A stretch of 64,000 nt of DNA from Vulcanimicrobiales bacterium (lineage in GTDB: Bacteria > Vulcanimicrobiota > Vulcanimicrobiia > Vulcanimicrobiales > Vulcanimicrobiaceae): NCBI GenBank assembly GCA_038231455.1, contig JBBRLI010000001.1, forward strand, positions 160,001 through 224,000. The letters run 5' to 3'. This document shows positions 1-64,000 of this stretch, one piece after another (the first letter of the stretch is position 1; the number at the start of each line of letters is the position of its first letter). Both the position numbers and the translations under genes were made by a program. The notes below the pieces were generated by a model that worked only from the letters and a program-made list of their open reading frames with translations, was not told the DNA's origin and made no database searches.

Positions 1-456
1 TACCACCGCGTGTGGCGGATGAATTTTGGACCGCAGTTCGCAAACGGCATCGACACGACCGAGCCGCCGATCCTCGGCCAGCAATATCCCGTCCTGCTTC
101 CGCAAGTCGACAGTGACGGGACGGATCTCGGCGGCATTCGCATGCCCGAAGGCGCCGTGCCGATTGCAACCCTTACCGGGTGGAATCAGCGCGTCGCGGG
201 CGTCGGCTTCCCGGATGAAAACGTCGACTTCGTGGGCTCGATGGTGCCCTTTGCCAGGACCGCCGCGGAACGCAAAGCCGCGGGCGATCCGCGCCTCTCA
301 CTCGAAGAACGCTATCCGACGAAAGCCGCATATATGGCACGATACGAAAACTATGTGCGCGGCCTCGCCTCGCAGCGGCTCTTACTCAATGCGGATATCC
401 CCGTAGAACTCGCGCGCGGCGAGCAGTTTTGGGAGTTCGCAAGCAAACCGCATTAG
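1..456 (+). CDS. Alpha/beta hydrolase domain-containing protein, C-terminal part (5' truncated by window edge)
   Basis: Frame open from window start. Motifs PQVDSDGTDLGGIRMPE and GDPRLSLEERY are typical of the C-terminus of this family. Confidence 0.6.
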   Translation, partial: YHRVWRMNFGPQFANGIDTTEPPILGQQYPVLLPQVDSDGTDLGGIRMPEGAVPIATLTGWNQRVAGVGFPDENVDFVGSMVPFARTAAERKAAGDPRLSLEERYPTKAAYMARYENYVRGLASQRLLLNADIPVELARGEQFWEFASKPH

Positions 457-490
457 GAGCAAGCGTGAGGTGCGGCGAACGCGCCTTGCG

Positions 491-1477
491 ATGGAACAGC
501 AGTATACCGCACTCGTCGCCGAGACGGCCGACGGCCCCGCACCGAAACTCGCATTCAAACAGCTCGACAAACGCGCGCTCGAAGCGGGTGAGGTGCTCGT
601 GCGCGTGCATGCCGCGGCGCTAAATTACAAAGACGGCCTGGCCTTAACCGGACGCGGAAAGATTCTGCGCAAGTCGCCGATGGTGCCGGGCGTTGAATTC
701 GCCGGGACGATCGAGCAATCAAACGATCCCGCGTGGCCGGTCGGCAAAGACGTGATGGCGCTGGGCTGGGGGATCGGCGAACGCTTCGATGGCGGTTACG
801 CGCAGTACGCCTACGCAAAAACGGAATGGCTCGAAGCGCGCCCGGAGATCTTCTCAGCGCAAGACGCGATGGCATTCGGGATTCCGGGCGTGACGGCGAT
901 GTCGGCGATCATGCGCCTGCGTGAAAACCATCTCCCCGATCGCGCGACCGTGGTCGTTACCGGCGCGGGCGGAGGTGTCGGCGGCATCGCCATTCTGCTC
1001 CTCAAACACTTCGGCTACCATCCCGTTGCGATGAGCGGTCGCCCCGAACTCGAACCGTACTTCAAGTCGCTCGGCGCCGAGAGCGTCGTTTCCCGCGAGT
1101 CGATTCTCGCCGCCACCAAACCGCTCGAAAAAGAAACGTGGGATGGCGCCATCGACAACGTCGGCGGAGACGTGCTTGCCAAACTCTTGCCGCAGATGAA
1201 ATACGGCGCGAGCGTCGCGCTCGTCGGCAACGCAGCGGGCGTCAACTTTTCATCGACGGTCTTTCCGTTTATCTTGCGCGGCGTGAATTTGCTCGGCATC
1301 GAGAGCGTGAACCTCACGATGGCGAAGCGCGCGCAGATCTGGTCCGAAGCGATGCTCTTCCCGTTTGCAAAAATGCATGATTTTATCGAAAAAGTCGCGC
1401 TGGCAGACGTGGAGGCGGCAGCGCACCGCATCGTCGACGGTAAGACGCGCGGACGCGTCGTCGTCACGATCGACTAA
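491..1477 (+). CDS. MDR-family oxidoreductase, YhdH/AcuI (acryloyl-CoA reductase)-like
   Basis: ALNYKDGLA, PGVEFAG, GGYAQY, VTGAGGGVG (Rossmann) and PFILRGVNLLGIES motifs. ATG 491 chosen; GTG 470 is possible. Confidence 0.85.
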   Translation: MEQQYTALVAETADGPAPKLAFKQLDKRALEAGEVLVRVHAAALNYKDGLALTGRGKILRKSPMVPGVEFAGTIEQSNDPAWPVGKDVMALGWGIGERFDGGYAQYAYAKTEWLEARPEIFSAQDAMAFGIPGVTAMSAIMRLRENHLPDRATVVVTGAGGGVGGIAILLLKHFGYHPVAMSGRPELEPYFKSLGAESVVSRESILAATKPLEKETWDGAIDNVGGDVLAKLLPQMKYGASVALVGNAAGVNFSSTVFPFILRGVNLLGIESVNLTMAKRAQIWSEAMLFPFAKMHDFIEKVALADVEAAAHRIVDGKTRGRVVVTID

Positions 1478-1555
1478 CCACATTCAAAGCAGCGACAGAA
1501 GTCGCAGCGGGCGCTTGCGAGGCGCGGAGCGCGTCGGGTCCGAATTTCTCACCCT

Positions 1556-3361
1556 ATGAGCACGTACCAAGCCCCCCTTCGCGACATGCACTTTGCGCTC
1601 ACCGAGCTCGCCGACGTGGCGTCGATCGCGGCGCTACCGGGATTTGAAGATACCGCGGATGTCGTCGATGCGATTCTCGAGGAGGCGGGCAACTTTGCCG
1701 CCGAGGTGCTTGATCCACTCAATGTTCCGGGCGACCGCGTCGGCGCGACGTGGTCCGATGGTAACGTAACGACCGCCCCCGGCTTCAAGCAAGCCTACAA
1801 GCAGTTCGCGCAAGCGGGCTGGGTCGGCTTACCGTTTCCCGCCGATCACGGCGGCCAGGGTCTTCCGCAAGTGCTCTCAGCGGCGGTGACCGAGATGTGG
1901 AACGCCTCCAATATGGCCTTCGCGCTCTGCCCGCTCCTGAACCAAGGCGCGATCGAAGCGCTGCTGCTTTGCGGCACCGACGAACAGAAGAAAACCTACG
2001 TGCCCAAACTCGTTTCCGGCGAGTGGACCGGCACGATGGTGCTGACCGAGCCGCAGGCCGGCTCCGATCTTGCTGCCGTGCGCACGCGCGCCGTGCCCGA
2101 GGGCGATCACTACAAGCTCTTCGGACAGAAAATCTACATCACGTACGGCGAACACGATTACGCGGAAAACATCGTGCATCTCGTCCTCGCGCGGACGCCC
2201 GATGCACCCGCCGGCGTCAAAGGCATCTCGCTCTTCATCGTACCGAAATTCCTCAGCAACGCTGACGGCACGCTCGGCGCGCGCAACGACGTGCAGTGCG
2301 CCTCACTCGAACACAAACTCGGCATCCATTCCAGCCCGACCGCCACGCTCAATTACGGCGAGGCCGGCGGCGCGATCGGCTATCTGATCGGCGAAGAGAA
2401 CCGCGGTCTCGAATACATGTTCATCATGATGAACCTCGCGCGCTTCTCGATCGGCGTGCAAGGCATCGGCGTCGCGGACCGCGCGTATCAACACGCGCTC
2501 GCGTACGCCAAGGAACGAACCCAGAGTAAGGACCTCGCGGTCAAAGACCCAACGCCGGTGACGATTATCCACCATCCCGACGTGCGTCGTCTCCTGATGA
2601 CCTCAAAAGCCCAAATCGAAGCGATGCGCGCGCTCGCACTCGTACTTGCATCCGCCATGGATCACGCGCACGCCAACCCCGATGCTGCTGTCCGGGCCGA
2701 GCGCGAAGCATTCGTCGAGCTCATGACGCCGGTCGTCAAAGGTTGGAGCACCGAAAACTCGGTCGAGATCACCAGCAACGCCCTGCAAGTCTTCGGCGGC
2801 ATGGGATTCGTCGAGGAAACGGGCGCGGCACAATACTACCGCGACGCCCGCATCACGACGATCTACGAAGGCACGACGGCAATCCAGGCAAACGCCCTCG
2901 TCGGCCGCGCACTCTTGCGCGACAAAACCGGCACGGTCGCCTCGATCATCGCATCGATGCACACGACGGCAGAGCATCTCGCAGTCAGCAACGACGGTAA
3001 TGTCAAAGCGATCCACCCGCACTTCGTCACCGCGATCGACGCCCTCGATGTAGCCTCTAAGCACCTCATCGCGACTGCGCCAACCGCTTTAAAAGACGCC
3101 TTCGCCGGTTCCGTTCCGTATCTGATGCTCTGGGGCACCGTCGCGGGAGGCTGGCAAATGGCACGTGCGGCGATCGCCGCGAGCAAAAACGCAAGTGATG
3201 AATTCAACGCGGCTAAGATCGTGACGTCGCGCTACTACGCAGAACACATCCTCACCCGCGCCTATCACCTACGCGCTGAAATCATCGAAGGTGGAGCGAC
3301 CGTTAACGCACTTGAAGAGTCCGCATTCGAACTCGACCGCAGGCGCCCGATCCTTGCTTAA
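1556..3361 (+). CDS. Acyl-CoA dehydrogenase (long, about 600 aa, DmdC-like clade)
   Basis: WTGTMVLTEPQAGSDL, GQKIYITYGEHD, EHKLGIHSSPT, QVFGGMGFVEETG and IYEGTTAIQA motifs. Confidence 0.92.
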   Translation: MSTYQAPLRDMHFALTELADVASIAALPGFEDTADVVDAILEEAGNFAAEVLDPLNVPGDRVGATWSDGNVTTAPGFKQAYKQFAQAGWVGLPFPADHGGQGLPQVLSAAVTEMWNASNMAFALCPLLNQGAIEALLLCGTDEQKKTYVPKLVSGEWTGTMVLTEPQAGSDLAAVRTRAVPEGDHYKLFGQKIYITYGEHDYAENIVHLVLARTPDAPAGVKGISLFIVPKFLSNADGTLGARNDVQCASLEHKLGIHSSPTATLNYGEAGGAIGYLIGEENRGLEYMFIMMNLARFSIGVQGIGVADRAYQHALAYAKERTQSKDLAVKDPTPVTIIHHPDVRRLLMTSKAQIEAMRALALVLASAMDHAHANPDAAVRAEREAFVELMTPVVKGWSTENSVEITSNALQVFGGMGFVEETGAAQYYRDARITTIYEGTTAIQANALVGRALLRDKTGTVASIIASMHTTAEHLAVSNDGNVKAIHPHFVTAIDALDVASKHLIATAPTALKDAFAGSVPYLMLWGTVAGGWQMARAAIAASKNASDEFNAAKIVTSRYYAEHILTRAYHLRAEIIEGGATVNALEESAFELDRRRPILA

Positions 3362-3382
3362 GCGACTCTACCTCGCCTCCAC

Positions 3383-3946
3383 CTAGGATTTCTTTTTACC
3401 TCGATTGATCTCCGCCGCAAGTTCCGGATCGTCAGCCATTTCAATTAGTACTGAGGCCGCAACCGGAATTCTCGAACGCCATTTCCGTAGGACACCGATA
3501 AAGTAAGACCGCGATTGACCGAGTGCCTTGTCGCGCGTGAGATCAGCAATTAAACCAACGTCTTCTTTCTTTGCCAAAATCGATATTGCAACGGCCAGAC
3601 CGTCCTTTAGACCAAGGCCAGTCTTGTGTGGCGCTGCCTTATACAAGTCAACTATTTGCGGAAAAAAGCGGTAAGCTTCCGGCGTTCCCAACGCCCGAGC
3701 AATGCCAGCTTGTATTTTGAAAGAGTATGGCCGAGTTATATGTTTCATCAGCACTGGAATAGCCGGGCCGTACGGCGAGCCGGTATTGACCAAATCCCAA
3801 ACGCTGGACACGCGCACTCCCACGGCGTCTAAGTCGCGGCGAATAGCTTGCTGCTCAGCATCCAATATCTCGCGTTCGATTTTCATATCGAGGGAGCGAT
3901 TGGGCCGTTGATTTGGATCGCTCCGATCCGGACCGTCTACGTTCAT
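3383..3946 (-). CDS. Putative immunity protein for the upstream Rhs toxin (helical, HEAT-like)
   Basis: 187-aa ORF 32 bp downstream of, and co-oriented with, the Rhs gene. GAGGGA SD-like site upstream; SVWDLVNT..Y..AIPVL..H...GIARAL pattern. Immunity role inferred from position. Confidence 0.65.
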   Translation of the reverse strand: MNVDGPDRSDPNQRPNRSLDMKIEREILDAEQQAIRRDLDAVGVRVSSVWDLVNTGSPYGPAIPVLMKHITRPYSFKIQAGIARALGTPEAYRFFPQIVDLYKAAPHKTGLGLKDGLAVAISILAKKEDVGLIADLTRDKALGQSRSYFIGVLRKWRSRIPVAASVLIEMADDPELAAEINRGKKKS

Positions 3947-3978
3947 CTAAAGATCCCTCATCACTAACATGAGCTACT

Positions 3979-6900
3979 TCATTGCTTCTGCACAATTTCT
4001 GGAATAAGTTGGTGGATAATATTTCCAGTCGAAATTAGAGTTTTTAGAGGACCGCTGAGCTTCGTATCTGCGCGAACATATAACACAAAATCTAGGTTAT
4101 TGTCCTTCGCAAAGCTGGCGTAGTCTCGCAACTGTTGAGTATAACTTTGCGTTGTCACGTTCTTAATCTCGGTCAGCGTAGTTTCGGTCAAACCGTCTGG
4201 AATTCGAGTGACCCCTCCGATTTGAATTTTTACTTTTTTACCGATATCGATACCTGGTATAGCCCGAACAGCTTCTTCGCCGCGCCGTCCGACGGCTGCG
4301 GCCGAGCGTCCAGCGCCGGGATGCTCCAGAGCTTCAGTAATTGCTGGTCCATTTCTTGCAGAAAAACTTCCTAGAGCAACCGCCGCTCCGCATAGTATTG
4401 CTAGAGGACCGACGCAGTAGCCGCTGGGATCGCTATAAACATATGCATTATTCCGATTCCACATAAAGGGCATCTGCGAAGCGGGGTCGTGCACTTCTCC
4501 GGCGTACGCATCGGGCGTCGTCCAAGAAGCCAAATTCGAATTGAAGGCTCGCGCCCCGTTAATTTGGAGCTTGCCCAATTTGAAGCCATCGGGGCGAGTG
4601 TATTGCATGAAAGAGTTGGTCGGTGGGGTGAAGCCTGATCTGGCAGCGACCGCGAACGGAGCCGAGTTGTCCGTGGGATTTAGGGGTGTCAGCCAAGATG
4701 AGCCGCTGCTATTCGACGATTGTAAGATCACGTTCGCACTATCCCGATCGTACGTATTCAACCCTGAAAAGTTGCTATCGTGCGGATAAACGTCTCCGTC
4801 AAGGCCGACTTTAAAGTTCACGACGCTTCCACTTGCATCGGAGACGAATAACAACATGTCTCCATCCCAATGCGCCGTCCAAATCGAATTTGAGGTGTTC
4901 GCGTAATTTGGATCGATTGTTCCTGTAAAAAGAACGGGGTGACCATTGGAGCCCCAAGCTATCGATAACGGGCCAGCATCGAATGTTGAGTTCTGTGTCG
5001 CACCGGTCGATGAGCGGTAGGTCGAGGTGGCGCTTTTCGCATGCGTCCAAACTGTGTGATCTGCGAAATCGTAAGCTGCCGGCTCGGTACTCGAGGTTCT
5101 TCGCGTGACCGTCCCACCCCCGGTCTCGGCCGGACCGTCAGATATTGTCGTTTCCGCCATCGTGCTGTTCGTCATTCGACCACTTGCGTCAAACACGAAA
5201 TCCGATGAATTTTCAGAGCCACTACTGAAAGTTGAGTCAGAGTGAACACTAATTCCGTTAATAAAGTCACTGGAGTTATTCTGCGTGACCGCCGAACTGC
5301 CCTCAAACATTTGTGGCATCGACTTGCCAAAACCGTAACTAGGAATTGTCCTTGTATAGCCTTGCAAGACATATGGAATTGGCGAATACTGAGATTGTAT
5401 TAACTCACCCCGAACATTGAAGATATTGGAGACGGACACTGGCGAGCCTGTGGACTGCCCCGCTGTTAAGATCGGATAAACCGACGAGAATCCGGCAGTA
5501 ATCGGATTACCTTCAGCGTCATAGTCGTATGAGAGAGTGCCGGAGGGAACCGTCAACGTTGCAAGTTGCCCAGCTTGATCGTATGTCCGAGATTGGAAGT
5601 CGTTGTTGACAGCTTGGGATTGTAAGCGGCCACCCGCGGTATACAATCTATTCCAAACGGCGGACGCAGATTGGTTGTACGTCTGCTGGGCCAGCAGCCC
5701 GTCTACTCGATAAGAGTACGTGAGTACATTGGGAATGTTGAGAGTCGGTGAAAACACCGAAAGTGACTTCTTCCCACCGTCTGAAAAGTATGAGTACGCA
5801 AGATGGGCAGGATCCGTTATGCCGCCTGCCGTCGGCTCGAGGACGTCGGTTAGTTCGCCGCGGAGATCGTAAGATAAAGTCTCAAGACCAAACTTACTCG
5901 ACGTTAATGTAGCGGGGCGACCAGCTGGGTCGTAGACGATTTGCTCGTTCGGAGTCGTGTTGGCGCCACCGTCGGCATTGGAGGTCGGTGCCAAGTAGGT
6001 TCTGGTGACGATCCTAGCCAGCGCGTCATACGTAATCGACATAACTTCGCCGGTGGGCTTTGTTTCGGTCGCGCGTAAGCCCCAATGGCCTTCGCCGTCA
6101 TACGTATCCACGGTTGCCAATGGCGTGTCCGGGCTACCGGGTTGATATGTGTACTTCGAGAGGGACCGATCCATCGCATCGAAAGAATTTCCACGCACGT
6201 CGGTCATGACGCCAGTCCACGACTGTGTCTTGAAAAGATTGCCGTACGCGCGGAACGTTGGCGATCCTCGAAGAGAGACACTTCCGCCCTGAGAGAGATC
6301 ATAAATATAGCGCATGATCCAAGGAGAGCCATCATATTGCGCTAGGGAGCCGTCTTGATAAGATCGCGGGTCGTGAGGCTGTTGAACTTCTATAAGGCGA
6401 TCGGCACCGTCGTAGAACTTTCGAGTCGGCGATTCGGCACAGCTGGCAAGTGTACAACCCTCATGGCGTAACTCGGACGTAACATCGCCGTCCCTGTCAT
6501 AGGCATATGATGTCCTAACGTTAAGCCGTGCTTCTCCCGGAGACTGAGTCGTGGCGACCGAGCCATCCGGGAAATACGTTGTAGTTGATGCGTAGCCATC
6601 CGGGTCATTCGCTTGGACTATCCTATCGAGCCCATCGTAACTCAGAGACCAAGAGCCGACCCCCTTGCTATAGTTAATAACATTTCCGCGCGTGTCATAC
6701 GAAAACGCCTGAGTCGGGGTGCGCCCGGCATCCTCCGGAATTGGGTCGCCAGTAACCGAAACAGGCAGTCCGTATTCATTCCCTCCCTCCAAATTTGGGT
6801 TATATGCAAAGTGCGTCGCGTACGGTGCTGCACCAGAGCGCGGAGAGGGAGCCTGGATCTGTAAAAGCCGACCGTAGGGTTGATATGCCGGATAGTCCCA

Positions 6901-8835
6901 AGTCATCACCGTCGAGACTGAATTTGCGGGGCACACACCGGGTGGGGGCGGACTCGAATACCAATTCCAATTCAGATTGTTCGTGGCCACTTCATCGCAA
7001 TAGGCCGTGACATTATTATACGCATCGTACGTAAAAAGCTTCGTTGGGCGTAGAGTTCCAGCGGATGTGGTGGTTTGTGGAGCGGCGACCGCAATAGTAT
7101 TGCCGTTAGAATCGTATGCGTAATCAGTCTCGTTGTACGGCCAGGTGATTTGAGATATTTTATTGTTGTTAGAATCCCAGCCTTCTACTTGCGTCAGCCA
7201 CTGGTAACCGTTGTACGTGAGTCGACTCGTCGGCCTACCGGGATCGCTGAACGAGCCGTTTCCGCAACCGTCGATATATTGAACCACTTGATGCCCGTCG
7301 CTGTCGCTATACGAAGTGCTGTTGCAACTCCCGGTTACCGTCTCGTATCGGTACATGAACCAGCCTGTCGGGTATCCTGGCTGCAGCTGCGTGTTCGTAC
7401 CGTCGTTCAGATACGCCGGTCCAGGTGACATTGCGCCATATAGGCCAATTCCAAAAACTTGACCGCTGAGAAAGCCGCGCTCTTGAAAAGCAACATATCC
7501 GCCTTCGTTTCCTTGATTAGCGTATGCACGCGCACCGCCAATATACATGACGTTGTGATAGCCGCCATATAGCTGAGTGGCAAGCTGACCGCTATTGTCC
7601 GGTCCAGGCTTCGAGACCAGCGATAGATTTGAACTGCCATCATAGCTATACGTGATCGCGGCTCCGTCCGGACGGTCGACCTCAGAGAGTAAACGTTGCC
7701 CATTGACATCGGCGAATTTTAAGGTTGCCTGGAGGCATCCACAGTCCGCCGCAACGACGATCTGAGAGAGATTTGCACTGGAGGATGCATCGCCGTTCCA
7801 CGAATACGAAAAATTCAGAGAACTGTGACGGTTTCGCGCCTGTATTGAAACTAATCGCCCGCTATAAGCTGCACTCGCTCCGCTATAATACGGCGAGTAG
7901 AACATATATTGGGTTCCATTCTTCTTTATCCAGAAAAATGAACCACCATCCGGATTGGCAATCAACATCGTTCCTTGCATCCCGGCGGGCGGGACGAGCT
8001 GGCCAGATGCATTGAAGCAATAGTCGTATCGGGCGCCGTCGACGTCATAAACCGAGAATCCTGAGAACCCAGCCCACGAGTAGCCGACATTAGCGCAGTC
8101 GTTTGTCGACATGTGTGCATCGAACGTATTCGTCCACCCATTGCCGTATTGACCAATTTCAGTCGACCCATCGCTGCTTTGATAGTCGTGCCCGCCAAGG
8201 GAATTATACGTCCGACGAAACGCAAGGTCGATGCCGCGATAGGGGATATCAAAATCCGTTGACTGCACAATTAGGTTTTGCCAGTGCGCGTTTATCATCC
8301 AGTGGCCAACCCCTGGGATGTCGCCTTCTTCATAAGACCACCACGGATTAATGCCGGTTACGTTGAGCGTGTTTTGTGTGACCTGCGAGGCGCGACGAGT
8401 TGTACCAGCTCCCCGTTTACCAACCGCAGTCGGCGCCGATGCCGAAGTCGTCGAGGCTGTCGAGATGATTCTGCTCGATGATGCACGACTAAAAAAACGA
8501 ACTACCGCTTCTCCAGAATTGCGCTTACGCTTCGTTCGCATGTCGTCGTCATCATCGCCGATCCGCGGTCCAGGTTGTCGGAGGCCGGCGGCGGGAGCGT
8601 TTTTCGTCGCTATCTTTGGTTTCTCGATGTGCGTCACCGCGGGTAGAGTTGGCTTGGGTTGCGGGCGCTGATGCCGATCGAATTTCTTCGGATCGTCTGG
8701 GAAAAACGAAGGAACGAAATATGAATTCAACGAGCCGCCGCTCGCCGTTCCAGACGCATCGGAGGGCGAGCACGAAATCGCCATAAAAGCAATCGAAAAA
8801 AACGCCGCTAGGGCAGCGCGATAAACCAAGGACAC
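3979..8835 (-). CDS. Rhs/YD-repeat polymorphic toxin with N-terminal signal peptide, DUF6531-like domain and C-terminal Tox-REase-7-like nuclease domain
   Basis: GTG 8835 preceded by GGAGGT, with a hydrophobic leader. NLIVQSTDFDIPYRGIDLAFRRTYNS; many YD repeats (YSYDGSSN, YAYDSNGN, FSYDTRGN, YDRDGD, YDAEGN); core end RNNAYVYSDPSGY; tip RIPDGLTETTLTEIKNV..SYTQQLRDY..LYVR..LSGPL. Confidence 0.9.
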   Translation of the reverse strand: MSLVYRAALAAFFSIAFMAISCSPSDASGTASGGSLNSYFVPSFFPDDPKKFDRHQRPQPKPTLPAVTHIEKPKIATKNAPAAGLRQPGPRIGDDDDDMRTKRKRNSGEAVVRFFSRASSSRIISTASTTSASAPTAVGKRGAGTTRRASQVTQNTLNVTGINPWWSYEEGDIPGVGHWMINAHWQNLIVQSTDFDIPYRGIDLAFRRTYNSLGGHDYQSSDGSTEIGQYGNGWTNTFDAHMSTNDCANVGYSWAGFSGFSVYDVDGARYDYCFNASGQLVPPAGMQGTMLIANPDGGSFFWIKKNGTQYMFYSPYYSGASAAYSGRLVSIQARNRHSSLNFSYSWNGDASSSANLSQIVVAADCGCLQATLKFADVNGQRLLSEVDRPDGAAITYSYDGSSNLSLVSKPGPDNSGQLATQLYGGYHNVMYIGGARAYANQGNEGGYVAFQERGFLSGQVFGIGLYGAMSPGPAYLNDGTNTQLQPGYPTGWFMYRYETVTGSCNSTSYSDSDGHQVVQYIDGCGNGSFSDPGRPTSRLTYNGYQWLTQVEGWDSNNNKISQITWPYNETDYAYDSNGNTIAVAAPQTTTSAGTLRPTKLFTYDAYNNVTAYCDEVATNNLNWNWYSSPPPPGVCPANSVSTVMTWDYPAYQPYGRLLQIQAPSPRSGAAPYATHFAYNPNLEGGNEYGLPVSVTGDPIPEDAGRTPTQAFSYDTRGNVINYSKGVGSWSLSYDGLDRIVQANDPDGYASTTTYFPDGSVATTQSPGEARLNVRTSYAYDRDGDVTSELRHEGCTLASCAESPTRKFYDGADRLIEVQQPHDPRSYQDGSLAQYDGSPWIMRYIYDLSQGGSVSLRGSPTFRAYGNLFKTQSWTGVMTDVRGNSFDAMDRSLSKYTYQPGSPDTPLATVDTYDGEGHWGLRATETKPTGEVMSITYDALARIVTRTYLAPTSNADGGANTTPNEQIVYDPAGRPATLTSSKFGLETLSYDLRGELTDVLEPTAGGITDPAHLAYSYFSDGGKKSLSVFSPTLNIPNVLTYSYRVDGLLAQQTYNQSASAVWNRLYTAGGRLQSQAVNNDFQSRTYDQAGQLATLTVPSGTLSYDYDAEGNPITAGFSSVYPILTAGQSTGSPVSVSNIFNVRGELIQSQYSPIPYVLQGYTRTIPSYGFGKSMPQMFEGSSAVTQNNSSDFINGISVHSDSTFSSGSENSSDFVFDASGRMTNSTMAETTISDGPAETGGGTVTRRTSSTEPAAYDFADHTVWTHAKSATSTYRSSTGATQNSTFDAGPLSIAWGSNGHPVLFTGTIDPNYANTSNSIWTAHWDGDMLLFVSDASGSVVNFKVGLDGDVYPHDSNFSGLNTYDRDSANVILQSSNSSGSSWLTPLNPTDNSAPFAVAARSGFTPPTNSFMQYTRPDGFKLGKLQINGARAFNSNLASWTTPDAYAGEVHDPASQMPFMWNRNNAYVYSDPSGYCVGPLAILCGAAVALGSFSARNGPAITEALEHPGAGRSAAAVGRRGEEAVRAIPGIDIGKKVKIQIGGVTRIPDGLTETTLTEIKNVTTQSYTQQLRDYASFAKDNNLDFVLYVRADTKLSGPLKTLISTGNIIHQLIPEIVQKQ

Positions 8836-8989
8836 GGGACAACCTCCCACCAGTAGAGGGCACAAACGATGTCCCATGCGCATGATTCGAGCGGCGAAGG
8901 TTGTCGCCGTACCATTACCGTAACGCGGGATACGTCACAGACTACTACGACCTCAAGTGGAGGTCAAGTGGCTGTGCGAACGGCCTCAC

Positions 8990-11626
8990 ATGCATTTCCT
9001 TCGCCGCGCGCTCGTTACGAGTCTAGTTGTCCTTGGGATTATTCTTGGAATTGGGAGGACCGAAGCCGAATCAACAAATCTCGATCGGTTCGATTTTAGT
9101 GCGCAAAATGAGACGGTTCGCTCGGTTCTTCTTCGGCTCGCACGCGTTCACAACGCGAGCATTGTTGTTTCGCAGGGAGTTACGGGTTACGTCACGCTCT
9201 CGCTAAAAAACGTTACGCTGCGCGATGCGCTTACGGCGATTCTTGAGCCGATCGGCGATACATACCAAGTTCGTGGAAATGTCTACGTCGTAAAAGCCGG
9301 CGCGTCAGTTTCCCTCGATGGCGCCGCTACGACGGCCCCGACGGTCTTAGCACTCTCGATCATTCCCGCAAAGGTTGGCCGCGAGGTTCTTAAACCGCTT
9401 TTTCCTTCTGCGGAGATACGGGTCGACGCACGTGCAAATGCGCTGGTCATCGTTGCGCCACCCTCAGATCTACAGTCGATGCGGACGGTTCTTCAGGGCA
9501 TTGACGTAAAGAATCCAACCGCCGATACGACCGAAGCGCTCTCGCTTCGAACTGCGAGTGGTGTTTCGCTGACCTCTCGACTACGCGCGGCATTCCCAAA
9601 GGCGAAATTCTTACCGGTTGGCTCCCGCCAGCTTTTGATTACCGCAACGCCAAATGAACTCACGCAAATTAAGGCCGCGGTCGCAGCGCTCGACACGCCG
9701 CCGCCTCAGCCGACCTCGATCACCGTAAATTCTGAAGCCGTCCGCTTGAACGTTCGCGCTCCGAGCGATGTTGCACGTTCTGTCGTCTCTCAGATACCTG
9801 GCGTGCGCGCCTCCGTTGCTGGCGGCGCGGTCGTGCTCTCCGGACCAACGGAACTCGTCTCGCGCGCGAAAGCTCTCATCGTGCAGCTCGACGTTCCGAA
9901 TTTTGGCGATCGCTATACACAAATTTATCGCGTCCGGACGGTCGATGCGACCTCCGTCGCCGACCTTCTCCGACGGAGTATTCGCAACATCGATGTTAGC
10001 GTCGATGCCTCACTCAATGCCCTAGCTATAAATGCAACCGCTGCGGACCACGCGCGGATCGCCGAGGCGATCGCACAGTTTGACGCGCCGGCCTCGACGG
10101 CGTCAACGAGTTTTTCCGGTATGCCTTCGACCGGTTCGAACGGATCCTCCGAGGTGATAACGTTAAAATCGTATATTCCCGGACAGGGGCAAGGCGCAAC
10201 CGACGCGGTCACTTCTATCTCTGCGGCTTTGCTTATCGCCGTCCCAGACGTAAAAGTAGCGCAGCTTCCGACGCCCGGTCAGATCGTCATTATGGGATCC
10301 CCGGCGAGTGTTCGCACGGCCCACGAATTCATCAATAAGGTGGACTTGATTCCACCGCTCGTCGTCTTAGATACGGAAGTTCTCGAGATAGACGAAAGCG
10401 TAGCAAAAAATCTCGGTGTGCAACTCGGCACCGCTGCTATTACGAGCCAATTTACGGAACAACAACCTCAAGCGACCGACGGTGCGACGCCGCGGCTCGG
10501 TCGCTTTCAAGCGTTGACGCGAACGCCGATCCAGTTTACGGCTCAGCTAAACTTGCTGATACAAAACGGCAAAGGGCGCGTTTTGGCCGATCCGCGCATC
10601 ACGACACTCTCGGGACACACCGCCACCATCCGCGCAGGCGACACGATTTCGATTCTGACTACGACGTCGGGCAACGCCGGGACAATTGCTACGACCCAGG
10701 TCCAGAGTTTCCAAACCGGCGTCACGCTCGATATTACGCCGTCGGTTACCCCCGATGGGGACATTATGGTGAGCCTACACCCGGTCGTGAATAGTCTTAT
10801 TGGCACAAATAACGGCGTTCCGGAGATTAGTACCCGTGATACCCAGACCACGGTCCATCTGCGCGATGACGAGACGCTAGTTATTGGCGGCCTCATCCAA
10901 GAGAACGAAACGCGGACAACGACCCGAATACCGTTTCTTGGAAACCTTCCGGTAATCGGTCGCGCTTTCCGCAACGACAACGTTCAAGGGCAGCGCAACG
11001 AGCTGATCATCGTCGTCACACCACATGTCGTGAAGCCGGGGACAACCGTACCGGGGCCTCGTCTCACCACATTCCCCTCGCCGCAGCCGCTACCAACGTT
11101 GCCGCCCACCGCGCAACTCCCCCCGCCCGTGGGTCAGCTTCCACGAACGGTACCGGTTCCAAGCCCAACCACGTTGCGGTCCGCGGCAAGCACGCAAATG
11201 AATCCGGCATCGCCGATGGCGAGCGGCACTGCCGCCGCTTCCCCGACACCGCAATCGCCGTCGCCAAGCGGTCTTTTACAAACAAATGTATTTGTGTTCG
11301 GCTCGCCGCCGCAAAGTAATTTTGCCAAGCCTACCGATGTCGTACAAATTCTCTATTGCACGCTATCGCCAACCGTCGCAGCGACGAATGGAACGCCGGT
11401 AAAAATCGCGGTCGTCACCACCTCAAACGCGAACGCCGTTCGCCTCATGATCGGCTCGCAAAGCGTGAACCTTGCACAAACGGGAATCGGACAGTGGCAA
11501 GCGTCGTTCCCATTCCCGACAACCGCGATTCCTGTGGGCCAGAGCAGCATTACGGCAACACTTCTGGCCCTTCGTATAGACGGCAGCAGCGCCAGCATTC
11601 CGATTTTGCTTTCGCTGGCTCCGTGA
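8990..11626 (+). CDS. Secretin (GspD/PilQ superfamily) with STN and multiple N-domains, Pro-rich linker and extra C-terminal domain
   Basis: Signal peptide MHFLRRALVTSLVVLGIILGIGRTEA. STN-like VTGYVTLSLKNVTLRDAL; N-domain motifs VDARANALVI and VDASLNALAI; secretin core GKGRVLADPRITTLSGHTATI, TGVTLDITPSV, LVIGGLIQE, IPFLGNLPVIGRAFR, RNELIIVVTPHVV. Start uncertain (GTG 8957 alternative). Confidence 0.9.
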   Translation: MHFLRRALVTSLVVLGIILGIGRTEAESTNLDRFDFSAQNETVRSVLLRLARVHNASIVVSQGVTGYVTLSLKNVTLRDALTAILEPIGDTYQVRGNVYVVKAGASVSLDGAATTAPTVLALSIIPAKVGREVLKPLFPSAEIRVDARANALVIVAPPSDLQSMRTVLQGIDVKNPTADTTEALSLRTASGVSLTSRLRAAFPKAKFLPVGSRQLLITATPNELTQIKAAVAALDTPPPQPTSITVNSEAVRLNVRAPSDVARSVVSQIPGVRASVAGGAVVLSGPTELVSRAKALIVQLDVPNFGDRYTQIYRVRTVDATSVADLLRRSIRNIDVSVDASLNALAINATAADHARIAEAIAQFDAPASTASTSFSGMPSTGSNGSSEVITLKSYIPGQGQGATDAVTSISAALLIAVPDVKVAQLPTPGQIVIMGSPASVRTAHEFINKVDLIPPLVVLDTEVLEIDESVAKNLGVQLGTAAITSQFTEQQPQATDGATPRLGRFQALTRTPIQFTAQLNLLIQNGKGRVLADPRITTLSGHTATIRAGDTISILTTTSGNAGTIATTQVQSFQTGVTLDITPSVTPDGDIMVSLHPVVNSLIGTNNGVPEISTRDTQTTVHLRDDETLVIGGLIQENETRTTTRIPFLGNLPVIGRAFRNDNVQGQRNELIIVVTPHVVKPGTTVPGPRLTTFPSPQPLPTLPPTAQLPPPVGQLPRTVPVPSPTTLRSAASTQMNPASPMASGTAAASPTPQSPSPSGLLQTNVFVFGSPPQSNFAKPTDVVQILYCTLSPTVAATNGTPVKIAVVTTSNANAVRLMIGSQSVNLAQTGIGQWQASFPFPTTAIPVGQSSITATLLALRIDGSSASIPILLSLAP

Positions 11627-11920
11627 CTACCTAGTTCGAATCTTTTTCGCCAGAAGCGCCACGGATTTTTCGAGTTCACTTACGCGCTCACTCAGCGTTC
11701 TTGATGCCTTGCCTTCGTCACTACCCAAAGCAAGGTACCGAACGTCGACATCGAGGGCTTCTGCAAGACGAAGACCGACGACGAGACTCGCACTCTTCGT
11801 CTGACCTGACTCCATTTGGCGAATGGCCCCTTCGGTAACACCCACCATGTGCGCAAGGGCACTTGGTGTTAGCTCCGCGTCGACGCGAAGTCGGCGCAAT
11901 CGATCCCCAAAGGTCTCCAT
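11627..11920 (-). CDS. XRE-family helix-turn-helix transcriptional regulator
   Basis: METFGDRLRRLRVDAELTPSALAHMVGVTEGAIRQMESG..LAEALDVDVRYLA. Its stop codon abuts the secretin stop. Confidence 0.85.
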   Translation of the reverse strand: METFGDRLRRLRVDAELTPSALAHMVGVTEGAIRQMESGQTKSASLVVGLRLAEALDVDVRYLALGSDEGKASRTLSERVSELEKSVALLAKKIRTR

Positions 11921-12179
11921 GGCTCGCGCCTTGCGCGCTGCGGGCATCTGATCCCGCCTGCGTCGAGGTATAGTTTAGGACGAAGGGCTTGATTTCAATG
12001 CGACGAAGGGGCACATCGCTACCGCTTTCCGGGTGTATTTTGATGAACGATTATCAGCCAAACTTGCCAAGGACTCGGACTGGTTCCTTGACTAGGACCA
12101 GTATTAAATTCATGGCTTTCGCAACTCGGCTAGTGCCGTTTTGGGGCAACGGATGCTGAGAGATACCGCTCCCTCGTAC

Positions 12180-12443
12180 ATGGACGACGGTGACACGGAA
12201 GAAGTGTCCGACAATCTTGGAACGCGCCTCCAGAACGATCTAAAGGACGGGCTAGCGAGTTTAGGCTTAGAGCTGGTCGTAGAAGACAGTATCGGCGTTA
12301 TCGCCCTGCGCGTGGTAAACGATAACAACGTCGGTACTGCTTACCTCGAAATTCGCGACGGTGGCTTACAGATTCGGGTAATCCTCGCAAACGATCAAAA
12401 CGTTGAAATCGCGGGTGCTCGGCGCGCAGGATCAGCGGCATAA
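12180..12443 (+). CDS. Small hypothetical protein
   Basis: Only plausible ORF between the XRE and TPR genes; no recognisable motif; start uncertain (12141 possible). Confidence 0.4.
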   Translation: MDDGDTEEVSDNLGTRLQNDLKDGLASLGLELVVEDSIGVIALRVVNDNNVGTAYLEIRDGGLQIRVILANDQNVEIAGARRAGSAA

Positions 12444-12499
12444 GCGAAGGCACTCGCTGCGCAGCGGACGCGAAATTCGCCGTCTATCTCACCCTTGTC

Positions 12500-13741
12500 T
12501 TGAGCTGGATGTTGTTTTGGGCAGCGCCGGCCGCGGCTGAAAAGACGATCTTCTCCGCGCCGATTAACCACAACGAACTGGGGAATCAAGCAGCCGAACG
12601 CGGCGACCTTCCCACAGCTCTTGCCGAATACACACGGGCCATCATACAAACGCCGGATATTCCGGAACCGCTATACAATCGCGCGGTGACGTATTCGAAA
12701 TTGCATCGTGATTCGGAAGCCCTTGCCGATGCGCTTGGAACCATCAAGATAGCGCCGCTTTTCTCCGAAGGGTTCGCACTGTGCGCACGACTCTATCGCG
12801 ACGCCGGCGACCTGGAAAAAGCCGATCGTTCGATCGAGGGCGCGCGATCGCTTCAGCCTGAGCGAGCCGCGTATGCCGTCCTTGCGGCCGACATCCGTGA
12901 GCGTGAACATCGGATTTCCGACGCAGCTTCGTTGCTTGCGACGGTCGTCGCAAAGGACCCACGCGATAGCGAGTCCACTTACAATTTGGCACGGCTGCGA
13001 ATCGAGCAACATCGCGATGCCGAAGCCGTTCCGCTTCTCAAGCGCTACGCGACGCTCGTTCCAGGCGCCACCGACGTCATCACGCTCGTCCCAGAGATCT
13101 ATCTCAACGCAAATCGTCCGGTCGACGCGCTAGACTGGCTCGATCATCATCCCGAGAAAAGCGAGAGCGCGATCGACAATCGCGCCCGCGCGCTTCTGAT
13201 GCTTGGCAGAAAATCAGAAGCGGCCGTTCTGCTTGCCGAAAATCCAATTGCAGTTTCGACGTATCGAGAGCGCGTTCGCGGCGATCTTGAACTCCGTGCC
13301 GGTGATTGTCCGGCAGCAGAAAACCACTATGCGGCAGCAAGCGCGAATCTCAAGCCGACGACCGCGGCCACGCGCGAAGAGAACTTCTCTACCTGGAGAA
13401 ACTTTGCTGTTGCACATATCTGCGCCAATCATGCGCAACAGGCGATCGCGGCGCTCGACAATGCTTTAGTAATCGAGCCATCAGACGCGCTCGCACTCCG
13501 CTACCGAGCCGATGCACGCCGGGCCAGTGGCGACATCCCAGGTGCAATTGCCGATGCGACGCGAGCCCTGGCCCACGATCCAAAGGACGCGAACCTCCTG
13601 ATGATGCTTGGAGTCGACGAGTACCGGACCGGCAAACACGCTCGGGGCGCCGCACACTACAGACTTGGATGCGACCTTCTCGCGAGTGACGAAACCGTGA
13701 AGCGAGCGGCCTGCGCGCAGCAACTTCCAAAAATGCAGTAA
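12500..13741 (+). CDS. Tetratricopeptide-repeat protein, probably exported
   Basis: Repeated TPR units (ALAEYTRAIIQTPDIPEPLYNRA, AIAALDNALVIEPSDALALRYRA, AIADATRALAHDPKD). Hydrophobic leader ending AAPAAA-EK; start uncertain. Confidence 0.8.
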   Translation: MSWMLFWAAPAAAEKTIFSAPINHNELGNQAAERGDLPTALAEYTRAIIQTPDIPEPLYNRAVTYSKLHRDSEALADALGTIKIAPLFSEGFALCARLYRDAGDLEKADRSIEGARSLQPERAAYAVLAADIREREHRISDAASLLATVVAKDPRDSESTYNLARLRIEQHRDAEAVPLLKRYATLVPGATDVITLVPEIYLNANRPVDALDWLDHHPEKSESAIDNRARALLMLGRKSEAAVLLAENPIAVSTYRERVRGDLELRAGDCPAAENHYAAASANLKPTTAATREENFSTWRNFAVAHICANHAQQAIAALDNALVIEPSDALALRYRADARRASGDIPGAIADATRALAHDPKDANLLMMLGVDEYRTGKHARGAAHYRLGCDLLASDETVKRAACAQQLPKMQ

Positions 13742-13786
13742 GATCGTCTACAAAGGTCGGGCACGGTCGCGGCGAACGCCTTCGAC

Positions 13787-14746
13787 GTGTCGACGGTCGT
13801 TCGTTTTCCGCCCACGTTTTTTGGCATCGCGTTCGGGCTCTTCGGTCTTGCACGCGTCTGGAGAGAGGCCGCGCCTGCGTTCGGTCTCCCGATCGTCTTC
13901 GGCGATTCGCTCGCACTTCTGGCTGGTGCGATCTACCTCGGATTGCTGGCTGCGCTCATCGCAAAGGCGATGGTGGCGCCTGCGAAGATTCGATCGGAGC
14001 TAACGCATCCGATCTTGGGAGCTTTCTACGCGCTGGTACCGATCGACGCACTGCTTTTTGCGCTCAATCTGCGCTCGATACTCGGTCCATCGGCTCTCCC
14101 GATCGTGGTCGTCGCTCTTGCCGTTGGAAGCATCTATGCGAGTTGGATCACCGCGTCGTGGATCGCGCGTGTCGATCGCAAGCCTGACGATCTGAACTAC
14201 GGGTATTTTCTTCCGACGGTTGCGATGGGCTTGATCGGTGGCGACTCCCTCGCGGTCCTCGGATACCCGGCGGTCGGCACGATGTATTTTGGCGTCGGCA
14301 CGATTAGCTGGGTCATCTTGGCATCGATCTTTGCTTATCGCGCGATCGCAGGTGCACCACGCATCGGCGCGGCCTTACTGCCGACCCTCGCGATCGAGCT
14401 GGCACCTGCGGCCGTCGTCGGAAACGCTTACCTTTCCATCACCGGAGGGCACAACGGCATGATCGTCCTGGCGCTTGCGGGCTATGCGGCATACACGGTG
14501 CTTCAGCAACTTTTCCTCATTCCAATGTATCGTGTCGCGCCATTTTCGCCTGGCTTTTGGGCGTTTACGTTTCCGTGGGCAGCGTCGGCGACATTTGCAA
14601 TTCGCACGAGCGTCATCGCTCATGATGCCGTCGCCTCGGCGGTCGCAATCGTTCTCGCAACTGGCGTAACGGTGCTTATTCTTGGGATCGGCGTGCGCTC
14701 GCTCATCGCGATCGGTCGCGGGACATTCGTCCCAAAGCCAACGTAG
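13787..14746 (+). CDS. TDT/SLAC1 (TehA-like) family membrane transporter
   Basis: FPPTFFGIAFGLFGLA, YFLPTVA, LLPTLAIELAP and FSPGFWAFTFPWAA motifs; about 10 hydrophobic segments. Confidence 0.85.
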   Translation: MSTVVRFPPTFFGIAFGLFGLARVWREAAPAFGLPIVFGDSLALLAGAIYLGLLAALIAKAMVAPAKIRSELTHPILGAFYALVPIDALLFALNLRSILGPSALPIVVVALAVGSIYASWITASWIARVDRKPDDLNYGYFLPTVAMGLIGGDSLAVLGYPAVGTMYFGVGTISWVILASIFAYRAIAGAPRIGAALLPTLAIELAPAAVVGNAYLSITGGHNGMIVLALAGYAAYTVLQQLFLIPMYRVAPFSPGFWAFTFPWAASATFAIRTSVIAHDAVASAVAIVLATGVTVLILGIGVRSLIAIGRGTFVPKPT

Positions 14747-14790
14747 CAGAGTAAGCGAGCCCGCGTGATTTGATCGGGTATCAAACGCAA

Positions 14791-14961
14791 ATGAAACGCA
14801 CGCTCACCTCTTTGACGGCTGGAGCAATGTTGGCCAAGCTTGCCGCCGACCGCAAAGCGAACACCGTCCCCGTAGCGCCGATCGAAGACGTCCATCCATT
14901 CCCGAAGCCCGTCATCATCGACGAGCGTAAGGCGCCGAAAATGGATATCGCAGCGCCCTAA
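14791..14961 (+). CDS. Small hypothetical protein (56 aa)
   Basis: Fills the intergenic gap and has protein-like codon usage; no family recognised. Confidence 0.45.
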   Translation: MKRTLTSLTAGAMLAKLAADRKANTVPVAPIEDVHPFPKPVIIDERKAPKMDIAAP

Positions 14962-15024
14962 AAGCCGGGACTGGGACGCGCCGCGATGTTAATCTTGGCT
15001 TAAAGCATTGTCTCTACGCTAGAG

Positions 15025-17421
15025 ATGATGCAACGATCGATCCGTTCTGTTCTTTCTGCGACGGCGCTTGTCGGGCTGCTGGCTACGAGCGCGCAGGCCG
15101 CGACGCTCGTTCCCGACGGACGCGCCATCTCGCCGACTGGCTTTACAATTCCCGTCGAAGGCTTCGCAGCGGCATCCGCGCTCTCGCCCGATGGGAAGTG
15201 GCTCGCGGTGCTCTCGACCGATGGCGGTGCGATCGACATTGTCAGCACGGGAAAATCGATGCTTGTCGAGCGCCTCTCCGCGAGCAGCGCATCCGGCCTA
15301 GCCTGGACGACCGACGGTTTATTCGTTACGCGCGGCTACACCGGAACGATCTCGCGCTTCTCCTACGATATAGCCGCCGGCAAAGCGACGTTTCCCAAGC
15401 GCGCCGACATCAAGCTAGCGGCGGGCCTTGCAAATGGAATTGTCGAGGACCCGACCTCACATACGATCGTGGTCGCGCGCACGGCCGAACATACCGTCCT
15501 CGTCATCGACGATACGAGAGGGGCCATCGTCCGCACGTTGCAAGCATCTGACGAACCCTACGGCGTCGCGCTCGTTGGAGATACGATCGTCGCGTCACTG
15601 TATAATACGGATCACGTGGATGCTTGGCGAGCCGGAGCGACCGACGCCGTGCACGTTCCGACGGGCGCGCATCCTACGCAAATGCTGGTTGACGGCGGAC
15701 GCGTGTTTATTGCCAATGCCGACGGCCGCGATGTCGTCGCGATCGATGGGACTACGCTTGCGGTGAGCAAACGTTTCGATCTGAGCATCGGTGCCGACGC
15801 CCCACCCGGGCAAACGCCCGCCGGCATGGCGATCTCAGGTGATAAGACGATGCTCTTCGTTGCGGAGTCGGGCTTCAACGATGTCGCCGTCATTGATATT
15901 GCCTCCGGCCGCACGCTCGCGCGCATTCCAACGGCGTGGTATCCAACGGCACTCGCTTTCGTATCGAATACGACGGTCGGCAAGAAAGACGCACGCGTCA
16001 AAGCGCAGCTTTGGATTACCTCGGCCAAAGGTCTGGGCTCCCAAGCCGATCCTGCTGGCGAGTGGAACGGCACGTATACCGGCCTTGTGCAGCACCTCGT
16101 GGTCGAACCGAACCGCTTCGCCGAGTGGAGCGCGCAAGTCGCTCGCAACGATAAATTCTCCGCGCCTGCAAGCGCACGGCGGCTCCCGCCGATCAAACAC
16201 GTCGTCGTGATCGTGCGTGAGAATAAACATTTCGATGAGGAATTCGCCGACGAACCCGGTGCAAACGTCGATCCTGCGCTCCTGCTCTACGGCAAAAAGT
16301 ACACACCGAATGGGCACGCACTGGCCGAGCGTTACGCCTTACTCGACAACTTCATGTCCGATGGGGAAGCGAGCATCTTTGGGCACGCCTGGGACGTCCA
16401 GGGAATGGCAAACGACTACCACGAGCGCAATGCGCACGTGCGCGATGCCGGTTCGCCCGAGGTGCACGCGCGCGTCGCGTGGTCGATCTGGCCGTACGCG
16501 CAATCGGGCGAGGACGTCCTCACCTCGGCCGATATGGACTTCGATTGGCTCCACGATCTGAGCGCACTCCCGAAAGGCCCGCGCGTCAACGTCAGCGCCG
16601 TCTTCGGTCCGCGCGGCGAACTCATCGACGAACTTCAACGTCGAAGCGTGAGCTTTCGGGTCTACGGCGAGCAAATGACGATGCGCGCCGACGGCACAAT
16701 CGTGCCGGGTCTTGCCGCGCACGGCCTCGCGACGTATCCCGGCGTCCACATCGACTTCGGCGTGCTTGATACGGATCGCGCGAAGATGTTTCTCGCTGAC
16801 GTCAAAGCGCAGGGTGGGCTATCGGCCTACACGTTTCTCACCTTGCCGACCGATCACACAACCGGGATGAAGCCCGGCTTCTATACACCCGTCTCGTACA
16901 TCGCCGACAACGACGTCGCAACGGGTCAGATCATCGCCGGTCTCTCGAAGCGTCCGGAGTGGCGCGACACCATCGTCATCGTGCTGCCCGACGACGCCCA
17001 GGGCACCGGCGACCACGTCGATAGCCATCGCATGCCCGTCTTCATCGCCGGGCCGTACGTACGCCGCGCGTTCGTCGATCACACGCGCTACAGCGTCCCC
17101 TCGGTGCTGCGCACCGTCGAAATGCTCTTTGGCGTACGCCCGCTCAACATCTACGATGCATCCGCAACACCGCTGTTCAACGCGCTCGCGAAACAGCCGC
17201 AGACAACCGCCTATGTGCCGCTTCCTGCGAACGTTCCGATCGTGAAAAACCCGGGGACCGCGACGGCGTATTCTTTCGACATCGACGGTGGCGACTCGTC
17301 CGACATTCCAAACCAAGAGTGGCAATCACTCAAAGGCAACGCGTCCCTTGACGCACATCTCGCGTACGTGAAACGGCTCGACCCCCGCGCCGTCGCCGTC
17401 CACGCTAGCGACGAACGCTAA
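15025..17421 (+). CDS. Secreted YVTN/YncE beta-propeller fused to a phosphoesterase (alkaline-phosphatase-like) domain
   Basis: Signal peptide; propeller repeats (LSPDGKWLAV, VPTGAHPT, RIPTAWYPT); PPIKHVVVIVRENKHFD, LPTDHT and DDAQGTGDHVDSHR motifs. Confidence 0.8.
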   Translation: MMQRSIRSVLSATALVGLLATSAQAATLVPDGRAISPTGFTIPVEGFAAASALSPDGKWLAVLSTDGGAIDIVSTGKSMLVERLSASSASGLAWTTDGLFVTRGYTGTISRFSYDIAAGKATFPKRADIKLAAGLANGIVEDPTSHTIVVARTAEHTVLVIDDTRGAIVRTLQASDEPYGVALVGDTIVASLYNTDHVDAWRAGATDAVHVPTGAHPTQMLVDGGRVFIANADGRDVVAIDGTTLAVSKRFDLSIGADAPPGQTPAGMAISGDKTMLFVAESGFNDVAVIDIASGRTLARIPTAWYPTALAFVSNTTVGKKDARVKAQLWITSAKGLGSQADPAGEWNGTYTGLVQHLVVEPNRFAEWSAQVARNDKFSAPASARRLPPIKHVVVIVRENKHFDEEFADEPGANVDPALLLYGKKYTPNGHALAERYALLDNFMSDGEASIFGHAWDVQGMANDYHERNAHVRDAGSPEVHARVAWSIWPYAQSGEDVLTSADMDFDWLHDLSALPKGPRVNVSAVFGPRGELIDELQRRSVSFRVYGEQMTMRADGTIVPGLAAHGLATYPGVHIDFGVLDTDRAKMFLADVKAQGGLSAYTFLTLPTDHTTGMKPGFYTPVSYIADNDVATGQIIAGLSKRPEWRDTIVIVLPDDAQGTGDHVDSHRMPVFIAGPYVRRAFVDHTRYSVPSVLRTVEMLFGVRPLNIYDASATPLFNALAKQPQTTAYVPLPANVPIVKNPGTATAYSFDIDGGDSSDIPNQEWQSLKGNASLDAHLAYVKRLDPRAVAVHASDER

Positions 17422-17424
17422 GAA

Positions 17425-18831
17425 CTACTCGGCAGCGGCGGCACTAGAGCCATGGCCTTGGTCGGGACCGATCCAGACCGTTTGAATGTTCGTGAACTCG
17501 CGGATGCCAAACCATGAGAGTTCGCGCCCGTAGCCGCTGTGTTTCACGCCACCAAAGGGCAGCCGCGGATCGCTTGCCGTCATCCCATTGATGAAGACCC
17601 CGCCCGATTCTAGCCGGGCGGCGATTGATTTTGCCCGCTCCAGATCGCGTGTCCAAAGATTGCCGCCCAACCCGTAGCGCGAATCGTTGGCGAGCTTCAC
17701 CGCATCATCGGCATCCTTCGCGCATATGACGGCGGCGGCCGGGCCGAACGTTTCCTCATCGAACATCGGCATACCGGGCGTTACATCGAGTACGATCGTC
17801 GGTTCGAAGTAAAAACCGTCGCGCTGGGCTTCGCTCCCACCGAGCGCGAGCCGACCACCCCGCGTCACGGTTTCTTTCACAAGTCCCGCAAGCGTCTCGC
17901 GCAGATCGTGCCGCGCCATTGGTCCCATCGTCGTCGTGCGCTCGCGCGGATCGCCGATTACCAGCTTCTTCGCCTCGGCGATGAATCGCTCGCTAAACGC
18001 ATCGTAGACCGCACTCTCAACGATAAAGCGCTTCGCTGCGATACAACTCTGACCGCTGTTTTGAAAACGAGACTTGACCGCCATCTTTGCCGCAGCATCA
18101 AGGTCGGCGTCGGCGAGGACGATAAACGCATCCGAACCGCCGAGTTCGAGGACCGTCTTCTTCAAGTTACGGCCAGCCGCGCCCGCGACGGAGACGCCCG
18201 TTTGTTCGCTTCCCGTGAGCGTCACGGCGACGATACGCGGATCGTCGATCATCTTCTCCACTTCTTTGCCGGGAACGATGACCGAAGCAAAGGTCCCCTC
18301 GGGAAATCCGGCCTCGCGCAACACACGCTCGATTTCAAGCGACGACCGGGTCACGTTGGTAGCATGTTTGAGCACGCCGACATTGCCGGCCATCAGCGCA
18401 GGCGCCGCGAACCGGAAAACTTGCCAGAACGGATAGTTCCACGGCATCACCGCGAGCACCGGACCAAGCGGACGATACGCAATGAAGCTCTCGGTCGCGT
18501 TCGACCTCACCGATTCTTCGGCGAGAAATCCGGGGGCGTGTTCGGCATAGAAGTCGCAGGCGCTCGCGCACTTCTCGATCTCGGCTTCGGCCTCGACGAT
18601 CGGCTTGCCCATTTCGCGGGTGATGATCTCGGCCAGTCGCGACTTTCGTTCACGAAGCAATTTCGCGGCTGCGCGCAGCTTTGCGGCCCGCTCGTCAAAC
18701 GACGTGGTCCGCCAATCGTGGAAGGCGGTTCGAGCACGTTCCAGCGTCGCATCGAGCCGGATTGCGGTAAACGGTTCGAACGCATCGAGGGTGCGCCCAG
18801 TCGATGGATCGGTCGTCGAAATGGTTTGCAT
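17425..18831 (-). CDS. NAD(P)-dependent succinate-semialdehyde dehydrogenase (Sad/GabD1-like aldehyde dehydrogenase)
   Basis: AVMPWNYPFWQVFR, TLTGSE, LELGGSD, QNSGQSCIAAKR, EETFGP and PFGGVKHSGYGRELS motifs. Confidence 0.92.
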   Translation of the reverse strand: MQTISTTDPSTGRTLDAFEPFTAIRLDATLERARTAFHDWRTTSFDERAAKLRAAAKLLRERKSRLAEIITREMGKPIVEAEAEIEKCASACDFYAEHAPGFLAEESVRSNATESFIAYRPLGPVLAVMPWNYPFWQVFRFAAPALMAGNVGVLKHATNVTRSSLEIERVLREAGFPEGTFASVIVPGKEVEKMIDDPRIVAVTLTGSEQTGVSVAGAAGRNLKKTVLELGGSDAFIVLADADLDAAAKMAVKSRFQNSGQSCIAAKRFIVESAVYDAFSERFIAEAKKLVIGDPRERTTTMGPMARHDLRETLAGLVKETVTRGGRLALGGSEAQRDGFYFEPTIVLDVTPGMPMFDEETFGPAAAVICAKDADDAVKLANDSRYGLGGNLWTRDLERAKSIAARLESGGVFINGMTASDPRLPFGGVKHSGYGRELSWFGIREFTNIQTVWIGPDQGHGSSAAAAE

Positions 18832-19000
18832 CAGCGATAATTTCCCCGCTTACAGCCGTTGACAAACGGAGATCGAAGGCCGGGCCGGAGTTCGAACCCA
18901 CCATGCAGCAAACAACGCCGTCCCGGTCGTGTCTCTCGTTTTGTTCAGAACTTCGTAAGGAACTAATCATCACCGCTCGCGGAAGGGTACCCCACATCAG

Positions 19001-19501
19001 ATGGATGTCCAGGAACGTTTGCCACACGCACTTGAGACGCGCGCGATTACCCTCCAGGTCAACGGGGCTTCGCACACGTTTGCGGTCGAACCGCGTGTGA
19101 CGTTGCTCGATGCGCTTCGCGAGCGTCTCGCACTGACCGGGACGAAAAAGGGGTGCGATCAAGGCACATGCGGTGCGTGCACGGTGCTCGTCGATGGGCG
19201 TCGTGTCAATTCGTGCCTCACGCTCGCCGTGATGGTTGAGGGACAAGCAATTACAACGATCGAGGGCCTCGCAAGCGGCGAGCAACTGCACCCGATGCAA
19301 GCGGCATTTCTCAAGCACGACGGCTTTCAGTGCGGGTTCTGCACACCGGGACAGATCGTCTCTGCCGTCGCTCTGCTCGCGGAAGGCCGTCCAACCGATC
19401 CGGCGGCGGTCCGCGAGTGGATGAGCGGCAATCTCTGTCGCTGCGGAGCGTATTGCAATATCGTCGATGCGGTGCGTGATGCAGCGGAGGGCGCGCGATG
19501 A
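19001..19501 (+). CDS. Xanthine dehydrogenase/aldehyde oxidoreductase 2Fe-2S subunit (PaoA/YagT-like)
   Basis: GTKKGCDQGTCGACTV, QCGFCTPGQ and GNLCRCGAY motifs. Confidence 0.92.
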   Translation: MDVQERLPHALETRAITLQVNGASHTFAVEPRVTLLDALRERLALTGTKKGCDQGTCGACTVLVDGRRVNSCLTLAVMVEGQAITTIEGLASGEQLHPMQAAFLKHDGFQCGFCTPGQIVSAVALLAEGRPTDPAAVREWMSGNLCRCGAYCNIVDAVRDAAEGAR

Positions 19502-20472
19502 ACGCGTTTCGCTACGAGCGCCCAAGCGATGCGTTGGGCGCGATTGCGCTCCACGCTCCGCGCGCGCAGTACATCGCCGGTGGGACGAATCTCTTGGATT
19601 TGATGAAGGACGACGTCGAAACGCCGGAGCTCATCATCGATATTTCGCGCCTACCGTACTCGGCGATCGAATCGTCCGAGGCGGGAGTGCGCGTTGGTGC
19701 GCTCGCCCGCATGAGCGATGTCGCCGACGATATCGCCGTCGCATCGCGTTTCCCAATTGTCGCCGAGGCGCTCCTCGCTGGAGCATCACCGCAGTTACGC
19801 AACATGGCGACGATCGGCGGGAACATTCTTCAACGCACGCGCTGCGCATATTTTCGCGATCCCTCGCAAGTTTGCAATAAGCGCGAAGCGGGCAGCGGAT
19901 GCGCGGCACTCGGCGGCGTGAACCGGATGCACGCCGTCATCGGCGCAAGCGACGACTGTATCGCTACGAATCCCTCGGATCTCGCCGTCGCGCTCACCGC
20001 CGTCGATGCGATCGTCCACGTGCAAGGGCGTGCGGGCGAGGAACGCGCGATTCCGATTACCGATTTCTATTTGCTTCCCGGCACCACGCCGCGGCGCGAG
20101 AACGTTTTGGAGCCAGGCGATCTCATCATTGCCGTCGAGATTCCGGCAAGCGCGGTAGCGCATAATTCGACGTACCTCAAGATCCGTGACCGCGCATCGT
20201 ATGAATTTGCGCTCGTCTCGGTCGGAGCCGGATTGGAACGTACGGGCGGCGTCGTTCGCGCGGCGCGGATCGTTCTTGGCGGCGTGGCACCCAAGCCGTG
20301 GCGCGTCTCCGAGGCCGAAGCACGGATCGTCGGCACATCGGGCGATGCAGGGGCGATCGACGCAGCGGCAGATGCGGCAATCGACGGCATGCGCGGCTAT
20401 GGCGAAAACGACTTTAAGATCGAACTCGTGAGGCGTGCCGTCGTTCGCGCGTTGCAAACGGTGGCGGCATGA
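19498..20472 (+). CDS. Xanthine dehydrogenase family FAD-binding subunit (PaoB/YagS-like)
   Basis: IAGGTNLLDLMK, ASPQLRNMATIGGN, RCAYFRD..CNKR..GSGC (4Fe-4S insert) and KIRDRASYEFAL motifs; ATGA overlap with the upstream gene. Confidence 0.92.
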   Translation: MNAFRYERPSDALGAIALHAPRAQYIAGGTNLLDLMKDDVETPELIIDISRLPYSAIESSEAGVRVGALARMSDVADDIAVASRFPIVAEALLAGASPQLRNMATIGGNILQRTRCAYFRDPSQVCNKREAGSGCAALGGVNRMHAVIGASDDCIATNPSDLAVALTAVDAIVHVQGRAGEERAIPITDFYLLPGTTPRRENVLEPGDLIIAVEIPASAVAHNSTYLKIRDRASYEFALVSVGAGLERTGGVVRAARIVLGGVAPKPWRVSEAEARIVGTSGDAGAIDAAADAAIDGMRGYGENDFKIELVRRAVVRALQTVAA

Positions 20473-22655
20473 GCACGCTCGTTGGCGCACCGATCGACCG
20501 CGTCGATGGACTTCGCAAGATCACGGGCACGGCAAACTACACCGGAGATTTGCCCGCGAACCAGCTCGCGCACGGCGTCTTGGTGCTCTCCACCATCGCG
20601 AGCGGCCGCATTACGCGCATCGACGAAGCGGCCGCCCGCGCGGTGCCGGGCGTGCTCGAGATCATTACCCATGCGAATGCACCCCGCGTTAAGACCGAAG
20701 GTCAGGGCGGCGTCGAGCGCACCCTGCGCGTACTCCAAGATGACCGTATTCTCTACGATCGCGAGCCGGTCGCAGTTGTGATCGCCGACTCACTTGAAGC
20801 AGCGACCGAAGGCGCGGCCGCCGTGCGCGTTGAGTACGAAGCAGAACCGCCGGTGACCACGATCGACGCCGGCGTCAAATTGCCGGTCGATGAGGACGAC
20901 GAACCCGAACTCGTGCGCGGCGACGCTGAGGCTGCATTTGCCGCATCGGCGGTCAAGGTCGATGCCATCTACACAACGCCGATGGAACATCACAATCCAC
21001 TCGAACCGCACGCAACACTCGCCGAGTGGGATGGCGCGCTACTCACCGTACACGAGTCGACGCAAGGCGTCTTTTCCGCGCGCAAGCGGTTCGCCGAGAT
21101 TTTCGATCTGCCGCTCACGGACGTGCGCATCGTCGCGAAATTCATCGGTGGTGGATTCGGTTCGAAAGGTTCGGTCTGGCCGCACGCGGTGCTCGCCGCG
21201 ATGGCCGCGCGCTTGCTCGCGCGCCCGGTAAAAATCGTGCTGCAACGCTCGCAGATGTTCGGCTCCGTCGGCTATCGTCCGGAAACGCGCCAGCGCGTCG
21301 CGCTCGGAGCAAACAGCGATGGCGCACTCACCAGCACGATCCACGAAGTCACCTCGCAAACCTCGATGTTCGATGACTTCACCGAATCGGCGACGGCGAT
21401 CTCGAAGATGCTCTACGCCTCGCCCACCGCACACACAAAACAAACGCTTGCGCGCACCAACCAGGCGACACCGACGTTCATGCGTGCGCCGGGTGAGAGC
21501 AGCGGATCGTTTGCGCTTGAGTCCGCGATGGACGAACTTGCGTACGCGACCAAGCTCGATCCGATCGAGTTACGCCTACGCAACTATGCCGAGACCGATC
21601 CGAACGACGGCAGCGCGTATTCGAGCAAATCGCTCCGCGCGTGTTACGAGATGGGCGCGGATTCGTTTGGTTGGTCAAAACGCACGCCCGAGACGCGCTC
21701 GATGCGCGCGGGACGTATGCTTGTGGGATACGGGATGGCGACGGCAACCTATCCTACTTACCGCAGTGGAGCAGCAGCGCAGATTCGCATCAACCCCGAT
21801 GGCAGCGCAATCCTCCAGTCAGGCGGCGCGGATATCGGCACGGGTGCCTACACGGTCTTCACGCAAGTCGCGGCCGAGTTTCTTGGCATCGCGCTCGATC
21901 GTGTGAACATCGACCTTGGCGACACGCTCTTTCCGCTCGCGCCAATTGCGGGCGGATCGATGCTCACCGCAAGCGTTGCCTCCGCAATCAAAGTCGCCGC
22001 GCTCGACGCACGTGGCAAAGTCATCGCTCTTGCCGTTGCCGATCAGTCCTCGCCGCTCCACGGAGCGAGTCCCACGGAAATCTCCGCGGAAGACGGACGT
22101 CTGTTCGTGGCTAGCGATCGAGCGCGAGGTGAAACCTATGCCGCGATCCTCGACCGGCATGACGGCATCACGGTTGAAGGCAATGCCCAAACACAAATGG
22201 GCCCAAGCGAGGAGCAATACGCGATGCACGCGTTTGGCGCGCAATTCGCCGAAGTGCACGTCGATCCGGACCTGGGTGAAGTGCGCGTGAAGCGCTTCAC
22301 GGGAGCCTTTGCCTGCGGGCGGATTCTCAACGCGAAGACCGCGCGCAGTCAATTCCTCGGTGGTATCACGTGGGGTATCGGGATGGCGCTGACCGAGCAA
22401 ACGCGCCTCGACGAACGCACCGGACGGATCATGACGGCAAATCTCGGCGACTATTTAATCCCCGTGCATGCCGACGTGCCGCACGTCGAGACGATACTCG
22501 TCCCCGAGGACGATCCGCTTGTGAATGAAGCGGGCGTCAAAGGCATCGGCGAAATCGGAATCGTGGGCGTCGCAGCAGCCATCGCAAACGCCGTGTATCA
22601 CGCAACCGGGAAACGCATCCGCGATCTCCCGATCACACCGGACAAGCTGCTCTAG
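20469..22655 (+). CDS. Xanthine dehydrogenase family molybdopterin-binding subunit (PaoC/YagR-like)
   Basis: HHNPLEPH, IGGGFGSKG, FMRAPGE, DIGTGAYT and GVKGIGEIG motifs. Confidence 0.92.
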   Translation: MSTLVGAPIDRVDGLRKITGTANYTGDLPANQLAHGVLVLSTIASGRITRIDEAAARAVPGVLEIITHANAPRVKTEGQGGVERTLRVLQDDRILYDREPVAVVIADSLEAATEGAAAVRVEYEAEPPVTTIDAGVKLPVDEDDEPELVRGDAEAAFAASAVKVDAIYTTPMEHHNPLEPHATLAEWDGALLTVHESTQGVFSARKRFAEIFDLPLTDVRIVAKFIGGGFGSKGSVWPHAVLAAMAARLLARPVKIVLQRSQMFGSVGYRPETRQRVALGANSDGALTSTIHEVTSQTSMFDDFTESATAISKMLYASPTAHTKQTLARTNQATPTFMRAPGESSGSFALESAMDELAYATKLDPIELRLRNYAETDPNDGSAYSSKSLRACYEMGADSFGWSKRTPETRSMRAGRMLVGYGMATATYPTYRSGAAAQIRINPDGSAILQSGGADIGTGAYTVFTQVAAEFLGIALDRVNIDLGDTLFPLAPIAGGSMLTASVASAIKVAALDARGKVIALAVADQSSPLHGASPTEISAEDGRLFVASDRARGETYAAILDRHDGITVEGNAQTQMGPSEEQYAMHAFGAQFAEVHVDPDLGEVRVKRFTGAFACGRILNAKTARSQFLGGITWGIGMALTEQTRLDERTGRIMTANLGDYLIPVHADVPHVETILVPEDDPLVNEAGVKGIGEIGIVGVAAAIANAVYHATGKRIRDLPITPDKLL

Positions 22656-23890
22656 GCGGCCGCTTCTAGGTTCGGCTCTCGTCGTGTCACGCGGATTGCG
22701 ATAACCGCCGATAGAACCAACAGAGCCGCAGCGACAAACCAGGCAGCTCCCGGCAGATGGGCGTCACGATGTCGACCGACGCTCTGTGAGTACACGAACG
22801 TGAAGAGCGCGGGTCCTGCAAGCGAGGCGATCCCGCGTAAACTGCCGAGGGCGCCTTGGAGTTCGCCTTGCTCCGTTGCATCGACTCGGCGCGACATCAT
22901 CGCCTGCGCTGCCGATGCCGCGATGCCCCACAGCATGAGAATCGGCGTCCCGAGGTTGAGGATCAATCCCGTCGGCGCAAACCCGTAGATAGCCATCCCG
23001 GCAGCGCCGAATGACAATCCGCCAGAGAGCGCAAGCCGCTCGCCAAATCGATCGATTGCCGGTTTGATCAGCAGCGCTTGTGTGAGAACGGAAAAGATTC
23101 CGACGAGTGCGAGCGAGAGTCCGATCGCGCGCTCGTCCCACGCGTAGCGTCCGACGACGTAGAGGACGAAGATACTCGGGAGCGCTGCGCCCGCGAGCAC
23201 GGAAAGAAACGACACCGAGGCGAGTCCGAAGAGTTCGCGGTGTGAGCGCAGCATCTTGAGCGAGCCAACGGGATTCGCGCGGCTCCACGCAAACGCGCGG
23301 CGCAGCGCTGGCGGCAGCGATTCCGGCAGCACGAAAAAGCCGTACACGCCGTTAAGCAGACTGAGTCCGGCCGCAAACCAAAACGGATAATGCGGATCGG
23401 CCGCGCCGAGCAGACCGCCAACCGCAGGCCCGATGATAAAGCCAATACCGAACGCCGCGCCGAGCATTCCAAAGCCGGCCGCGCGCTTTTCCGGCGGCGC
23501 GACGTCGGCAACGTAGGCATATGCCGTCGTCGCGCTTGCCGAGGTGATGCCGGAGAGGACGCGACCGACGAACAACCACGCAAGATTCGGCGCCAAGGCC
23601 ATGATGATGTAGTCCATGCCGAGGCCGATATTCGAGAGAATGATGACCGGCCGACGCCCAAAGCGGTCGGAGAGCGCGCCCAAGATCGGCGACATCAGGA
23701 ACTGCATGAGCGCAAAGACGGTACCGAAGATCCCGAAGATCACGCCGGCTTGCGCGTTGTCGCCGCCGACGAAATTGATGACAAGCTTCGGGAACACCGG
23801 TGCGATCACGCCGAAGGCGAGCATGTCGAGCGTCACCGTAGCAAAGATAAACGCAAACGCGCCTTTGCGCGGAACGACGGCTGGCTCCAT
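22652..23890 (-). CDS. TCR/Tet-family MFS efflux transporter (DHA1)
   Basis: GALSDRFGRRPV (motif A), FGIGFIIGPAVGG (motif C), LPESL and QGELQG. Confidence 0.88.
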   Translation of the reverse strand: MEPAVVPRKGAFAFIFATVTLDMLAFGVIAPVFPKLVINFVGGDNAQAGVIFGIFGTVFALMQFLMSPILGALSDRFGRRPVIILSNIGLGMDYIIMALAPNLAWLFVGRVLSGITSASATTAYAYVADVAPPEKRAAGFGMLGAAFGIGFIIGPAVGGLLGAADPHYPFWFAAGLSLLNGVYGFFVLPESLPPALRRAFAWSRANPVGSLKMLRSHRELFGLASVSFLSVLAGAALPSIFVLYVVGRYAWDERAIGLSLALVGIFSVLTQALLIKPAIDRFGERLALSGGLSFGAAGMAIYGFAPTGLILNLGTPILMLWGIAASAAQAMMSRRVDATEQGELQGALGSLRGIASLAGPALFTFVYSQSVGRHRDAHLPGAAWFVAAALLVLSAVIAIRVTRREPNLEAAA

Positions 23891-23943
23891 GTCGCAAGAT
23901 TCGTGCGCGGGCAATCGACCTTCCTCGGCAGAAGGCCGCGACT

Positions 23944-24600
23944 ATGACGGTCACCCGAACGCTGCTGCACCTCATCCGCCACGCCGATGCGATCCCGCCC
24001 GACGACGCCGCGATCAGCACCGCCGGATACGAAGATCTTCCGCTCTCGGAAAAAGGCACCGCGCAGGCCTTTGCGCTTGCACGACGTCTCAAAGGCGGTC
24101 CGTCGCGACCGGACGCGATTTACTCGAGTCCAACGCTACGCGCCAAGCAAACCGCCGATACGATCGCCGAGACCGTCAATTTGACCGTGGCGACCGACGA
24201 TCGGCTACGCGAGATATTTCTTGGCATCGAACCTGCAGCGAGCATGCCGCCCCGAGAACGCGCTGCCGCCGTGCGCGCTCGGCTCCAAGAACTCGCCGCA
24301 ATCGCTATTCGCGATGGATCGTGGGCCGCGGTTCCCGGCTGCGAACCCGGCGTCGAAGTGCGCGCGCGAATGCGCGAGGCGATCGACGAAATCGTCGGCC
24401 GTCATCCCGGCGGAAGTATCGCACTTGTCTCACACGCCGGTTCGATCAACGCGTACCTCGCCGAGATTCTCGACATGCAGCGCGATTTCTCGTTTCCCGT
24501 CGGCAACACGTCGCTTAGCACCGTCCGCTTCGCCGACCATCCGCCGATGGTCGTGCGGGTCAACGACACGGCGCACCTCGAAGTCCACACCCGCGTCTAA
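23944..24600 (+). CDS. Histidine phosphatase family protein
   Basis: LIRHA, YSSPTLRAKQTA, LREI and LVSHAG motifs. Confidence 0.85.
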   Translation: MTVTRTLLHLIRHADAIPPDDAAISTAGYEDLPLSEKGTAQAFALARRLKGGPSRPDAIYSSPTLRAKQTADTIAETVNLTVATDDRLREIFLGIEPAASMPPRERAAAVRARLQELAAIAIRDGSWAAVPGCEPGVEVRARMREAIDEIVGRHPGGSIALVSHAGSINAYLAEILDMQRDFSFPVGNTSLSTVRFADHPPMVVRVNDTAHLEVHTRV

Positions 24601-24729
24601 TTCAGCGAGACGAAAGCCATCTGGTCGGAAAGCTTTCGCCCCTGCAACTATCCTAGCAGAGGCCGATTTCGACGCGGTAAAAAATTACCCGGTGATTCGT
24701 TTCGCCCGGCTCGGGAATGATTCGAAGCG

Positions 24730-25647
24730 ATGACGACGCACGACATTCCCAAGCGCCGGCTCGGTCGTACGAACGAGCAGGTTTCGATGGTCGGCCTTGG
24801 CGGCTTCCACATTGGCAAGCCCGATATTCCCGATGGTGATGCCATCAAATTGATCCATAGCGCGATCGACCGTGGCATTACGTTTCTGGACAATTGCTGG
24901 GATTACAATAACGGTAACAGCGAATTACGAATGGGCCGAGCCCTACAGGTGAAAGGGTACCGCGATCGCGTGTTTCTGATGTCGAAGATCGATGGGCGGA
25001 CGAAGGCGGCGTTCACCGAGCAGTTCGAACAAACGCTGAATCGGCTGCTCGTCGATCATGTCGACCTCATCCAATTTCACGAAAACATTCACGCCGACGA
25101 TGCCGACCGGATTTTTGCCCCGGGCGGCGCGTTCGAAGCGGCGCTCGCAGCAAAGCAGGCGGGCAAGACGCGCTTCATCGGATTTACCGGCCACAAGTCG
25201 CCCAAACTCCACCTACACATGATCGAGATGGCAGCAAAACACGACTTCGTCTTCGATACCGTGCAGATGCCGCTCAACGTGATGGACGCGCATTACGAGA
25301 GCTTCGAGAAACACGTGCTTCCGGTCGCACTCGAACGCGACATGGGAATCATCGGCATGAAAACCTTCGGCGACCACGCGATTCTCGATACGAAGGCCTT
25401 GCCGCCGATCGACATGTTGCACTATGGGTTCAATTTACCGACGAGCGTCGTCGTAACCGGTATCGACAAACCCGAAATTCTCGATCAGGCAATCGAGGCA
25501 GCAACCTCGTTCAAACCGCTCGACGACAAACGCGTCGCCGAGCTGCTCGCAAAGACACGCGACCTTGCCAAAGATGGCGAGAGCGAACTCTACAAAACCA
25601 CGCACTTCTTCGATGGCACGGTGCAGAACCCGAGTTGGCTCGGCTAA
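24730..25647 (+). CDS. Aldo/keto reductase
   Basis: GLGGFHIG, GITFLDNCWDY, SELRMG, DHVDLIQFHE and RFIGFTGH motifs. Confidence 0.88.
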   Translation: MTTHDIPKRRLGRTNEQVSMVGLGGFHIGKPDIPDGDAIKLIHSAIDRGITFLDNCWDYNNGNSELRMGRALQVKGYRDRVFLMSKIDGRTKAAFTEQFEQTLNRLLVDHVDLIQFHENIHADDADRIFAPGGAFEAALAAKQAGKTRFIGFTGHKSPKLHLHMIEMAAKHDFVFDTVQMPLNVMDAHYESFEKHVLPVALERDMGIIGMKTFGDHAILDTKALPPIDMLHYGFNLPTSVVVTGIDKPEILDQAIEAATSFKPLDDKRVAELLAKTRDLAKDGESELYKTTHFFDGTVQNPSWLG

Positions 25648-25661
25648 GCGCCGAGCCGAAC

Positions 25662-26675
25662 TTACGCGGGGACGAGCGCGATGCCAGCGCCGATCGCACG
25701 CAGCTTCGCGTAGGCGATCTCCCGATTCATCGGCGCCATGCCGCAATTCGTCGAGGCGATGATCCTCTCGCGCGGGACGTACTGCGCAGCAAGATCGAGC
25801 GTCGCACGGACATCTTCAGCCGTCTCGATCGTATCGCTAGCGACATCGATTACGCCGACGGCGACATCTTTATTTTTTAAACCGCCGAGGACGTGCGCGG
25901 GAACGTGCGACCCCGCGAGTTCGATCGCGATCTCATCCGCCGAGCTACGCGAGAGGAACGGGAAGATGTGCGAGTACTGATCCCACTCCGCGCCAAGCTC
26001 CGCTTTCCATTTGACGTTGGCCTCGATGCCGTAGCCATAGCAAACGTGCACGGCTTTACGAACGTTGATGCCCGCAAATGCCATGTCGACTGCATCGATA
26101 CCCCAGGCATCGACTTCATCAAAGAACACGTTGAAGGCCGGTTCGTCAAGCTGGATCACGTCGACGCCCGCGTCGACTAAGTCGCGAATCTCCTCATTGA
26201 GCACCCGCGCGAATGCGAACGCCGCGGCTTTGCGCTCTTTGTAGAATCCATCGTACAGCGTGTCGACGATCGTCATCGGCCCCGGCAGCGTGAACTTCAG
26301 CGCACGCGCCGTGAACGATCGAGCCGCCTGCACTTCATCGAGATGGACCGGTCGCGTGCGTCGGATCGCGTCGACAATCGATGGGCAGTCGGCCTCGTAG
26401 CGATCGTTCCGAATGCCGCGCCGAACCTTCTTCTCATTGTCGATCCCCTCGAGCGCCTCGAGGAACCCATGCACGAAGTGGACGCGTGACTGTTCGCCAT
26501 CGGTCACACACTCGATTCCGGCGGCTTCTTGTTCTGCAATCGCGATCCGCGTCGCATCGTGTTTTGCTTGGCGCAAATCGGGACCGCTCAAGCGCCACGT
26601 GGGCCACAGTTTTTCGGTCTCCGCAAGCCACGCGGGTTTGGGCAGACTGCCGGCAATCGAACTCCGATAATGCAT
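25662..26675 (-). CDS. Cobalamin-independent 'core' methionine synthase family protein (MesD-like, catalytic domain only)
   Basis: IAGSLPKPAWL, TDGEQSR, PGPMTIVDT, QLDEPAFN, Zn ligands HVCYGYG and TNCGM. About 337 aa, lacking the MetE N-terminal half. Confidence 0.82.
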   Translation of the reverse strand: MHYRSSIAGSLPKPAWLAETEKLWPTWRLSGPDLRQAKHDATRIAIAEQEAAGIECVTDGEQSRVHFVHGFLEALEGIDNEKKVRRGIRNDRYEADCPSIVDAIRRTRPVHLDEVQAARSFTARALKFTLPGPMTIVDTLYDGFYKERKAAAFAFARVLNEEIRDLVDAGVDVIQLDEPAFNVFFDEVDAWGIDAVDMAFAGINVRKAVHVCYGYGIEANVKWKAELGAEWDQYSHIFPFLSRSSADEIAIELAGSHVPAHVLGGLKNKDVAVGVIDVASDTIETAEDVRATLDLAAQYVPRERIIASTNCGMAPMNREIAYAKLRAIGAGIALVPA

Positions 26676-26725
26676 CTGCCGCGCTTGCCCGCATCGCCTG
26701 TTCCGTCCTGTTCGTGCCGCGCCTG

Positions 26726-26734
26726 TGGTACGAT
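26726..26734 (+). promoter_or_regulatory. Extended -10 element (TGgTACGAT) 6 nt before ATG 26741; likely leaderless transcript
   Basis: Sequence tgtggTACGATccgggcATG with no SD. Confidence 0.5.
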
Positions 26735-26740
26735 CCGGGC

Positions 26741-27205
26741 ATGGCAGTAGCGCAATCGGACGCGGCACTCGTCAAGGCCGCTATCGACAAATTCGCACCG
26801 GACGTCAAAAAGACGATCGCCTCCGTGCGTGCGGCGTTGCGCAAACGATTCCCCTCGGCGTACGAACTGGTCTACGACAACTACAATTTTTTCGTCATCG
26901 GTTATGCGCCAAGCAACAAGCCTTCGCACACGATCGTGACTCTCGTGGCAGATGCGCACCATGTCGTCATTTCATTTTATCGCGGGGCCGATGTCGCCGA
27001 CCCGAAGGGCCTCTTGCATGGTGAAGGAAAGCAAAACCGCTTTCTCCACTTACCCGATGGCGCCGAGACCCTCGCACAGCCCGCCGTTCGCGCGTTGATC
27101 GATGACGCCGAAGCGCGGGCACCTGAGCCCATGCCGAAAACCGGCAAAATCGTGACCATCATGCGCTCTGTCTCAGCGAAACAGCGTCCACGCCGACTCG
27201 TCTAA
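26741..27205 (+). CDS. DUF1801-like domain protein
   Basis: AYELVYDNYNFFVIGY, DPKGLLHGEGKQNRF and SVSAKQRPRR motifs. Confidence 0.7.
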   Translation: MAVAQSDAALVKAAIDKFAPDVKKTIASVRAALRKRFPSAYELVYDNYNFFVIGYAPSNKPSHTIVTLVADAHHVVISFYRGADVADPKGLLHGEGKQNRFLHLPDGAETLAQPAVRALIDDAEARAPEPMPKTGKIVTIMRSVSAKQRPRRLV

Positions 27206-27242
27206 GCATCGAGATCTACTCACCCGCTTGGAAACGATGTTC

Positions 27243-28007
27243 TCAGTAATGCGGCAGCGATGCGCCGTTGAGCGCAGTTACGATCAACGCTCGCGCATAC
27301 GCTATATCGACGCTTACTGGTGTCACGAAGGCCATTCCGCGACGCCAACGTTCCGTCGCCTCCACGTGGACGCCGCTTAAGATAACCCGACCTCGTCCGA
27401 AAGAACCCTCGACAATTGCGGCAGTCCCATCTGGATACTTTCCAACGACATCACCCCACCCGGAAAGTTGCGGCCCGTCCTCCAAGTAGTGATCGAACAC
27501 TGCCCCATCCGCGTTACGAATCCTAACGGCTACCTTTCGAATACCGTTCATTTCTGCTGAATAAAAGCCGAATTTCACGCCCGAGCTAAGATCAAAACTC
27601 TTATACGGCGCAGGGAAACTGCCCGCGAGGAAGCCACCCGCACAGATTCCGAGATAGTTAAGGCCACGCTTCACCGCGTTGCGAACATTGGACGTCGTGC
27701 CAGCGGTCAGGCTATTGCCCATTTTGACAAAATCCCCACCAGGCACGATGAGCAGGCGGTATTCGAAAATCTGCGATTCGGTCATTCCATTCAATTGTGA
27801 CGAGCTCACAATCGAATAGCGGATGTGGCCGCTTTTGAGAATTGCTTCCAACGCTGCGCTATCGTTCGCGGAAGTCCCAGCGCCAGCGAATAAGAGAACT
27901 GGGGCAATTACGTTTGCGCGTGCGGGCGGCGCAACGCTCGTCGCTAGCGAAGCGATGACCAAACTCGCCCAAAAATATCTAATGGGAGTTGCAAGTTTGC
28001 GGCGCAT
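27243..28007 (-). CDS. BPL_N-like (class I glutamine amidotransferase fold) secreted protein
   Basis: Signal peptide; LLIVPGG, GLNYLGICAGGFLAG and GRVILSGVHVE motifs; lower GC than neighbours. Confidence 0.7.
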   Translation of the reverse strand: MRRKLATPIRYFWASLVIASLATSVAPPARANVIAPVLLFAGAGTSANDSAALEAILKSGHIRYSIVSSSQLNGMTESQIFEYRLLIVPGGDFVKMGNSLTAGTTSNVRNAVKRGLNYLGICAGGFLAGSFPAPYKSFDLSSGVKFGFYSAEMNGIRKVAVRIRNADGAVFDHYLEDGPQLSGWGDVVGKYPDGTAAIVEGSFGRGRVILSGVHVEATERWRRGMAFVTPVSVDIAYARALIVTALNGASLPHY

Positions 28008-28207
28008 TCTGACTCCGATTACGGCGTTCGTCTAGCTCAAGCCGGATACACGAGGCGTTACAACCCCGTTTATCCACGCCCTTCAGCTAGATCTTACCGT
28101 CTTTATTGCTAAGGCGAGAAATGTGCCTTAGCACGGTCGCGAAAATTAAAAATGCACTATCCCGAGTAATCCCATCGTTCTGGGTTCATCGGGAGAGTGC
28201 ATTAACG

Positions 28208-28562
28208 TGGTGGAGCTGTCGGGGAACCGCCCCCCGAGTCCGAAAAGCCGGACTAACGCTTTCTCCAGGCTCAGCTTCGAATTTGTCTTAAGCGCTCGGA
28301 CTTCTCGAAACCGGAATTCCGTTCGCAGCAGCTTCAGTTGATTTGTCGGGCTATTCTCAAAGCGTTGTCTTAGCCGTATCCCGATCTGTTGACGGATAGC
28401 GAGCTGATTCGGGAGACCTCTCGCATACCGTCGCTAACCTAAATTAGGCAGCGAGGGCGTATTCGTTGTTCGCGTGTAAACGCTTGTGATCGTTTTAGGA
28501 GGGCTCACAACTCCGCCTGCTTACGCTAACCGCGGATCATCCCGTCGAAGCTACTCAGCCCC
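28208..28562 (-). ncRNA. ssrA: tmRNA; tag peptide (A)ANNEYALAA encoded at 28473-28444
   Basis: 5' GGGGCTG pairs with 3' CAGCTCC-ACCA (contains the G3.U70 alanine identity pair). 355 nt long; internal frame GCG AAC AAC GAA TAC GCC CTC GCT GCC TAA. Confidence 0.95.
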
Positions 28563-28586
28563 ACGGCATGCCAATGGCAGCACTCT

Positions 28587-28595
28587 ATTCTACCA
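28587..28595 (-). promoter_or_regulatory. Extended -10 promoter element of ssrA (TGgTAGAAT)
   Basis: Near-consensus TAGAAT with TG extension, 24 nt upstream of the mature tmRNA 5' end. Confidence 0.6.
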
Positions 28596-28623
28596 CAAAC
28601 CGTCCAGCTTCACACGCCGGAGG

Positions 28624-29241
28624 CTAGACCTCAGCGCTCACTTGCGTCGGCCCACTGCGCTTGGGCGATCCCTCCGCCGGCTCAATCGTGACCCCGATGC
28701 GATGCGCGTCGCGCACGACGTCGCCCGGCACGATGAGGACTTCGAGTCCGTCGCGCGTACGGTGCAGCATGCCGGGCGAGGAAACGCGCGCGCCGCGCAC
28801 CCAGACTTGATATCCCCGACCGGGGGCGGGCGCGGGGAGTCCGCGCACGATGAACGCCGTTCGCTGACCTTGCGCGCCGACGACGACGCTTCCACTGGCG
28901 CTCGGGCCGCTCAGCGCGATCTCGCGCGGATGATCGGCGACCATCGAGGCGATCGCAGCGAGATCGCCGTCCGGACGCTGCGTGTACGCGAATGTTCCGC
29001 CAACGACACAAGCGACGAGGACGGCAGCGACCGCTTCGCGCCAATACGTTCGCGGTCGAATCGTCGGCGCGGGCGGAGCGCCAGCCTGACGGATCGAGCG
29101 CAGCGATGACATCACAACCGCGTATCGGGCGACGGCATCACGGCATGGTGCGCACGCTGCAAGATGCTCGCGGAAGAGCTGCTCGTCAGCCGGATCGAGC
29201 GCGCCCAAAGCAAAGGCTTCGACATCATCATGAACGCTCAT
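28624..29241 (-). CDS. Anti-sigma factor (ZAS zinc finger, one TM helix, RskA-like C-terminus)
   Basis: FALGALD..EHLAACAPC (HxxxCxxC), a TM segment, GYQVW and GVTIEPAEGSP; ATGA overlap with the sigma gene. Confidence 0.85.
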   Translation of the reverse strand: MSVHDDVEAFALGALDPADEQLFREHLAACAPCRDAVARYAVVMSSLRSIRQAGAPPAPTIRPRTYWREAVAAVLVACVVGGTFAYTQRPDGDLAAIASMVADHPREIALSGPSASGSVVVGAQGQRTAFIVRGLPAPAPGRGYQVWVRGARVSSPGMLHRTRDGLEVLIVPGDVVRDAHRIGVTIEPAEGSPKRSGPTQVSAEV

Positions 29242-29804
29242 GAGATCGCCTCCGCGCCTTCTATCGAGCGACGCAAATGTTGCATTGCCAACCGCACGCG
29301 GCTCTTCACCGTACCAAGGGGCGCGCCGACGACGTGCGCGATTTCCGTTTGCGTGAGTCCGCCAAAGTACGCAAGTTCGATCACCGCGCGCTGTTCCGAA
29401 TCGAGATCGTCGAGTGCACGCCGGATGTCGCGTTCGAGTTGATGTTGCATGGCTATCTCGGCGGGTCCGCCGCCATCAGCTGCCCGCTCGCGAGTTGCAT
29501 CGAGTTCGACCATCGGACGCGCCCGACGTTGACGATCGATTGCCGCATTGCGCAATACGGTCAAAAGCCACGGCCGAATGCCGCTGCCGACGATACTGCC
29601 CGCGCGCGTCCAAAGAGCGAGAAAGGTTTGTTGTGTGAGGTCGTCTGCCGTCGAACGATCCGCGCAGACGCGCGATGCGAACGCGAAAACCGCCGCGCTA
29701 TGGCGGCGGTACAGTTCCTCGAACGCATCGGCGCGACGCGCGACGACGAGACGCAAGAGCGCCCCATCATCAAGTGCGTTTATTTGCTCGAGAGATCGCC
29801 GCAC
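29238..29804 (-). CDS. ECF RNA polymerase sigma factor (SigK-like)
   Basis: AFEELYRRH, ADDLTQQTFLALW, WLLTVLRNAAID and IELAYFGGLTQTEIA..PLGTVKSRVR motifs; start uncertain. Confidence 0.88.
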   Translation of the reverse strand: MRRSLEQINALDDGALLRLVVARRADAFEELYRRHSAAVFAFASRVCADRSTADDLTQQTFLALWTRAGSIVGSGIRPWLLTVLRNAAIDRQRRARPMVELDATRERAADGGGPAEIAMQHQLERDIRRALDDLDSEQRAVIELAYFGGLTQTEIAHVVGAPLGTVKSRVRLAMQHLRRSIEGAEAIS

Positions 29805-30196
29805 GCAACGTACGTCGGAATGTCGGACGTTGATTTATGCACGTTGACCGCAAAGCCGCCGGCGACAAGGTCTTTCATCGGCATGGCGACCATCGAGGTC
29901 GAGACGCCATCGACGAGTACCACGAGCGGATACTTGGGTTTGGGGTTGAGTTTTGCGCACGAACCTTCGTGAATGTGAGCTGGCTGCGGCGTATCGCCGG
30001 GCGAATTGACGAGCGCGACTTCGACGCGCGTTTTGTCACCGAGCGCGGTGAGCGTCACGGTTCCGGTTTCGCCCGATCCGTTCTGTGCAGTCATGGTGAA
30101 CACGCGGTGATCGACTTCGGCCGATGCCGGGAGGGCGAGCGTGCCGAGTACGGCCGCGGCCGTCAAGGTCGCGAAAAAACGTGCGGAAATCTTCAT
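29780..30196 (-). CDS. Secreted CHRD-like/His-Cys small protein
   Basis: Signal peptide ending PASA; QPAHIHEGSC, AVNVHKS and YVACGDL motifs. Confidence 0.65.
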   Translation of the reverse strand: MKISARFFATLTAAAVLGTLALPASAEVDHRVFTMTAQNGSGETGTVTLTALGDKTRVEVALVNSPGDTPQPAHIHEGSCAKLNPKPKYPLVVLVDGVSTSMVAMPMKDLVAGGFAVNVHKSTSDIPTYVACGDLSSK

Positions 30197-30231
30197 AGTG
30201 ATCCCTTCGAATCGGAGCGATGTACCACATA

Positions 30232-30257
30232 GACGCACGTGGCGTTGCAGCGGATCA
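30232..30257 (-). promoter_or_regulatory. Putative ECF-sigma promoter TGATCC-N16-CGTC
   Basis: Minus strand gagTGATCCgctgcaacgccacgtgCGTCtat, upstream of the CHRD-sigma-antisigma operon. Resembles SigK-type ECF promoter motifs. Confidence 0.55.
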
Positions 30258-30271
30258 CTCGATTCCGCTGC
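30247..30271 (-). terminator. Hairpin directly after the sorB-like stop codon
   Basis: GCAGCGGA/TCCGCTGC inverted repeat; no clear U-tract. Confidence 0.35.
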
Positions 30272-30273
30272 GC

Positions 30274-30609
30274 TTAGGGTTTGCCGTAATTCGCGGTGAG
30301 GTAGTCCACGAGCTTTGGCACATCGGCATCGGCGATCGGGGCTTTGTAGACGTTCTTCATCTTGTTCACCTCAGCGAGCCACTGGGCTTGCGAGAGCCGC
30401 GGCTGCGTCGAAACGTATGCTGAGGAGTGACAGGTGAGACAATTGACCTGCGCGAGCACGACGCCAGGCGCGTTTTTATAGCCGAAGTCGAGATCGCCGG
30501 GCAGCGTAATTTTCACGACCGAGGCCGGGGTTGTCTTCGGAGCGGCGCCGCTTGCGAGGAGCGAGCCGGCAAAGGCGACGGTTATAGCGGCGAGTGCGAA
30601 GCGCTTCAT
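30274..30609 (-). CDS. sorB: Monoheme cytochrome c, SorB-like
   Basis: Signal peptide; CLTCHS, W..EVNKM..YKAPI; overlaps the Mo-enzyme gene. Confidence 0.8.
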   Translation of the reverse strand: MKRFALAAITVAFAGSLLASGAAPKTTPASVVKITLPGDLDFGYKNAPGVVLAQVNCLTCHSSAYVSTQPRLSQAQWLAEVNKMKNVYKAPIADADVPKLVDYLTANYGKP

Positions 30610-31805
30610 ACGATGGTCACCTTATACGTCTCGATTTGGTTCCGCATGTAGCCGGACGGCTGCCATGTCGGCGTGGCGACTTGGATCGAACCGTCGCCGG
30701 CGGTCGCGCGCGTTGCAAGCGTCATCGTCGAGCCTGCTTTCGGCGTGATTTCGGCCCGGAATTGACGGAACGAAAAGCGTCCAAAATCAGGCCCGAGCGC
30801 GGCGGTATTCCATGAGTCGCCGCCATCGATCGAGTACTCGACTTTCTCGATGCCCGTGCCTTTGTCGAACGCGATTCCACGGATCTCTTGGGCTTTCGGT
30901 GCGAGCACGCTGCCGTTCTTGACGTTGGTTAAAAACGAGCGCACGTTCATCGTGCTAATCGGCACGGTCGGGTAGCCTTTGTCCGTCGGGGCGACCGAAT
31001 TATTCGGCGTGGCGGGAACGCGATAGGCGGTTTTCATCCAGAAATTATCATCGACGTGATCGATCGCTTCGATCGACGAGAGCATCTTGACCCAGTACGT
31101 CGAGTACCAGCCCGGAACGACCAACCGCACGGGAAACCCATTGAGCAGCGGAAGCGGAAAGCCGTTCATCTCGTACGCGACGATCACGTTCTCATCGCGC
31201 GCCATGTCGACATCGAGCGCCTTGATGAAATCGGGCGTGTCGGGTAGCGTCGCTTTGTCGAGACCGTCGAACCGGATCTGCTTCGTGCCCGCGACGATGC
31301 CCGCTTTGGCAAGAATATCCCGCAGACGTGCGCCCTTCCAGCGTGCGTTGCCCATCGCGCCGTTCGTCCATTGACCGCCCGGCACGCGCGGTCCAAAGAA
31401 GCCGCGGCTGTTCCCGGAGCATTGATTGACCGCGATGATTTCAACCGGTTCGAATGCTTTGAGATCGGCGATGGAAAGCGAGAGCGTACGCTCCGTGCCC
31501 GTAACGGCAATCCGGTGTTTCGCCCCGTCGATAACGGTGGGAATGTCCGCATTGTGCCAGCGCACGTAAAACGCATCGTTCGGCGTGAGGATCCCCTCAT
31601 CGAAGACGGAGAACGGCGTCTCGAGTTGCGGCGGCCGCGGCGTAAGAACGATCAGCGGGCGCTTTTGCGGGAACGCGACGAGCGGGCGCTCACCGTTTTC
31701 GAACGGCTGCATGATCCGCGAGTACGCGGCTTCTGCCGAACCGGTAAGAGCGAGGCTCCCGATCGCGGTGCTCGCGCCGACGAGGAAATGGCTGCGTTTT
31801 GGCAT
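30606..31805 (-). CDS. sorA: Sulfite oxidase family molybdoenzyme, SorA-like
   Basis: RPPQLETP, FYVRWH, QCSGNSR (Mo-ligand Cys), GAMGNARWKG and NGFPVRLVVPGWY motifs; GAGGTG SD upstream of ATG 31805. Confidence 0.85.
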   Translation of the reverse strand: MPKRSHFLVGASTAIGSLALTGSAEAAYSRIMQPFENGERPLVAFPQKRPLIVLTPRPPQLETPFSVFDEGILTPNDAFYVRWHNADIPTVIDGAKHRIAVTGTERTLSLSIADLKAFEPVEIIAVNQCSGNSRGFFGPRVPGGQWTNGAMGNARWKGARLRDILAKAGIVAGTKQIRFDGLDKATLPDTPDFIKALDVDMARDENVIVAYEMNGFPLPLLNGFPVRLVVPGWYSTYWVKMLSSIEAIDHVDDNFWMKTAYRVPATPNNSVAPTDKGYPTVPISTMNVRSFLTNVKNGSVLAPKAQEIRGIAFDKGTGIEKVEYSIDGGDSWNTAALGPDFGRFSFRQFRAEITPKAGSTMTLATRATAGDGSIQVATPTWQPSGYMRNQIETYKVTIV

Positions 31806-31839
31806 GAGACCACCTCTTTCAAGTGGGGCAAATTCGCGC

Positions 31840-32607
31840 CTAGCGGATTGACTCCGCTTGGAGCCGCGTGAGGGTCGATTCGCTCGTTCGGTCAACGCGC
31901 AGCGGCGTGACGCTCGCGTACCCGGCGTCGACGACGAGGATGTCCGCGTCGGCGCCGTTATCGCGCGCATCGTGCGTCCCCCAGACCCACGCGTACAGCG
32001 CACGGCCATCGTCGAGCGTCTTGCTCACTCGGTCGGCGTACCGCTTACGACCTTGGCGGGTGTATCGCACGCCGCGTAGTTCGCGTGCGGAGACGTTGGG
32101 CACGTTGATATTGAGGAACACCCCGGGTTCGAGCGGCGTGCGAATCATTGCCTGCGCTTGATCGCAGGCGATCGCCGCGGCGACATCCCAGTAATGCGTG
32201 GACGCCGTTTCGGGCCACGTCGCTGCGAGCGAAACAGCCATTGCCCTCGCGCCAAGAAGAACGCCCTCGACCGCGGCGGCGACGGTTCCGCTATAGCTGA
32301 TGTCATCGGCAAGATTCGCACCGCGATTGATTCCGCTAATGACAAAATCCGGAGCGCCGCCGCAAAATTCGAACGCGCCGAGCACGACACAGTCGGCCGG
32401 TGTGCCGGAACACGCATAGGTCGGAACGTCGCGACCTTCGAGGCGGGTGATCTCCAGCGGATGCGCGATCGAGATCGAGTGGCCAACCCCGCTGCGGTCG
32501 CGATCCGGCGCGACGACCGTTACGTCGCCGAGCGCGCGCATGGCGCTTGCCAGCGCCACGATCCCGGGACTCGTTACGCCGTCATCGTTGACGACGAGGA
32601 TCTTCAC
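31840..32607 (-). CDS. surE: 5'/3'-nucleotidase SurE
   Basis: ILVVNDDG, VVAPDRDRSG, GTPADCV and SGINRGANL..YSGTVAAA motifs; GTGA overlap with the upstream gene. Confidence 0.93.
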   Translation of the reverse strand: MKILVVNDDGVTSPGIVALASAMRALGDVTVVAPDRDRSGVGHSISIAHPLEITRLEGRDVPTYACSGTPADCVVLGAFEFCGGAPDFVISGINRGANLADDISYSGTVAAAVEGVLLGARAMAVSLAATWPETASTHYWDVAAAIACDQAQAMIRTPLEPGVFLNINVPNVSARELRGVRYTRQGRKRYADRVSKTLDDGRALYAWVWGTHDARDNGADADILVVDAGYASVTPLRVDRTSESTLTRLQAESIR

Positions 32608-32954
32608 GCTCTGCGCGCCGGCCGGATCAACTGCGCGAGCAAGAACGAGATGATGCTCAAGACGAGCGCGCCAAGAAACGCCGACCAAAAATTATCGACG
32701 TGCAGCCCAACACCAAACTGCGCGACGACGTAGAACAACGCCGCGTTGATGACGAGCGTGAAGAGACCGAGCGTGATAATTTCGAGCGGCAGGCTCAAGA
32801 GCACGAGGATCGGCTTAATGACGGCGTTGACGATTCCCAAGATGAGCGCCGCTACGATCGCCTCGATAAACCCGCTCACGTGGACACCCGAGACGATGTA
32901 GGGCACGACATAGAGTGCCAGCGCGTTAACGATGAGTCGAATCAGCAGTCCCAT
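32604..32954 (-). CDS. Four-TM 'phage holin family'/YvlD-like membrane protein
   Basis: NAVIKPIL..LSLPL.IITLGLFTLVINA motif. Confidence 0.85.
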   Translation of the reverse strand: MGLLIRLIVNALALYVVPYIVSGVHVSGFIEAIVAALILGIVNAVIKPILVLLSLPLEIITLGLFTLVINAALFYVVAQFGVGLHVDNFWSAFLGALVLSIISFLLAQLIRPARRA

Positions 32955-32957
32955 CGG

Positions 32958-33572
32958 TTACGCCGACTGCAGATAGGTGAAGCGCGACTCTTGCAGCGCG
33001 TTCACTGCAGCGACGCCGGCCGGTACGAGAATCGCACCCGCGATGAAACTGGCGCGTGCACGCGCATAGATTTCGGCCGGCGTCTTCTGCGAGCGGCGAG
33101 CGAGAGCGCCCGTAACGCCGTGCAAGGCGTTGTTGCAGATAAATATCCCGTTCCCCGAAGCGATGAGTTCGCGCGCTTCGGTGCTGTACGGATTGCCGCC
33201 GCTCGTCGTTGCCGACGTGTCGTGAATCTCGGTGAAGTACGCATCGTCCAGCGTGCTTTTCCAAAACGCATCATCCAGACCGAGCAAGACCGCCGGCCCA
33301 AACAGAATCACCGCGGCCGTCAAGTGCGGGTCGCCTGCATCCATCGCGCCGCTCTTATAGGCGTTAGCCGAGTTTGTGGCGTGGTGGAGCACGGTACCCG
33401 AGCGGAGCGAGATCGACCCGAATGCTTGCCGGTGCTTCGCCGTAACGCCGTTGCGAAACGCGTCGAGCGCTTTCGAATCGACTTCCAGCGATTCGGCCGC
33501 GATAACTGTCGCCGGCGCCCCCGTGAGCGCGCTTACCGCGACGCCGGTCCCGATAAAGTTACGTCGGTTCAC
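32958..33572 (-). CDS. Tat-exported DsrE-like protein
   Basis: MNRRNFI twin-arginine leader; FICNNAL and VPAGVAAVNALQE..FTY are DsrE/F-like. Confidence 0.6.
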   Translation of the reverse strand: MNRRNFIGTGVAVSALTGAPATVIAAESLEVDSKALDAFRNGVTAKHRQAFGSISLRSGTVLHHATNSANAYKSGAMDAGDPHLTAAVILFGPAVLLGLDDAFWKSTLDDAYFTEIHDTSATTSGGNPYSTEARELIASGNGIFICNNALHGVTGALARRSQKTPAEIYARARASFIAGAILVPAGVAAVNALQESRFTYLQSA

Positions 33573-33604
33573 GTTTTCTCAATCTCTTTCACAGCAGGCG
33601 GCGG

Positions 33605-35629
33605 TCAGCCACCGAGTCCCGTCTTGACTTGCGCGGCAAGCGCCGGACTCATGCCTTTGACGGCGGCAATTTCATCGACGCTCGCCCGTTTGATCGCCGA
33701 GACCGAGCCGAACGCGACCATGAGCCGCTTTTTCCGCACCGGACCGACCCCTTCGAGTTCGTCCAGCGCGGATTTCGTCATCGCTTTATCACGGCGCTGG
33801 CGATGGTAGGTGATCGCAAAACGGTGCGCCTCATCGCGGATGCGCATGACGAGATGCAACCCCGCGGAGTTGGGCGCGAGAACGATTGGATCGGGGCTCT
33901 CCGGCAGATAGAGCCACTCGTGTTCTTTTGCCAGGCCGACAACGGGGATACCCCACATGTCCATCTCGCGCATGACCTCGACCACGGCGCTCAGTTGGCC
34001 TTTGCCGCCGTCGATGATCAGTAAGTCGGGCTTTTCGTGGAAACGCTCTTTGCGCGCGGCCTGGACTTCCATCGCTGCGGCGGCGGCATCGTCTTCGCCG
34101 ATCGGCGGGCGGTCCGCGTCCGCGCGCAGATACCGCAAGCGACGGCGCAACGTCTCCTGCATCATCGCAAAGTCGTTTGGCCCTTTATCGTACTGAATCT
34201 TGAAGTGCCGGTAGTCGCTTTTTTTTGCGCGACCCTCGATGAACACGACCATGGAACTCACGGCGTTGGTACCTTGGATATTCGAGATATCGTAGCACTC
34301 GATGCGGTGCGGCGGTTCGGGCAGGTCGAGCGCCGTCGCAAGTTCCGTTAGTGCGCTTGCAGAGGCACTCTCGGTTGCTTCTTGATGGACGAGAAACGCT
34401 TTGAGGTTCTGCTCGGCGTTTTTCTTCACGAGTCGCATGTATTCGGCGCGCGGACCGCGCTGCGGCTCAAGGATGCGCACGCGCTGGCCTTTGAGCTGCG
34501 TAAGCCACATCTCGATGACGGATTGATCGTCGGGAAAGGCCTCGATCAGTATTTCTTTCGGAATCGCGGCGGACGCACCGCGTGCGCGACGCTTGGAACG
34601 TTCGCTCACGGCAACCGGCGACTCTTGTCCGCGCGCCCCGCGCAGAGCCGATGGACTGCCGTGGATCTCGGATTCGAATTCCGGTTTCCCGGCATTCCCC
34701 GAGCGCGCGGTGTAAAATTGCTTAAGAAACATCGAGACAATTTCCGCATCGGAGGCATCGGCCGAGCCATCCATGATGAAGTGTTCTTGCCCGAGCAGCT
34801 TGCCGCCGCGCACGAGGAAGACTTGCATGCATGCCTGACCCTGCGCGCGTGCGAACGCGATCAAGTCCATATCCACGCGCGTCGCCCAGACGACTTTTTG
34901 CGATTCGGTCGTGCGTCGTACCGCAATGATCCGGTCGCGCAAGCGCGCCGCTGCCTCGAAGTTATACCCTTCCGAGGCGGCCGACATCTCGTTCTGAAGG
35001 CGGTGGATCAGCGCGTCTTGCTGTCCTTCGAGAAAGAGCACGACCTCATCGACGAGTTCGTCGTAGTCGTCTTCACTCTGATAACCGACGCACGGCGCAA
35101 GGCAACGCTTGATGTGATACTGCAAACACGGGCGCTTGCGTTTGCCGTCGATCGGCTCGCGGCACGTGCGTAGCGGGAAGACGATGCGCACGAGGTCGAT
35201 CAGCTCGCGTAGTCCATGCGCGTTGGTGTACGGACCGAAGTAGCGTGCCCCATCGTCGCGCAGCGTCCGGGTAAACGTGACGCGCGGAAAACGTTCGTTC
35301 GTCACTTTGAGATACGGGAAGCTCTTGTCATCCCGCATGCGCACGTTGAAGAGCGGCTGGTGCCGCTTGATGAGGTTCGCCTCGAGGATCAGCGCTTCGA
35401 TCTCGTTCGTGACAACGATCGTACGCACGTCGACGACGCGCTCGACCATCTTGATCGTGCGGTACGCGTGCGCGGCGCTCTCTTGAAAGTACGATCGCAC
35501 GCGACTGCGCAGCGAGACCGCTTTCCCGATATAGAGAATGCGATCGTCCTTCCCGATCATCTGATAGACGCCGGGAGCATCGGGGATCTGCGCGAGCGTC
35601 CGTTCCAGACGTGAGGGGGCGGTATTCAT
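33605..35629 (-). CDS. uvrC: Excinuclease ABC subunit C
   Basis: PGVYQM..YIGKA..LRSRVRSY (GIY-YIG), RIECYDISN, DGGKGQL, RDEAHRFAI and C-terminal HhH motifs. Confidence 0.96.
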   Translation of the reverse strand: MNTAPSRLERTLAQIPDAPGVYQMIGKDDRILYIGKAVSLRSRVRSYFQESAAHAYRTIKMVERVVDVRTIVVTNEIEALILEANLIKRHQPLFNVRMRDDKSFPYLKVTNERFPRVTFTRTLRDDGARYFGPYTNAHGLRELIDLVRIVFPLRTCREPIDGKRKRPCLQYHIKRCLAPCVGYQSEDDYDELVDEVVLFLEGQQDALIHRLQNEMSAASEGYNFEAAARLRDRIIAVRRTTESQKVVWATRVDMDLIAFARAQGQACMQVFLVRGGKLLGQEHFIMDGSADASDAEIVSMFLKQFYTARSGNAGKPEFESEIHGSPSALRGARGQESPVAVSERSKRRARGASAAIPKEILIEAFPDDQSVIEMWLTQLKGQRVRILEPQRGPRAEYMRLVKKNAEQNLKAFLVHQEATESASASALTELATALDLPEPPHRIECYDISNIQGTNAVSSMVVFIEGRAKKSDYRHFKIQYDKGPNDFAMMQETLRRRLRYLRADADRPPIGEDDAAAAAMEVQAARKERFHEKPDLLIIDGGKGQLSAVVEVMREMDMWGIPVVGLAKEHEWLYLPESPDPIVLAPNSAGLHLVMRIRDEAHRFAITYHRQRRDKAMTKSALDELEGVGPVRKKRLMVAFGSVSAIKRASVDEIAAVKGMSPALAAQVKTGLGG

Positions 35630-35648
35630 CCGCCCGTTCTCTTCGCGT

Positions 35649-36293
35649 TTAGGCGGCGGTCCCGCTTCCGGCATTACGCTTGGCGATGCGCCACCAAATA
35701 ATTCCGCCGACGATCAGCAAGAGGACGATGCCGACGGCAAGCAGCGAGAATTCGTGGAGCGTCGCGACGATCGTATCGATATTCTTGCCGGCCGTCTCGC
35801 CGAGGTAGGCAAGGCCGAAGCAAAAGATTGCCGAGCCGGCTGCCGTGTAGGTGATGAAAAAGCGCTTCTGCATCCGAGAAATACCGGCCGGTAGCGCCGC
35901 GACGCCGCGAATGAACGGGAGGAAGCGACACAAGAAGACGGTCTTTGTCCCTTGGCGTTCGTAAAACGCATGAACGCGCTCGAGTTCGTGCTCGCGGAAG
36001 CGAATGTACTTCCCGTAACGCCGTACGAACGGCACGCCGCCATAATAGCCCACGCTATAAAGGACGATGCCGCCGACGACTTCGGCAACCGTAGCGACCA
36101 AGCCGACCACGACCCAACCCGGAATCACGCCAATGGGCGGTAATGCACCGCTTCCAGCGAGGGCGCCCGCAAAGGGAACGACGATTTCTGTGCCCACCGG
36201 AACGCCAATGTTGCCCAGGGCCATCACAACGAACAAACCCGGGTAACCCGCGTGCACGATCAGAGCGTGAATGAAGTCAGTCAGATGTTGCAG
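35649..36293 (-). CDS. DedA family membrane protein
   Basis: IGVPVGTEIV, FYERQG..VFLCRFLPFIR...PAGISRM. The frame extends to CTG 36293, preceded by AAGGA; first standard start is GTG 36257. Confidence 0.85.
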   Translation of the reverse strand: MQHLTDFIHALIVHAGYPGLFVVMALGNIGVPVGTEIVVPFAGALAGSGALPPIGVIPGWVVVGLVATVAEVVGGIVLYSVGYYGGVPFVRRYGKYIRFREHELERVHAFYERQGTKTVFLCRFLPFIRGVAALPAGISRMQKRFFITYTAAGSAIFCFGLAYLGETAGKNIDTIVATLHEFSLLAVGIVLLLIVGGIIWWRIAKRNAGSGTAA

Positions 36294-36323
36294 GGGGCTG
36301 GTCCTTGTCTCATGATCCCGTAG

Positions 36324-36716
36324 CTACTGCGACGGGGCGTCCGGGTTTCGTTTGGCACGCGCCAAAATGTCGGCGGCTAAACCACCGCCGGAACGCGCGA
36401 TTGCCTCGAACAGGTCGATCGGTTCGACATCACGGTCCCGCGCCCACTCTTCCGCCATGCGGATCACGGATCGGACGCGTGGTGTCACGAGTATTCCTTC
36501 CCACATCCGGTCCTCTCCCGTACCAAGCGAGCGCTTCAATTCGGCGTGAACTTCGCTTGCGCCGGAACCGAGTGCCGCCTCGATCGCGGGGTCGTGTTCC
36601 TCGAGCAGGGCATAGAGCATATGCTCCGCGCCCACATAGTAGTGATTGTGGTTTCGGCACTCTTGTTCGGCGGCGCGTAAGACGCGCCGGGCAGCCGGAC
36701 TAAATCGAGAGAACAC
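36324..36716 (-). CDS. Stand-alone Clp protease N-terminal domain protein
   Basis: MFSRFSPAARRVLRAAEQE...HYYVGAEHMLYALL and TPRVRSVIRMA (Clp_N repeats). Confidence 0.8.
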   Translation of the reverse strand: MFSRFSPAARRVLRAAEQECRNHNHYYVGAEHMLYALLEEHDPAIEAALGSGASEVHAELKRSLGTGEDRMWEGILVTPRVRSVIRMAEEWARDRDVEPIDLFEAIARSGGGLAADILARAKRNPDAPSQ

Positions 36717-36737
36717 GCCTGCTTCTTAAAAATTGAG

Positions 36738-36767
36738 GGGTGTCTCCGGCGATTGCCGGAGACACCC
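36738..36767 (-). terminator. Intrinsic terminator downstream of tRNA-Pro
   Basis: Perfect 13-bp stem GGGTGTCTCCGGC/GCCGGAGACACCC with a 4-nt loop, followed on the minus strand by CTCAATTTTT. Confidence 0.75.
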
Positions 36768-36770
36768 AAT

Positions 36771-36847
36771 TGGTCGGGATGGCAGGATTTGAACCTGTGG
36801 CCTCTGCGTCCCGAACGCAGCGCTCTACCAAGCTGAGCTACATCCCG
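36771..36847 (-). tRNA. tRNA-Pro (anticodon CGG)
   Basis: CGGGATG/CATCCCG acceptor stem, CTGCG-TTCGGGA-CGCAG anticodon arm, GGTTCAAATCC T-loop and encoded CCA; 77 nt. Confidence 0.96.
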
Positions 36848-36947
36848 AATGCCCGATTGGTAAGGTCGGGCAAAGGATACGGGGTTCTCAGCGATAGTAC
36901 GCGTTCCTGCCGGGGAAGAACGCTCGACACACACGAAGCCGCCGCCC

Positions 36948-37625
36948 ATGAGATACCTCATCGTCGGATGCGGCCGGGTTGGGTCGACCCTTGCCAAGCT
37001 CCTCGTCGCCGAGAAGCACGACGTCACGGTGGTCGACGAAAATCCGTCGGCCTTCAAACGACTCGGCAAATTTCCCGGCAGCGTCGAGGTCGGGACGGGC
37101 ATCGATTACGATGTCTTAAAACGAGCGGGCGCCGAAAAAGCCGATGCGTTTATCGCCGTGACCGACGGCGACAACCGCAACGTTATGGCCGCTCTTATCG
37201 CGCAGCGTATGTTCCGCATTCCGAAGATCGTCGCGCGCATTTACGATCCGCCGCGCGGGCAAATGTATCGGGAACTTGGGATCGAGACGTTCTGCCCAAC
37301 GACGATCGGCGCGCAACTCATCCGCGACACCCTCAATGCGACCGACTTTGCAAGCGCACCGAAATTCGATTTTGGCAAACTCACCTCACTTGCCGCGACG
37401 GTGACGAGCAGCAACGCCGGCCGCCGTGTGGTCGATATCGAACGCGATGGCCGCATTCGCATCTCAGCAATCCGTCGCGGAAGCATCGTCTCCGTCGCGA
37501 CGCCCGCCGAAGTGTTGCGCGAGGGCGATGAAATCAACGCCGTCGTCTCACCCGAAGCGCTCGCAGAATTTGCGACGACGTTTCTCTCGGCGCAGCCGAT
37601 CGTCGCCGCCCGACTGACCGCCTAG
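36948..37625 (+). CDS. trkA: TrkA-family K+ uptake regulatory (RCK) protein
   Basis: IVGCGRVG, ADAFIAVTDGDNRN and C-terminal TrkA_C domain. Confidence 0.88.
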   Translation: MRYLIVGCGRVGSTLAKLLVAEKHDVTVVDENPSAFKRLGKFPGSVEVGTGIDYDVLKRAGAEKADAFIAVTDGDNRNVMAALIAQRMFRIPKIVARIYDPPRGQMYRELGIETFCPTTIGAQLIRDTLNATDFASAPKFDFGKLTSLAATVTSSNAGRRVVDIERDGRIRISAIRRGSIVSVATPAEVLREGDEINAVVSPEALAEFATTFLSAQPIVAARLTA

Positions 37626-37628
37626 CTC

Positions 37629-38315
37629 ATGTTCATCATCATCGTTGGCGGCGGCAAGGTCGGCACGTATCTCGCGCGCGGTCTCATCAAACAGCATCAC
37701 GAAGTTGTCGTCATCGAAAAAGATCCGAAGAAGGCCCAGATGATGACGAATCTCATCGAAGCGGACATCGCGATCGTTGGAGACGGCTGCGACCCGATGG
37801 TACTCGCCCAGGCGGGCATCGCGCGCGCCGACGTGGTCGTCGCCGATACCGGCGACGATGAAGACAACCTCGTGGTCGTGCTGATTACCAAAAAACAGTC
37901 CAAGGCGCGCTGTATCGCGCGCGTCAACAATCCCAAGAACAAGATGATCTTCGAATCGCTCGATACGGAGCAGCCGGTTACCGTCATCTCATCCACCGAA
38001 ATCATCCTCAATTACATCGATGACCAGCTCAACGCGACGGATCTCGAACCGCTCGCACGTGTCGGCAAAGGGGACTTGGAACTCGTTCAGATGGAGATTC
38101 CCGCCGGTTCGCCCGCGATGGGCAAACGGGTCGCCGACTTGCGACTGCCGCGCGGCTGCGTGGTCGTTGCCGTCGACCGCGGAGCCGGTGATGTGGTCAT
38201 CCCCAACGGCGACACAACGCTTGCCGCAGGTGATGGAATCATTGCGATGATCAAGCGCGAAGCGCGCGCCGATGTGCGCGCCGCTCTCGTCGGCGCGGCA
38301 ACCGTCGCGCCCTAG
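37629..38315 (+). CDS. trkA: TrkA-family K+ uptake regulatory (RCK) protein, second copy
   Basis: IVGGGKVG, TGDDEDNLV, ARVNNPKN and PNGDTTLAAGD motifs. Confidence 0.88.
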   Translation: MFIIIVGGGKVGTYLARGLIKQHHEVVVIEKDPKKAQMMTNLIEADIAIVGDGCDPMVLAQAGIARADVVVADTGDDEDNLVVVLITKKQSKARCIARVNNPKNKMIFESLDTEQPVTVISSTEIILNYIDDQLNATDLEPLARVGKGDLELVQMEIPAGSPAMGKRVADLRLPRGCVVVAVDRGAGDVVIPNGDTTLAAGDGIIAMIKREARADVRAALVGAATVAP

Positions 38316-38375
38316 TCGGCGCCTCCGGTGGCGTGATCGTCGGGTGAGATCACTTGCTATCAGGAGTTGCACTCG

Positions 38376-39188
38376 ATGATCCGCTATCCGCAGACCAACG
38401 CGCCGACGGTGAGCCCGTCGTTTGCGCCCGAGTCGCAGCCCGATTGGGCGCGCGGCATCTTTACACCGCCAAGAGCCACCGCCGACGGCATCGCAGCGCC
38501 GTTCTGGCGACGGCCACACACGGACTTACCGTCGCCGGGAACGCAAGTCGATACACCATTCAGTACCCAGGGCGTTTGGGGAATCTTCGCGCAGCTCCAG
38601 TCGCTCGTAGCGCAACTTCTCGCCGCGTTTCAGTCGACGCTCGCACAGCCGAGTGCGCCATCCGGGCAGCCGAGTTCGCCGGAACAGCAATTCCAGAACG
38701 TGACGCTCGGATCGACCGGAGATCCGCATCTTGCGGTCGACGGTGTAAGTGGCGATGGCAAAACCGACGTAAGCAATCACTTCGACTCGATGACCTCGCA
38801 CAGCGATCTTCTTCACTCGAACGACTTTGCGGGCGGATACGCGGTCAGCACGACGGTCAGCGCACCGGACTCACGCGGTGTCACGACGAACGACTCCGCG
38901 TCGATTGCACTCAATAACGGCAACGACACGGTCTCGATGTCAAAGGACGGATCGTTCACGATCAGCAGCGATGGACAAGCCTATACGCTTGCAAGTGGTC
39001 AGTCCATGCAGCTGGACGGCGGCGAGACGGTGACGCGCAATACCGATGGATCGCTCACCGTTCACGACCAAAGCTCATCCGGCGGATCGCTCTCGACCAC
39101 CCTCAAATCGTGGGGCGGCGGTGTCGATGTGAATGCGCAGGGCCAGAACGTCGACATCGGCGGTGACATCGTCAACGCGCGACCTTAG
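38376..39188 (+). CDS. Hypothetical protein with GDPH motif (MIIA/DUF1521-like candidate)
   Basis: AGGAG SD; disordered N-terminus, amphipathic helix, then STGDPHLAVDGVSGDGKTD and a Ser/Thr/Asp/Gly-rich beta region. Confidence 0.6.
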   Translation: MIRYPQTNAPTVSPSFAPESQPDWARGIFTPPRATADGIAAPFWRRPHTDLPSPGTQVDTPFSTQGVWGIFAQLQSLVAQLLAAFQSTLAQPSAPSGQPSSPEQQFQNVTLGSTGDPHLAVDGVSGDGKTDVSNHFDSMTSHSDLLHSNDFAGGYAVSTTVSAPDSRGVTTNDSASIALNNGNDTVSMSKDGSFTISSDGQAYTLASGQSMQLDGGETVTRNTDGSLTVHDQSSSGGSLSTTLKSWGGGVDVNAQGQNVDIGGDIVNARP

Positions 39189-39832
39189 ATCAAGCCGCGA
39201 CGCAGCGCCGTGACGGCCGCCTGCGTTCGATCGGCAGCAGAGAGCTTCTCCAAAATATCGCGGATGTGCCCTTTGACCGTACCGAGACCGAGATGCAATC
39301 GCGTCGCGATCTCGGTATTGCCGATTCCCTCGGCGACAAGTCGTAAAATCTCGCCTTCACGCGGCGATAGCGGAGAATCGGCAGCAGGCTTCGTCGCCGC
39401 ACCGGGTGCGCCCAAACGACCGAGCACGACGTGTGCGATGCGCGCATCAAAATAGGCACCGCCCTCGGACGCAATCCGAATCGCGTCGATAACGCCATCG
39501 GGCTTCGATGTCTTCACGCAGTACGCATCAGCGCCCGCAGCCAGTGCAGCGAGAATCTCGGTCTCAAGATCGTGCATCGTCAAAATCACGACGTGCGTCG
39601 GGATTTTTGCCGCCCGGATACGACGCGTGATGTCGATACCGTCGATCCCGGGCAAGCCGATATCGATCACCGCGACGTCCGGGTGTTCGCGCTCGATTAG
39701 CGCAAGGCCGGCGATTCCGTCGTCGGCTTCAGCGATCACCAGCATCCCGGGCGCGGCATCGATTGCCGTTTTGAGCCCTACGCGCGTGAGCGCGTGATCT
39801 TCGACCAGCACCACGCGTATCGGTTCAGACAT
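39185..39832 (-). CDS. NarL/LuxR-family response regulator
   Basis: VVLVEDH, DIGLPGIDG and LSPREGEILRLVAEGIGNTEIA..GTVKGH motifs. Confidence 0.92.
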   Translation of the reverse strand: MSEPIRVVLVEDHALTRVGLKTAIDAAPGMLVIAEADDGIAGLALIEREHPDVAVIDIGLPGIDGIDITRRIRAAKIPTHVVILTMHDLETEILAALAAGADAYCVKTSKPDGVIDAIRIASEGGAYFDARIAHVVLGRLGAPGAATKPAADSPLSPREGEILRLVAEGIGNTEIATRLHLGLGTVKGHIRDILEKLSAADRTQAAVTALRRGLI

Positions 39833-41405
39833 CGGCGGTGACCGGTAGCAGCGGGAGAGCAAAACCAAACGAGCTGCCGTGCGGCGAACGCGGCGCATAT
39901 TTCACGTGCCCGCCATACGCTTCGATAATTCGACGCACGATGTAGAGTCCGAGTCCCGTTCCGCCGCCTCGGCGCGAACGCCCATCACCAAAGCGCTCGA
40001 AAAGCATCGCTCGCACGGCTTCTGGCACACCATAGCCTTCATCATGGACTTCGAATTTCGCCATCTCGTCTTCGGCGGCGATATGCAGCGTGACCGTGCC
40101 GTTCTCGTGACTCCAAGTAATCGCGTTGGCAAGAAGGTTCGTGATTGCGCGACGAAGATCTCCGCGATCTGCGACAACGATCGGATCGGCCGACGCTTCG
40201 ATAGCGACCGTCACACCTTTCGCCGACGCGACGGAGTGCAATTCAGCAGCGATCGTCGCGGCGAGTTCGCGTAATGAGAGCGACTCGGGGTCGACACTCC
40301 GCTCGCCCGATTCGAAACGCGCCACCACGAGCAGCGTCTCGGCCAACCGCGCCAGCTCATCGGTCGCCGAAATGCTGCGTGCGACGACCTCGCGATACGT
40401 CGTCGGCAACTCTCCATAGGCACCTTCGTTTGCTTGGCGCAGCGTCATGCCGAGCGCGGCTAGCGGCGTGCGAAGATCGTGCGAGAGTGCGTACACGATG
40501 TCGCGGATCACGTCGCTTCGCTCGCGCAGCGCGTCGTTCGCCGCCCCAAGTTCGTCGTTTCGGGCGGCGAGTTCCGCAAACAGCTGCGCTTGTGCGAGTG
40601 CGATCCCGGATTGGTCGCTGAAACTGCGGGCAAGATCGATCGTGGTGCGGTCGAACGGCTCGACATCCGTCCGAACCGCGATCAGAACACCAAACCGCGT
40701 CTGCCGATCGACGATCGGTAAGAGCAGGGCCGTGCTTCCCTCGAGCGCATCGAGCACGAGTCGACCGAGCGCGTCATCCCGACTAACGACTAGTGCGTCA
40801 CCGTCGTCGAGAGCGCGTTGAGCGATCGACGCGAGTTCGGGTTGCAGCCGACCGTTCACAACGCGAATATCGCCGCCGCGCGAAGCGACGAGTCGAACCG
40901 TTTCGTCGGTTCGATCCGGCGTCAGCAGAAACTGCGTGCTGGAAACGGAGAGCGCGCGGAGCAACTCGCGCACGATCGAGCGTTGCACGATCTCAGTCGA
41001 GAGCGACGCGCGAATTTCTTCGAACGCCGAGCGCAGCGCGTGTTCGCGTTCGGCCTGAATCTGTTGTGCCGAGAGCCGTCCGACTCGCTCGGAGCGCTCT
41101 TGTACGGCCGTACTCAAGTAACCGACGAACACGATGGAGATCGCGGCGAAGAGTCGGTCGGCGACGCCGATGGAACTCCAGTGATAGCCCTCATGAACGC
41201 CGTTGACGTATCCGGCAATAACGTTCGCGATCAGCGCGCAGCAGACAAGCGCGGTCGTCAGGCGCCGACTTCGCGCGAAACTCGCAAGGACGATCGGCCC
41301 GTCGAGGAGGATCGCAACGACCAGCAGCTGCGGCGTAGCGATGTCGATCAGAAACACCGCCAGCAGCGCCGCAAAGCTGACGAACGGGATCGCACGCGCT
41401 TGCAC
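39825..41405 (-). CDS. Membrane-bound GAF-domain sensor histidine kinase
   Basis: N-terminal TM segments, GAF-like region, SHDLRTPL (H-box), NLLANA, DEGYG and GGTGLGL. GTG start 41405 inferred. Confidence 0.88.
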   Translation of the reverse strand: MQARAIPFVSFAALLAVFLIDIATPQLLVVAILLDGPIVLASFARSRRLTTALVCCALIANVIAGYVNGVHEGYHWSSIGVADRLFAAISIVFVGYLSTAVQERSERVGRLSAQQIQAEREHALRSAFEEIRASLSTEIVQRSIVRELLRALSVSSTQFLLTPDRTDETVRLVASRGGDIRVVNGRLQPELASIAQRALDDGDALVVSRDDALGRLVLDALEGSTALLLPIVDRQTRFGVLIAVRTDVEPFDRTTIDLARSFSDQSGIALAQAQLFAELAARNDELGAANDALRERSDVIRDIVYALSHDLRTPLAALGMTLRQANEGAYGELPTTYREVVARSISATDELARLAETLLVVARFESGERSVDPESLSLRELAATIAAELHSVASAKGVTVAIEASADPIVVADRGDLRRAITNLLANAITWSHENGTVTLHIAAEDEMAKFEVHDEGYGVPEAVRAMLFERFGDGRSRRGGGTGLGLYIVRRIIEAYGGHVKYAPRSPHGSSFGFALPLLPVTADV

Positions 41406-41466
41406 CGTGAGAATTTTCGCCCCCCGGCGGGGGCGGGCCTCGCCCAAGCGAACCTGAGCGATCAGC

Positions 41467-43581
41467 ATGGACGAGCGTACGGAACGGCCCAGCGCCGAGG
41501 CGCTCCTTGCCGAACTCGGGATCAAACCGCAGATCACGGTGTATCTCGCAAGCGCCCCGGGAGCCGGGAAAACGCGGCGAATCCTCGAGGATGCCATCGC
41601 TCAGTCGCGCGCCGGGAAACGTGTCGCAATCGGCTGGGTGGAGACGAAGAACCGCCCCGACCTCGACGCACTCGTCGACCAACTCGAACGGATCCCACCG
41701 CTGCGGCTCAAGGTCGGCGAGACGGAATTCGACGAGTTCGACTTTGCCGCAGCGGCCGAAAGTACGTACGAGACGATCGTACTCGACGAACTCGCCCACA
41801 CCAACCTCACGGGATCTACGAACGCGAAGCGTTGGGAAGATGCGCTTTCGTTGCGCGATCGATTCGGTAAAACGATCATCGGCGCGTTCAACGTGCAGCA
41901 TCTCGAAACGGTGGCTCCGGTCGCCGAGCGGATTATCAACTACCCCATCCGGGAAATCGTCCCCGTCTCGTTCCTCAAGTCCGCGGATCAGGTGATCGCC
42001 CTGGACGTGACGACAGCGGTCCTGGAATCGCGCCTCCAATCCGGCCGGATCGTGCGCGCCGACGACATCGACCGCGCCGCTTCAGGTGTCTTCAAACCCC
42101 AGAACTTGCAGATGCTGCGCGAGTTGCTGCTCCGCACCGTCGACGAACTCACCGTCCCGCTTGTGAGCGCGCGAAAAACGTCGACGGCGCTCGCGCTCGT
42201 GCCGGATACGAGCGATGCCGGCCCGTTTCTCAAACGCGTCCATGCGCTTGCCGACGCGCTCGATCTTGCGCTCGACGTCGCCGCGCCCGCGCGCATCGAC
42301 GCCGAGGCACTGGAACGCGCGGCCCGTGTCAACGAAGCCTCGGTCGTGAAGCACCCGGACGCAATTTTCGTAAACGGAAATTTTGCAGGCATCAAAGCCG
42401 GACTGATCGCTGTCCCCACCGGCGCGCTCGCGCGAAAAATTCTGGCCAGCATGATCGACCGCGATCTTTACGTCGTCGATCCGAATTGGCACCCATCGAA
42501 CGTCGCAGCTCAGGGCGCGCGCCATCCCTATGGTCAGAGTGCCGGCGACCGGCTGCGCATCGGGTACGGCAAATTGACGATTTACTTGGGCTCGGTTGCC
42601 GGGAGCGGTAAGACGTACGCGATGCTCGATCGCGCGCACCAACTCGTCGATGAAGGCGTCGACGTCGTCGCGGCGCTCGTGGAAACGCACGGACGTGCCG
42701 AAACGCTCGCGAAACTCGACGGGCTCGCGGTGTTGCCGCGCCGGCCGGATGGCGAGCTCGATCGCGAAGCGCTCGTCCTGCGCAATCCGCACGTCGCGCT
42801 CATCGACGAACTCGCCCACACCAATCCACCCGGCAGCCTGTACGCGAAGCGTTTCGATGAAGTCATCAGCATTCTGCGCCTCGGGATATCCGTCATCACG
42901 ACGCTGAACGTCCAGCATCTGGACGGTTTGAGCGATGTGGTGTTCCGGCTGACCGATCAGCGTGTGCGCGAAACGGTCCCCGATTCGATCTTAGAGCTCG
43001 CAGATGACGTCATCTTCATCGACGTTACGCCGCAAGTTCTTCGCGACCGGCTGCGCGCCGGGAAAATCTATCCGCGCGATCGCATCGAGCCTGCGTTGAA
43101 CAACTTCTTTCGCACGGAGAACCTCGCGGCACTGCGCGAACTCTCGGTCCGCGAAATGATGCGCGCGCGAGCCGAATCGCGCCCAGCTCCGCCGTTCGAG
43201 CGCATCGTGCTTGGCGTCGCGGCACGCGAACGCGATCGCGATCTTATCGCGCGCATGGGACGGCTCGCAAGCCGCTTGGAAATCGATCTGGTCGTCACCT
43301 ATGTCGCGGGGACGAATGATTTACTCGACGACCTGACCATCGACTCGCTCAGCCGCGCGGCGCGGGCACAGCGCGCGCGCTGGATCGTCACGCGCAGCGA
43401 CGACGTTGCAGCGGGACTCGTTGCTTTAGCAAAAGACGAGCGCGCCGTGCTTGCAGTCGAAGGAGCGCGCACCCGCAAACGCTTCTTCAATAACCGCAAG
43501 CCCGTCGCGCTTCGTGCGATCGAGGCGGGCGCGAGCGACATGTTCGTCCTCGCGCCTTTGGATGAACCTACGGGAACTTAA
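41467..43581 (+). CDS. Soluble KdpD-related protein with two KdpD N-terminal domains and Usp-like domains; no TM or kinase domain
   Basis: Two copies each of the Walker-A-like motif (SAPGAGKT, SVAGSGKT), DELAHTN, NVQHL and F..(Q/E)NL..LREL. Confidence 0.82.
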   Translation: MDERTERPSAEALLAELGIKPQITVYLASAPGAGKTRRILEDAIAQSRAGKRVAIGWVETKNRPDLDALVDQLERIPPLRLKVGETEFDEFDFAAAAESTYETIVLDELAHTNLTGSTNAKRWEDALSLRDRFGKTIIGAFNVQHLETVAPVAERIINYPIREIVPVSFLKSADQVIALDVTTAVLESRLQSGRIVRADDIDRAASGVFKPQNLQMLRELLLRTVDELTVPLVSARKTSTALALVPDTSDAGPFLKRVHALADALDLALDVAAPARIDAEALERAARVNEASVVKHPDAIFVNGNFAGIKAGLIAVPTGALARKILASMIDRDLYVVDPNWHPSNVAAQGARHPYGQSAGDRLRIGYGKLTIYLGSVAGSGKTYAMLDRAHQLVDEGVDVVAALVETHGRAETLAKLDGLAVLPRRPDGELDREALVLRNPHVALIDELAHTNPPGSLYAKRFDEVISILRLGISVITTLNVQHLDGLSDVVFRLTDQRVRETVPDSILELADDVIFIDVTPQVLRDRLRAGKIYPRDRIEPALNNFFRTENLAALRELSVREMMRARAESRPAPPFERIVLGVAARERDRDLIARMGRLASRLEIDLVVTYVAGTNDLLDDLTIDSLSRAARAQRARWIVTRSDDVAAGLVALAKDERAVLAVEGARTRKRFFNNRKPVALRAIEAGASDMFVLAPLDEPTGT

Positions 43582-44755
43582 CGAGCGTCTCGAATCCGAT
43601 CGTGTCGTTGTACGTACGCGTCAATCCGTTGGAGAGGGCGAAGGTTGACTGGCTCGAGTGATCTTTGCGCCCTTCGAGGCGCAAGATCACATTCGGGTTG
43701 AGGGTGTAAGCGAACGTCAGCGTTGCCTCTTTGAGAAGCTGGTCGGTACCGGTGCGCGAACCGCCCTTATCGGTGAACGTTTCAGCGCGCAGCGTCGCGG
43801 AGAGTTTCGGGGTGATGTTGTCGCTGATGTAGCCGGCGATGCCGTTCCACGACGCAGTGCCGATGCCGCCGGTTGACAGGGCGAAGTTCGTCTCGCTGCC
43901 CGAGTCGAAATTAATCACGGCCTGTACGTTGGGATTGAAGTGATACGTGCCCACGATATCGACGAGCGAACGCTTCCGGTTCGCCGCGGGATCGGCAACG
44001 GCGACGGTGCCGTTGTAGCCTTGCGCGGTGAGCGAGAAGGCCGAGGTCGGATTGAATGCAAGGCCGAGTTCCGTCGTCAGACGATTGTTATCGCCGTTCG
44101 AAGAAATCGTCTTGGTCGTGTCCCAGCCTTTGTTCAAGCCGGCGATCAAGCTCAGTTTGTCATTCGCGGCATACGTGAGGCGGCCGCCGGTGTGCGTGAA
44201 CGGCACGGCAAGACCGAAGAGAAACGAGCGCGAGAAATTGAGATTGCTCGGACTCTCGATCACTTCGGCACCGGCGAGCGTTTCGAACTTGCCGCCGATG
44301 AGTGTGAACTTGCCCTGCGTAAACGAGATGTACGCTTGCGTGACGTCGACTGAGGACTGCGTTCCGAACTTCGGATACGAGTTGATGACATCGGCATCAT
44401 CGCCGAAGCTGAGTTCGAGTTTTCCGCCAATCGGGCCGGTGTATGCGGCTTGCAAGTTGAGATTGTGGAACTGCGGACGCTTATCGACCGTGTCGAAGAC
44501 GCGGTTGCTGATGAGTCCGCCGCCCGAGATATTGCCTGCCGTATTCGAGACACCGGTCGACGCGGATGACGAGGTGATGCCGACATCGCCAAAACCGCTG
44601 AATTGGAACGCCTTTGGCGTTGGAGTCGGGCTCGGCGAGGGGGATGCGGCAGGCGATGCAGCCGGAGCGGGCGACGACGGAGCCGCTTGCGCCGATGCGA
44701 TCGCCGGTGCGCTGAAAACGATCGCGCTTGCGATCAGTGAGATGAGGAACTTCAA
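43568..44755 (-). CDS. Outer-membrane beta-barrel porin (DUF1597/BBP2-like)
   Basis: TTG start with AAGGAG SD; signal peptide and Pro/Ser linker; GKFETLAGAEVIE..N.NFSRSFLF...PFTHTG, LRAETF.D and LRLEGR.D motifs. Confidence 0.8.
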   Translation of the reverse strand: MKFLISLIASAIVFSAPAIASAQAAPSSPAPAASPAASPSPSPTPTPKAFQFSGFGDVGITSSSASTGVSNTAGNISGGGLISNRVFDTVDKRPQFHNLNLQAAYTGPIGGKLELSFGDDADVINSYPKFGTQSSVDVTQAYISFTQGKFTLIGGKFETLAGAEVIESPSNLNFSRSFLFGLAVPFTHTGGRLTYAANDKLSLIAGLNKGWDTTKTISSNGDNNRLTTELGLAFNPTSAFSLTAQGYNGTVAVADPAANRKRSLVDIVGTYHFNPNVQAVINFDSGSETNFALSTGGIGTASWNGIAGYISDNITPKLSATLRAETFTDKGGSRTGTDQLLKEATLTFAYTLNPNVILRLEGRKDHSSQSTFALSNGLTRTYNDTIGFETLVKFP

Positions 44756-44763
44756 TTTTCTCC

Positions 44764-45378
44764 TTATTTCGGGTGATACGCGTCAAGCGCCCCATTGAGT
44801 TCAAGCACGTTCACGCGTGGTTCACCTAAGAATCCCAAGGCGCGTGGAACGATGTGTGAGTTCACGAGCGATGCGACCACGTCATGAGGAAGATGACGAG
44901 CCGCGGCAACACGTGTGATTTGATACTGCGCCGCTTCCGGCGAGATATCGGGGTCGATCCCGGATCCACTGGAGGTCACAAGATCAATCGGTGGCTCTGA
45001 AGCCATCGAATCCTCTGCGTGTAATCCTCTAATAGTCACACGGGTTGCGTCTATCAACTTATGTGACGTTGGAGCGAGGTTCGTTCCGCCAGTTGCAGTA
45101 GGGTCGTAACCGTTCTTGCCTGCGGCAGACGGTCTTCCGTGGAAATACTGCGGCTTGGTAAAAAGTTGCCCGATGATTTGCGAACCGACGACGACGCCCT
45201 GCGCATTGCGGACGAGCGACCCGGCCGCCTGATGCGGGAAAGCGAACATCCCGATAAGCGTTATAACGGCGGGATAGATGAAACCGAACACCACGACCGT
45301 CGCTACGGTGTAGAGCAGCGAGGTGAGCAGATGCGAGAGCGTCGACTCGCGAGGCGCGACTTCTGTTGTCTGGGTCAT
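44764..45378 (-). CDS. kdpC: K+-transporting ATPase subunit C
   Basis: FPHQAAGSL, GSQIIGQLF..PQYFHGRPSA, DLVTSSGSGIDPDIS and EPRVNVLELN motifs. Confidence 0.95.
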   Translation of the reverse strand: MTQTTEVAPRESTLSHLLTSLLYTVATVVVFGFIYPAVITLIGMFAFPHQAAGSLVRNAQGVVVGSQIIGQLFTKPQYFHGRPSAAGKNGYDPTATGGTNLAPTSHKLIDATRVTIRGLHAEDSMASEPPIDLVTSSGSGIDPDISPEAAQYQITRVAAARHLPHDVVASLVNSHIVPRALGFLGEPRVNVLELNGALDAYHPK

Positions 45379-45381
45379 GGG

Positions 45382-47459
<2,078 letters not shown>

Positions 47460-47460
<1 letters not shown>

Positions 47461-49160
47461 TAAAATGTCTTTCCTTGCAGCATCTGCAGATGTTCCACGA
47501 TTGGCCCGAGGGCATCCGCGGGGAAGAACGTGAGCGCTCCGACGATCACGATCACGCCGAGCAAGAGCCCAACGAAGACCGGCGATGTCGTCGTGAACGT
47601 GCCGCTCGTTTCGGAGACGGCACGCTTTCCGGCGAGTGCTCCCGCAAGTGCGAGCGTCGGAATGATGATTGCGAAACGTCCGAAAAGCATTGAGACGCCG
47701 GTCCAGACGTTGTAGAACGTGCTGCCGGCCAGTCCGCCAAAGGCCGACCCGTTGTTGCCGGTCGATGAGGTGAACGCATACAGAATCTCGGAGAATCCGT
47801 GCGCGCCGGAATTCCCAAGCGTCGCGAGGCCGTCTTTGGAGATCGCGGCAATCGCGGCGGGGACGAGCGTGAAGATCGGCACGACCAAGATGGCGAGAAT
47901 CGCCAGCTGCACCTCGCGCCGCTCGATTTTCTTCCCGAGGTATTCGGGCGTACGGCCAACCATGAGTCCGGCGATGAACACGGTTAGGATCACGAAGAGA
48001 ATCATGCCGTAAAAACCGGAACCGACGCCGCCGAAAATAATTTCGCCGAGCTGGATGTTGACCAGCGGAACGAGTCCGCCAAGCGGCATGAACGAATCAT
48101 GCTGCGCGTTGACCGCGCCGCACGACGTGTCGGTCGTGATGGTCGCGAACAGCGACGAAGCGCCGATGCCAAATCGGGTGTCTTTGCCTTCCATATTTCC
48201 GCCGGAAACGCCCATCGCGTGGACGAGCGGATTCCCCGAGGCTTCCGCGGTGTAGACAGAGGCGAATCCGACAATGAACACGATCGACATCGCGGCGAGA
48301 ATCGCCCAACCTTGGCGTTGGTTTTTCGCAAAACGTCCCAACGTGTACGTCAGGGCCGCCGGGATGAGAAAGATGACGAACATCTCGATGAAATTACTAA
48401 ACGGCGTCGGGTTCTCGTTCGGCGAGATCGAATTTGCGCTTACGAAGCCGCCGCCATTCGTGCCGAGTTCCTTGATGATCTCTTGCGAGGCCATCGGCCC
48501 GCCGGTCAACGTCTGAACGGCGCCGTCGATCGTCTTGACGTCAAAATACGCACTGAAATTCTGCGGAACGCCTTGCCAGAGCAACACGATCGCGCCGAGA
48601 AGCGAGAGCGGGAGAAAAACGTACAAAAGGCCGCGTGTGAGGTCGGCCCAGAAGTTCCCGAGCGTCTTTTTGTCGGTTCGTACGACGCCGCGAATGACGG
48701 CGACCGCAAGCGCCAGGCCGACCGCAGCGGACACGAAGTTGTGCCAAGCCAGGCCCGCCATCTGCGAGAGATAGCTCATCGTCGACTCGCCGCTGTAAAA
48801 CTGCCAATTGGTATTGGTCAGGAAGCTGATCGCCGTATTCCAGGCTGCATCCGGCGCGAAGTTGCCGAACTTCTGCGGATTGAGCGGCAGAAACGCCTGC
48901 GTCCGTAAAAGAACGTAGAGATAGATGAAGCCAACGAAACTGAAGCCGAGCATCGCAAAGACGTACGTCTTCCAACCCATCTCGAGGTCGGGTTTGATAC
49001 GACAAATGCGATAGAGCGCGCCCTCGATCGGCGCGATCGCGGGACTAAGGAAAACGCGCTCGCCGCTAAACACGCGCGCCATATACGTTCCGAGTGGACG
49101 CACGCAAAGGATGACGAGGGCAAAGAATGCCGCCGCCTGGAGCCAACCGGTGGGATTCAC
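47460..49160 (-). CDS. kdpA: K+-transporting ATPase subunit A
   Basis: [40 protein letters not shown] and NNGSAFGG motifs. Confidence 0.97.
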
Positions 49161-49161
49161 C

Positions 49162-49251
49162 TCAGAATTTCTCCGGTCGTAGCATCGCGTACGTCAGGTA
49201 GACGAGCGCAAGTAGCGAGAGAATCAAGCCAATGATAAGATCGAGCGTCAT
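49162..49251 (-). CDS. kdpF: K+-transporting ATPase subunit F (29 aa)
   Basis: MTLDLIIGLILSLLALVYLTYAMLRPEKF, immediately before kdpA. Confidence 0.92.
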   Translation of the reverse strand: MTLDLIIGLILSLLALVYLTYAMLRPEKF

Positions 49252-49331
49252 ATCTTCTCGCACCCCGCGGTATAGCGGTCGAGCACGACGAAGAACATGG
49301 CGATAAGCGCCACGAGTACAATTTCGATCAC
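49248..49331 (-). CDS. 27-aa single-TM peptide upstream of kdpF (KdpG/KdpZ-like accessory peptide)
   Basis: MIEIVLVALIAMFFVVLDRYTAGCEKI from GTG 49331; its stop overlaps the kdpF ATG (ATGA). Confidence 0.75.
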   Translation of the reverse strand: MIEIVLVALIAMFFVVLDRYTAGCEKI

Positions 49332-49431
49332 GGGCGGGTGCCATAGGTGTCCATGGCACGATCCTACTGCGAACGCTGCCCGCCCGCTATCCGCCGTTCG
49401 GATGATCCATTCGGATTAATCGACGAACGAA

Positions 49432-50646
49432 TTAGTGGGTGTGGGTGAAGTTGCCTAAAGCGATGCCGAGGGACTCGAGGCGCTGGAGAGCGACACGCAT
49501 GCCGATTGGATCGCGTGGGCGGCCGACGCGGGCGAAATAGACTTCCGGATCGATGTTGAGCGTCCGCGTTTGGATCATCGTTACGGGATGCTCGCGTAGG
49601 AATGCCTCCGCTGCTTCCACTTCTTCGCGTTCGTCAGTAACGCCGGGGTGTGTGAGGTAATTAAGTGAAACGCGAAGCCCGCCTTTCACGGCAAGCGCGA
49701 TCGATTCGAGGACGTTCTCGAGGGTGTAGCCGGTCGGACGATAGTACGCCGCGTACGTTTCGGGTCGGAAGGCGTTCAGACTAATGCGCGCGGTCTGGAG
49801 GCCGGCGTCGATGAGACGCTCGAGACTCTTCGTCATGCTGCCGTTGGTGTTGATGTTGATCGTGCCGTTCGTGCGGACACCGCGAATCTTTTCGATTGCA
49901 GCAGCGATCGTTGTTGAGCGCAGAAGTGGCTCGCCCTCGCAGCCTTGGCCGAACGAGATGATGCCGTCGTCGACGCGTTCGAGGTGGTGGATTGCGATGC
50001 GCGCCAAGGCGTCCGCATCGGGCTCGTAGGCGATGCGCGTTTGCGGCGACGGAATTCCAGCATCTTCGTCAAGTTCCGAGATACAGCCGACGCAGGCGGC
50101 ATTGCATTTCGGCGAGACCGGGATCGCGGCTTCGCCGCGTTCGAGGAACACGTTTTGTGCGGTAAAGCAGCCGTAGCTTTGCGCGCAGATACCGAGCTGG
50201 GGGATCGTCGGATTGCTTGGGTCGAGAGCCTGGCGTTTCGCGACGAGCCCGGCCATCTCGCCCTCTTCGAAGTAGCGCGGCTGCCAGTCGTCGCTCTCGT
50301 CGGTGCGCATGGCCGCGACGTACAGTTCGTCATCAATGACGCACGTATAACTGTAGCCGAAGAGCGGCAACGTCGGTGCATCGTCTCGATGTTTGTATGC
50401 CGGCAAAAGTAAGCGCGTGTAGCCGGCCGGAAGGAGCGCACCGAGCGTCACACGTTTGCCGAAGACTTTGCCACCGGCAAGCAGTGGCGTGCGGCCGGGG
50501 AGCATCGTCGTGACGGTTCCCGGCGGCGCGGGAATCAGTTCGTCGCGATGCGGTAAGCGCACGAACCCGCCGTCGGCGAGGGGCGCTTGATCCTCATCGA
50601 AAAAAATCCGACCATGCGCGTCGGTGTACGCGAGACCGACGTTCAT
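49432..50646 (-). CDS. Radical SAM protein of unknown function
   Basis: CNAACVGC (CxxxCxxC), SFGQGCEGEP and ININTNGS motifs; overlaps the dapF stop. Confidence 0.88.
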   Translation of the reverse strand: MNVGLAYTDAHGRIFFDEDQAPLADGGFVRLPHRDELIPAPPGTVTTMLPGRTPLLAGGKVFGKRVTLGALLPAGYTRLLLPAYKHRDDAPTLPLFGYSYTCVIDDELYVAAMRTDESDDWQPRYFEEGEMAGLVAKRQALDPSNPTIPQLGICAQSYGCFTAQNVFLERGEAAIPVSPKCNAACVGCISELDEDAGIPSPQTRIAYEPDADALARIAIHHLERVDDGIISFGQGCEGEPLLRSTTIAAAIEKIRGVRTNGTININTNGSMTKSLERLIDAGLQTARISLNAFRPETYAAYYRPTGYTLENVLESIALAVKGGLRVSLNYLTHPGVTDEREEVEAAEAFLREHPVTMIQTRTLNIDPEVYFARVGRPRDPIGMRVALQRLESLGIALGNFTHTH

Positions 50647-51437
50647 CCTTCGAGCGTGCGATCGGATTCGCGCACGACGTTGCCGGTGAGCAATGCCGCT
50701 TCGCCCGGCGTCCATTCGACACGCAAGCGACCGCCGGGAACGTCGACGGCGACCGGGCTTTGCAGGTTGTGAACGACGATCGCCGCGGCCGCCGATGCGA
50801 CCGCACCGGTACCGCAAGCTCGCGTAGCGCCAGAGCCGCGTTCCCAATGTCGCACCCGGAGCCACGACGGCCCCGCGATGGCGACGAAGTGGACGTTCGT
50901 GCCATTCGGAAAAACCGGATGCGTTTCGATCTCGCGACCGAGCACCGCGAGATCGACCTTCTGCGGATCGTCGACGAAGAAGACCGCGTGCGGATTGCCA
51001 ACATCGACAAAGACATAGGCGATGCGAGCGCCGTCGGCGAGGTCGAGCCAGCGAATCCCCGCGACCCGCGGTGTTCCCATTGCGACGCGCACCGTAAAAT
51101 CAGGCGACGTTCCGACAACGTCGGTTGCGATCGGTCCGGCGAGCGTTTCGATCGTCTTGCGCTCGCCGCCGTCGGTCTCGTACAGATAGCGCGCGACGCA
51201 GCGCACGCCATTGCCGCACATCTCCGCCTCGCTGCCATCCGCGTTGATCACGCGCATGCGCGCATCGCCGTGCGTGGACGGACCAACGAGGAGCACGCCG
51301 TCGGCACCGACGCCGCTCGTGCGCTCGCACCAACGGCGCGCAAAAGCGATTGGATCGGCAAGCGCGATCGTTCGCTCGTCGACCACGAGGAAGTCATTCT
51401 CGGTGCCGTTCATCTTGACGACCGGCACGGCCGCCAT
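50643..51437 (-). CDS. dapF: Diaminopimelate epimerase
   Basis: KMNGTENDF, GVGADG, NADGSEAEMCGNG, VGNPH and ERGSGATRACGTG motifs. Confidence 0.96.
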   Translation of the reverse strand: MAAVPVVKMNGTENDFLVVDERTIALADPIAFARRWCERTSGVGADGVLLVGPSTHGDARMRVINADGSEAEMCGNGVRCVARYLYETDGGERKTIETLAGPIATDVVGTSPDFTVRVAMGTPRVAGIRWLDLADGARIAYVFVDVGNPHAVFFVDDPQKVDLAVLGREIETHPVFPNGTNVHFVAIAGPSWLRVRHWERGSGATRACGTGAVASAAAAIVVHNLQSPVAVDVPGGRLRVEWTPGEAALLTGNVVRESDRTLEG

Positions 51438-51691
51438 CACGGCGCTTCCGGTGCCGTTTCGGGCAGCAGCGGCGCGACGAGCGGGCCTTGCGGCGAGATC
51501 GTGGAGACGGCATGTTTGTAGATCAAGTGCGCTTTGTGTTCGTACTCCAGGATGATCGTGAACGGATCGAATCCTTTGACGATTCCACGCAACTGAAAAC
51601 CGTTGACGAGATAGACCGTTACCGGAACGGCTTGACGTTTGACTTCCGCGAGATACGCATCTTGCAGCGGCTGCGGCCGAGCGATCGACAT
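51437..51691 (-). CDS. hfq: RNA chaperone Hfq
   Basis: LQDAYL..VTVYLVNGFQLRG..FD.F..LIYKHAVSTI; lies downstream of miaA. Confidence 0.95.
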   Translation of the reverse strand: MSIARPQPLQDAYLAEVKRQAVPVTVYLVNGFQLRGIVKGFDPFTIILEYEHKAHLIYKHAVSTISPQGPLVAPLLPETAPEAP

Positions 51692-51702
51692 TCGAACGCG
51701 CT

Positions 51703-52602
51703 TCACATCCATGCCGAGAATGTCCTGGCAAGCGCCAGTGCTTCGTCCGCATCGCGAACAACGTGAAGGTCGGGCTCGGTACGAAACCACGTTGCTTGAC
51801 GCTTTGCGTACCGGCGCGTCGCGCGCGCCAAGAGCAAGCGCAGTTCACGCTCGCTCGCCTCGCCGCGCTGGTATGCGAAGACGTCTCGATAGCCGACGGC
51901 GTCTGCTGCGAGTGCGTTTTCACCCACGTGCTCGGCCTCGGCGATGAGACCGGCAGAAAGCATCCGCTCGACGCGTGTTTCGATATTGGCTGCCAGTCGA
52001 TCGGGCTCGATCGCAAGTTGCAGCTTGCGATACGCGATACCGCGCGATGGCAATGTCGGTAGCGGCACGTTTGCGCGCGCCCCACCGCCGCTGCGCGCAA
52101 CAAGCGCGATTTCGAGCGCGCGCGTGAGTCGATACGGGTCCAGAGCCACATCCCTCCGATGCGGTTCGAGCGCGCGTAGCCAATCGGCAAGAACGTCGGT
52201 CGGATGCAAGCGCACCTCGCGCGAGAGACGCGTTCGTAAAGCATCGTCGCGGTCGGCGTTCAGGATCGTATCGCCGCAGAGCGCGCGTAAATAAAAACCC
52301 GTCCCGCCGACGATCAGCACGCGCTTGCCACGGGCACGAATTGCGTCGATGGCCGCCATCGCGTCGACCACGAATCGCGCCGCTGAATACGGTTCGCGTG
52401 GGTCGAGAAACCCGATGAGATGGTGTGGAATACCCGCGCGTTCCTCGAGCGTCGGTGCCGCCGTGCCGATTGACATACCGCGATAGATTTGGCGCGAGTC
52501 CATCCCGACGATTTCCGCATCGAAGGCACGCGCAAGGGATATCGCAAGCGCCGTCTTCCCGCTTGCGGTGGCGCCGGTGAGGAGAAGAACGCCGGCGTTC
52601 AC
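51703..52602 (-). CDS. miaA: tRNA dimethylallyltransferase
   Basis: GATASGKT, DSRQIY, IGTA, VGGTGFY and TRRYAKRQATWFR motifs; GTGA overlap with mutL. Confidence 0.95.
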   Translation of the reverse strand: MNAGVLLLTGATASGKTALAISLARAFDAEIVGMDSRQIYRGMSIGTAAPTLEERAGIPHHLIGFLDPREPYSAARFVVDAMAAIDAIRARGKRVLIVGGTGFYLRALCGDTILNADRDDALRTRLSREVRLHPTDVLADWLRALEPHRRDVALDPYRLTRALEIALVARSGGGARANVPLPTLPSRGIAYRKLQLAIEPDRLAANIETRVERMLSAGLIAEAEHVGENALAADAVGYRDVFAYQRGEASERELRLLLARATRRYAKRQATWFRTEPDLHVVRDADEALALARTFSAWM

Positions 52603-54260
52603 ATCCGTTTGAACAGGCGGGCGATTGCATCTGGTTCGAGTCGCACGATCGTCGGGCGGCCGTGCGGGCAATGCATCGGATTCACGCACCGCATCAGCCG
52701 TTCGAGGAGCGTCGTCATCTCGGTCATCTGCAGCGCTTCCCCCGCCCGCACGACGGAGTGGCACGCAAGCGATGCCCAAATGCGCTGACGGTCGTCGAGT
52801 CCGCGCACGTCATCGGAGAGACATTCGAGGAAATCGCCCACGTCGAAGGTACGAGTTTTTCCGGCGTGGACGTAGTTTGCCGGCGTTGCGACGATGCGAT
52901 ACGCCCGCTCGCCGAACGACTCGATCTCAAGACCGCTTGCCGCAAGCGCGTCGAGTGCGGGAACGAGTTTGTCACTTGCATCGGGTGCGAGTTCGAACGT
53001 ATGCGGGATCAGGAGCGGCTCCGCCGGCGCATGACCACCGGCATTTTCGGCGAGTGTCTCAAACACGATGCGCTCGTGTGCCGCGTGTTGATCGACGAGC
53101 ACGACGGCCGTTCCATCGGTCGCGAGGATGAACGTGCGGTCGACTTGCGCGAGCACGCGCAGGCCGCTTACCGCTTCCGGGTCGGGCTCGAAAAGCGTCC
53201 CCCATTCGACCGGCTGCGACGGCGCAGACGAACGCACCGGCGGCGAATACGAGATCGCACTATTGAGCCGCTCGACGGCTCCGGCGCGCAGTGCGGTCTG
53301 AATCGATTCCTTTACGACGGTCACGATCCGTTCGCCGTATCGGACACGCACGTCACTCTTGGTGGGATGAACGTTCGGGTCGACTTCGTGCGCCGGCACA
53401 TCGAGGAAGAGCACGCCGTACGGGTGGCGGCCGATCATCGCAAAGGTCCGGTACGCCGCACTCCACGCGCCCGAGACAAGCGTGCTGCGTAAAAGCCGCC
53501 CGTTGACGAAGAGAATTTGCGCGCGCCGGTCCGGCCGATCGTCGCCGGGCGAACTCACGAACCCATCCACGCGCACGCGTTCATCGCCGAGTCCTCTCAG
53601 GGCGACCATGCCCTCTGCGCCGCGGCCGAACACGTGCATGAGGCGCACCATCGGATCTTCGCCCGGTGCGAACGCGAACGTCTGACGACCGTCATGTTCG
53701 AGCGAGAAACCGACCTCGGGATACGCAAGCGCAAGCGTCGAGAGCCACGTTGCGATGCGCGAAAATTCGGCGCTGGGCGTGCGCAGATAGTCGCGCCGCA
53801 CCGGTACGTTTCCAAAGAGATCGCGCACGATCACGCGCGTCCCGGGCGGCGTTGCCATCGGACGCGGCTCTCCGATCGTCTCGCCGTGCGCGTCGATTGC
53901 CGTGCCGATTTCTGCAGCGCGCTCGCGCGAGACGATCGTCACCGAGGACACCGCTGCGATCGCGGCGAGGCCTTCGCCCCGAAAGCCGAGCGTACCGATA
54001 TCCGTGAGTCCAGCGGCGCTGATGAGTTTACTCGTCGCATGGCGCACGAGCGCGAGCGGAAGCTCGTCTGCGGCGATGCCGACGCCGTCATCGGCGACCT
54101 CGATCTCCGCGATGCCGCCCACACGAACGCGCACGACGATCCGGGTCGCTCGTGCATCGAGCGCGTTTTCGACGAGTTCTTTCACAACCGAGAGCGGCCG
54201 CTCGACCACTTCTCCCGCCGCGATTTGCCCGACGGTTTGGGGATCGAGCACGCGAATCAT
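52599..54260 (-). CDS. mutL: DNA mismatch repair protein MutL
   Basis: IAAGEVVERP, ENALDA, GFRGEGL, DPNVHPTK, DQHAAHER and CPHGRP motifs. Confidence 0.96.
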   Translation of the reverse strand: MIRVLDPQTVGQIAAGEVVERPLSVVKELVENALDARATRIVVRVRVGGIAEIEVADDGVGIAADELPLALVRHATSKLISAAGLTDIGTLGFRGEGLAAIAAVSSVTIVSRERAAEIGTAIDAHGETIGEPRPMATPPGTRVIVRDLFGNVPVRRDYLRTPSAEFSRIATWLSTLALAYPEVGFSLEHDGRQTFAFAPGEDPMVRLMHVFGRGAEGMVALRGLGDERVRVDGFVSSPGDDRPDRRAQILFVNGRLLRSTLVSGAWSAAYRTFAMIGRHPYGVLFLDVPAHEVDPNVHPTKSDVRVRYGERIVTVVKESIQTALRAGAVERLNSAISYSPPVRSSAPSQPVEWGTLFEPDPEAVSGLRVLAQVDRTFILATDGTAVVLVDQHAAHERIVFETLAENAGGHAPAEPLLIPHTFELAPDASDKLVPALDALAASGLEIESFGERAYRIVATPANYVHAGKTRTFDVGDFLECLSDDVRGLDDRQRIWASLACHSVVRAGEALQMTEMTTLLERLMRCVNPMHCPHGRPTIVRLEPDAIARLFKRM

Positions 54261-56743
54261 ATGACGTCGAAGAGCAGCGGCTGTTCGATGATCGGCACTT
54301 TGGCGAGTCGTCCGCGTAGCGGCGCCTGCGTCTCGAGCGACGGCCGACCTTCGAGCGCGTCGGCGATCTCTTTTGCGCGCGCGACGACGGCCGGCGGCAG
54401 GCCCGCCATCCGCGCAACTTCGATCCCAAAGGAACGTGAGCTCGAACCCGGCAGCACGCGATGGGAAAAGACGGGCGCCCCGCCGCGCGACATATTCTCG
54501 ACCGCCGTGATGTGATAGTTCGCAACAAGCGGCCAGCGTTCGGCAAGCGCGACGAGTTCGTGAAAGTGCGTTGCAAAGAGGACAGCCGGGCCGCGCGACT
54601 CGCGCTCGAGCAGATATTCACAAATCGCTTGTGCGATCGCAAGGCCGTCGACGGTCCCCGTGCCGCGACCGATCTCATCGATCAGCAGAAGACTGCGCCC
54701 GGTCGCGCGCCGCAAGATATTCGCGGCCTCCGCCATCTCGATATAAAACGTCGATTGACCGGAAGCAAGATCGTCACCCGCGCCAACGCGCGTGAAGATG
54801 CGATCCACAATTCCTACGATAGCCGATCGCGCGGGGACGAACGAGCCGACCTGCGCGAGAATCGTCAGCAGCGCCGCCTGACGAAGATAGGTCGACTTGC
54901 CGCCCATATTCGGACCGGTCAGCAAGATAAAACGCGGACCGCTAGGCTCGATACGCAAATCGTTCGGGACGAAGGCCGTGCCGAGCAGCGCTTCAACGAC
55001 CGGGTGGCGGCCGTCCTCGATCGCAATGCGGCTCTCTTCGACGAATGTCGGACGAACGTACCCGCGTTCGGCTGCAACTTGCGCGAGCGACGCGAACGCG
55101 TCGAGTTCCGCTAGCGCTTCCGCCGTCGCGAGAATCTCTTCCACACGAAGCGCCACCCGTTCGACGCACGCTTCGAACAGCGTCGTCTCCAACCGCAGCT
55201 GACGCGCCTGGGCGGAGGCGATCGCCGCATCAAGTTCGCGCAGCTCGGGTGTTAGGTAGCGCTCGCCATTCGCCAGCGTTTGGCGGCGCGTGTAGTCCGC
55301 CGGGACTTGGCCGAGCTGCGATTTTGAAATCTCGATCGCATAGCCGAAGGCGCTTGCGTATTTGACTTTAAGATTTTTGATTCCGGTGCGTTCGCGTTCG
55401 CGATCTTCCAGCGCCGCAATGCGGGAACGCGCGTCGGTCCGCAGACTCACACATTCGGCGAGCTCCGAGGAGTGCTCGGGACGCACCACGCCGCCGTCCG
55501 CAAGCGTCGCCGGCGGTTCGTCGACGATCGTCGATTCCAAATCCGCACGCAAGTCGCCGAAATCGCCAAAGCGTGCGGCAATCGCAGCCAGTCCCGCGGG
55601 CAGCGTCCCGGCGGCAAGCGCATCGGATATGGGGTCAAGCAAAGCAATCGTGCGCCGCAGCGAGGAGAGATCGCGCGGTACGGCGCGGCGAAAACGGACT
55701 TTCTGCGCGATCCGCTCCAAGTCAAAACACTTGTAGAGTACGTCTTGCATCGCAATGCGGCGCGGGCCATCACCGACGAGCGCCTCGATACAGTCGCCGC
55801 GGGCTTCGATCCGCGCGCGATCGACGAGCGGTGCGAGCAGCCAGCGGCCGAGCATGCGCGAGCCCATCGCCGTACGCGTGCGATCGACCGTCGCAAGCAA
55901 GGTCGCTTTCGGATTGGCGCCGAGGGCCTTGGTCAATTCGAGATGTTTGCGCGTATTGGGATCGAGCGCGAGAAACGTTGCCTGCGTGTAATAGATCGGC
56001 GCGCGAAGTGATTCGGCTTGCACGATCCCGACGCGGCGCACGAACGCCGCGAGCGCATCGAGCGCGCGGTGCATCGCGAGCGACTCATCCATCGAGAAGC
56101 CCTCGAGCGGATCGCGCGAGCGCACGTCGACCGCCGAGAGCGTCGGCATCGTGATGCGCACGCCCGCGTGTTCGAGCGCGCGATCGAGTGCCGCACGCAT
56201 CTCGGGCGTCACGTCGGCGACGATTTCGGCCGGATCGAGACGCGCGATCTCGGCGAGTGCATCTTCGAATGCGCTCTCGCCGGTGAAGGCGGTCGCGGCG
56301 GCATAACCGGTCGAGATATCCGCGTGCGCTAGCGAAACGACGTCTTCCACGACGGTCAGCGCGGCAAGATAGTTGTGCGCGCTGCGATCGAGCAGTTGCT
56401 CCTCGACGATCGTCCCCGGCGTAACGACCCGCACGACGTCGCGGCGCACGAGTTTGTTTGGAATCGGCGCTTCGAGTTGTTCTGCGAGCGCAACGACGCG
56501 CCGCTGTGCGACGAGTTTTGCGAGGTACGTATCGAGCGCGTGATACGGCACGCCCGCCATTGCGACGCGCTGACCGCTGCCGGCTTCTTTCGAGGTCAGC
56601 GTGATCGAGAGGGCCCTCGCGATCGTCTCGGCGTCTTCACCGTACGCTTCGTAGAAATCACCGACTCGCGAGAGCAGGATGGCTTCTGGATGTTTTGCTT
56701 TCATCCCAAAATACTGCTCGAGCATCGGAGAGTATTTCGTCAA
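54257..56743 (-). CDS. mutS: DNA mismatch repair protein MutS
   Basis: SPMLEQY, GDFYE, TGPNMGGKST, GQSTF..EM, DEIGRGT and THFHEL motifs; TTG start overlaps the miaB stop. Confidence 0.96.
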   Translation of the reverse strand: MTKYSPMLEQYFGMKAKHPEAILLSRVGDFYEAYGEDAETIARALSITLTSKEAGSGQRVAMAGVPYHALDTYLAKLVAQRRVVALAEQLEAPIPNKLVRRDVVRVVTPGTIVEEQLLDRSAHNYLAALTVVEDVVSLAHADISTGYAAATAFTGESAFEDALAEIARLDPAEIVADVTPEMRAALDRALEHAGVRITMPTLSAVDVRSRDPLEGFSMDESLAMHRALDALAAFVRRVGIVQAESLRAPIYYTQATFLALDPNTRKHLELTKALGANPKATLLATVDRTRTAMGSRMLGRWLLAPLVDRARIEARGDCIEALVGDGPRRIAMQDVLYKCFDLERIAQKVRFRRAVPRDLSSLRRTIALLDPISDALAAGTLPAGLAAIAARFGDFGDLRADLESTIVDEPPATLADGGVVRPEHSSELAECVSLRTDARSRIAALEDRERERTGIKNLKVKYASAFGYAIEISKSQLGQVPADYTRRQTLANGERYLTPELRELDAAIASAQARQLRLETTLFEACVERVALRVEEILATAEALAELDAFASLAQVAAERGYVRPTFVEESRIAIEDGRHPVVEALLGTAFVPNDLRIEPSGPRFILLTGPNMGGKSTYLRQAALLTILAQVGSFVPARSAIVGIVDRIFTRVGAGDDLASGQSTFYIEMAEAANILRRATGRSLLLIDEIGRGTGTVDGLAIAQAICEYLLERESRGPAVLFATHFHELVALAERWPLVANYHITAVENMSRGGAPVFSHRVLPGSSSRSFGIEVARMAGLPPAVVARAKEIADALEGRPSLETQAPLRGRLAKVPIIEQPLLFDVI

Positions 56744-58152
56744 CGTGCGAGCGATACCAGATCGAGCGTTTGCGGAATTGCCTTCACCGCATGGCCCGCA
56801 TCGACGAAGCGTGCAGCGCGGCGCATTGCCGTGCCGCGTACTCCCCACACGGCGGCGGAGTCGATGCGCACATCAACCCATGGCTCAGCAGTGAGCGGGT
56901 TATCGGGATCTTCGATTGTGGGAAAGACGACCGTCACGTTGTCGAGTGTCTTAGCCGAGAGCATCGTGCGATCTTTGCGCGAGGGTCCGTGAATGAGCGC
57001 GCGGACGGTCGTGCCGATTTTGTTATCGTGAAAGGATCGGACGCCGCGATCGATGACGGCCATCAAGCGCGTCAGACGATCTTGCCCGACATCCACGGGG
57101 ATCGGCTCCCAGTGCGCCGCGGGCGTTCCGCGCCGTTGCGAGTAGACGAACATGTAGGCTTGCGCGAACCGGCCATCCTCACACATTGCGAGCGTCTTCT
57201 GAAAGTCGTCTTCCGTTTCGCTCGGAAATGCGACGATGATGTCCGTCGTGAGCGCCCAATCCGGGGCGTATTGCCGGAACATCGCGATCTTCTCGTCGTA
57301 CTGCTCGATCGTGTACTTGCGGTTCATCTTGCGCAAGACCGGGTTCGACGCAGACTGTACCGGCAGATGAAAACGCGGATTGAGCTTGGGGATGGAGCCG
57401 AACGCGCGCGCGAGCTTTTCGTTGAAGTCGTTGGGATGCGAGGTGACAAAAGCGAGCCGCTCGACACCGGGAATTGCGGCGATCGTTTCGAGCAGATCGG
57501 CGAAGTCGGCTCCGCTTGCGGGCTCCTTATACGCGTTGACGGTTTGCCCGACGAGCGTGACTTCGCGCGCACCCGCGGCAATTTTTCGTTCGACCTCGGC
57601 GATGATCTCGCCAATCGCCCGGTGATCGAACCGGCCGCGCACGTGCGGCACGATGCAGTACGTGCAGTAGTACGAACAGCCACGCTGCACGTTGACGAAC
57701 GCGCGTAAGAGGTCGTACGGTCCGGAAACACCCGAGCCGGCATTGTCCATCGCAACGAGGAGCGAGCGATCTTCGGTGAGATCGTCATCCGCGAAACCCG
57801 GCCGCCAAGCGACGAGCGCATCGCCGAGTTTTGCCAAGTCCTTCGGGCCGAAGATGCCATCGACGTGCGGCACAAGATCGCCCATGCGGTCTTTATCTTG
57901 TTCGGCAAGGCATCCGGCGACGATGACTTTGACCGCCGGATCGGCGGCCTTGAGTTTTTTCCACGATCCGATGCGGCCGTATGCCCGACGTTCGGCATTG
58001 TCGCGCACCGTACACGTATTGAGCACCAGCACCGATGCGTCTTCGGCTTTATCGCACAGCGCATAACCCGCGCTCTGCGCACGGCGCGCGATGTACTGGG
58101 AGTCGGCTTCGTTCATCTGGCAGCCGTGGGTTTCGATGTAGATCGTAGCCAT
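56740..58152 (-). CDS. miaB: tRNA-2-methylthio-N6-dimethylallyladenosine synthase MiaB
   Basis: GCQMNEADS, NTCTVR, GCSYYCTYCIVP, LVGQTVNAY and HLPVQS motifs; TRAM-like C-terminus. Confidence 0.92.
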   Translation of the reverse strand: MATIYIETHGCQMNEADSQYIARRAQSAGYALCDKAEDASVLVLNTCTVRDNAERRAYGRIGSWKKLKAADPAVKVIVAGCLAEQDKDRMGDLVPHVDGIFGPKDLAKLGDALVAWRPGFADDDLTEDRSLLVAMDNAGSGVSGPYDLLRAFVNVQRGCSYYCTYCIVPHVRGRFDHRAIGEIIAEVERKIAAGAREVTLVGQTVNAYKEPASGADFADLLETIAAIPGVERLAFVTSHPNDFNEKLARAFGSIPKLNPRFHLPVQSASNPVLRKMNRKYTIEQYDEKIAMFRQYAPDWALTTDIIVAFPSETEDDFQKTLAMCEDGRFAQAYMFVYSQRRGTPAAHWEPIPVDVGQDRLTRLMAVIDRGVRSFHDNKIGTTVRALIHGPSRKDRTMLSAKTLDNVTVVFPTIEDPDNPLTAEPWVDVRIDSAAVWGVRGTAMRRAARFVDAGHAVKAIPQTLDLVSLAR

Positions 58153-58898
58153 TATCGATCTTTCGTCCCGGCGATCTTCTCTAAGAGCGCAAGCGGGAAG
58201 TAGAGTTTTGTGCCGAGCAAGGTCGGCGCCGAGCCGTAGGTCGCATCGCGGCCATCGATTTTGTAGGCATTCTCGCCGAGGTGACCGATGACGGTATGTC
58301 CCGCGTGTTTAATGACGACGCGGTTGCCCACGACCTTGTATTCGCCATCGGCCAGATAATCTTCGGCCGGCGCGACCACGCTTGTCTGGGGCTCGTCCGA
58401 GACGACATCGGCGCGAATCAGCACATCGGTTCGCATTTCGGGATACACGCTGACCGAGCGTGTGAAATTGCCGCGCGCGGTATGCACCAGCAGCGTATGC
58501 GGACCGGCGGGAAGCGGAATTTGGCCTCGCTTATCAGCTATTTTCGCGGAACCGTCGACAAAGAGCGTACCGGTCGTGCCGCGCACGGCAAGAAATCCGA
58601 TGGCCTTCGGATAGCCCTGCGGCCCGTGCTGGAGTGCGACTGTCGAGAACGCAACCGCGCCGCCGCCGACGGTCACATCGACATCTTGCGAGGCCCAGCC
58701 CGTCCGCGTGACGGTGACGGTGTGGCGGCCAAGCGCGAGCGCGTCGAGCAGAACGGGGCTATGCCCGACATAGCTGCCGTCGATCCAGACGTCGGCTGCG
58801 GCCGGGAGCGTCGTTATATAGAGGGCGCCGCTCGGCGCGGGCGCAGCAGCAGTAAGAACGAACGCGGCAGCCGCCGCTCCCAAAAGCCGTCGAATCAT
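58152..58898 (-). CDS. Secreted PEGA-domain protein with C-terminal stalk/AMIN-like segment
   Basis: Signal peptide; LYITTLPAAADVWIDGSYVGHSP..LGRHTVTV (PEGA); APTLLGTKLYFPL. Confidence 0.75.
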   Translation of the reverse strand: MIRRLLGAAAAAFVLTAAAPAPSGALYITTLPAAADVWIDGSYVGHSPVLLDALALGRHTVTVTRTGWASQDVDVTVGGGAVAFSTVALQHGPQGYPKAIGFLAVRGTTGTLFVDGSAKIADKRGQIPLPAGPHTLLVHTARGNFTRSVSVYPEMRTDVLIRADVVSDEPQTSVVAPAEDYLADGEYKVVGNRVVIKHAGHTVIGHLGENAYKIDGRDATYGSAPTLLGTKLYFPLALLEKIAGTKDR

Positions 58899-58967
58899 GG
58901 TCGACCCTGCGGGTTCGGGTGAAAAAGCATGAGTTCCCGGCGGGGAACGGTAAGGTTCGAGGCTGCC

Positions 58968-60395
58968 ATGTCCACCTTTGATGATGTCGCCCTCGGCGGC
59001 GACGAGCTTCTTGACGCTGAATCCACCGAAGTCGGCGGCGAGTCGCTTCGCGTCCGTCCCGCGACGGTTGCGATCGTCGGCCGCCCCAACGTTGGGAAAT
59101 CCGCTCTCTTCAATCGCCTGATCGGCCAGCGCATGGCGATCGTTGAAGATACGCCAGGCGTGACGCGCGACCGCCTTTACGGCTTGTGCGAATGGCGCGG
59201 TCGCACGTTCAGCATCGTCGACACGGGCGGCATCGACGTCGAGTCCGATCCGCACGATGCGATCGCCGCGGGTACGCGATTGCAAGCGGAAGCGGCCGCA
59301 AACGACGCCGACGTGATCGTCTTCGTGGTCGACGCACAAGTCGGTATGTCGACGCTCGATGATGACGTCGTGCAAATTTTGCGCCGCACGCGCAATCCCG
59401 TGATCGTTGCCGCCAACAAAAGCGAGTCGGCCGCGGCGATGGCGACGGTCTACGGCGAATTCAGCCGCCTGGGTCTCGGTGAAATTTTCCCGGTCTCCGC
59501 CATTCATGGCGAGGGGACGGGCGATCTGCTCGATGAGATTTTCAAACGGCTCCCCCCCGATCTCGGCTTTGTCGAAGCCGAGAACGAGATTTCGATCGCC
59601 CTGATCGGACAGCCGAACGTCGGCAAGTCCTCGTTGCTCAACGCGATCCTGGGCGAAGAGCGATCGATCGTAAGCGACGTAGCCGGTACGACGCGCGATG
59701 CGATCGATACGGTCTTCATGTACGACAACCAGCGCGTGCGATTGATCGATACCGCGGGTGTCCGACGCAAAGTCAATCGTGCCGGTTCCATTGAGTATTA
59801 CAGCTCGCTGCGGTCGATCAAAGCGATCGGGCGATGCGACATCGCCTTGCTGCTCATCGATTCGATGCAAGGCGTGCTCAATCAAGATCGCCGTCTTGCC
59901 GGCATGGTGCTTGAAGAGCGCAAAGGCCTCATCATCGTCGGCAACAAGTGGGATCTCGTGACCGCGCAGGGCGAGTACAGCCAGTCCGAACTCGCGGGCG
60001 AAATCCATAAGGCGATTCCGTTTGGGCGACACGCACCGGTGACGTTTCTCTCCGCGCTCACCAAACGCAAACTCAACAACTTGATGCCCGTTATCATGAA
60101 AGTCTCGGAGAATCTTAACCGGCGCGTGCCGACGGCCAAGCTCAACGCAATCATCCGCGATGCCGTGCTCGCCCACCCGGCACCGATCTCACAGGATCGC
60201 GCGCTCAAGATTCTCTACTGCGCGCAAGTCGCGACGCATCCGCCGCTCTTCGTCTTCCACTGCAACGACCCCGAACTCGTGCAGCCGTCGTACAAGCGGT
60301 TCCTCGAAAACATCATTCGCACGAATTTCGCCTTCGAGGGCGTTCCGCTCACGCTCGAATTCCGCGAACGCGGCGGTCGCGAACCCCAACCCTAA
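58968..60395 (+). CDS. der: Ribosome biogenesis GTPase Der
   Basis: Two GTPase domains (GRPNVGKS, GQPNVGKS; DTGG and DTAG; NKSE and NKWD) plus a KH-like C-terminus. Confidence 0.96.
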   Translation: MSTFDDVALGGDELLDAESTEVGGESLRVRPATVAIVGRPNVGKSALFNRLIGQRMAIVEDTPGVTRDRLYGLCEWRGRTFSIVDTGGIDVESDPHDAIAAGTRLQAEAAANDADVIVFVVDAQVGMSTLDDDVVQILRRTRNPVIVAANKSESAAAMATVYGEFSRLGLGEIFPVSAIHGEGTGDLLDEIFKRLPPDLGFVEAENEISIALIGQPNVGKSSLLNAILGEERSIVSDVAGTTRDAIDTVFMYDNQRVRLIDTAGVRRKVNRAGSIEYYSSLRSIKAIGRCDIALLLIDSMQGVLNQDRRLAGMVLEERKGLIIVGNKWDLVTAQGEYSQSELAGEIHKAIPFGRHAPVTFLSALTKRKLNNLMPVIMKVSENLNRRVPTAKLNAIIRDAVLAHPAPISQDRALKILYCAQVATHPPLFVFHCNDPELVQPSYKRFLENIIRTNFAFEGVPLTLEFRERGGREPQP

Positions 60396-60994
60396 TGCTC
60401 GAGTGGGCCTCGCACCTCATCGTCGCGTTTTTGATCGGCGCGATCCCCTTCGGCGTGATTGTCTCGCGGCTGTTCTACAAACGCGATCTGCGTGCGTCGG
60501 GAAGTGGAAACATCGGCGCGGCAAATGCGCTTCGCACGCTCGGCAAGCGCGGTGCGATCGCGGTGTTGCTGCTCGATGCATTCAAAGGCGCAGCTCCTGT
60601 TCTGCTCACGGTGCCGCACTACGAACAAGCCGCAGCCGTCGGTTTTGCGGCCGTCCTCGGACACTGTTTTTCGCCGTTTCTTGCCTTCAAAGGCGGGAAA
60701 GGCGTTGCTACAAGCTTCGGCGTGATCTTCGCGCTGGCGTGGCCCGCCGGGCTTGCCTTCATGCTCGTGTGGATCGCGTTTGCCATCGGACTTGGGTTCG
60801 CGTCGGTTTCGTCCATGGCGGCGAGCATCGCGATGCCCTACGTACTGTGGTTCGTCATCGGCGCGCCGGGGATGTGGTATGGAATCGCTTCGGCCCTCCT
60901 GATCGTCGCCATGCACCGCCAGAATCTCGAGCGGCTGCGCGCCGGGACCGAAAGTCGTCTTTCATTATTCGCCAAACGAACCAAGGCCGGCTAG
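60395..60994 (+). CDS. plsY: Glycerol-3-phosphate acyltransferase PlsY
   Basis: [35 protein letters not shown] and [11 protein letters not shown] motifs. Confidence 0.95.
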
Positions 60995-61032
60995 CAAGAG
61001 ACTCGGAATCCGGCGCCGTATTGGCTCCGGTC

Positions 61033-61596
61033 ATGATTTCGTCGAACGATTTCCGAAACGGTGTTACCGTTGTCATCGAGGGCCAGCTTTGGACGGTCAT
61101 CGAGTTTCTCCACGTCAAGCCCGGCAAAGGCTCGGCTTTCGTGCGGACGCGTCTCAAGAACGTGAAAAGCGGCGCCACGGTCGAACGCACGTTCCGCGCC
61201 GGTGAAAAACTGGAGCGCGCGACGGTCGACAACCGCGAAATGCAAATGCTCTATAACAACGACGATGGCTATCATTTTATGGATATCGAATCGTACGAGA
61301 ATTTCACCCTCCAGAAAGAAGTCATCGGGGATCCGGCCGACTTCCTCAAAGACGGGATGAAGATCAACGTCCAGTTCCACGACGGGACGCCGATTGGCGC
61401 CGATCTGCCGGCCCACGTCGAACTCAAGGTCGAGGAGACCGACCCCGGCTTCAAAGGCGATACCGCCACGGGCACGACGAAGCCCGCCAAGCTCGAAACC
61501 GGCGCCACGGTCAACGTTCCGCTCTTCGTGAATCCGGGCGATATGATCAAGATCGACACCCGCGACCGCCGGTATATCGGGCGCGTCCAGAGCTAA
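61033..61596 (+). CDS. efp: Elongation factor P
   Basis: HVKPGKGSAFVRT, PGFKGDTA, KPAKLETG and VPLFV motifs. Confidence 0.97.
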   Translation: MISSNDFRNGVTVVIEGQLWTVIEFLHVKPGKGSAFVRTRLKNVKSGATVERTFRAGEKLERATVDNREMQMLYNNDDGYHFMDIESYENFTLQKEVIGDPADFLKDGMKINVQFHDGTPIGADLPAHVELKVEETDPGFKGDTATGTTKPAKLETGATVNVPLFVNPGDMIKIDTRDRRYIGRVQS

Positions 61597-61612
61597 GCCA
61601 CCTCTCACTTGC

Positions 61613-61640
61613 AAAAGCCGTCGCGCCGACGGCTTTTTTT
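61613..61640 (+). terminator. Intrinsic terminator after efp
   Basis: AAAAGCCGTCG-cgc-CGACGGCTTTTTTT. Confidence 0.88.
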
Positions 61641-61757
61641 ATGCTCTTGTAAACACCGTCTGCGATAGTAGTTTTCGAGCCGCCCAGGGAATGGTCGTCT
61701 TGCTGACCGGCCTGGGTCCCGCTTTGCGGGAGCCCGGCTGGACCATATCCGCGGCGC

Positions 61758-63806
61758 ATGAAAACGGAGCGACGGCACGTGAAGATTCGCAGAATCAAGA
61801 CACTCGGGATCGCGCTATCGCTCTCGGCGATCGCGGCGGTCATCGGCTTGTTTCTCTACCAACTGCCCAAAAATACGCTCCCAAGCGCCAATCGCATCGC
61901 CGATTTCGTCGTGATCAACGACTCGCTGTTCTGGTTCCGCGATCAAAGTTGGCTAAAAAAGGTCGGCGTGAAGTTGCCCGATCTCGATGAAGACAACGAC
62001 GGCATTCGGCTCGTCACGATGGACGAGTCGACGCTTCTACCACCGAGTAAAGGCGGCTACGGGCAGTTCCCTTGGGATCGCCGCATCTACGCAAAGTTGC
62101 TCGATCGGCTCGCAAAGGCGCATGCGAAAGTTGCGACCTTCGATATTGCGTTGCTCGACCCGGCGCGTAATCCGGAAGAAGATCGTGTTCTCGCCGCAGC
62201 GATGCGGCGGATGCCGACGATCCTCGGCTATACGATCGGTACCACGAAAGGCGGGGACTCCCGTTTATCGATCAACGGAGTTGCGCCGGTGCTCGGCGCC
62301 GTGACCGCCGCACAAGGATCGACGACCGTCGACAACCCCGGCGGCTGGCTGGTCGGTCAATACTTGACGATTTCTGCGCCAGATCCGGCGGGCAAACGCG
62401 TGGATTATCCATCGCTCTCCGGTGCGACGGTTGCATTCGCACTCGGCCAAAAGATTGACGTCGTGGATCCATGGAACGCGCGGATGGGGAAGACCAATAT
62501 CCCACTCGACGGCGACGGCTATCTTTTGATGTTGCCGTTCCAAACGCACGAATACGTCGATCAAGCAGAGACGAACGGGCTGAGCTCACGCGCCGGTGCC
62601 GTACGCGAAACCATGGGATTCGCGCAAACATTTCCCCTCAACGACGTGATGAAACTCGATGACGACACGATGAAACAGTTTGCGGAAAATCGGATCATCG
62701 TCCTCGGGGCAACCGCTCAAGCGATGGGCGACTTCATTTTGACCCCGAACGGCCGGTTTCCCGGGGTCTTCTCGAACCTGCGATTCATGGATCAATTGCT
62801 GAGCAAACGATTCATCCGGCGCGCGCCGGTTGCCGTCGACTACGCGCTAATCATCATCATGCCGCTCATGATCGGCTTCCTCGTCACGCAACTCAAACCG
62901 TCGATCGGCATCGGCATCGCACTCTTAGGTGCATTCGTCTATACACTAGTTGCGATCGGTGTCTACGCGTATACCTTGCACTGGGTGAACCTGGTGCACG
63001 TCGACGTTGCAATCGTGCTCTCCGCACTGTTCGTCGCCATGTACCGGGTCGTTACCGAAGGTGCCGATAAACGCGCGATTCGCGATATGTTCGGCAAACA
63101 TGTGAGCCCCGCGATCGTCTCGCAGATGCTCGACCACGACGATCCAAAGGGCGCACTCAAACCGCAGGGCAAGCGCGTTCGGGTCACGATCTTCTACTCC
63201 GATATCCGTGGCTTCACGGCGATGTCAGAAAAAATGACGGCGGAAGAAATCTACGGTCAACTCAACGAGTACTTCGAAGAAATGTGTAAGATCGTCTTCA
63301 AGTACAACGGGTACGTCGATAAGTTTATCGGCGACTGCTTGATGGCCGTGTTCTCCGCGCCAACTCCCCAGGAGGACGACGCGTACAAGGCTTGTCTGTG
63401 CGCGTTCGAACAACAGCAGAAGATTCTCGAGATGTCGGTAGCCTGGGCGGCTGAGGGGCGCAAGACGTTCACCGTCGGCATGGGGCTTAACACAGGCGAG
63501 GTCATGATGGGCAACCTCGGTTCGAGCGACCGCATGAACTACACCGTCATCGGCGACAACGTAAACACCGCAGCGCGTCTTTACAACGTCGCCGTTGGCG
63601 GCCAGACGATCATCAGCGAGTACACGTACGACGAAGTGAAGGATCGCTTCATCGTCAACGAACTGCAGCCCGTGTTTGTCAAAGGCAAAGAACTGCCACT
63701 GCGCATCTTCGAGATCGTCGAGCCGCTCCAACCGGGGCAAGCGAATACCTCAAAAATCCTCGATCAGAGTATCGTCCACGAAGCAGCCGTTGCGGCGGAC
63801 CATTAA
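61758..63806 (+). CDS. CHASE2-domain class III adenylate/guanylate cyclase
   Basis: FPWDRRIYAKLL (CHASE2), three TM segments, YSDIRGFT, DKFIGDCLMAVF and YTVIGDNVNTAARL. GTG 61779 is an alternative start. Confidence 0.9.
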   Translation: MKTERRHVKIRRIKTLGIALSLSAIAAVIGLFLYQLPKNTLPSANRIADFVVINDSLFWFRDQSWLKKVGVKLPDLDEDNDGIRLVTMDESTLLPPSKGGYGQFPWDRRIYAKLLDRLAKAHAKVATFDIALLDPARNPEEDRVLAAAMRRMPTILGYTIGTTKGGDSRLSINGVAPVLGAVTAAQGSTTVDNPGGWLVGQYLTISAPDPAGKRVDYPSLSGATVAFALGQKIDVVDPWNARMGKTNIPLDGDGYLLMLPFQTHEYVDQAETNGLSSRAGAVRETMGFAQTFPLNDVMKLDDDTMKQFAENRIIVLGATAQAMGDFILTPNGRFPGVFSNLRFMDQLLSKRFIRRAPVAVDYALIIIMPLMIGFLVTQLKPSIGIGIALLGAFVYTLVAIGVYAYTLHWVNLVHVDVAIVLSALFVAMYRVVTEGADKRAIRDMFGKHVSPAIVSQMLDHDDPKGALKPQGKRVRVTIFYSDIRGFTAMSEKMTAEEIYGQLNEYFEEMCKIVFKYNGYVDKFIGDCLMAVFSAPTPQEDDAYKACLCAFEQQQKILEMSVAWAAEGRKTFTVGMGLNTGEVMMGNLGSSDRMNYTVIGDNVNTAARLYNVAVGGQTIISEYTYDEVKDRFIVNELQPVFVKGKELPLRIFEIVEPLQPGQANTSKILDQSIVHEAAVAADH

Positions 63807-64000
63807 GGCTGCGCTGTTGGCGCTCGTCGCCTGCAGCGCGCTTGTTCCCTCGGCCCTGCGTGCCGACGACAAAAGCTTGCTTTCGCGAAGCGCCGGCTCC
63901 GTGGAATACGGCCGCGCCGATGCGATCGATGCGCCGAACTTGCGACGTAAACTGCTCGGAGAAATCTCGCTCGAAGACGACGCCTACGTCAGCACCGATG
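63790..64000 (+). CDS. Exported protein, possibly FecR-like (3' truncated by window edge)
   Basis: TTG-initiated frame MRRTIKAALLALVACSALVPSALRA-DDKSLLSRSAGSVEY..., open to the window end and overlapping the cyclase stop. Confidence 0.45.
   Translation, partial: MRRTIKAALLALVACSALVPSALRADDKSLLSRSAGSVEYGRADAIDAPNLRRKLLGEISLEDDAYVSTD

Follow-up and report, generated by a model that had tools for sequence, protein, structure and literature searches.

An Rhs toxin-immunity pair gene-linked to a stand-alone secretin, a candidate outer-membrane exit pore, in Vulcanimicrobiota

Secretins are gated pores, usually opened by a pilus or a substrate-loaded piston, which counts against export through a secretin without a motor. 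CDI is CdiB-CdiA-CdiI two-partner secretion. Among the polymorphic toxins, Rhs proteins with a signal peptide are already a known class, listed as 'T2SS/Sec' in the accessible part of PMC3482391. The first-pass annotation of the DNA described here had confined Sec release of Rhs toxins to monoderms; this was not supported, as in the same part of Zhang et al. 2012 (PMC3482391) Rhs toxins with a signal peptide are the default class 'in all bacteria'. For their crossing of the outer membrane in two-membrane bacteria, no exporter gene is listed for the class in that portion of the paper, and the word 'secretin' has 0 occurrences in 300,000 of its 357,715 characters. A link between Rhs and secretins was sought in the literature and found in no paper. 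In Neisseria, the polymorphic toxin MafB depends on Sec but not on PilQ for its secretion (PMC4287609), a finding that counts against exit through a secretin.

The window, meaning the whole 64,000-nucleotide stretch that was analysed, comes from a genome (G000) of the phylum Vulcanimicrobiota and carries the following features.

3362..12500, no strand: low-GC island with the entire module, GC 0.543 vs 0.62 and 0.61 in the flanks
3383..3946, minus strand: predicted cytoplasmic immunity protein, HEAT-repeat-like, 187 aa, starting 32 bp past the rhs stop
3979..8835, minus strand: Rhs polymorphic toxin, 1618 aa, GTG start at 8835 with GGGAGG upstream; DUF6531, RHS repeats and Tox-REase-7 (Pfam)
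3979..4419, minus strand: toxin tip, 146 aa, Tox-REase-7 (predicted DNase), PF15649 E 1.4e-19, after the DPSG motif
8836..8989, no strand: divergent intergenic region of 154 bp between the rhs and secretin starts
8990..11626, plus strand: stand-alone secretin, 878 aa; STN, Secretin_N and Secretin matches, E 1.2e-45 (Pfam)
11285..11626, plus strand: clade-specific C-terminal beta-sandwich (Ig-like) domain of the secretin, about residues 766-878, pLDDT about 80-90 in the model
11627..11920, minus strand: XRE-family HTH regulator, accessory, HTH_3 E 2.3e-8 (Pfam)
12141..12443, plus strand: small ORF, 100 aa, doubtful, within the island, with a weak DUF4194 match (E 0.011)

The coordinates bear out the head-to-head arrangement reported earlier, in which the starts of the Rhs (1618 aa) and the secretin (878 aa) lie exactly 154 bp apart; no sigma-70 consensus promoter was found in this gap. 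The island measures 9.1 kb and is missing from a genome of the same genus (G001), in which the TPR gene (window 12521) has its homologue ~23 bp behind the stop of the acyl-CoA dehydrogenase (window 3361). Inspection of the island ends for a target-site repeat gave none that was convincing. The whole module, as far as composition and this comparison indicate, travels as a single island.

The Rhs protein was found to consist of a signal-like peptide, a variable leader of ~130 aa, a DUF6531 plug, the Rhs cocoon, a DPSG cleavage motif at residue 1469 and then the 146-aa tip; the longest rhs ORF runs from an ATG at 8883 and would encode 1634 aa. Pfam gave no match to PAAR, VgrG or a WXG/LXG leader, which agrees with the earlier description, and neither a PAAR/VgrG leader nor the host T6SS genes expected of a T6SS-delivered Rhs were found. 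The leaders of both Rhs and secretin look signal-like by eye and in a crude hydrophobicity scan, as had been proposed. The Rhs leader ends in 'AISC', and therefore it may instead be a lipoprotein signal. An AlphaFold model of residues 151-1340 (pLDDT 89, pTM 0.86) predicts a cocoon that starts directly behind the leader with no additional delivery domain. A Foldseek search with this model placed T6SS Rhs cores at the top (E about 1e-39); a phmmer search of PDB sequences with the Rhs returned 0 matches, so that the fold search alone made the connection. The tip shows near-zero identity to the remaining family members compared. Downstream, the 187-aa protein has no Pfam or NCBIfam match, and its language-model (Atlas) features match HEAT_2 clusters at 0.96-0.97. 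The accessible text of PMC3482391 pairs Tox-REase-7 with HEAT immunity; position and HEAT-likeness thus fit a predicted cognate immunity gene.

The secretin possesses the barrel and periplasmic N domains of its superfamily, arranged as a signal-like peptide, N0/STN, five N-ring domains, the secretin barrel (a region of low confidence in the structure model), a Pro-rich linker and the C-terminal Ig-like domain. In a PDB sequence search GspD proteins were best (E 1e-36), while its scores fall under the GspD, PilQ and SctC cut-offs (TIGR02517 185 bits vs 351), so that by profile it is not a GspD orthologue. A quick tree, built with no proteobacterial GspD, places it in a separate clade (SH-aLRT 97) away from the PilQ and other secretins of the phylum, in line with the earlier proposal that it stands apart from PilQ. 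In fact, the PilQ of this genome is a different gene on contig C5, Tad clusters have their own secretin close by, and the clade secretin is neither encoded in pilus clusters nor groups with their secretin. The C-terminal domain occurs in 98 of 110 clade proteins vs 0 of 21 other secretins; its structural matches are Ig-like at Z 8-9, with no single solved family standing out, and from its place after the barrel it is predicted to be periplasmic. Its use as a sorting domain shared with cargo was ruled out, since it was not found in the partner lipoprotein, the S8 proteins or Rhs. Complex prediction with Rhs residues 155-860 and this domain scored 0.00, giving no answer, and counts neither way.

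The association with Rhs was examined at 119 clade loci, chosen from the top-scoring matches and dominated by a few genera, 76 of which are well-flanked (at least 5 kb on each side). Recurrence of the rhs-secretin synteny with changing tips, a prediction of the first-pass annotation, was confirmed: Rhs lies within 3 kb at 42 of the 76 well-flanked loci, and 43 tips fall into 34 groups. Only 7 of 42 tips had Pfam matches, including HNH, LHH, Ntox24 and GIY-YIG. Over all clade loci, Rhs is found within 3 kb at 53 of 119 (43 divergent, 10 same-strand; median distance 772 bp), and in the subclade of the window all 13 informative loci are Rhs-divergent, a further 6 being too short. Furthermore, a metagenome replicate gave Rhs at 14 of 43 clade loci vs 0 of 37 non-clade secretins, and the pairing is far above chance. 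Within family f1, whose members as kin are not independent, the secretin occurs in 53 of 73 Rhs carriers vs 38 of 223 non-carriers. These secretin-toxin neighbours recur in one family of soil and sediment bacteria. Rhs and secretin similarity are correlated (Mantel rho 0.30, n=34), which reflects co-inheritance and kinship and is not functional evidence.

Two more parts of the earlier proposal were not sustained. The secretin is not 'dedicated' to Rhs: members of the clade also have giant S8 proteases (19 of 119 loci; 15 of the 76 well-flanked ones) or lipoproteins of the surface as neighbours, and of 102 Rhs matches 28 are clearly unlinked, the 5 kb or more upstream of them containing no secretin. 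The XRE regulator is not a core component, being present in the same convergent position at just 6 of the 119 loci, 3 of them with Rhs and 3 with S8; regulators of the TPR-LuxR type occur more often (9 of 53 Rhs loci). A small lipoprotein as obligatory pilotin was likewise ruled out, occurring at 12 of 53 Rhs loci and being absent from the window.

BamA was found in the host and an outer membrane is on record for V. alpinum (PMC9758169), so export needs an outer-membrane step. The Rhs has no Pfam match to a TPS domain, and its partner is a secretin, not Omp85/TpsB. A lone secretin recurs beside a toxin gene, apart from motor genes, and is therefore likely a simple toxin exit. From this gene context we infer export of Rhs via the secretin, and the main reading, to which we give a probability of roughly 0.55, is that the Rhs toxin-immunity pair is gene-linked to a lineage-specific stand-alone secretin, likely the pore through which the toxin leaves across the outer membrane, working with no motor of its own. 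In the proposed sequence of events, Sec would take Rhs across the inner membrane; once in the periplasm, Rhs would form a cocoon enclosing the self-cleaved (DPSG) nuclease tip; and this cocoon would exit by way of the secretin or be presented on it. The five N-rings would form the conduit, and the tethered Ig-like domain may work as a catch or an anchor. The tip, freed inside a neighbouring cell, would then cut DNA, while the HEAT protein would guard siblings. Cargo-driven passage is favoured over a borrowed pilus piston. At other loci, pores of this family probably export further large cargo of the Sec or lipoprotein kind (S8 proteases). A broader claim is held tentatively and is doubtful: that a single secretin without pilus, pseudopilus or ATPase, using its own Ig-like domain, is a two-partner-like route for 150-200 kDa Sec cargo (Rhs cocoons, giant subtilases) and the main interbacterial weapon route of Vulcanimicrobiota.

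The alternative that survives best, though unlikely, is that the secretin would export Rhs only when docked on a type IV pilus or Tad motor that is resident in the host and encoded at another site, in the manner of XphA/XqhA with Xcp. The window has no pilus or secretion assembly genes, as was originally observed, and the PilB/PilT and PilC of the genome lie outside it on contig C5, in a T4aP cluster that also has pilins. The only two PF00437 ATPases of this genome are in that cluster, and T4aP is its only motor. PilB was found in 31 of 50 genomes tested, the window's secretin retains N0, the GspC-binding domain in structure 3oss, and the accessible portions of two papers describe xphA/xqhA outside the xcp locus in Pseudomonas aeruginosa (PMC6567927) and protein secretion by type IV pili in Vibrio and Dichelobacter (PMC4471445). 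Against such docking, PilB was found in 0 of 12 genomes of genus g47 despite intact pairs in the closed or near-closed ones, and N0 is gone from 29 of 47 Rhs-linked secretins. At the clade loci no pilus, T2SS or T6SS genes were found to recur beside the secretin, neither GspE ATPase, GspF platform or pseudopilins nor an adjoining GspC/PilP-like partner. Docking would moreover require T4aP as the motor in some hosts but Tad in others, four of which (G204, G179, G106, G099) have Tad but no PilB; in G185 (94% complete), whose sole secretin is the Rhs-linked one, a search for ATPase, platform and pilin found none. The Rhs of G185 is split into 182 and 1524 aa, and the best motor-less genome may therefore lack a working toxin. 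No single motor is common to the carriers as these genomes, which are incomplete, present themselves. A T4aP motor acting in trans, the initial idea, was weakened by the motor survey, the PilB-less carriers and G185.

Less probable again is that the secretin serves another envelope job, such as lipoprotein display or polymer/nutrient passage, and merely has islands and promoters in common with Rhs, which would leave via vesicles, lysis or another factor, as with the PilQ-independent MafB (PMC4287609). Secretins do act in slime secretion in cyanobacteria and myxobacteria, according to the available part of PMC12475490. One subclade has its secretin amid housekeeping genes such as secA and prfB, and 19 of the 76 well-flanked loci have neither Rhs nor giant S8 cargo. 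Besides the unlinked Rhs genes, 18 of 76 Rhs-bearing genomes yielded no clade secretin, among them three with intact-looking Rhs (G162, 96%, 40 contigs; G188, 93%, 10 contigs; G352, 94%, 90 contigs). This reading has to face a link that stays below 3 kb at all 53 loci, survives inversion, spans several subclades and is absent from the 37 control secretins; most other neighbours are likewise Sec or lipoprotein exoproteins. A secretin serving as the toxin's receptor or entry channel in target cells, limiting killing to kin with the same pore, is improbable: it would likewise yield tight linkage plus tip and immunity turnover and would supply the tip's otherwise unexplained way into target cells, but it leaves the S8 protease and lipoprotein neighbours unexplained, a toxin receptor is costly to keep, and the clade-specific domain is predicted periplasmic.

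More than 50 loci point to a candidate exporter for signal-peptide Rhs toxins, and with a cassette of three genes (secretin, rhs, immunity) the export question becomes tractable in a laboratory strain. A secretin working alone would be an exception to the rule that secretins gate multi-protein motors. Antagonism would also be described for a soil phylum in which T6SS is rarely found and many tips (35 of 42) have no Pfam match.

Compared with known systems, the proposed route resembles T2SS (GspD with GspC/E/F/L/M and pseudopilins) in its two-step Sec-then-secretin logic. It differs in that the clade secretin has five N-rings, often lost N0 and an additional C-terminal Ig-like domain, and in that clade loci lack ATPase, platform and pseudopilin, their hosts having T4aP, Tad or no motor found. 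As with the orphan XphA/XqhA (GspCD) of P. aeruginosa, the secretin gene lies outside a machine locus; the available text of PMC6567927 gives XqhA a GspC homologue and the Xcp motor, whereas the secretin here lacks a GspC-like partner and is linked to its presumed cargo. Two-partner secretion and CDI follow the same genetic plan, in which a single outer-membrane pore goes with a single Sec-exported polymorphic toxin and a single immunity gene, but the pore here is a secretin instead of an Omp85 protein, and in place of a filamentous haemagglutinin the toxin is an Rhs cocoon. T6SS Rhs effectors (RhsA 7q97, Tse5 8cp6, 8qja) share the cocoon fold, predicted here, and the DPxG cleavage motif (PMC8765631); unlike them, this Rhs has no PAAR/VgrG leader, and T6SS is missing from nearly all hosts tested, VgrG being not found in the window's genome (93.7% complete) and above cut-off in 1 of 50 genomes. 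Neisseria MafB also has a Sec signal, but is not Rhs and does not need PilQ (PMC4287609). Closest are the Sec-dependent Rhs toxins of PMC3482391, which in its accessible part share the signal peptide, Rhs repeats, REase-7 tip, adjacent HEAT-like immunity and variable tips. The table in that part gives the class no neighbourhood signature gene, whereas here the secretin clade is such a signature.

The first-pass annotation had placed all four genes of the module correctly. The Rhs protein has 1618 aa, starts at the GTG at 8835 and has a hydrophobic N-terminus. Its leader of about 150 residues is non-conserved among the 66 homologues compared, the conserved core runs from about residue 160 to the DPSG motif at 1469, and the tip beyond it, of 146 aa, is a Tox-REase-7 match. 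AlphaFold gave a confident model for residues 151-1340 (pLDDT 89, pTM 0.86; alignment of 70 rows), which matched T6SS Rhs cocoons in a fold comparison, so there is no separate delivery domain ahead of the cocoon. The 187-aa protein encoded downstream of rhs is HEAT-like and a candidate immunity protein; HEAT is the immunity type given for REase-7 in PMC3482391. The secretin is predicted to comprise N0, five N-rings, a barrel (low confidence), a Pro-rich linker and a C-terminal beta-sandwich (confident). The block from 3362 to about 12500 shows a lowered GC of 0.543 and is absent, through either gain or loss, at the syntenic site of G001, a genome of the same genus, where about 23 bp separate the flanking genes.

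Scoring two candidates per genome detected the clade secretin in 93 of 401 phylum genomes, 91 of them among the 296 genomes of the window's family, and the Rhs family in 76 of the 401. The locus set took the flanks of the best 80 of 133 secretin matches, by score and contig size, together with 13 earlier and 79 further loci, duplicates being taken out. Among 119 secretin-first loci, Rhs was the neighbor at 53 (43 divergent, 10 same-strand), a giant S8 protease at 19 and neither at 19, while the flanks of 28 were too short; requiring at least 5 kb on each side left 76 loci, with counts of 42, 15 and 19. Rhs lies <3 kb from the secretin in all 53 Rhs loci, with a median gap of 772 bp between aligned segments. 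On metagenome contigs, Rhs was seen at 14 of 43 clade loci, mostly on short contigs and including three duplicates of earlier loci and one unscored locus, versus 0 of 37 non-clade secretins. The unpublished genomes G020 and G030 contributed one Rhs-divergent and one S8 locus to the 119 and none to the 76; G029, G048 and G059 served as tree outgroups, G361 entered tallies only, and no conclusion rests on unpublished genomes. Taxa named for the closest loci are mostly Vulcanimicrobiota/Eremiobacterota, with a few others; clade loci filed under Frankiales, Limnocylindrales, Acidimicrobiaceae and Acidoferrum (L205, L212, L216, L236, L260, L274) may reflect mis-binning, mis-naming or transfer. A more distantly related second family of Rhs proteins is found beside clade secretins too (L114:RHS2, 1725 aa; L070:14293-17433).

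In a quick IQ-TREE run of 126 core domains, a single branch (SH-aLRT 97) separated all 105 clade rows from 21 other phylum secretins, and the C-terminal domain is a marker of the clade, present in 98 of 110 members versus 0 of 21 other secretins. Within the window's subclade (support 100), 13 loci are Rhs-divergent and 6 are short. S8-linked members are clustered, with 4 changes on the tree, and Rhs-linked members are scattered through several subclades; N0 is absent in 29 of 47 full-length Rhs-linked secretins.

Other neighbors recur as well. The S8 giants are signal-peptide, subtilase-like proteins of ~1400-1600 aa, many with a common C-terminal stretch (e.g. L065, L066, L071, L097, L100, L104, L110, L113, L116), and G008 has two S8-secretin modules in tandem. 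Genes for an S8 lipoprotein, an NHL lipoprotein, the clade secretin, a small lipoprotein, DUF1800 and DUF1501 form another cluster that recurs and suggests surface-lipoprotein export. At 20 of 119 loci, the secretin is directly followed by a small lipoprotein without Pfam match, a pilotin candidate. A subclade mainly of genus g25 has housekeeping surroundings (secA, prfB, prfA) and no obvious cargo, and its secretins could act in trans for the many rhs genes of that genus that are unlinked. A TPR-LuxR regulator of ~500-545 aa lies between rhs and secretin or, at other loci, after the secretin (L081, L086, L087, L144, L146).

G000:C1:37871-46440 (W001), S8/NHL lipoprotein-secretin cluster in the window's genome; also L092, L095, L328, L332, L336
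L067:8617-9252, L073:726-1340, L131:8039-8881, examples of the Pfam-less small lipoprotein
L094, L098, L101-L103, L106, L109, L303, L326, loci of the housekeeping-context subclade

Beyond the gene linkage, we infer with a probability of roughly 0.55 that the pair forms a two-step route, in which Rhs would cross the inner membrane by Sec and then leave by the secretin linked to it, probably with no dedicated piston. The tip is predicted to target DNA, and therefore periplasmic transit would not harm the producer.

Export by a motor borrowed from another system is rather unlikely. PilB occurs in 31 of 50 genomes, yet it was found in none of the 12 genomes from genus g47, and G204, G179, G106 and G099 carry Rhs-secretin pairs together with a Tad cluster that has a separate secretin of its own, three of them with conjugation ATPases as well. 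No recurring pilus, T2SS or Tad family was found at clade loci, and in G185 (94%, 4 contigs), ATPase, platform and pilin were looked for and none was found; the sole secretin found there is the Rhs-linked one, but the rhs of G185 is split. Since carriers thus differ in motors (PilB, Tad, none found in G185), one borrowed motor probably cannot explain all of them. VgrG scored above cut-off in 1 of 50 genomes, and no match was found in the window's genome (93.7% complete). That genome encodes BamA, a single T4aP cluster that includes a PilQ, and four secretin barrels, one of which (C1:40099) is a second clade secretin and adjoins an S8 lipoprotein. According to PMC9758169, the phylum's cultured member bears type IV pili and has an outer membrane. 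As read from sequence, the Tad ATPase of the four Tad carriers (L280-L283) is a ~690-aa fusion with a ParA/CpaE-like N-terminal part. The window's genome also holds a contig-end fragment, the C-terminus of a third clade secretin (C21:47489-47887), and a different type of lone secretin that lies apart from pilus clusters (C17:6084-7682, L004), with relatives throughout the class.

Linkage without export is unlikely. In the converse test, after removal of 12 of 114 rows as second segments or fragments, 49 of 102 Rhs matches were already linked to a secretin; among 45 inspected of the other 53, 6 had a secretin or a piece of one, 28 had no linked secretin despite at least 5 kb of upstream sequence, and 11 had too little sequence. 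Within the family of the window, the secretin occurs in 53 of 73 Rhs carriers versus 38 of 223 non-carriers, a comparison in which kinship would inflate any p-value. The clade secretin was not found in 18 of 76 Rhs genomes, three of which have an intact-looking Rhs. That the secretin is an entry portal is very improbable. A crude scan of 86 long Rhs ORFs, both linked and unlinked, showed a basic-hydrophobic, signal-like start in the majority. By similarity, the 43 linked tips form 34 groups, with Pfam matches in 7 of 42 (two HNH, two Ntox24, LHH, GIY-YIG, DUF1287/CHAP).

No paper on an Rhs-linked secretin or on this phylum's protein secretion was found by a search covering few subscription papers, and the supplements of PMC3482391 could contain secretin-Rhs neighborhoods. 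In conclusion, the pairing of secretin and Rhs, two known parts, is real and recurrent and apparently undescribed, and should the secretin on its own turn out to suffice, it would represent a new route of secretion.
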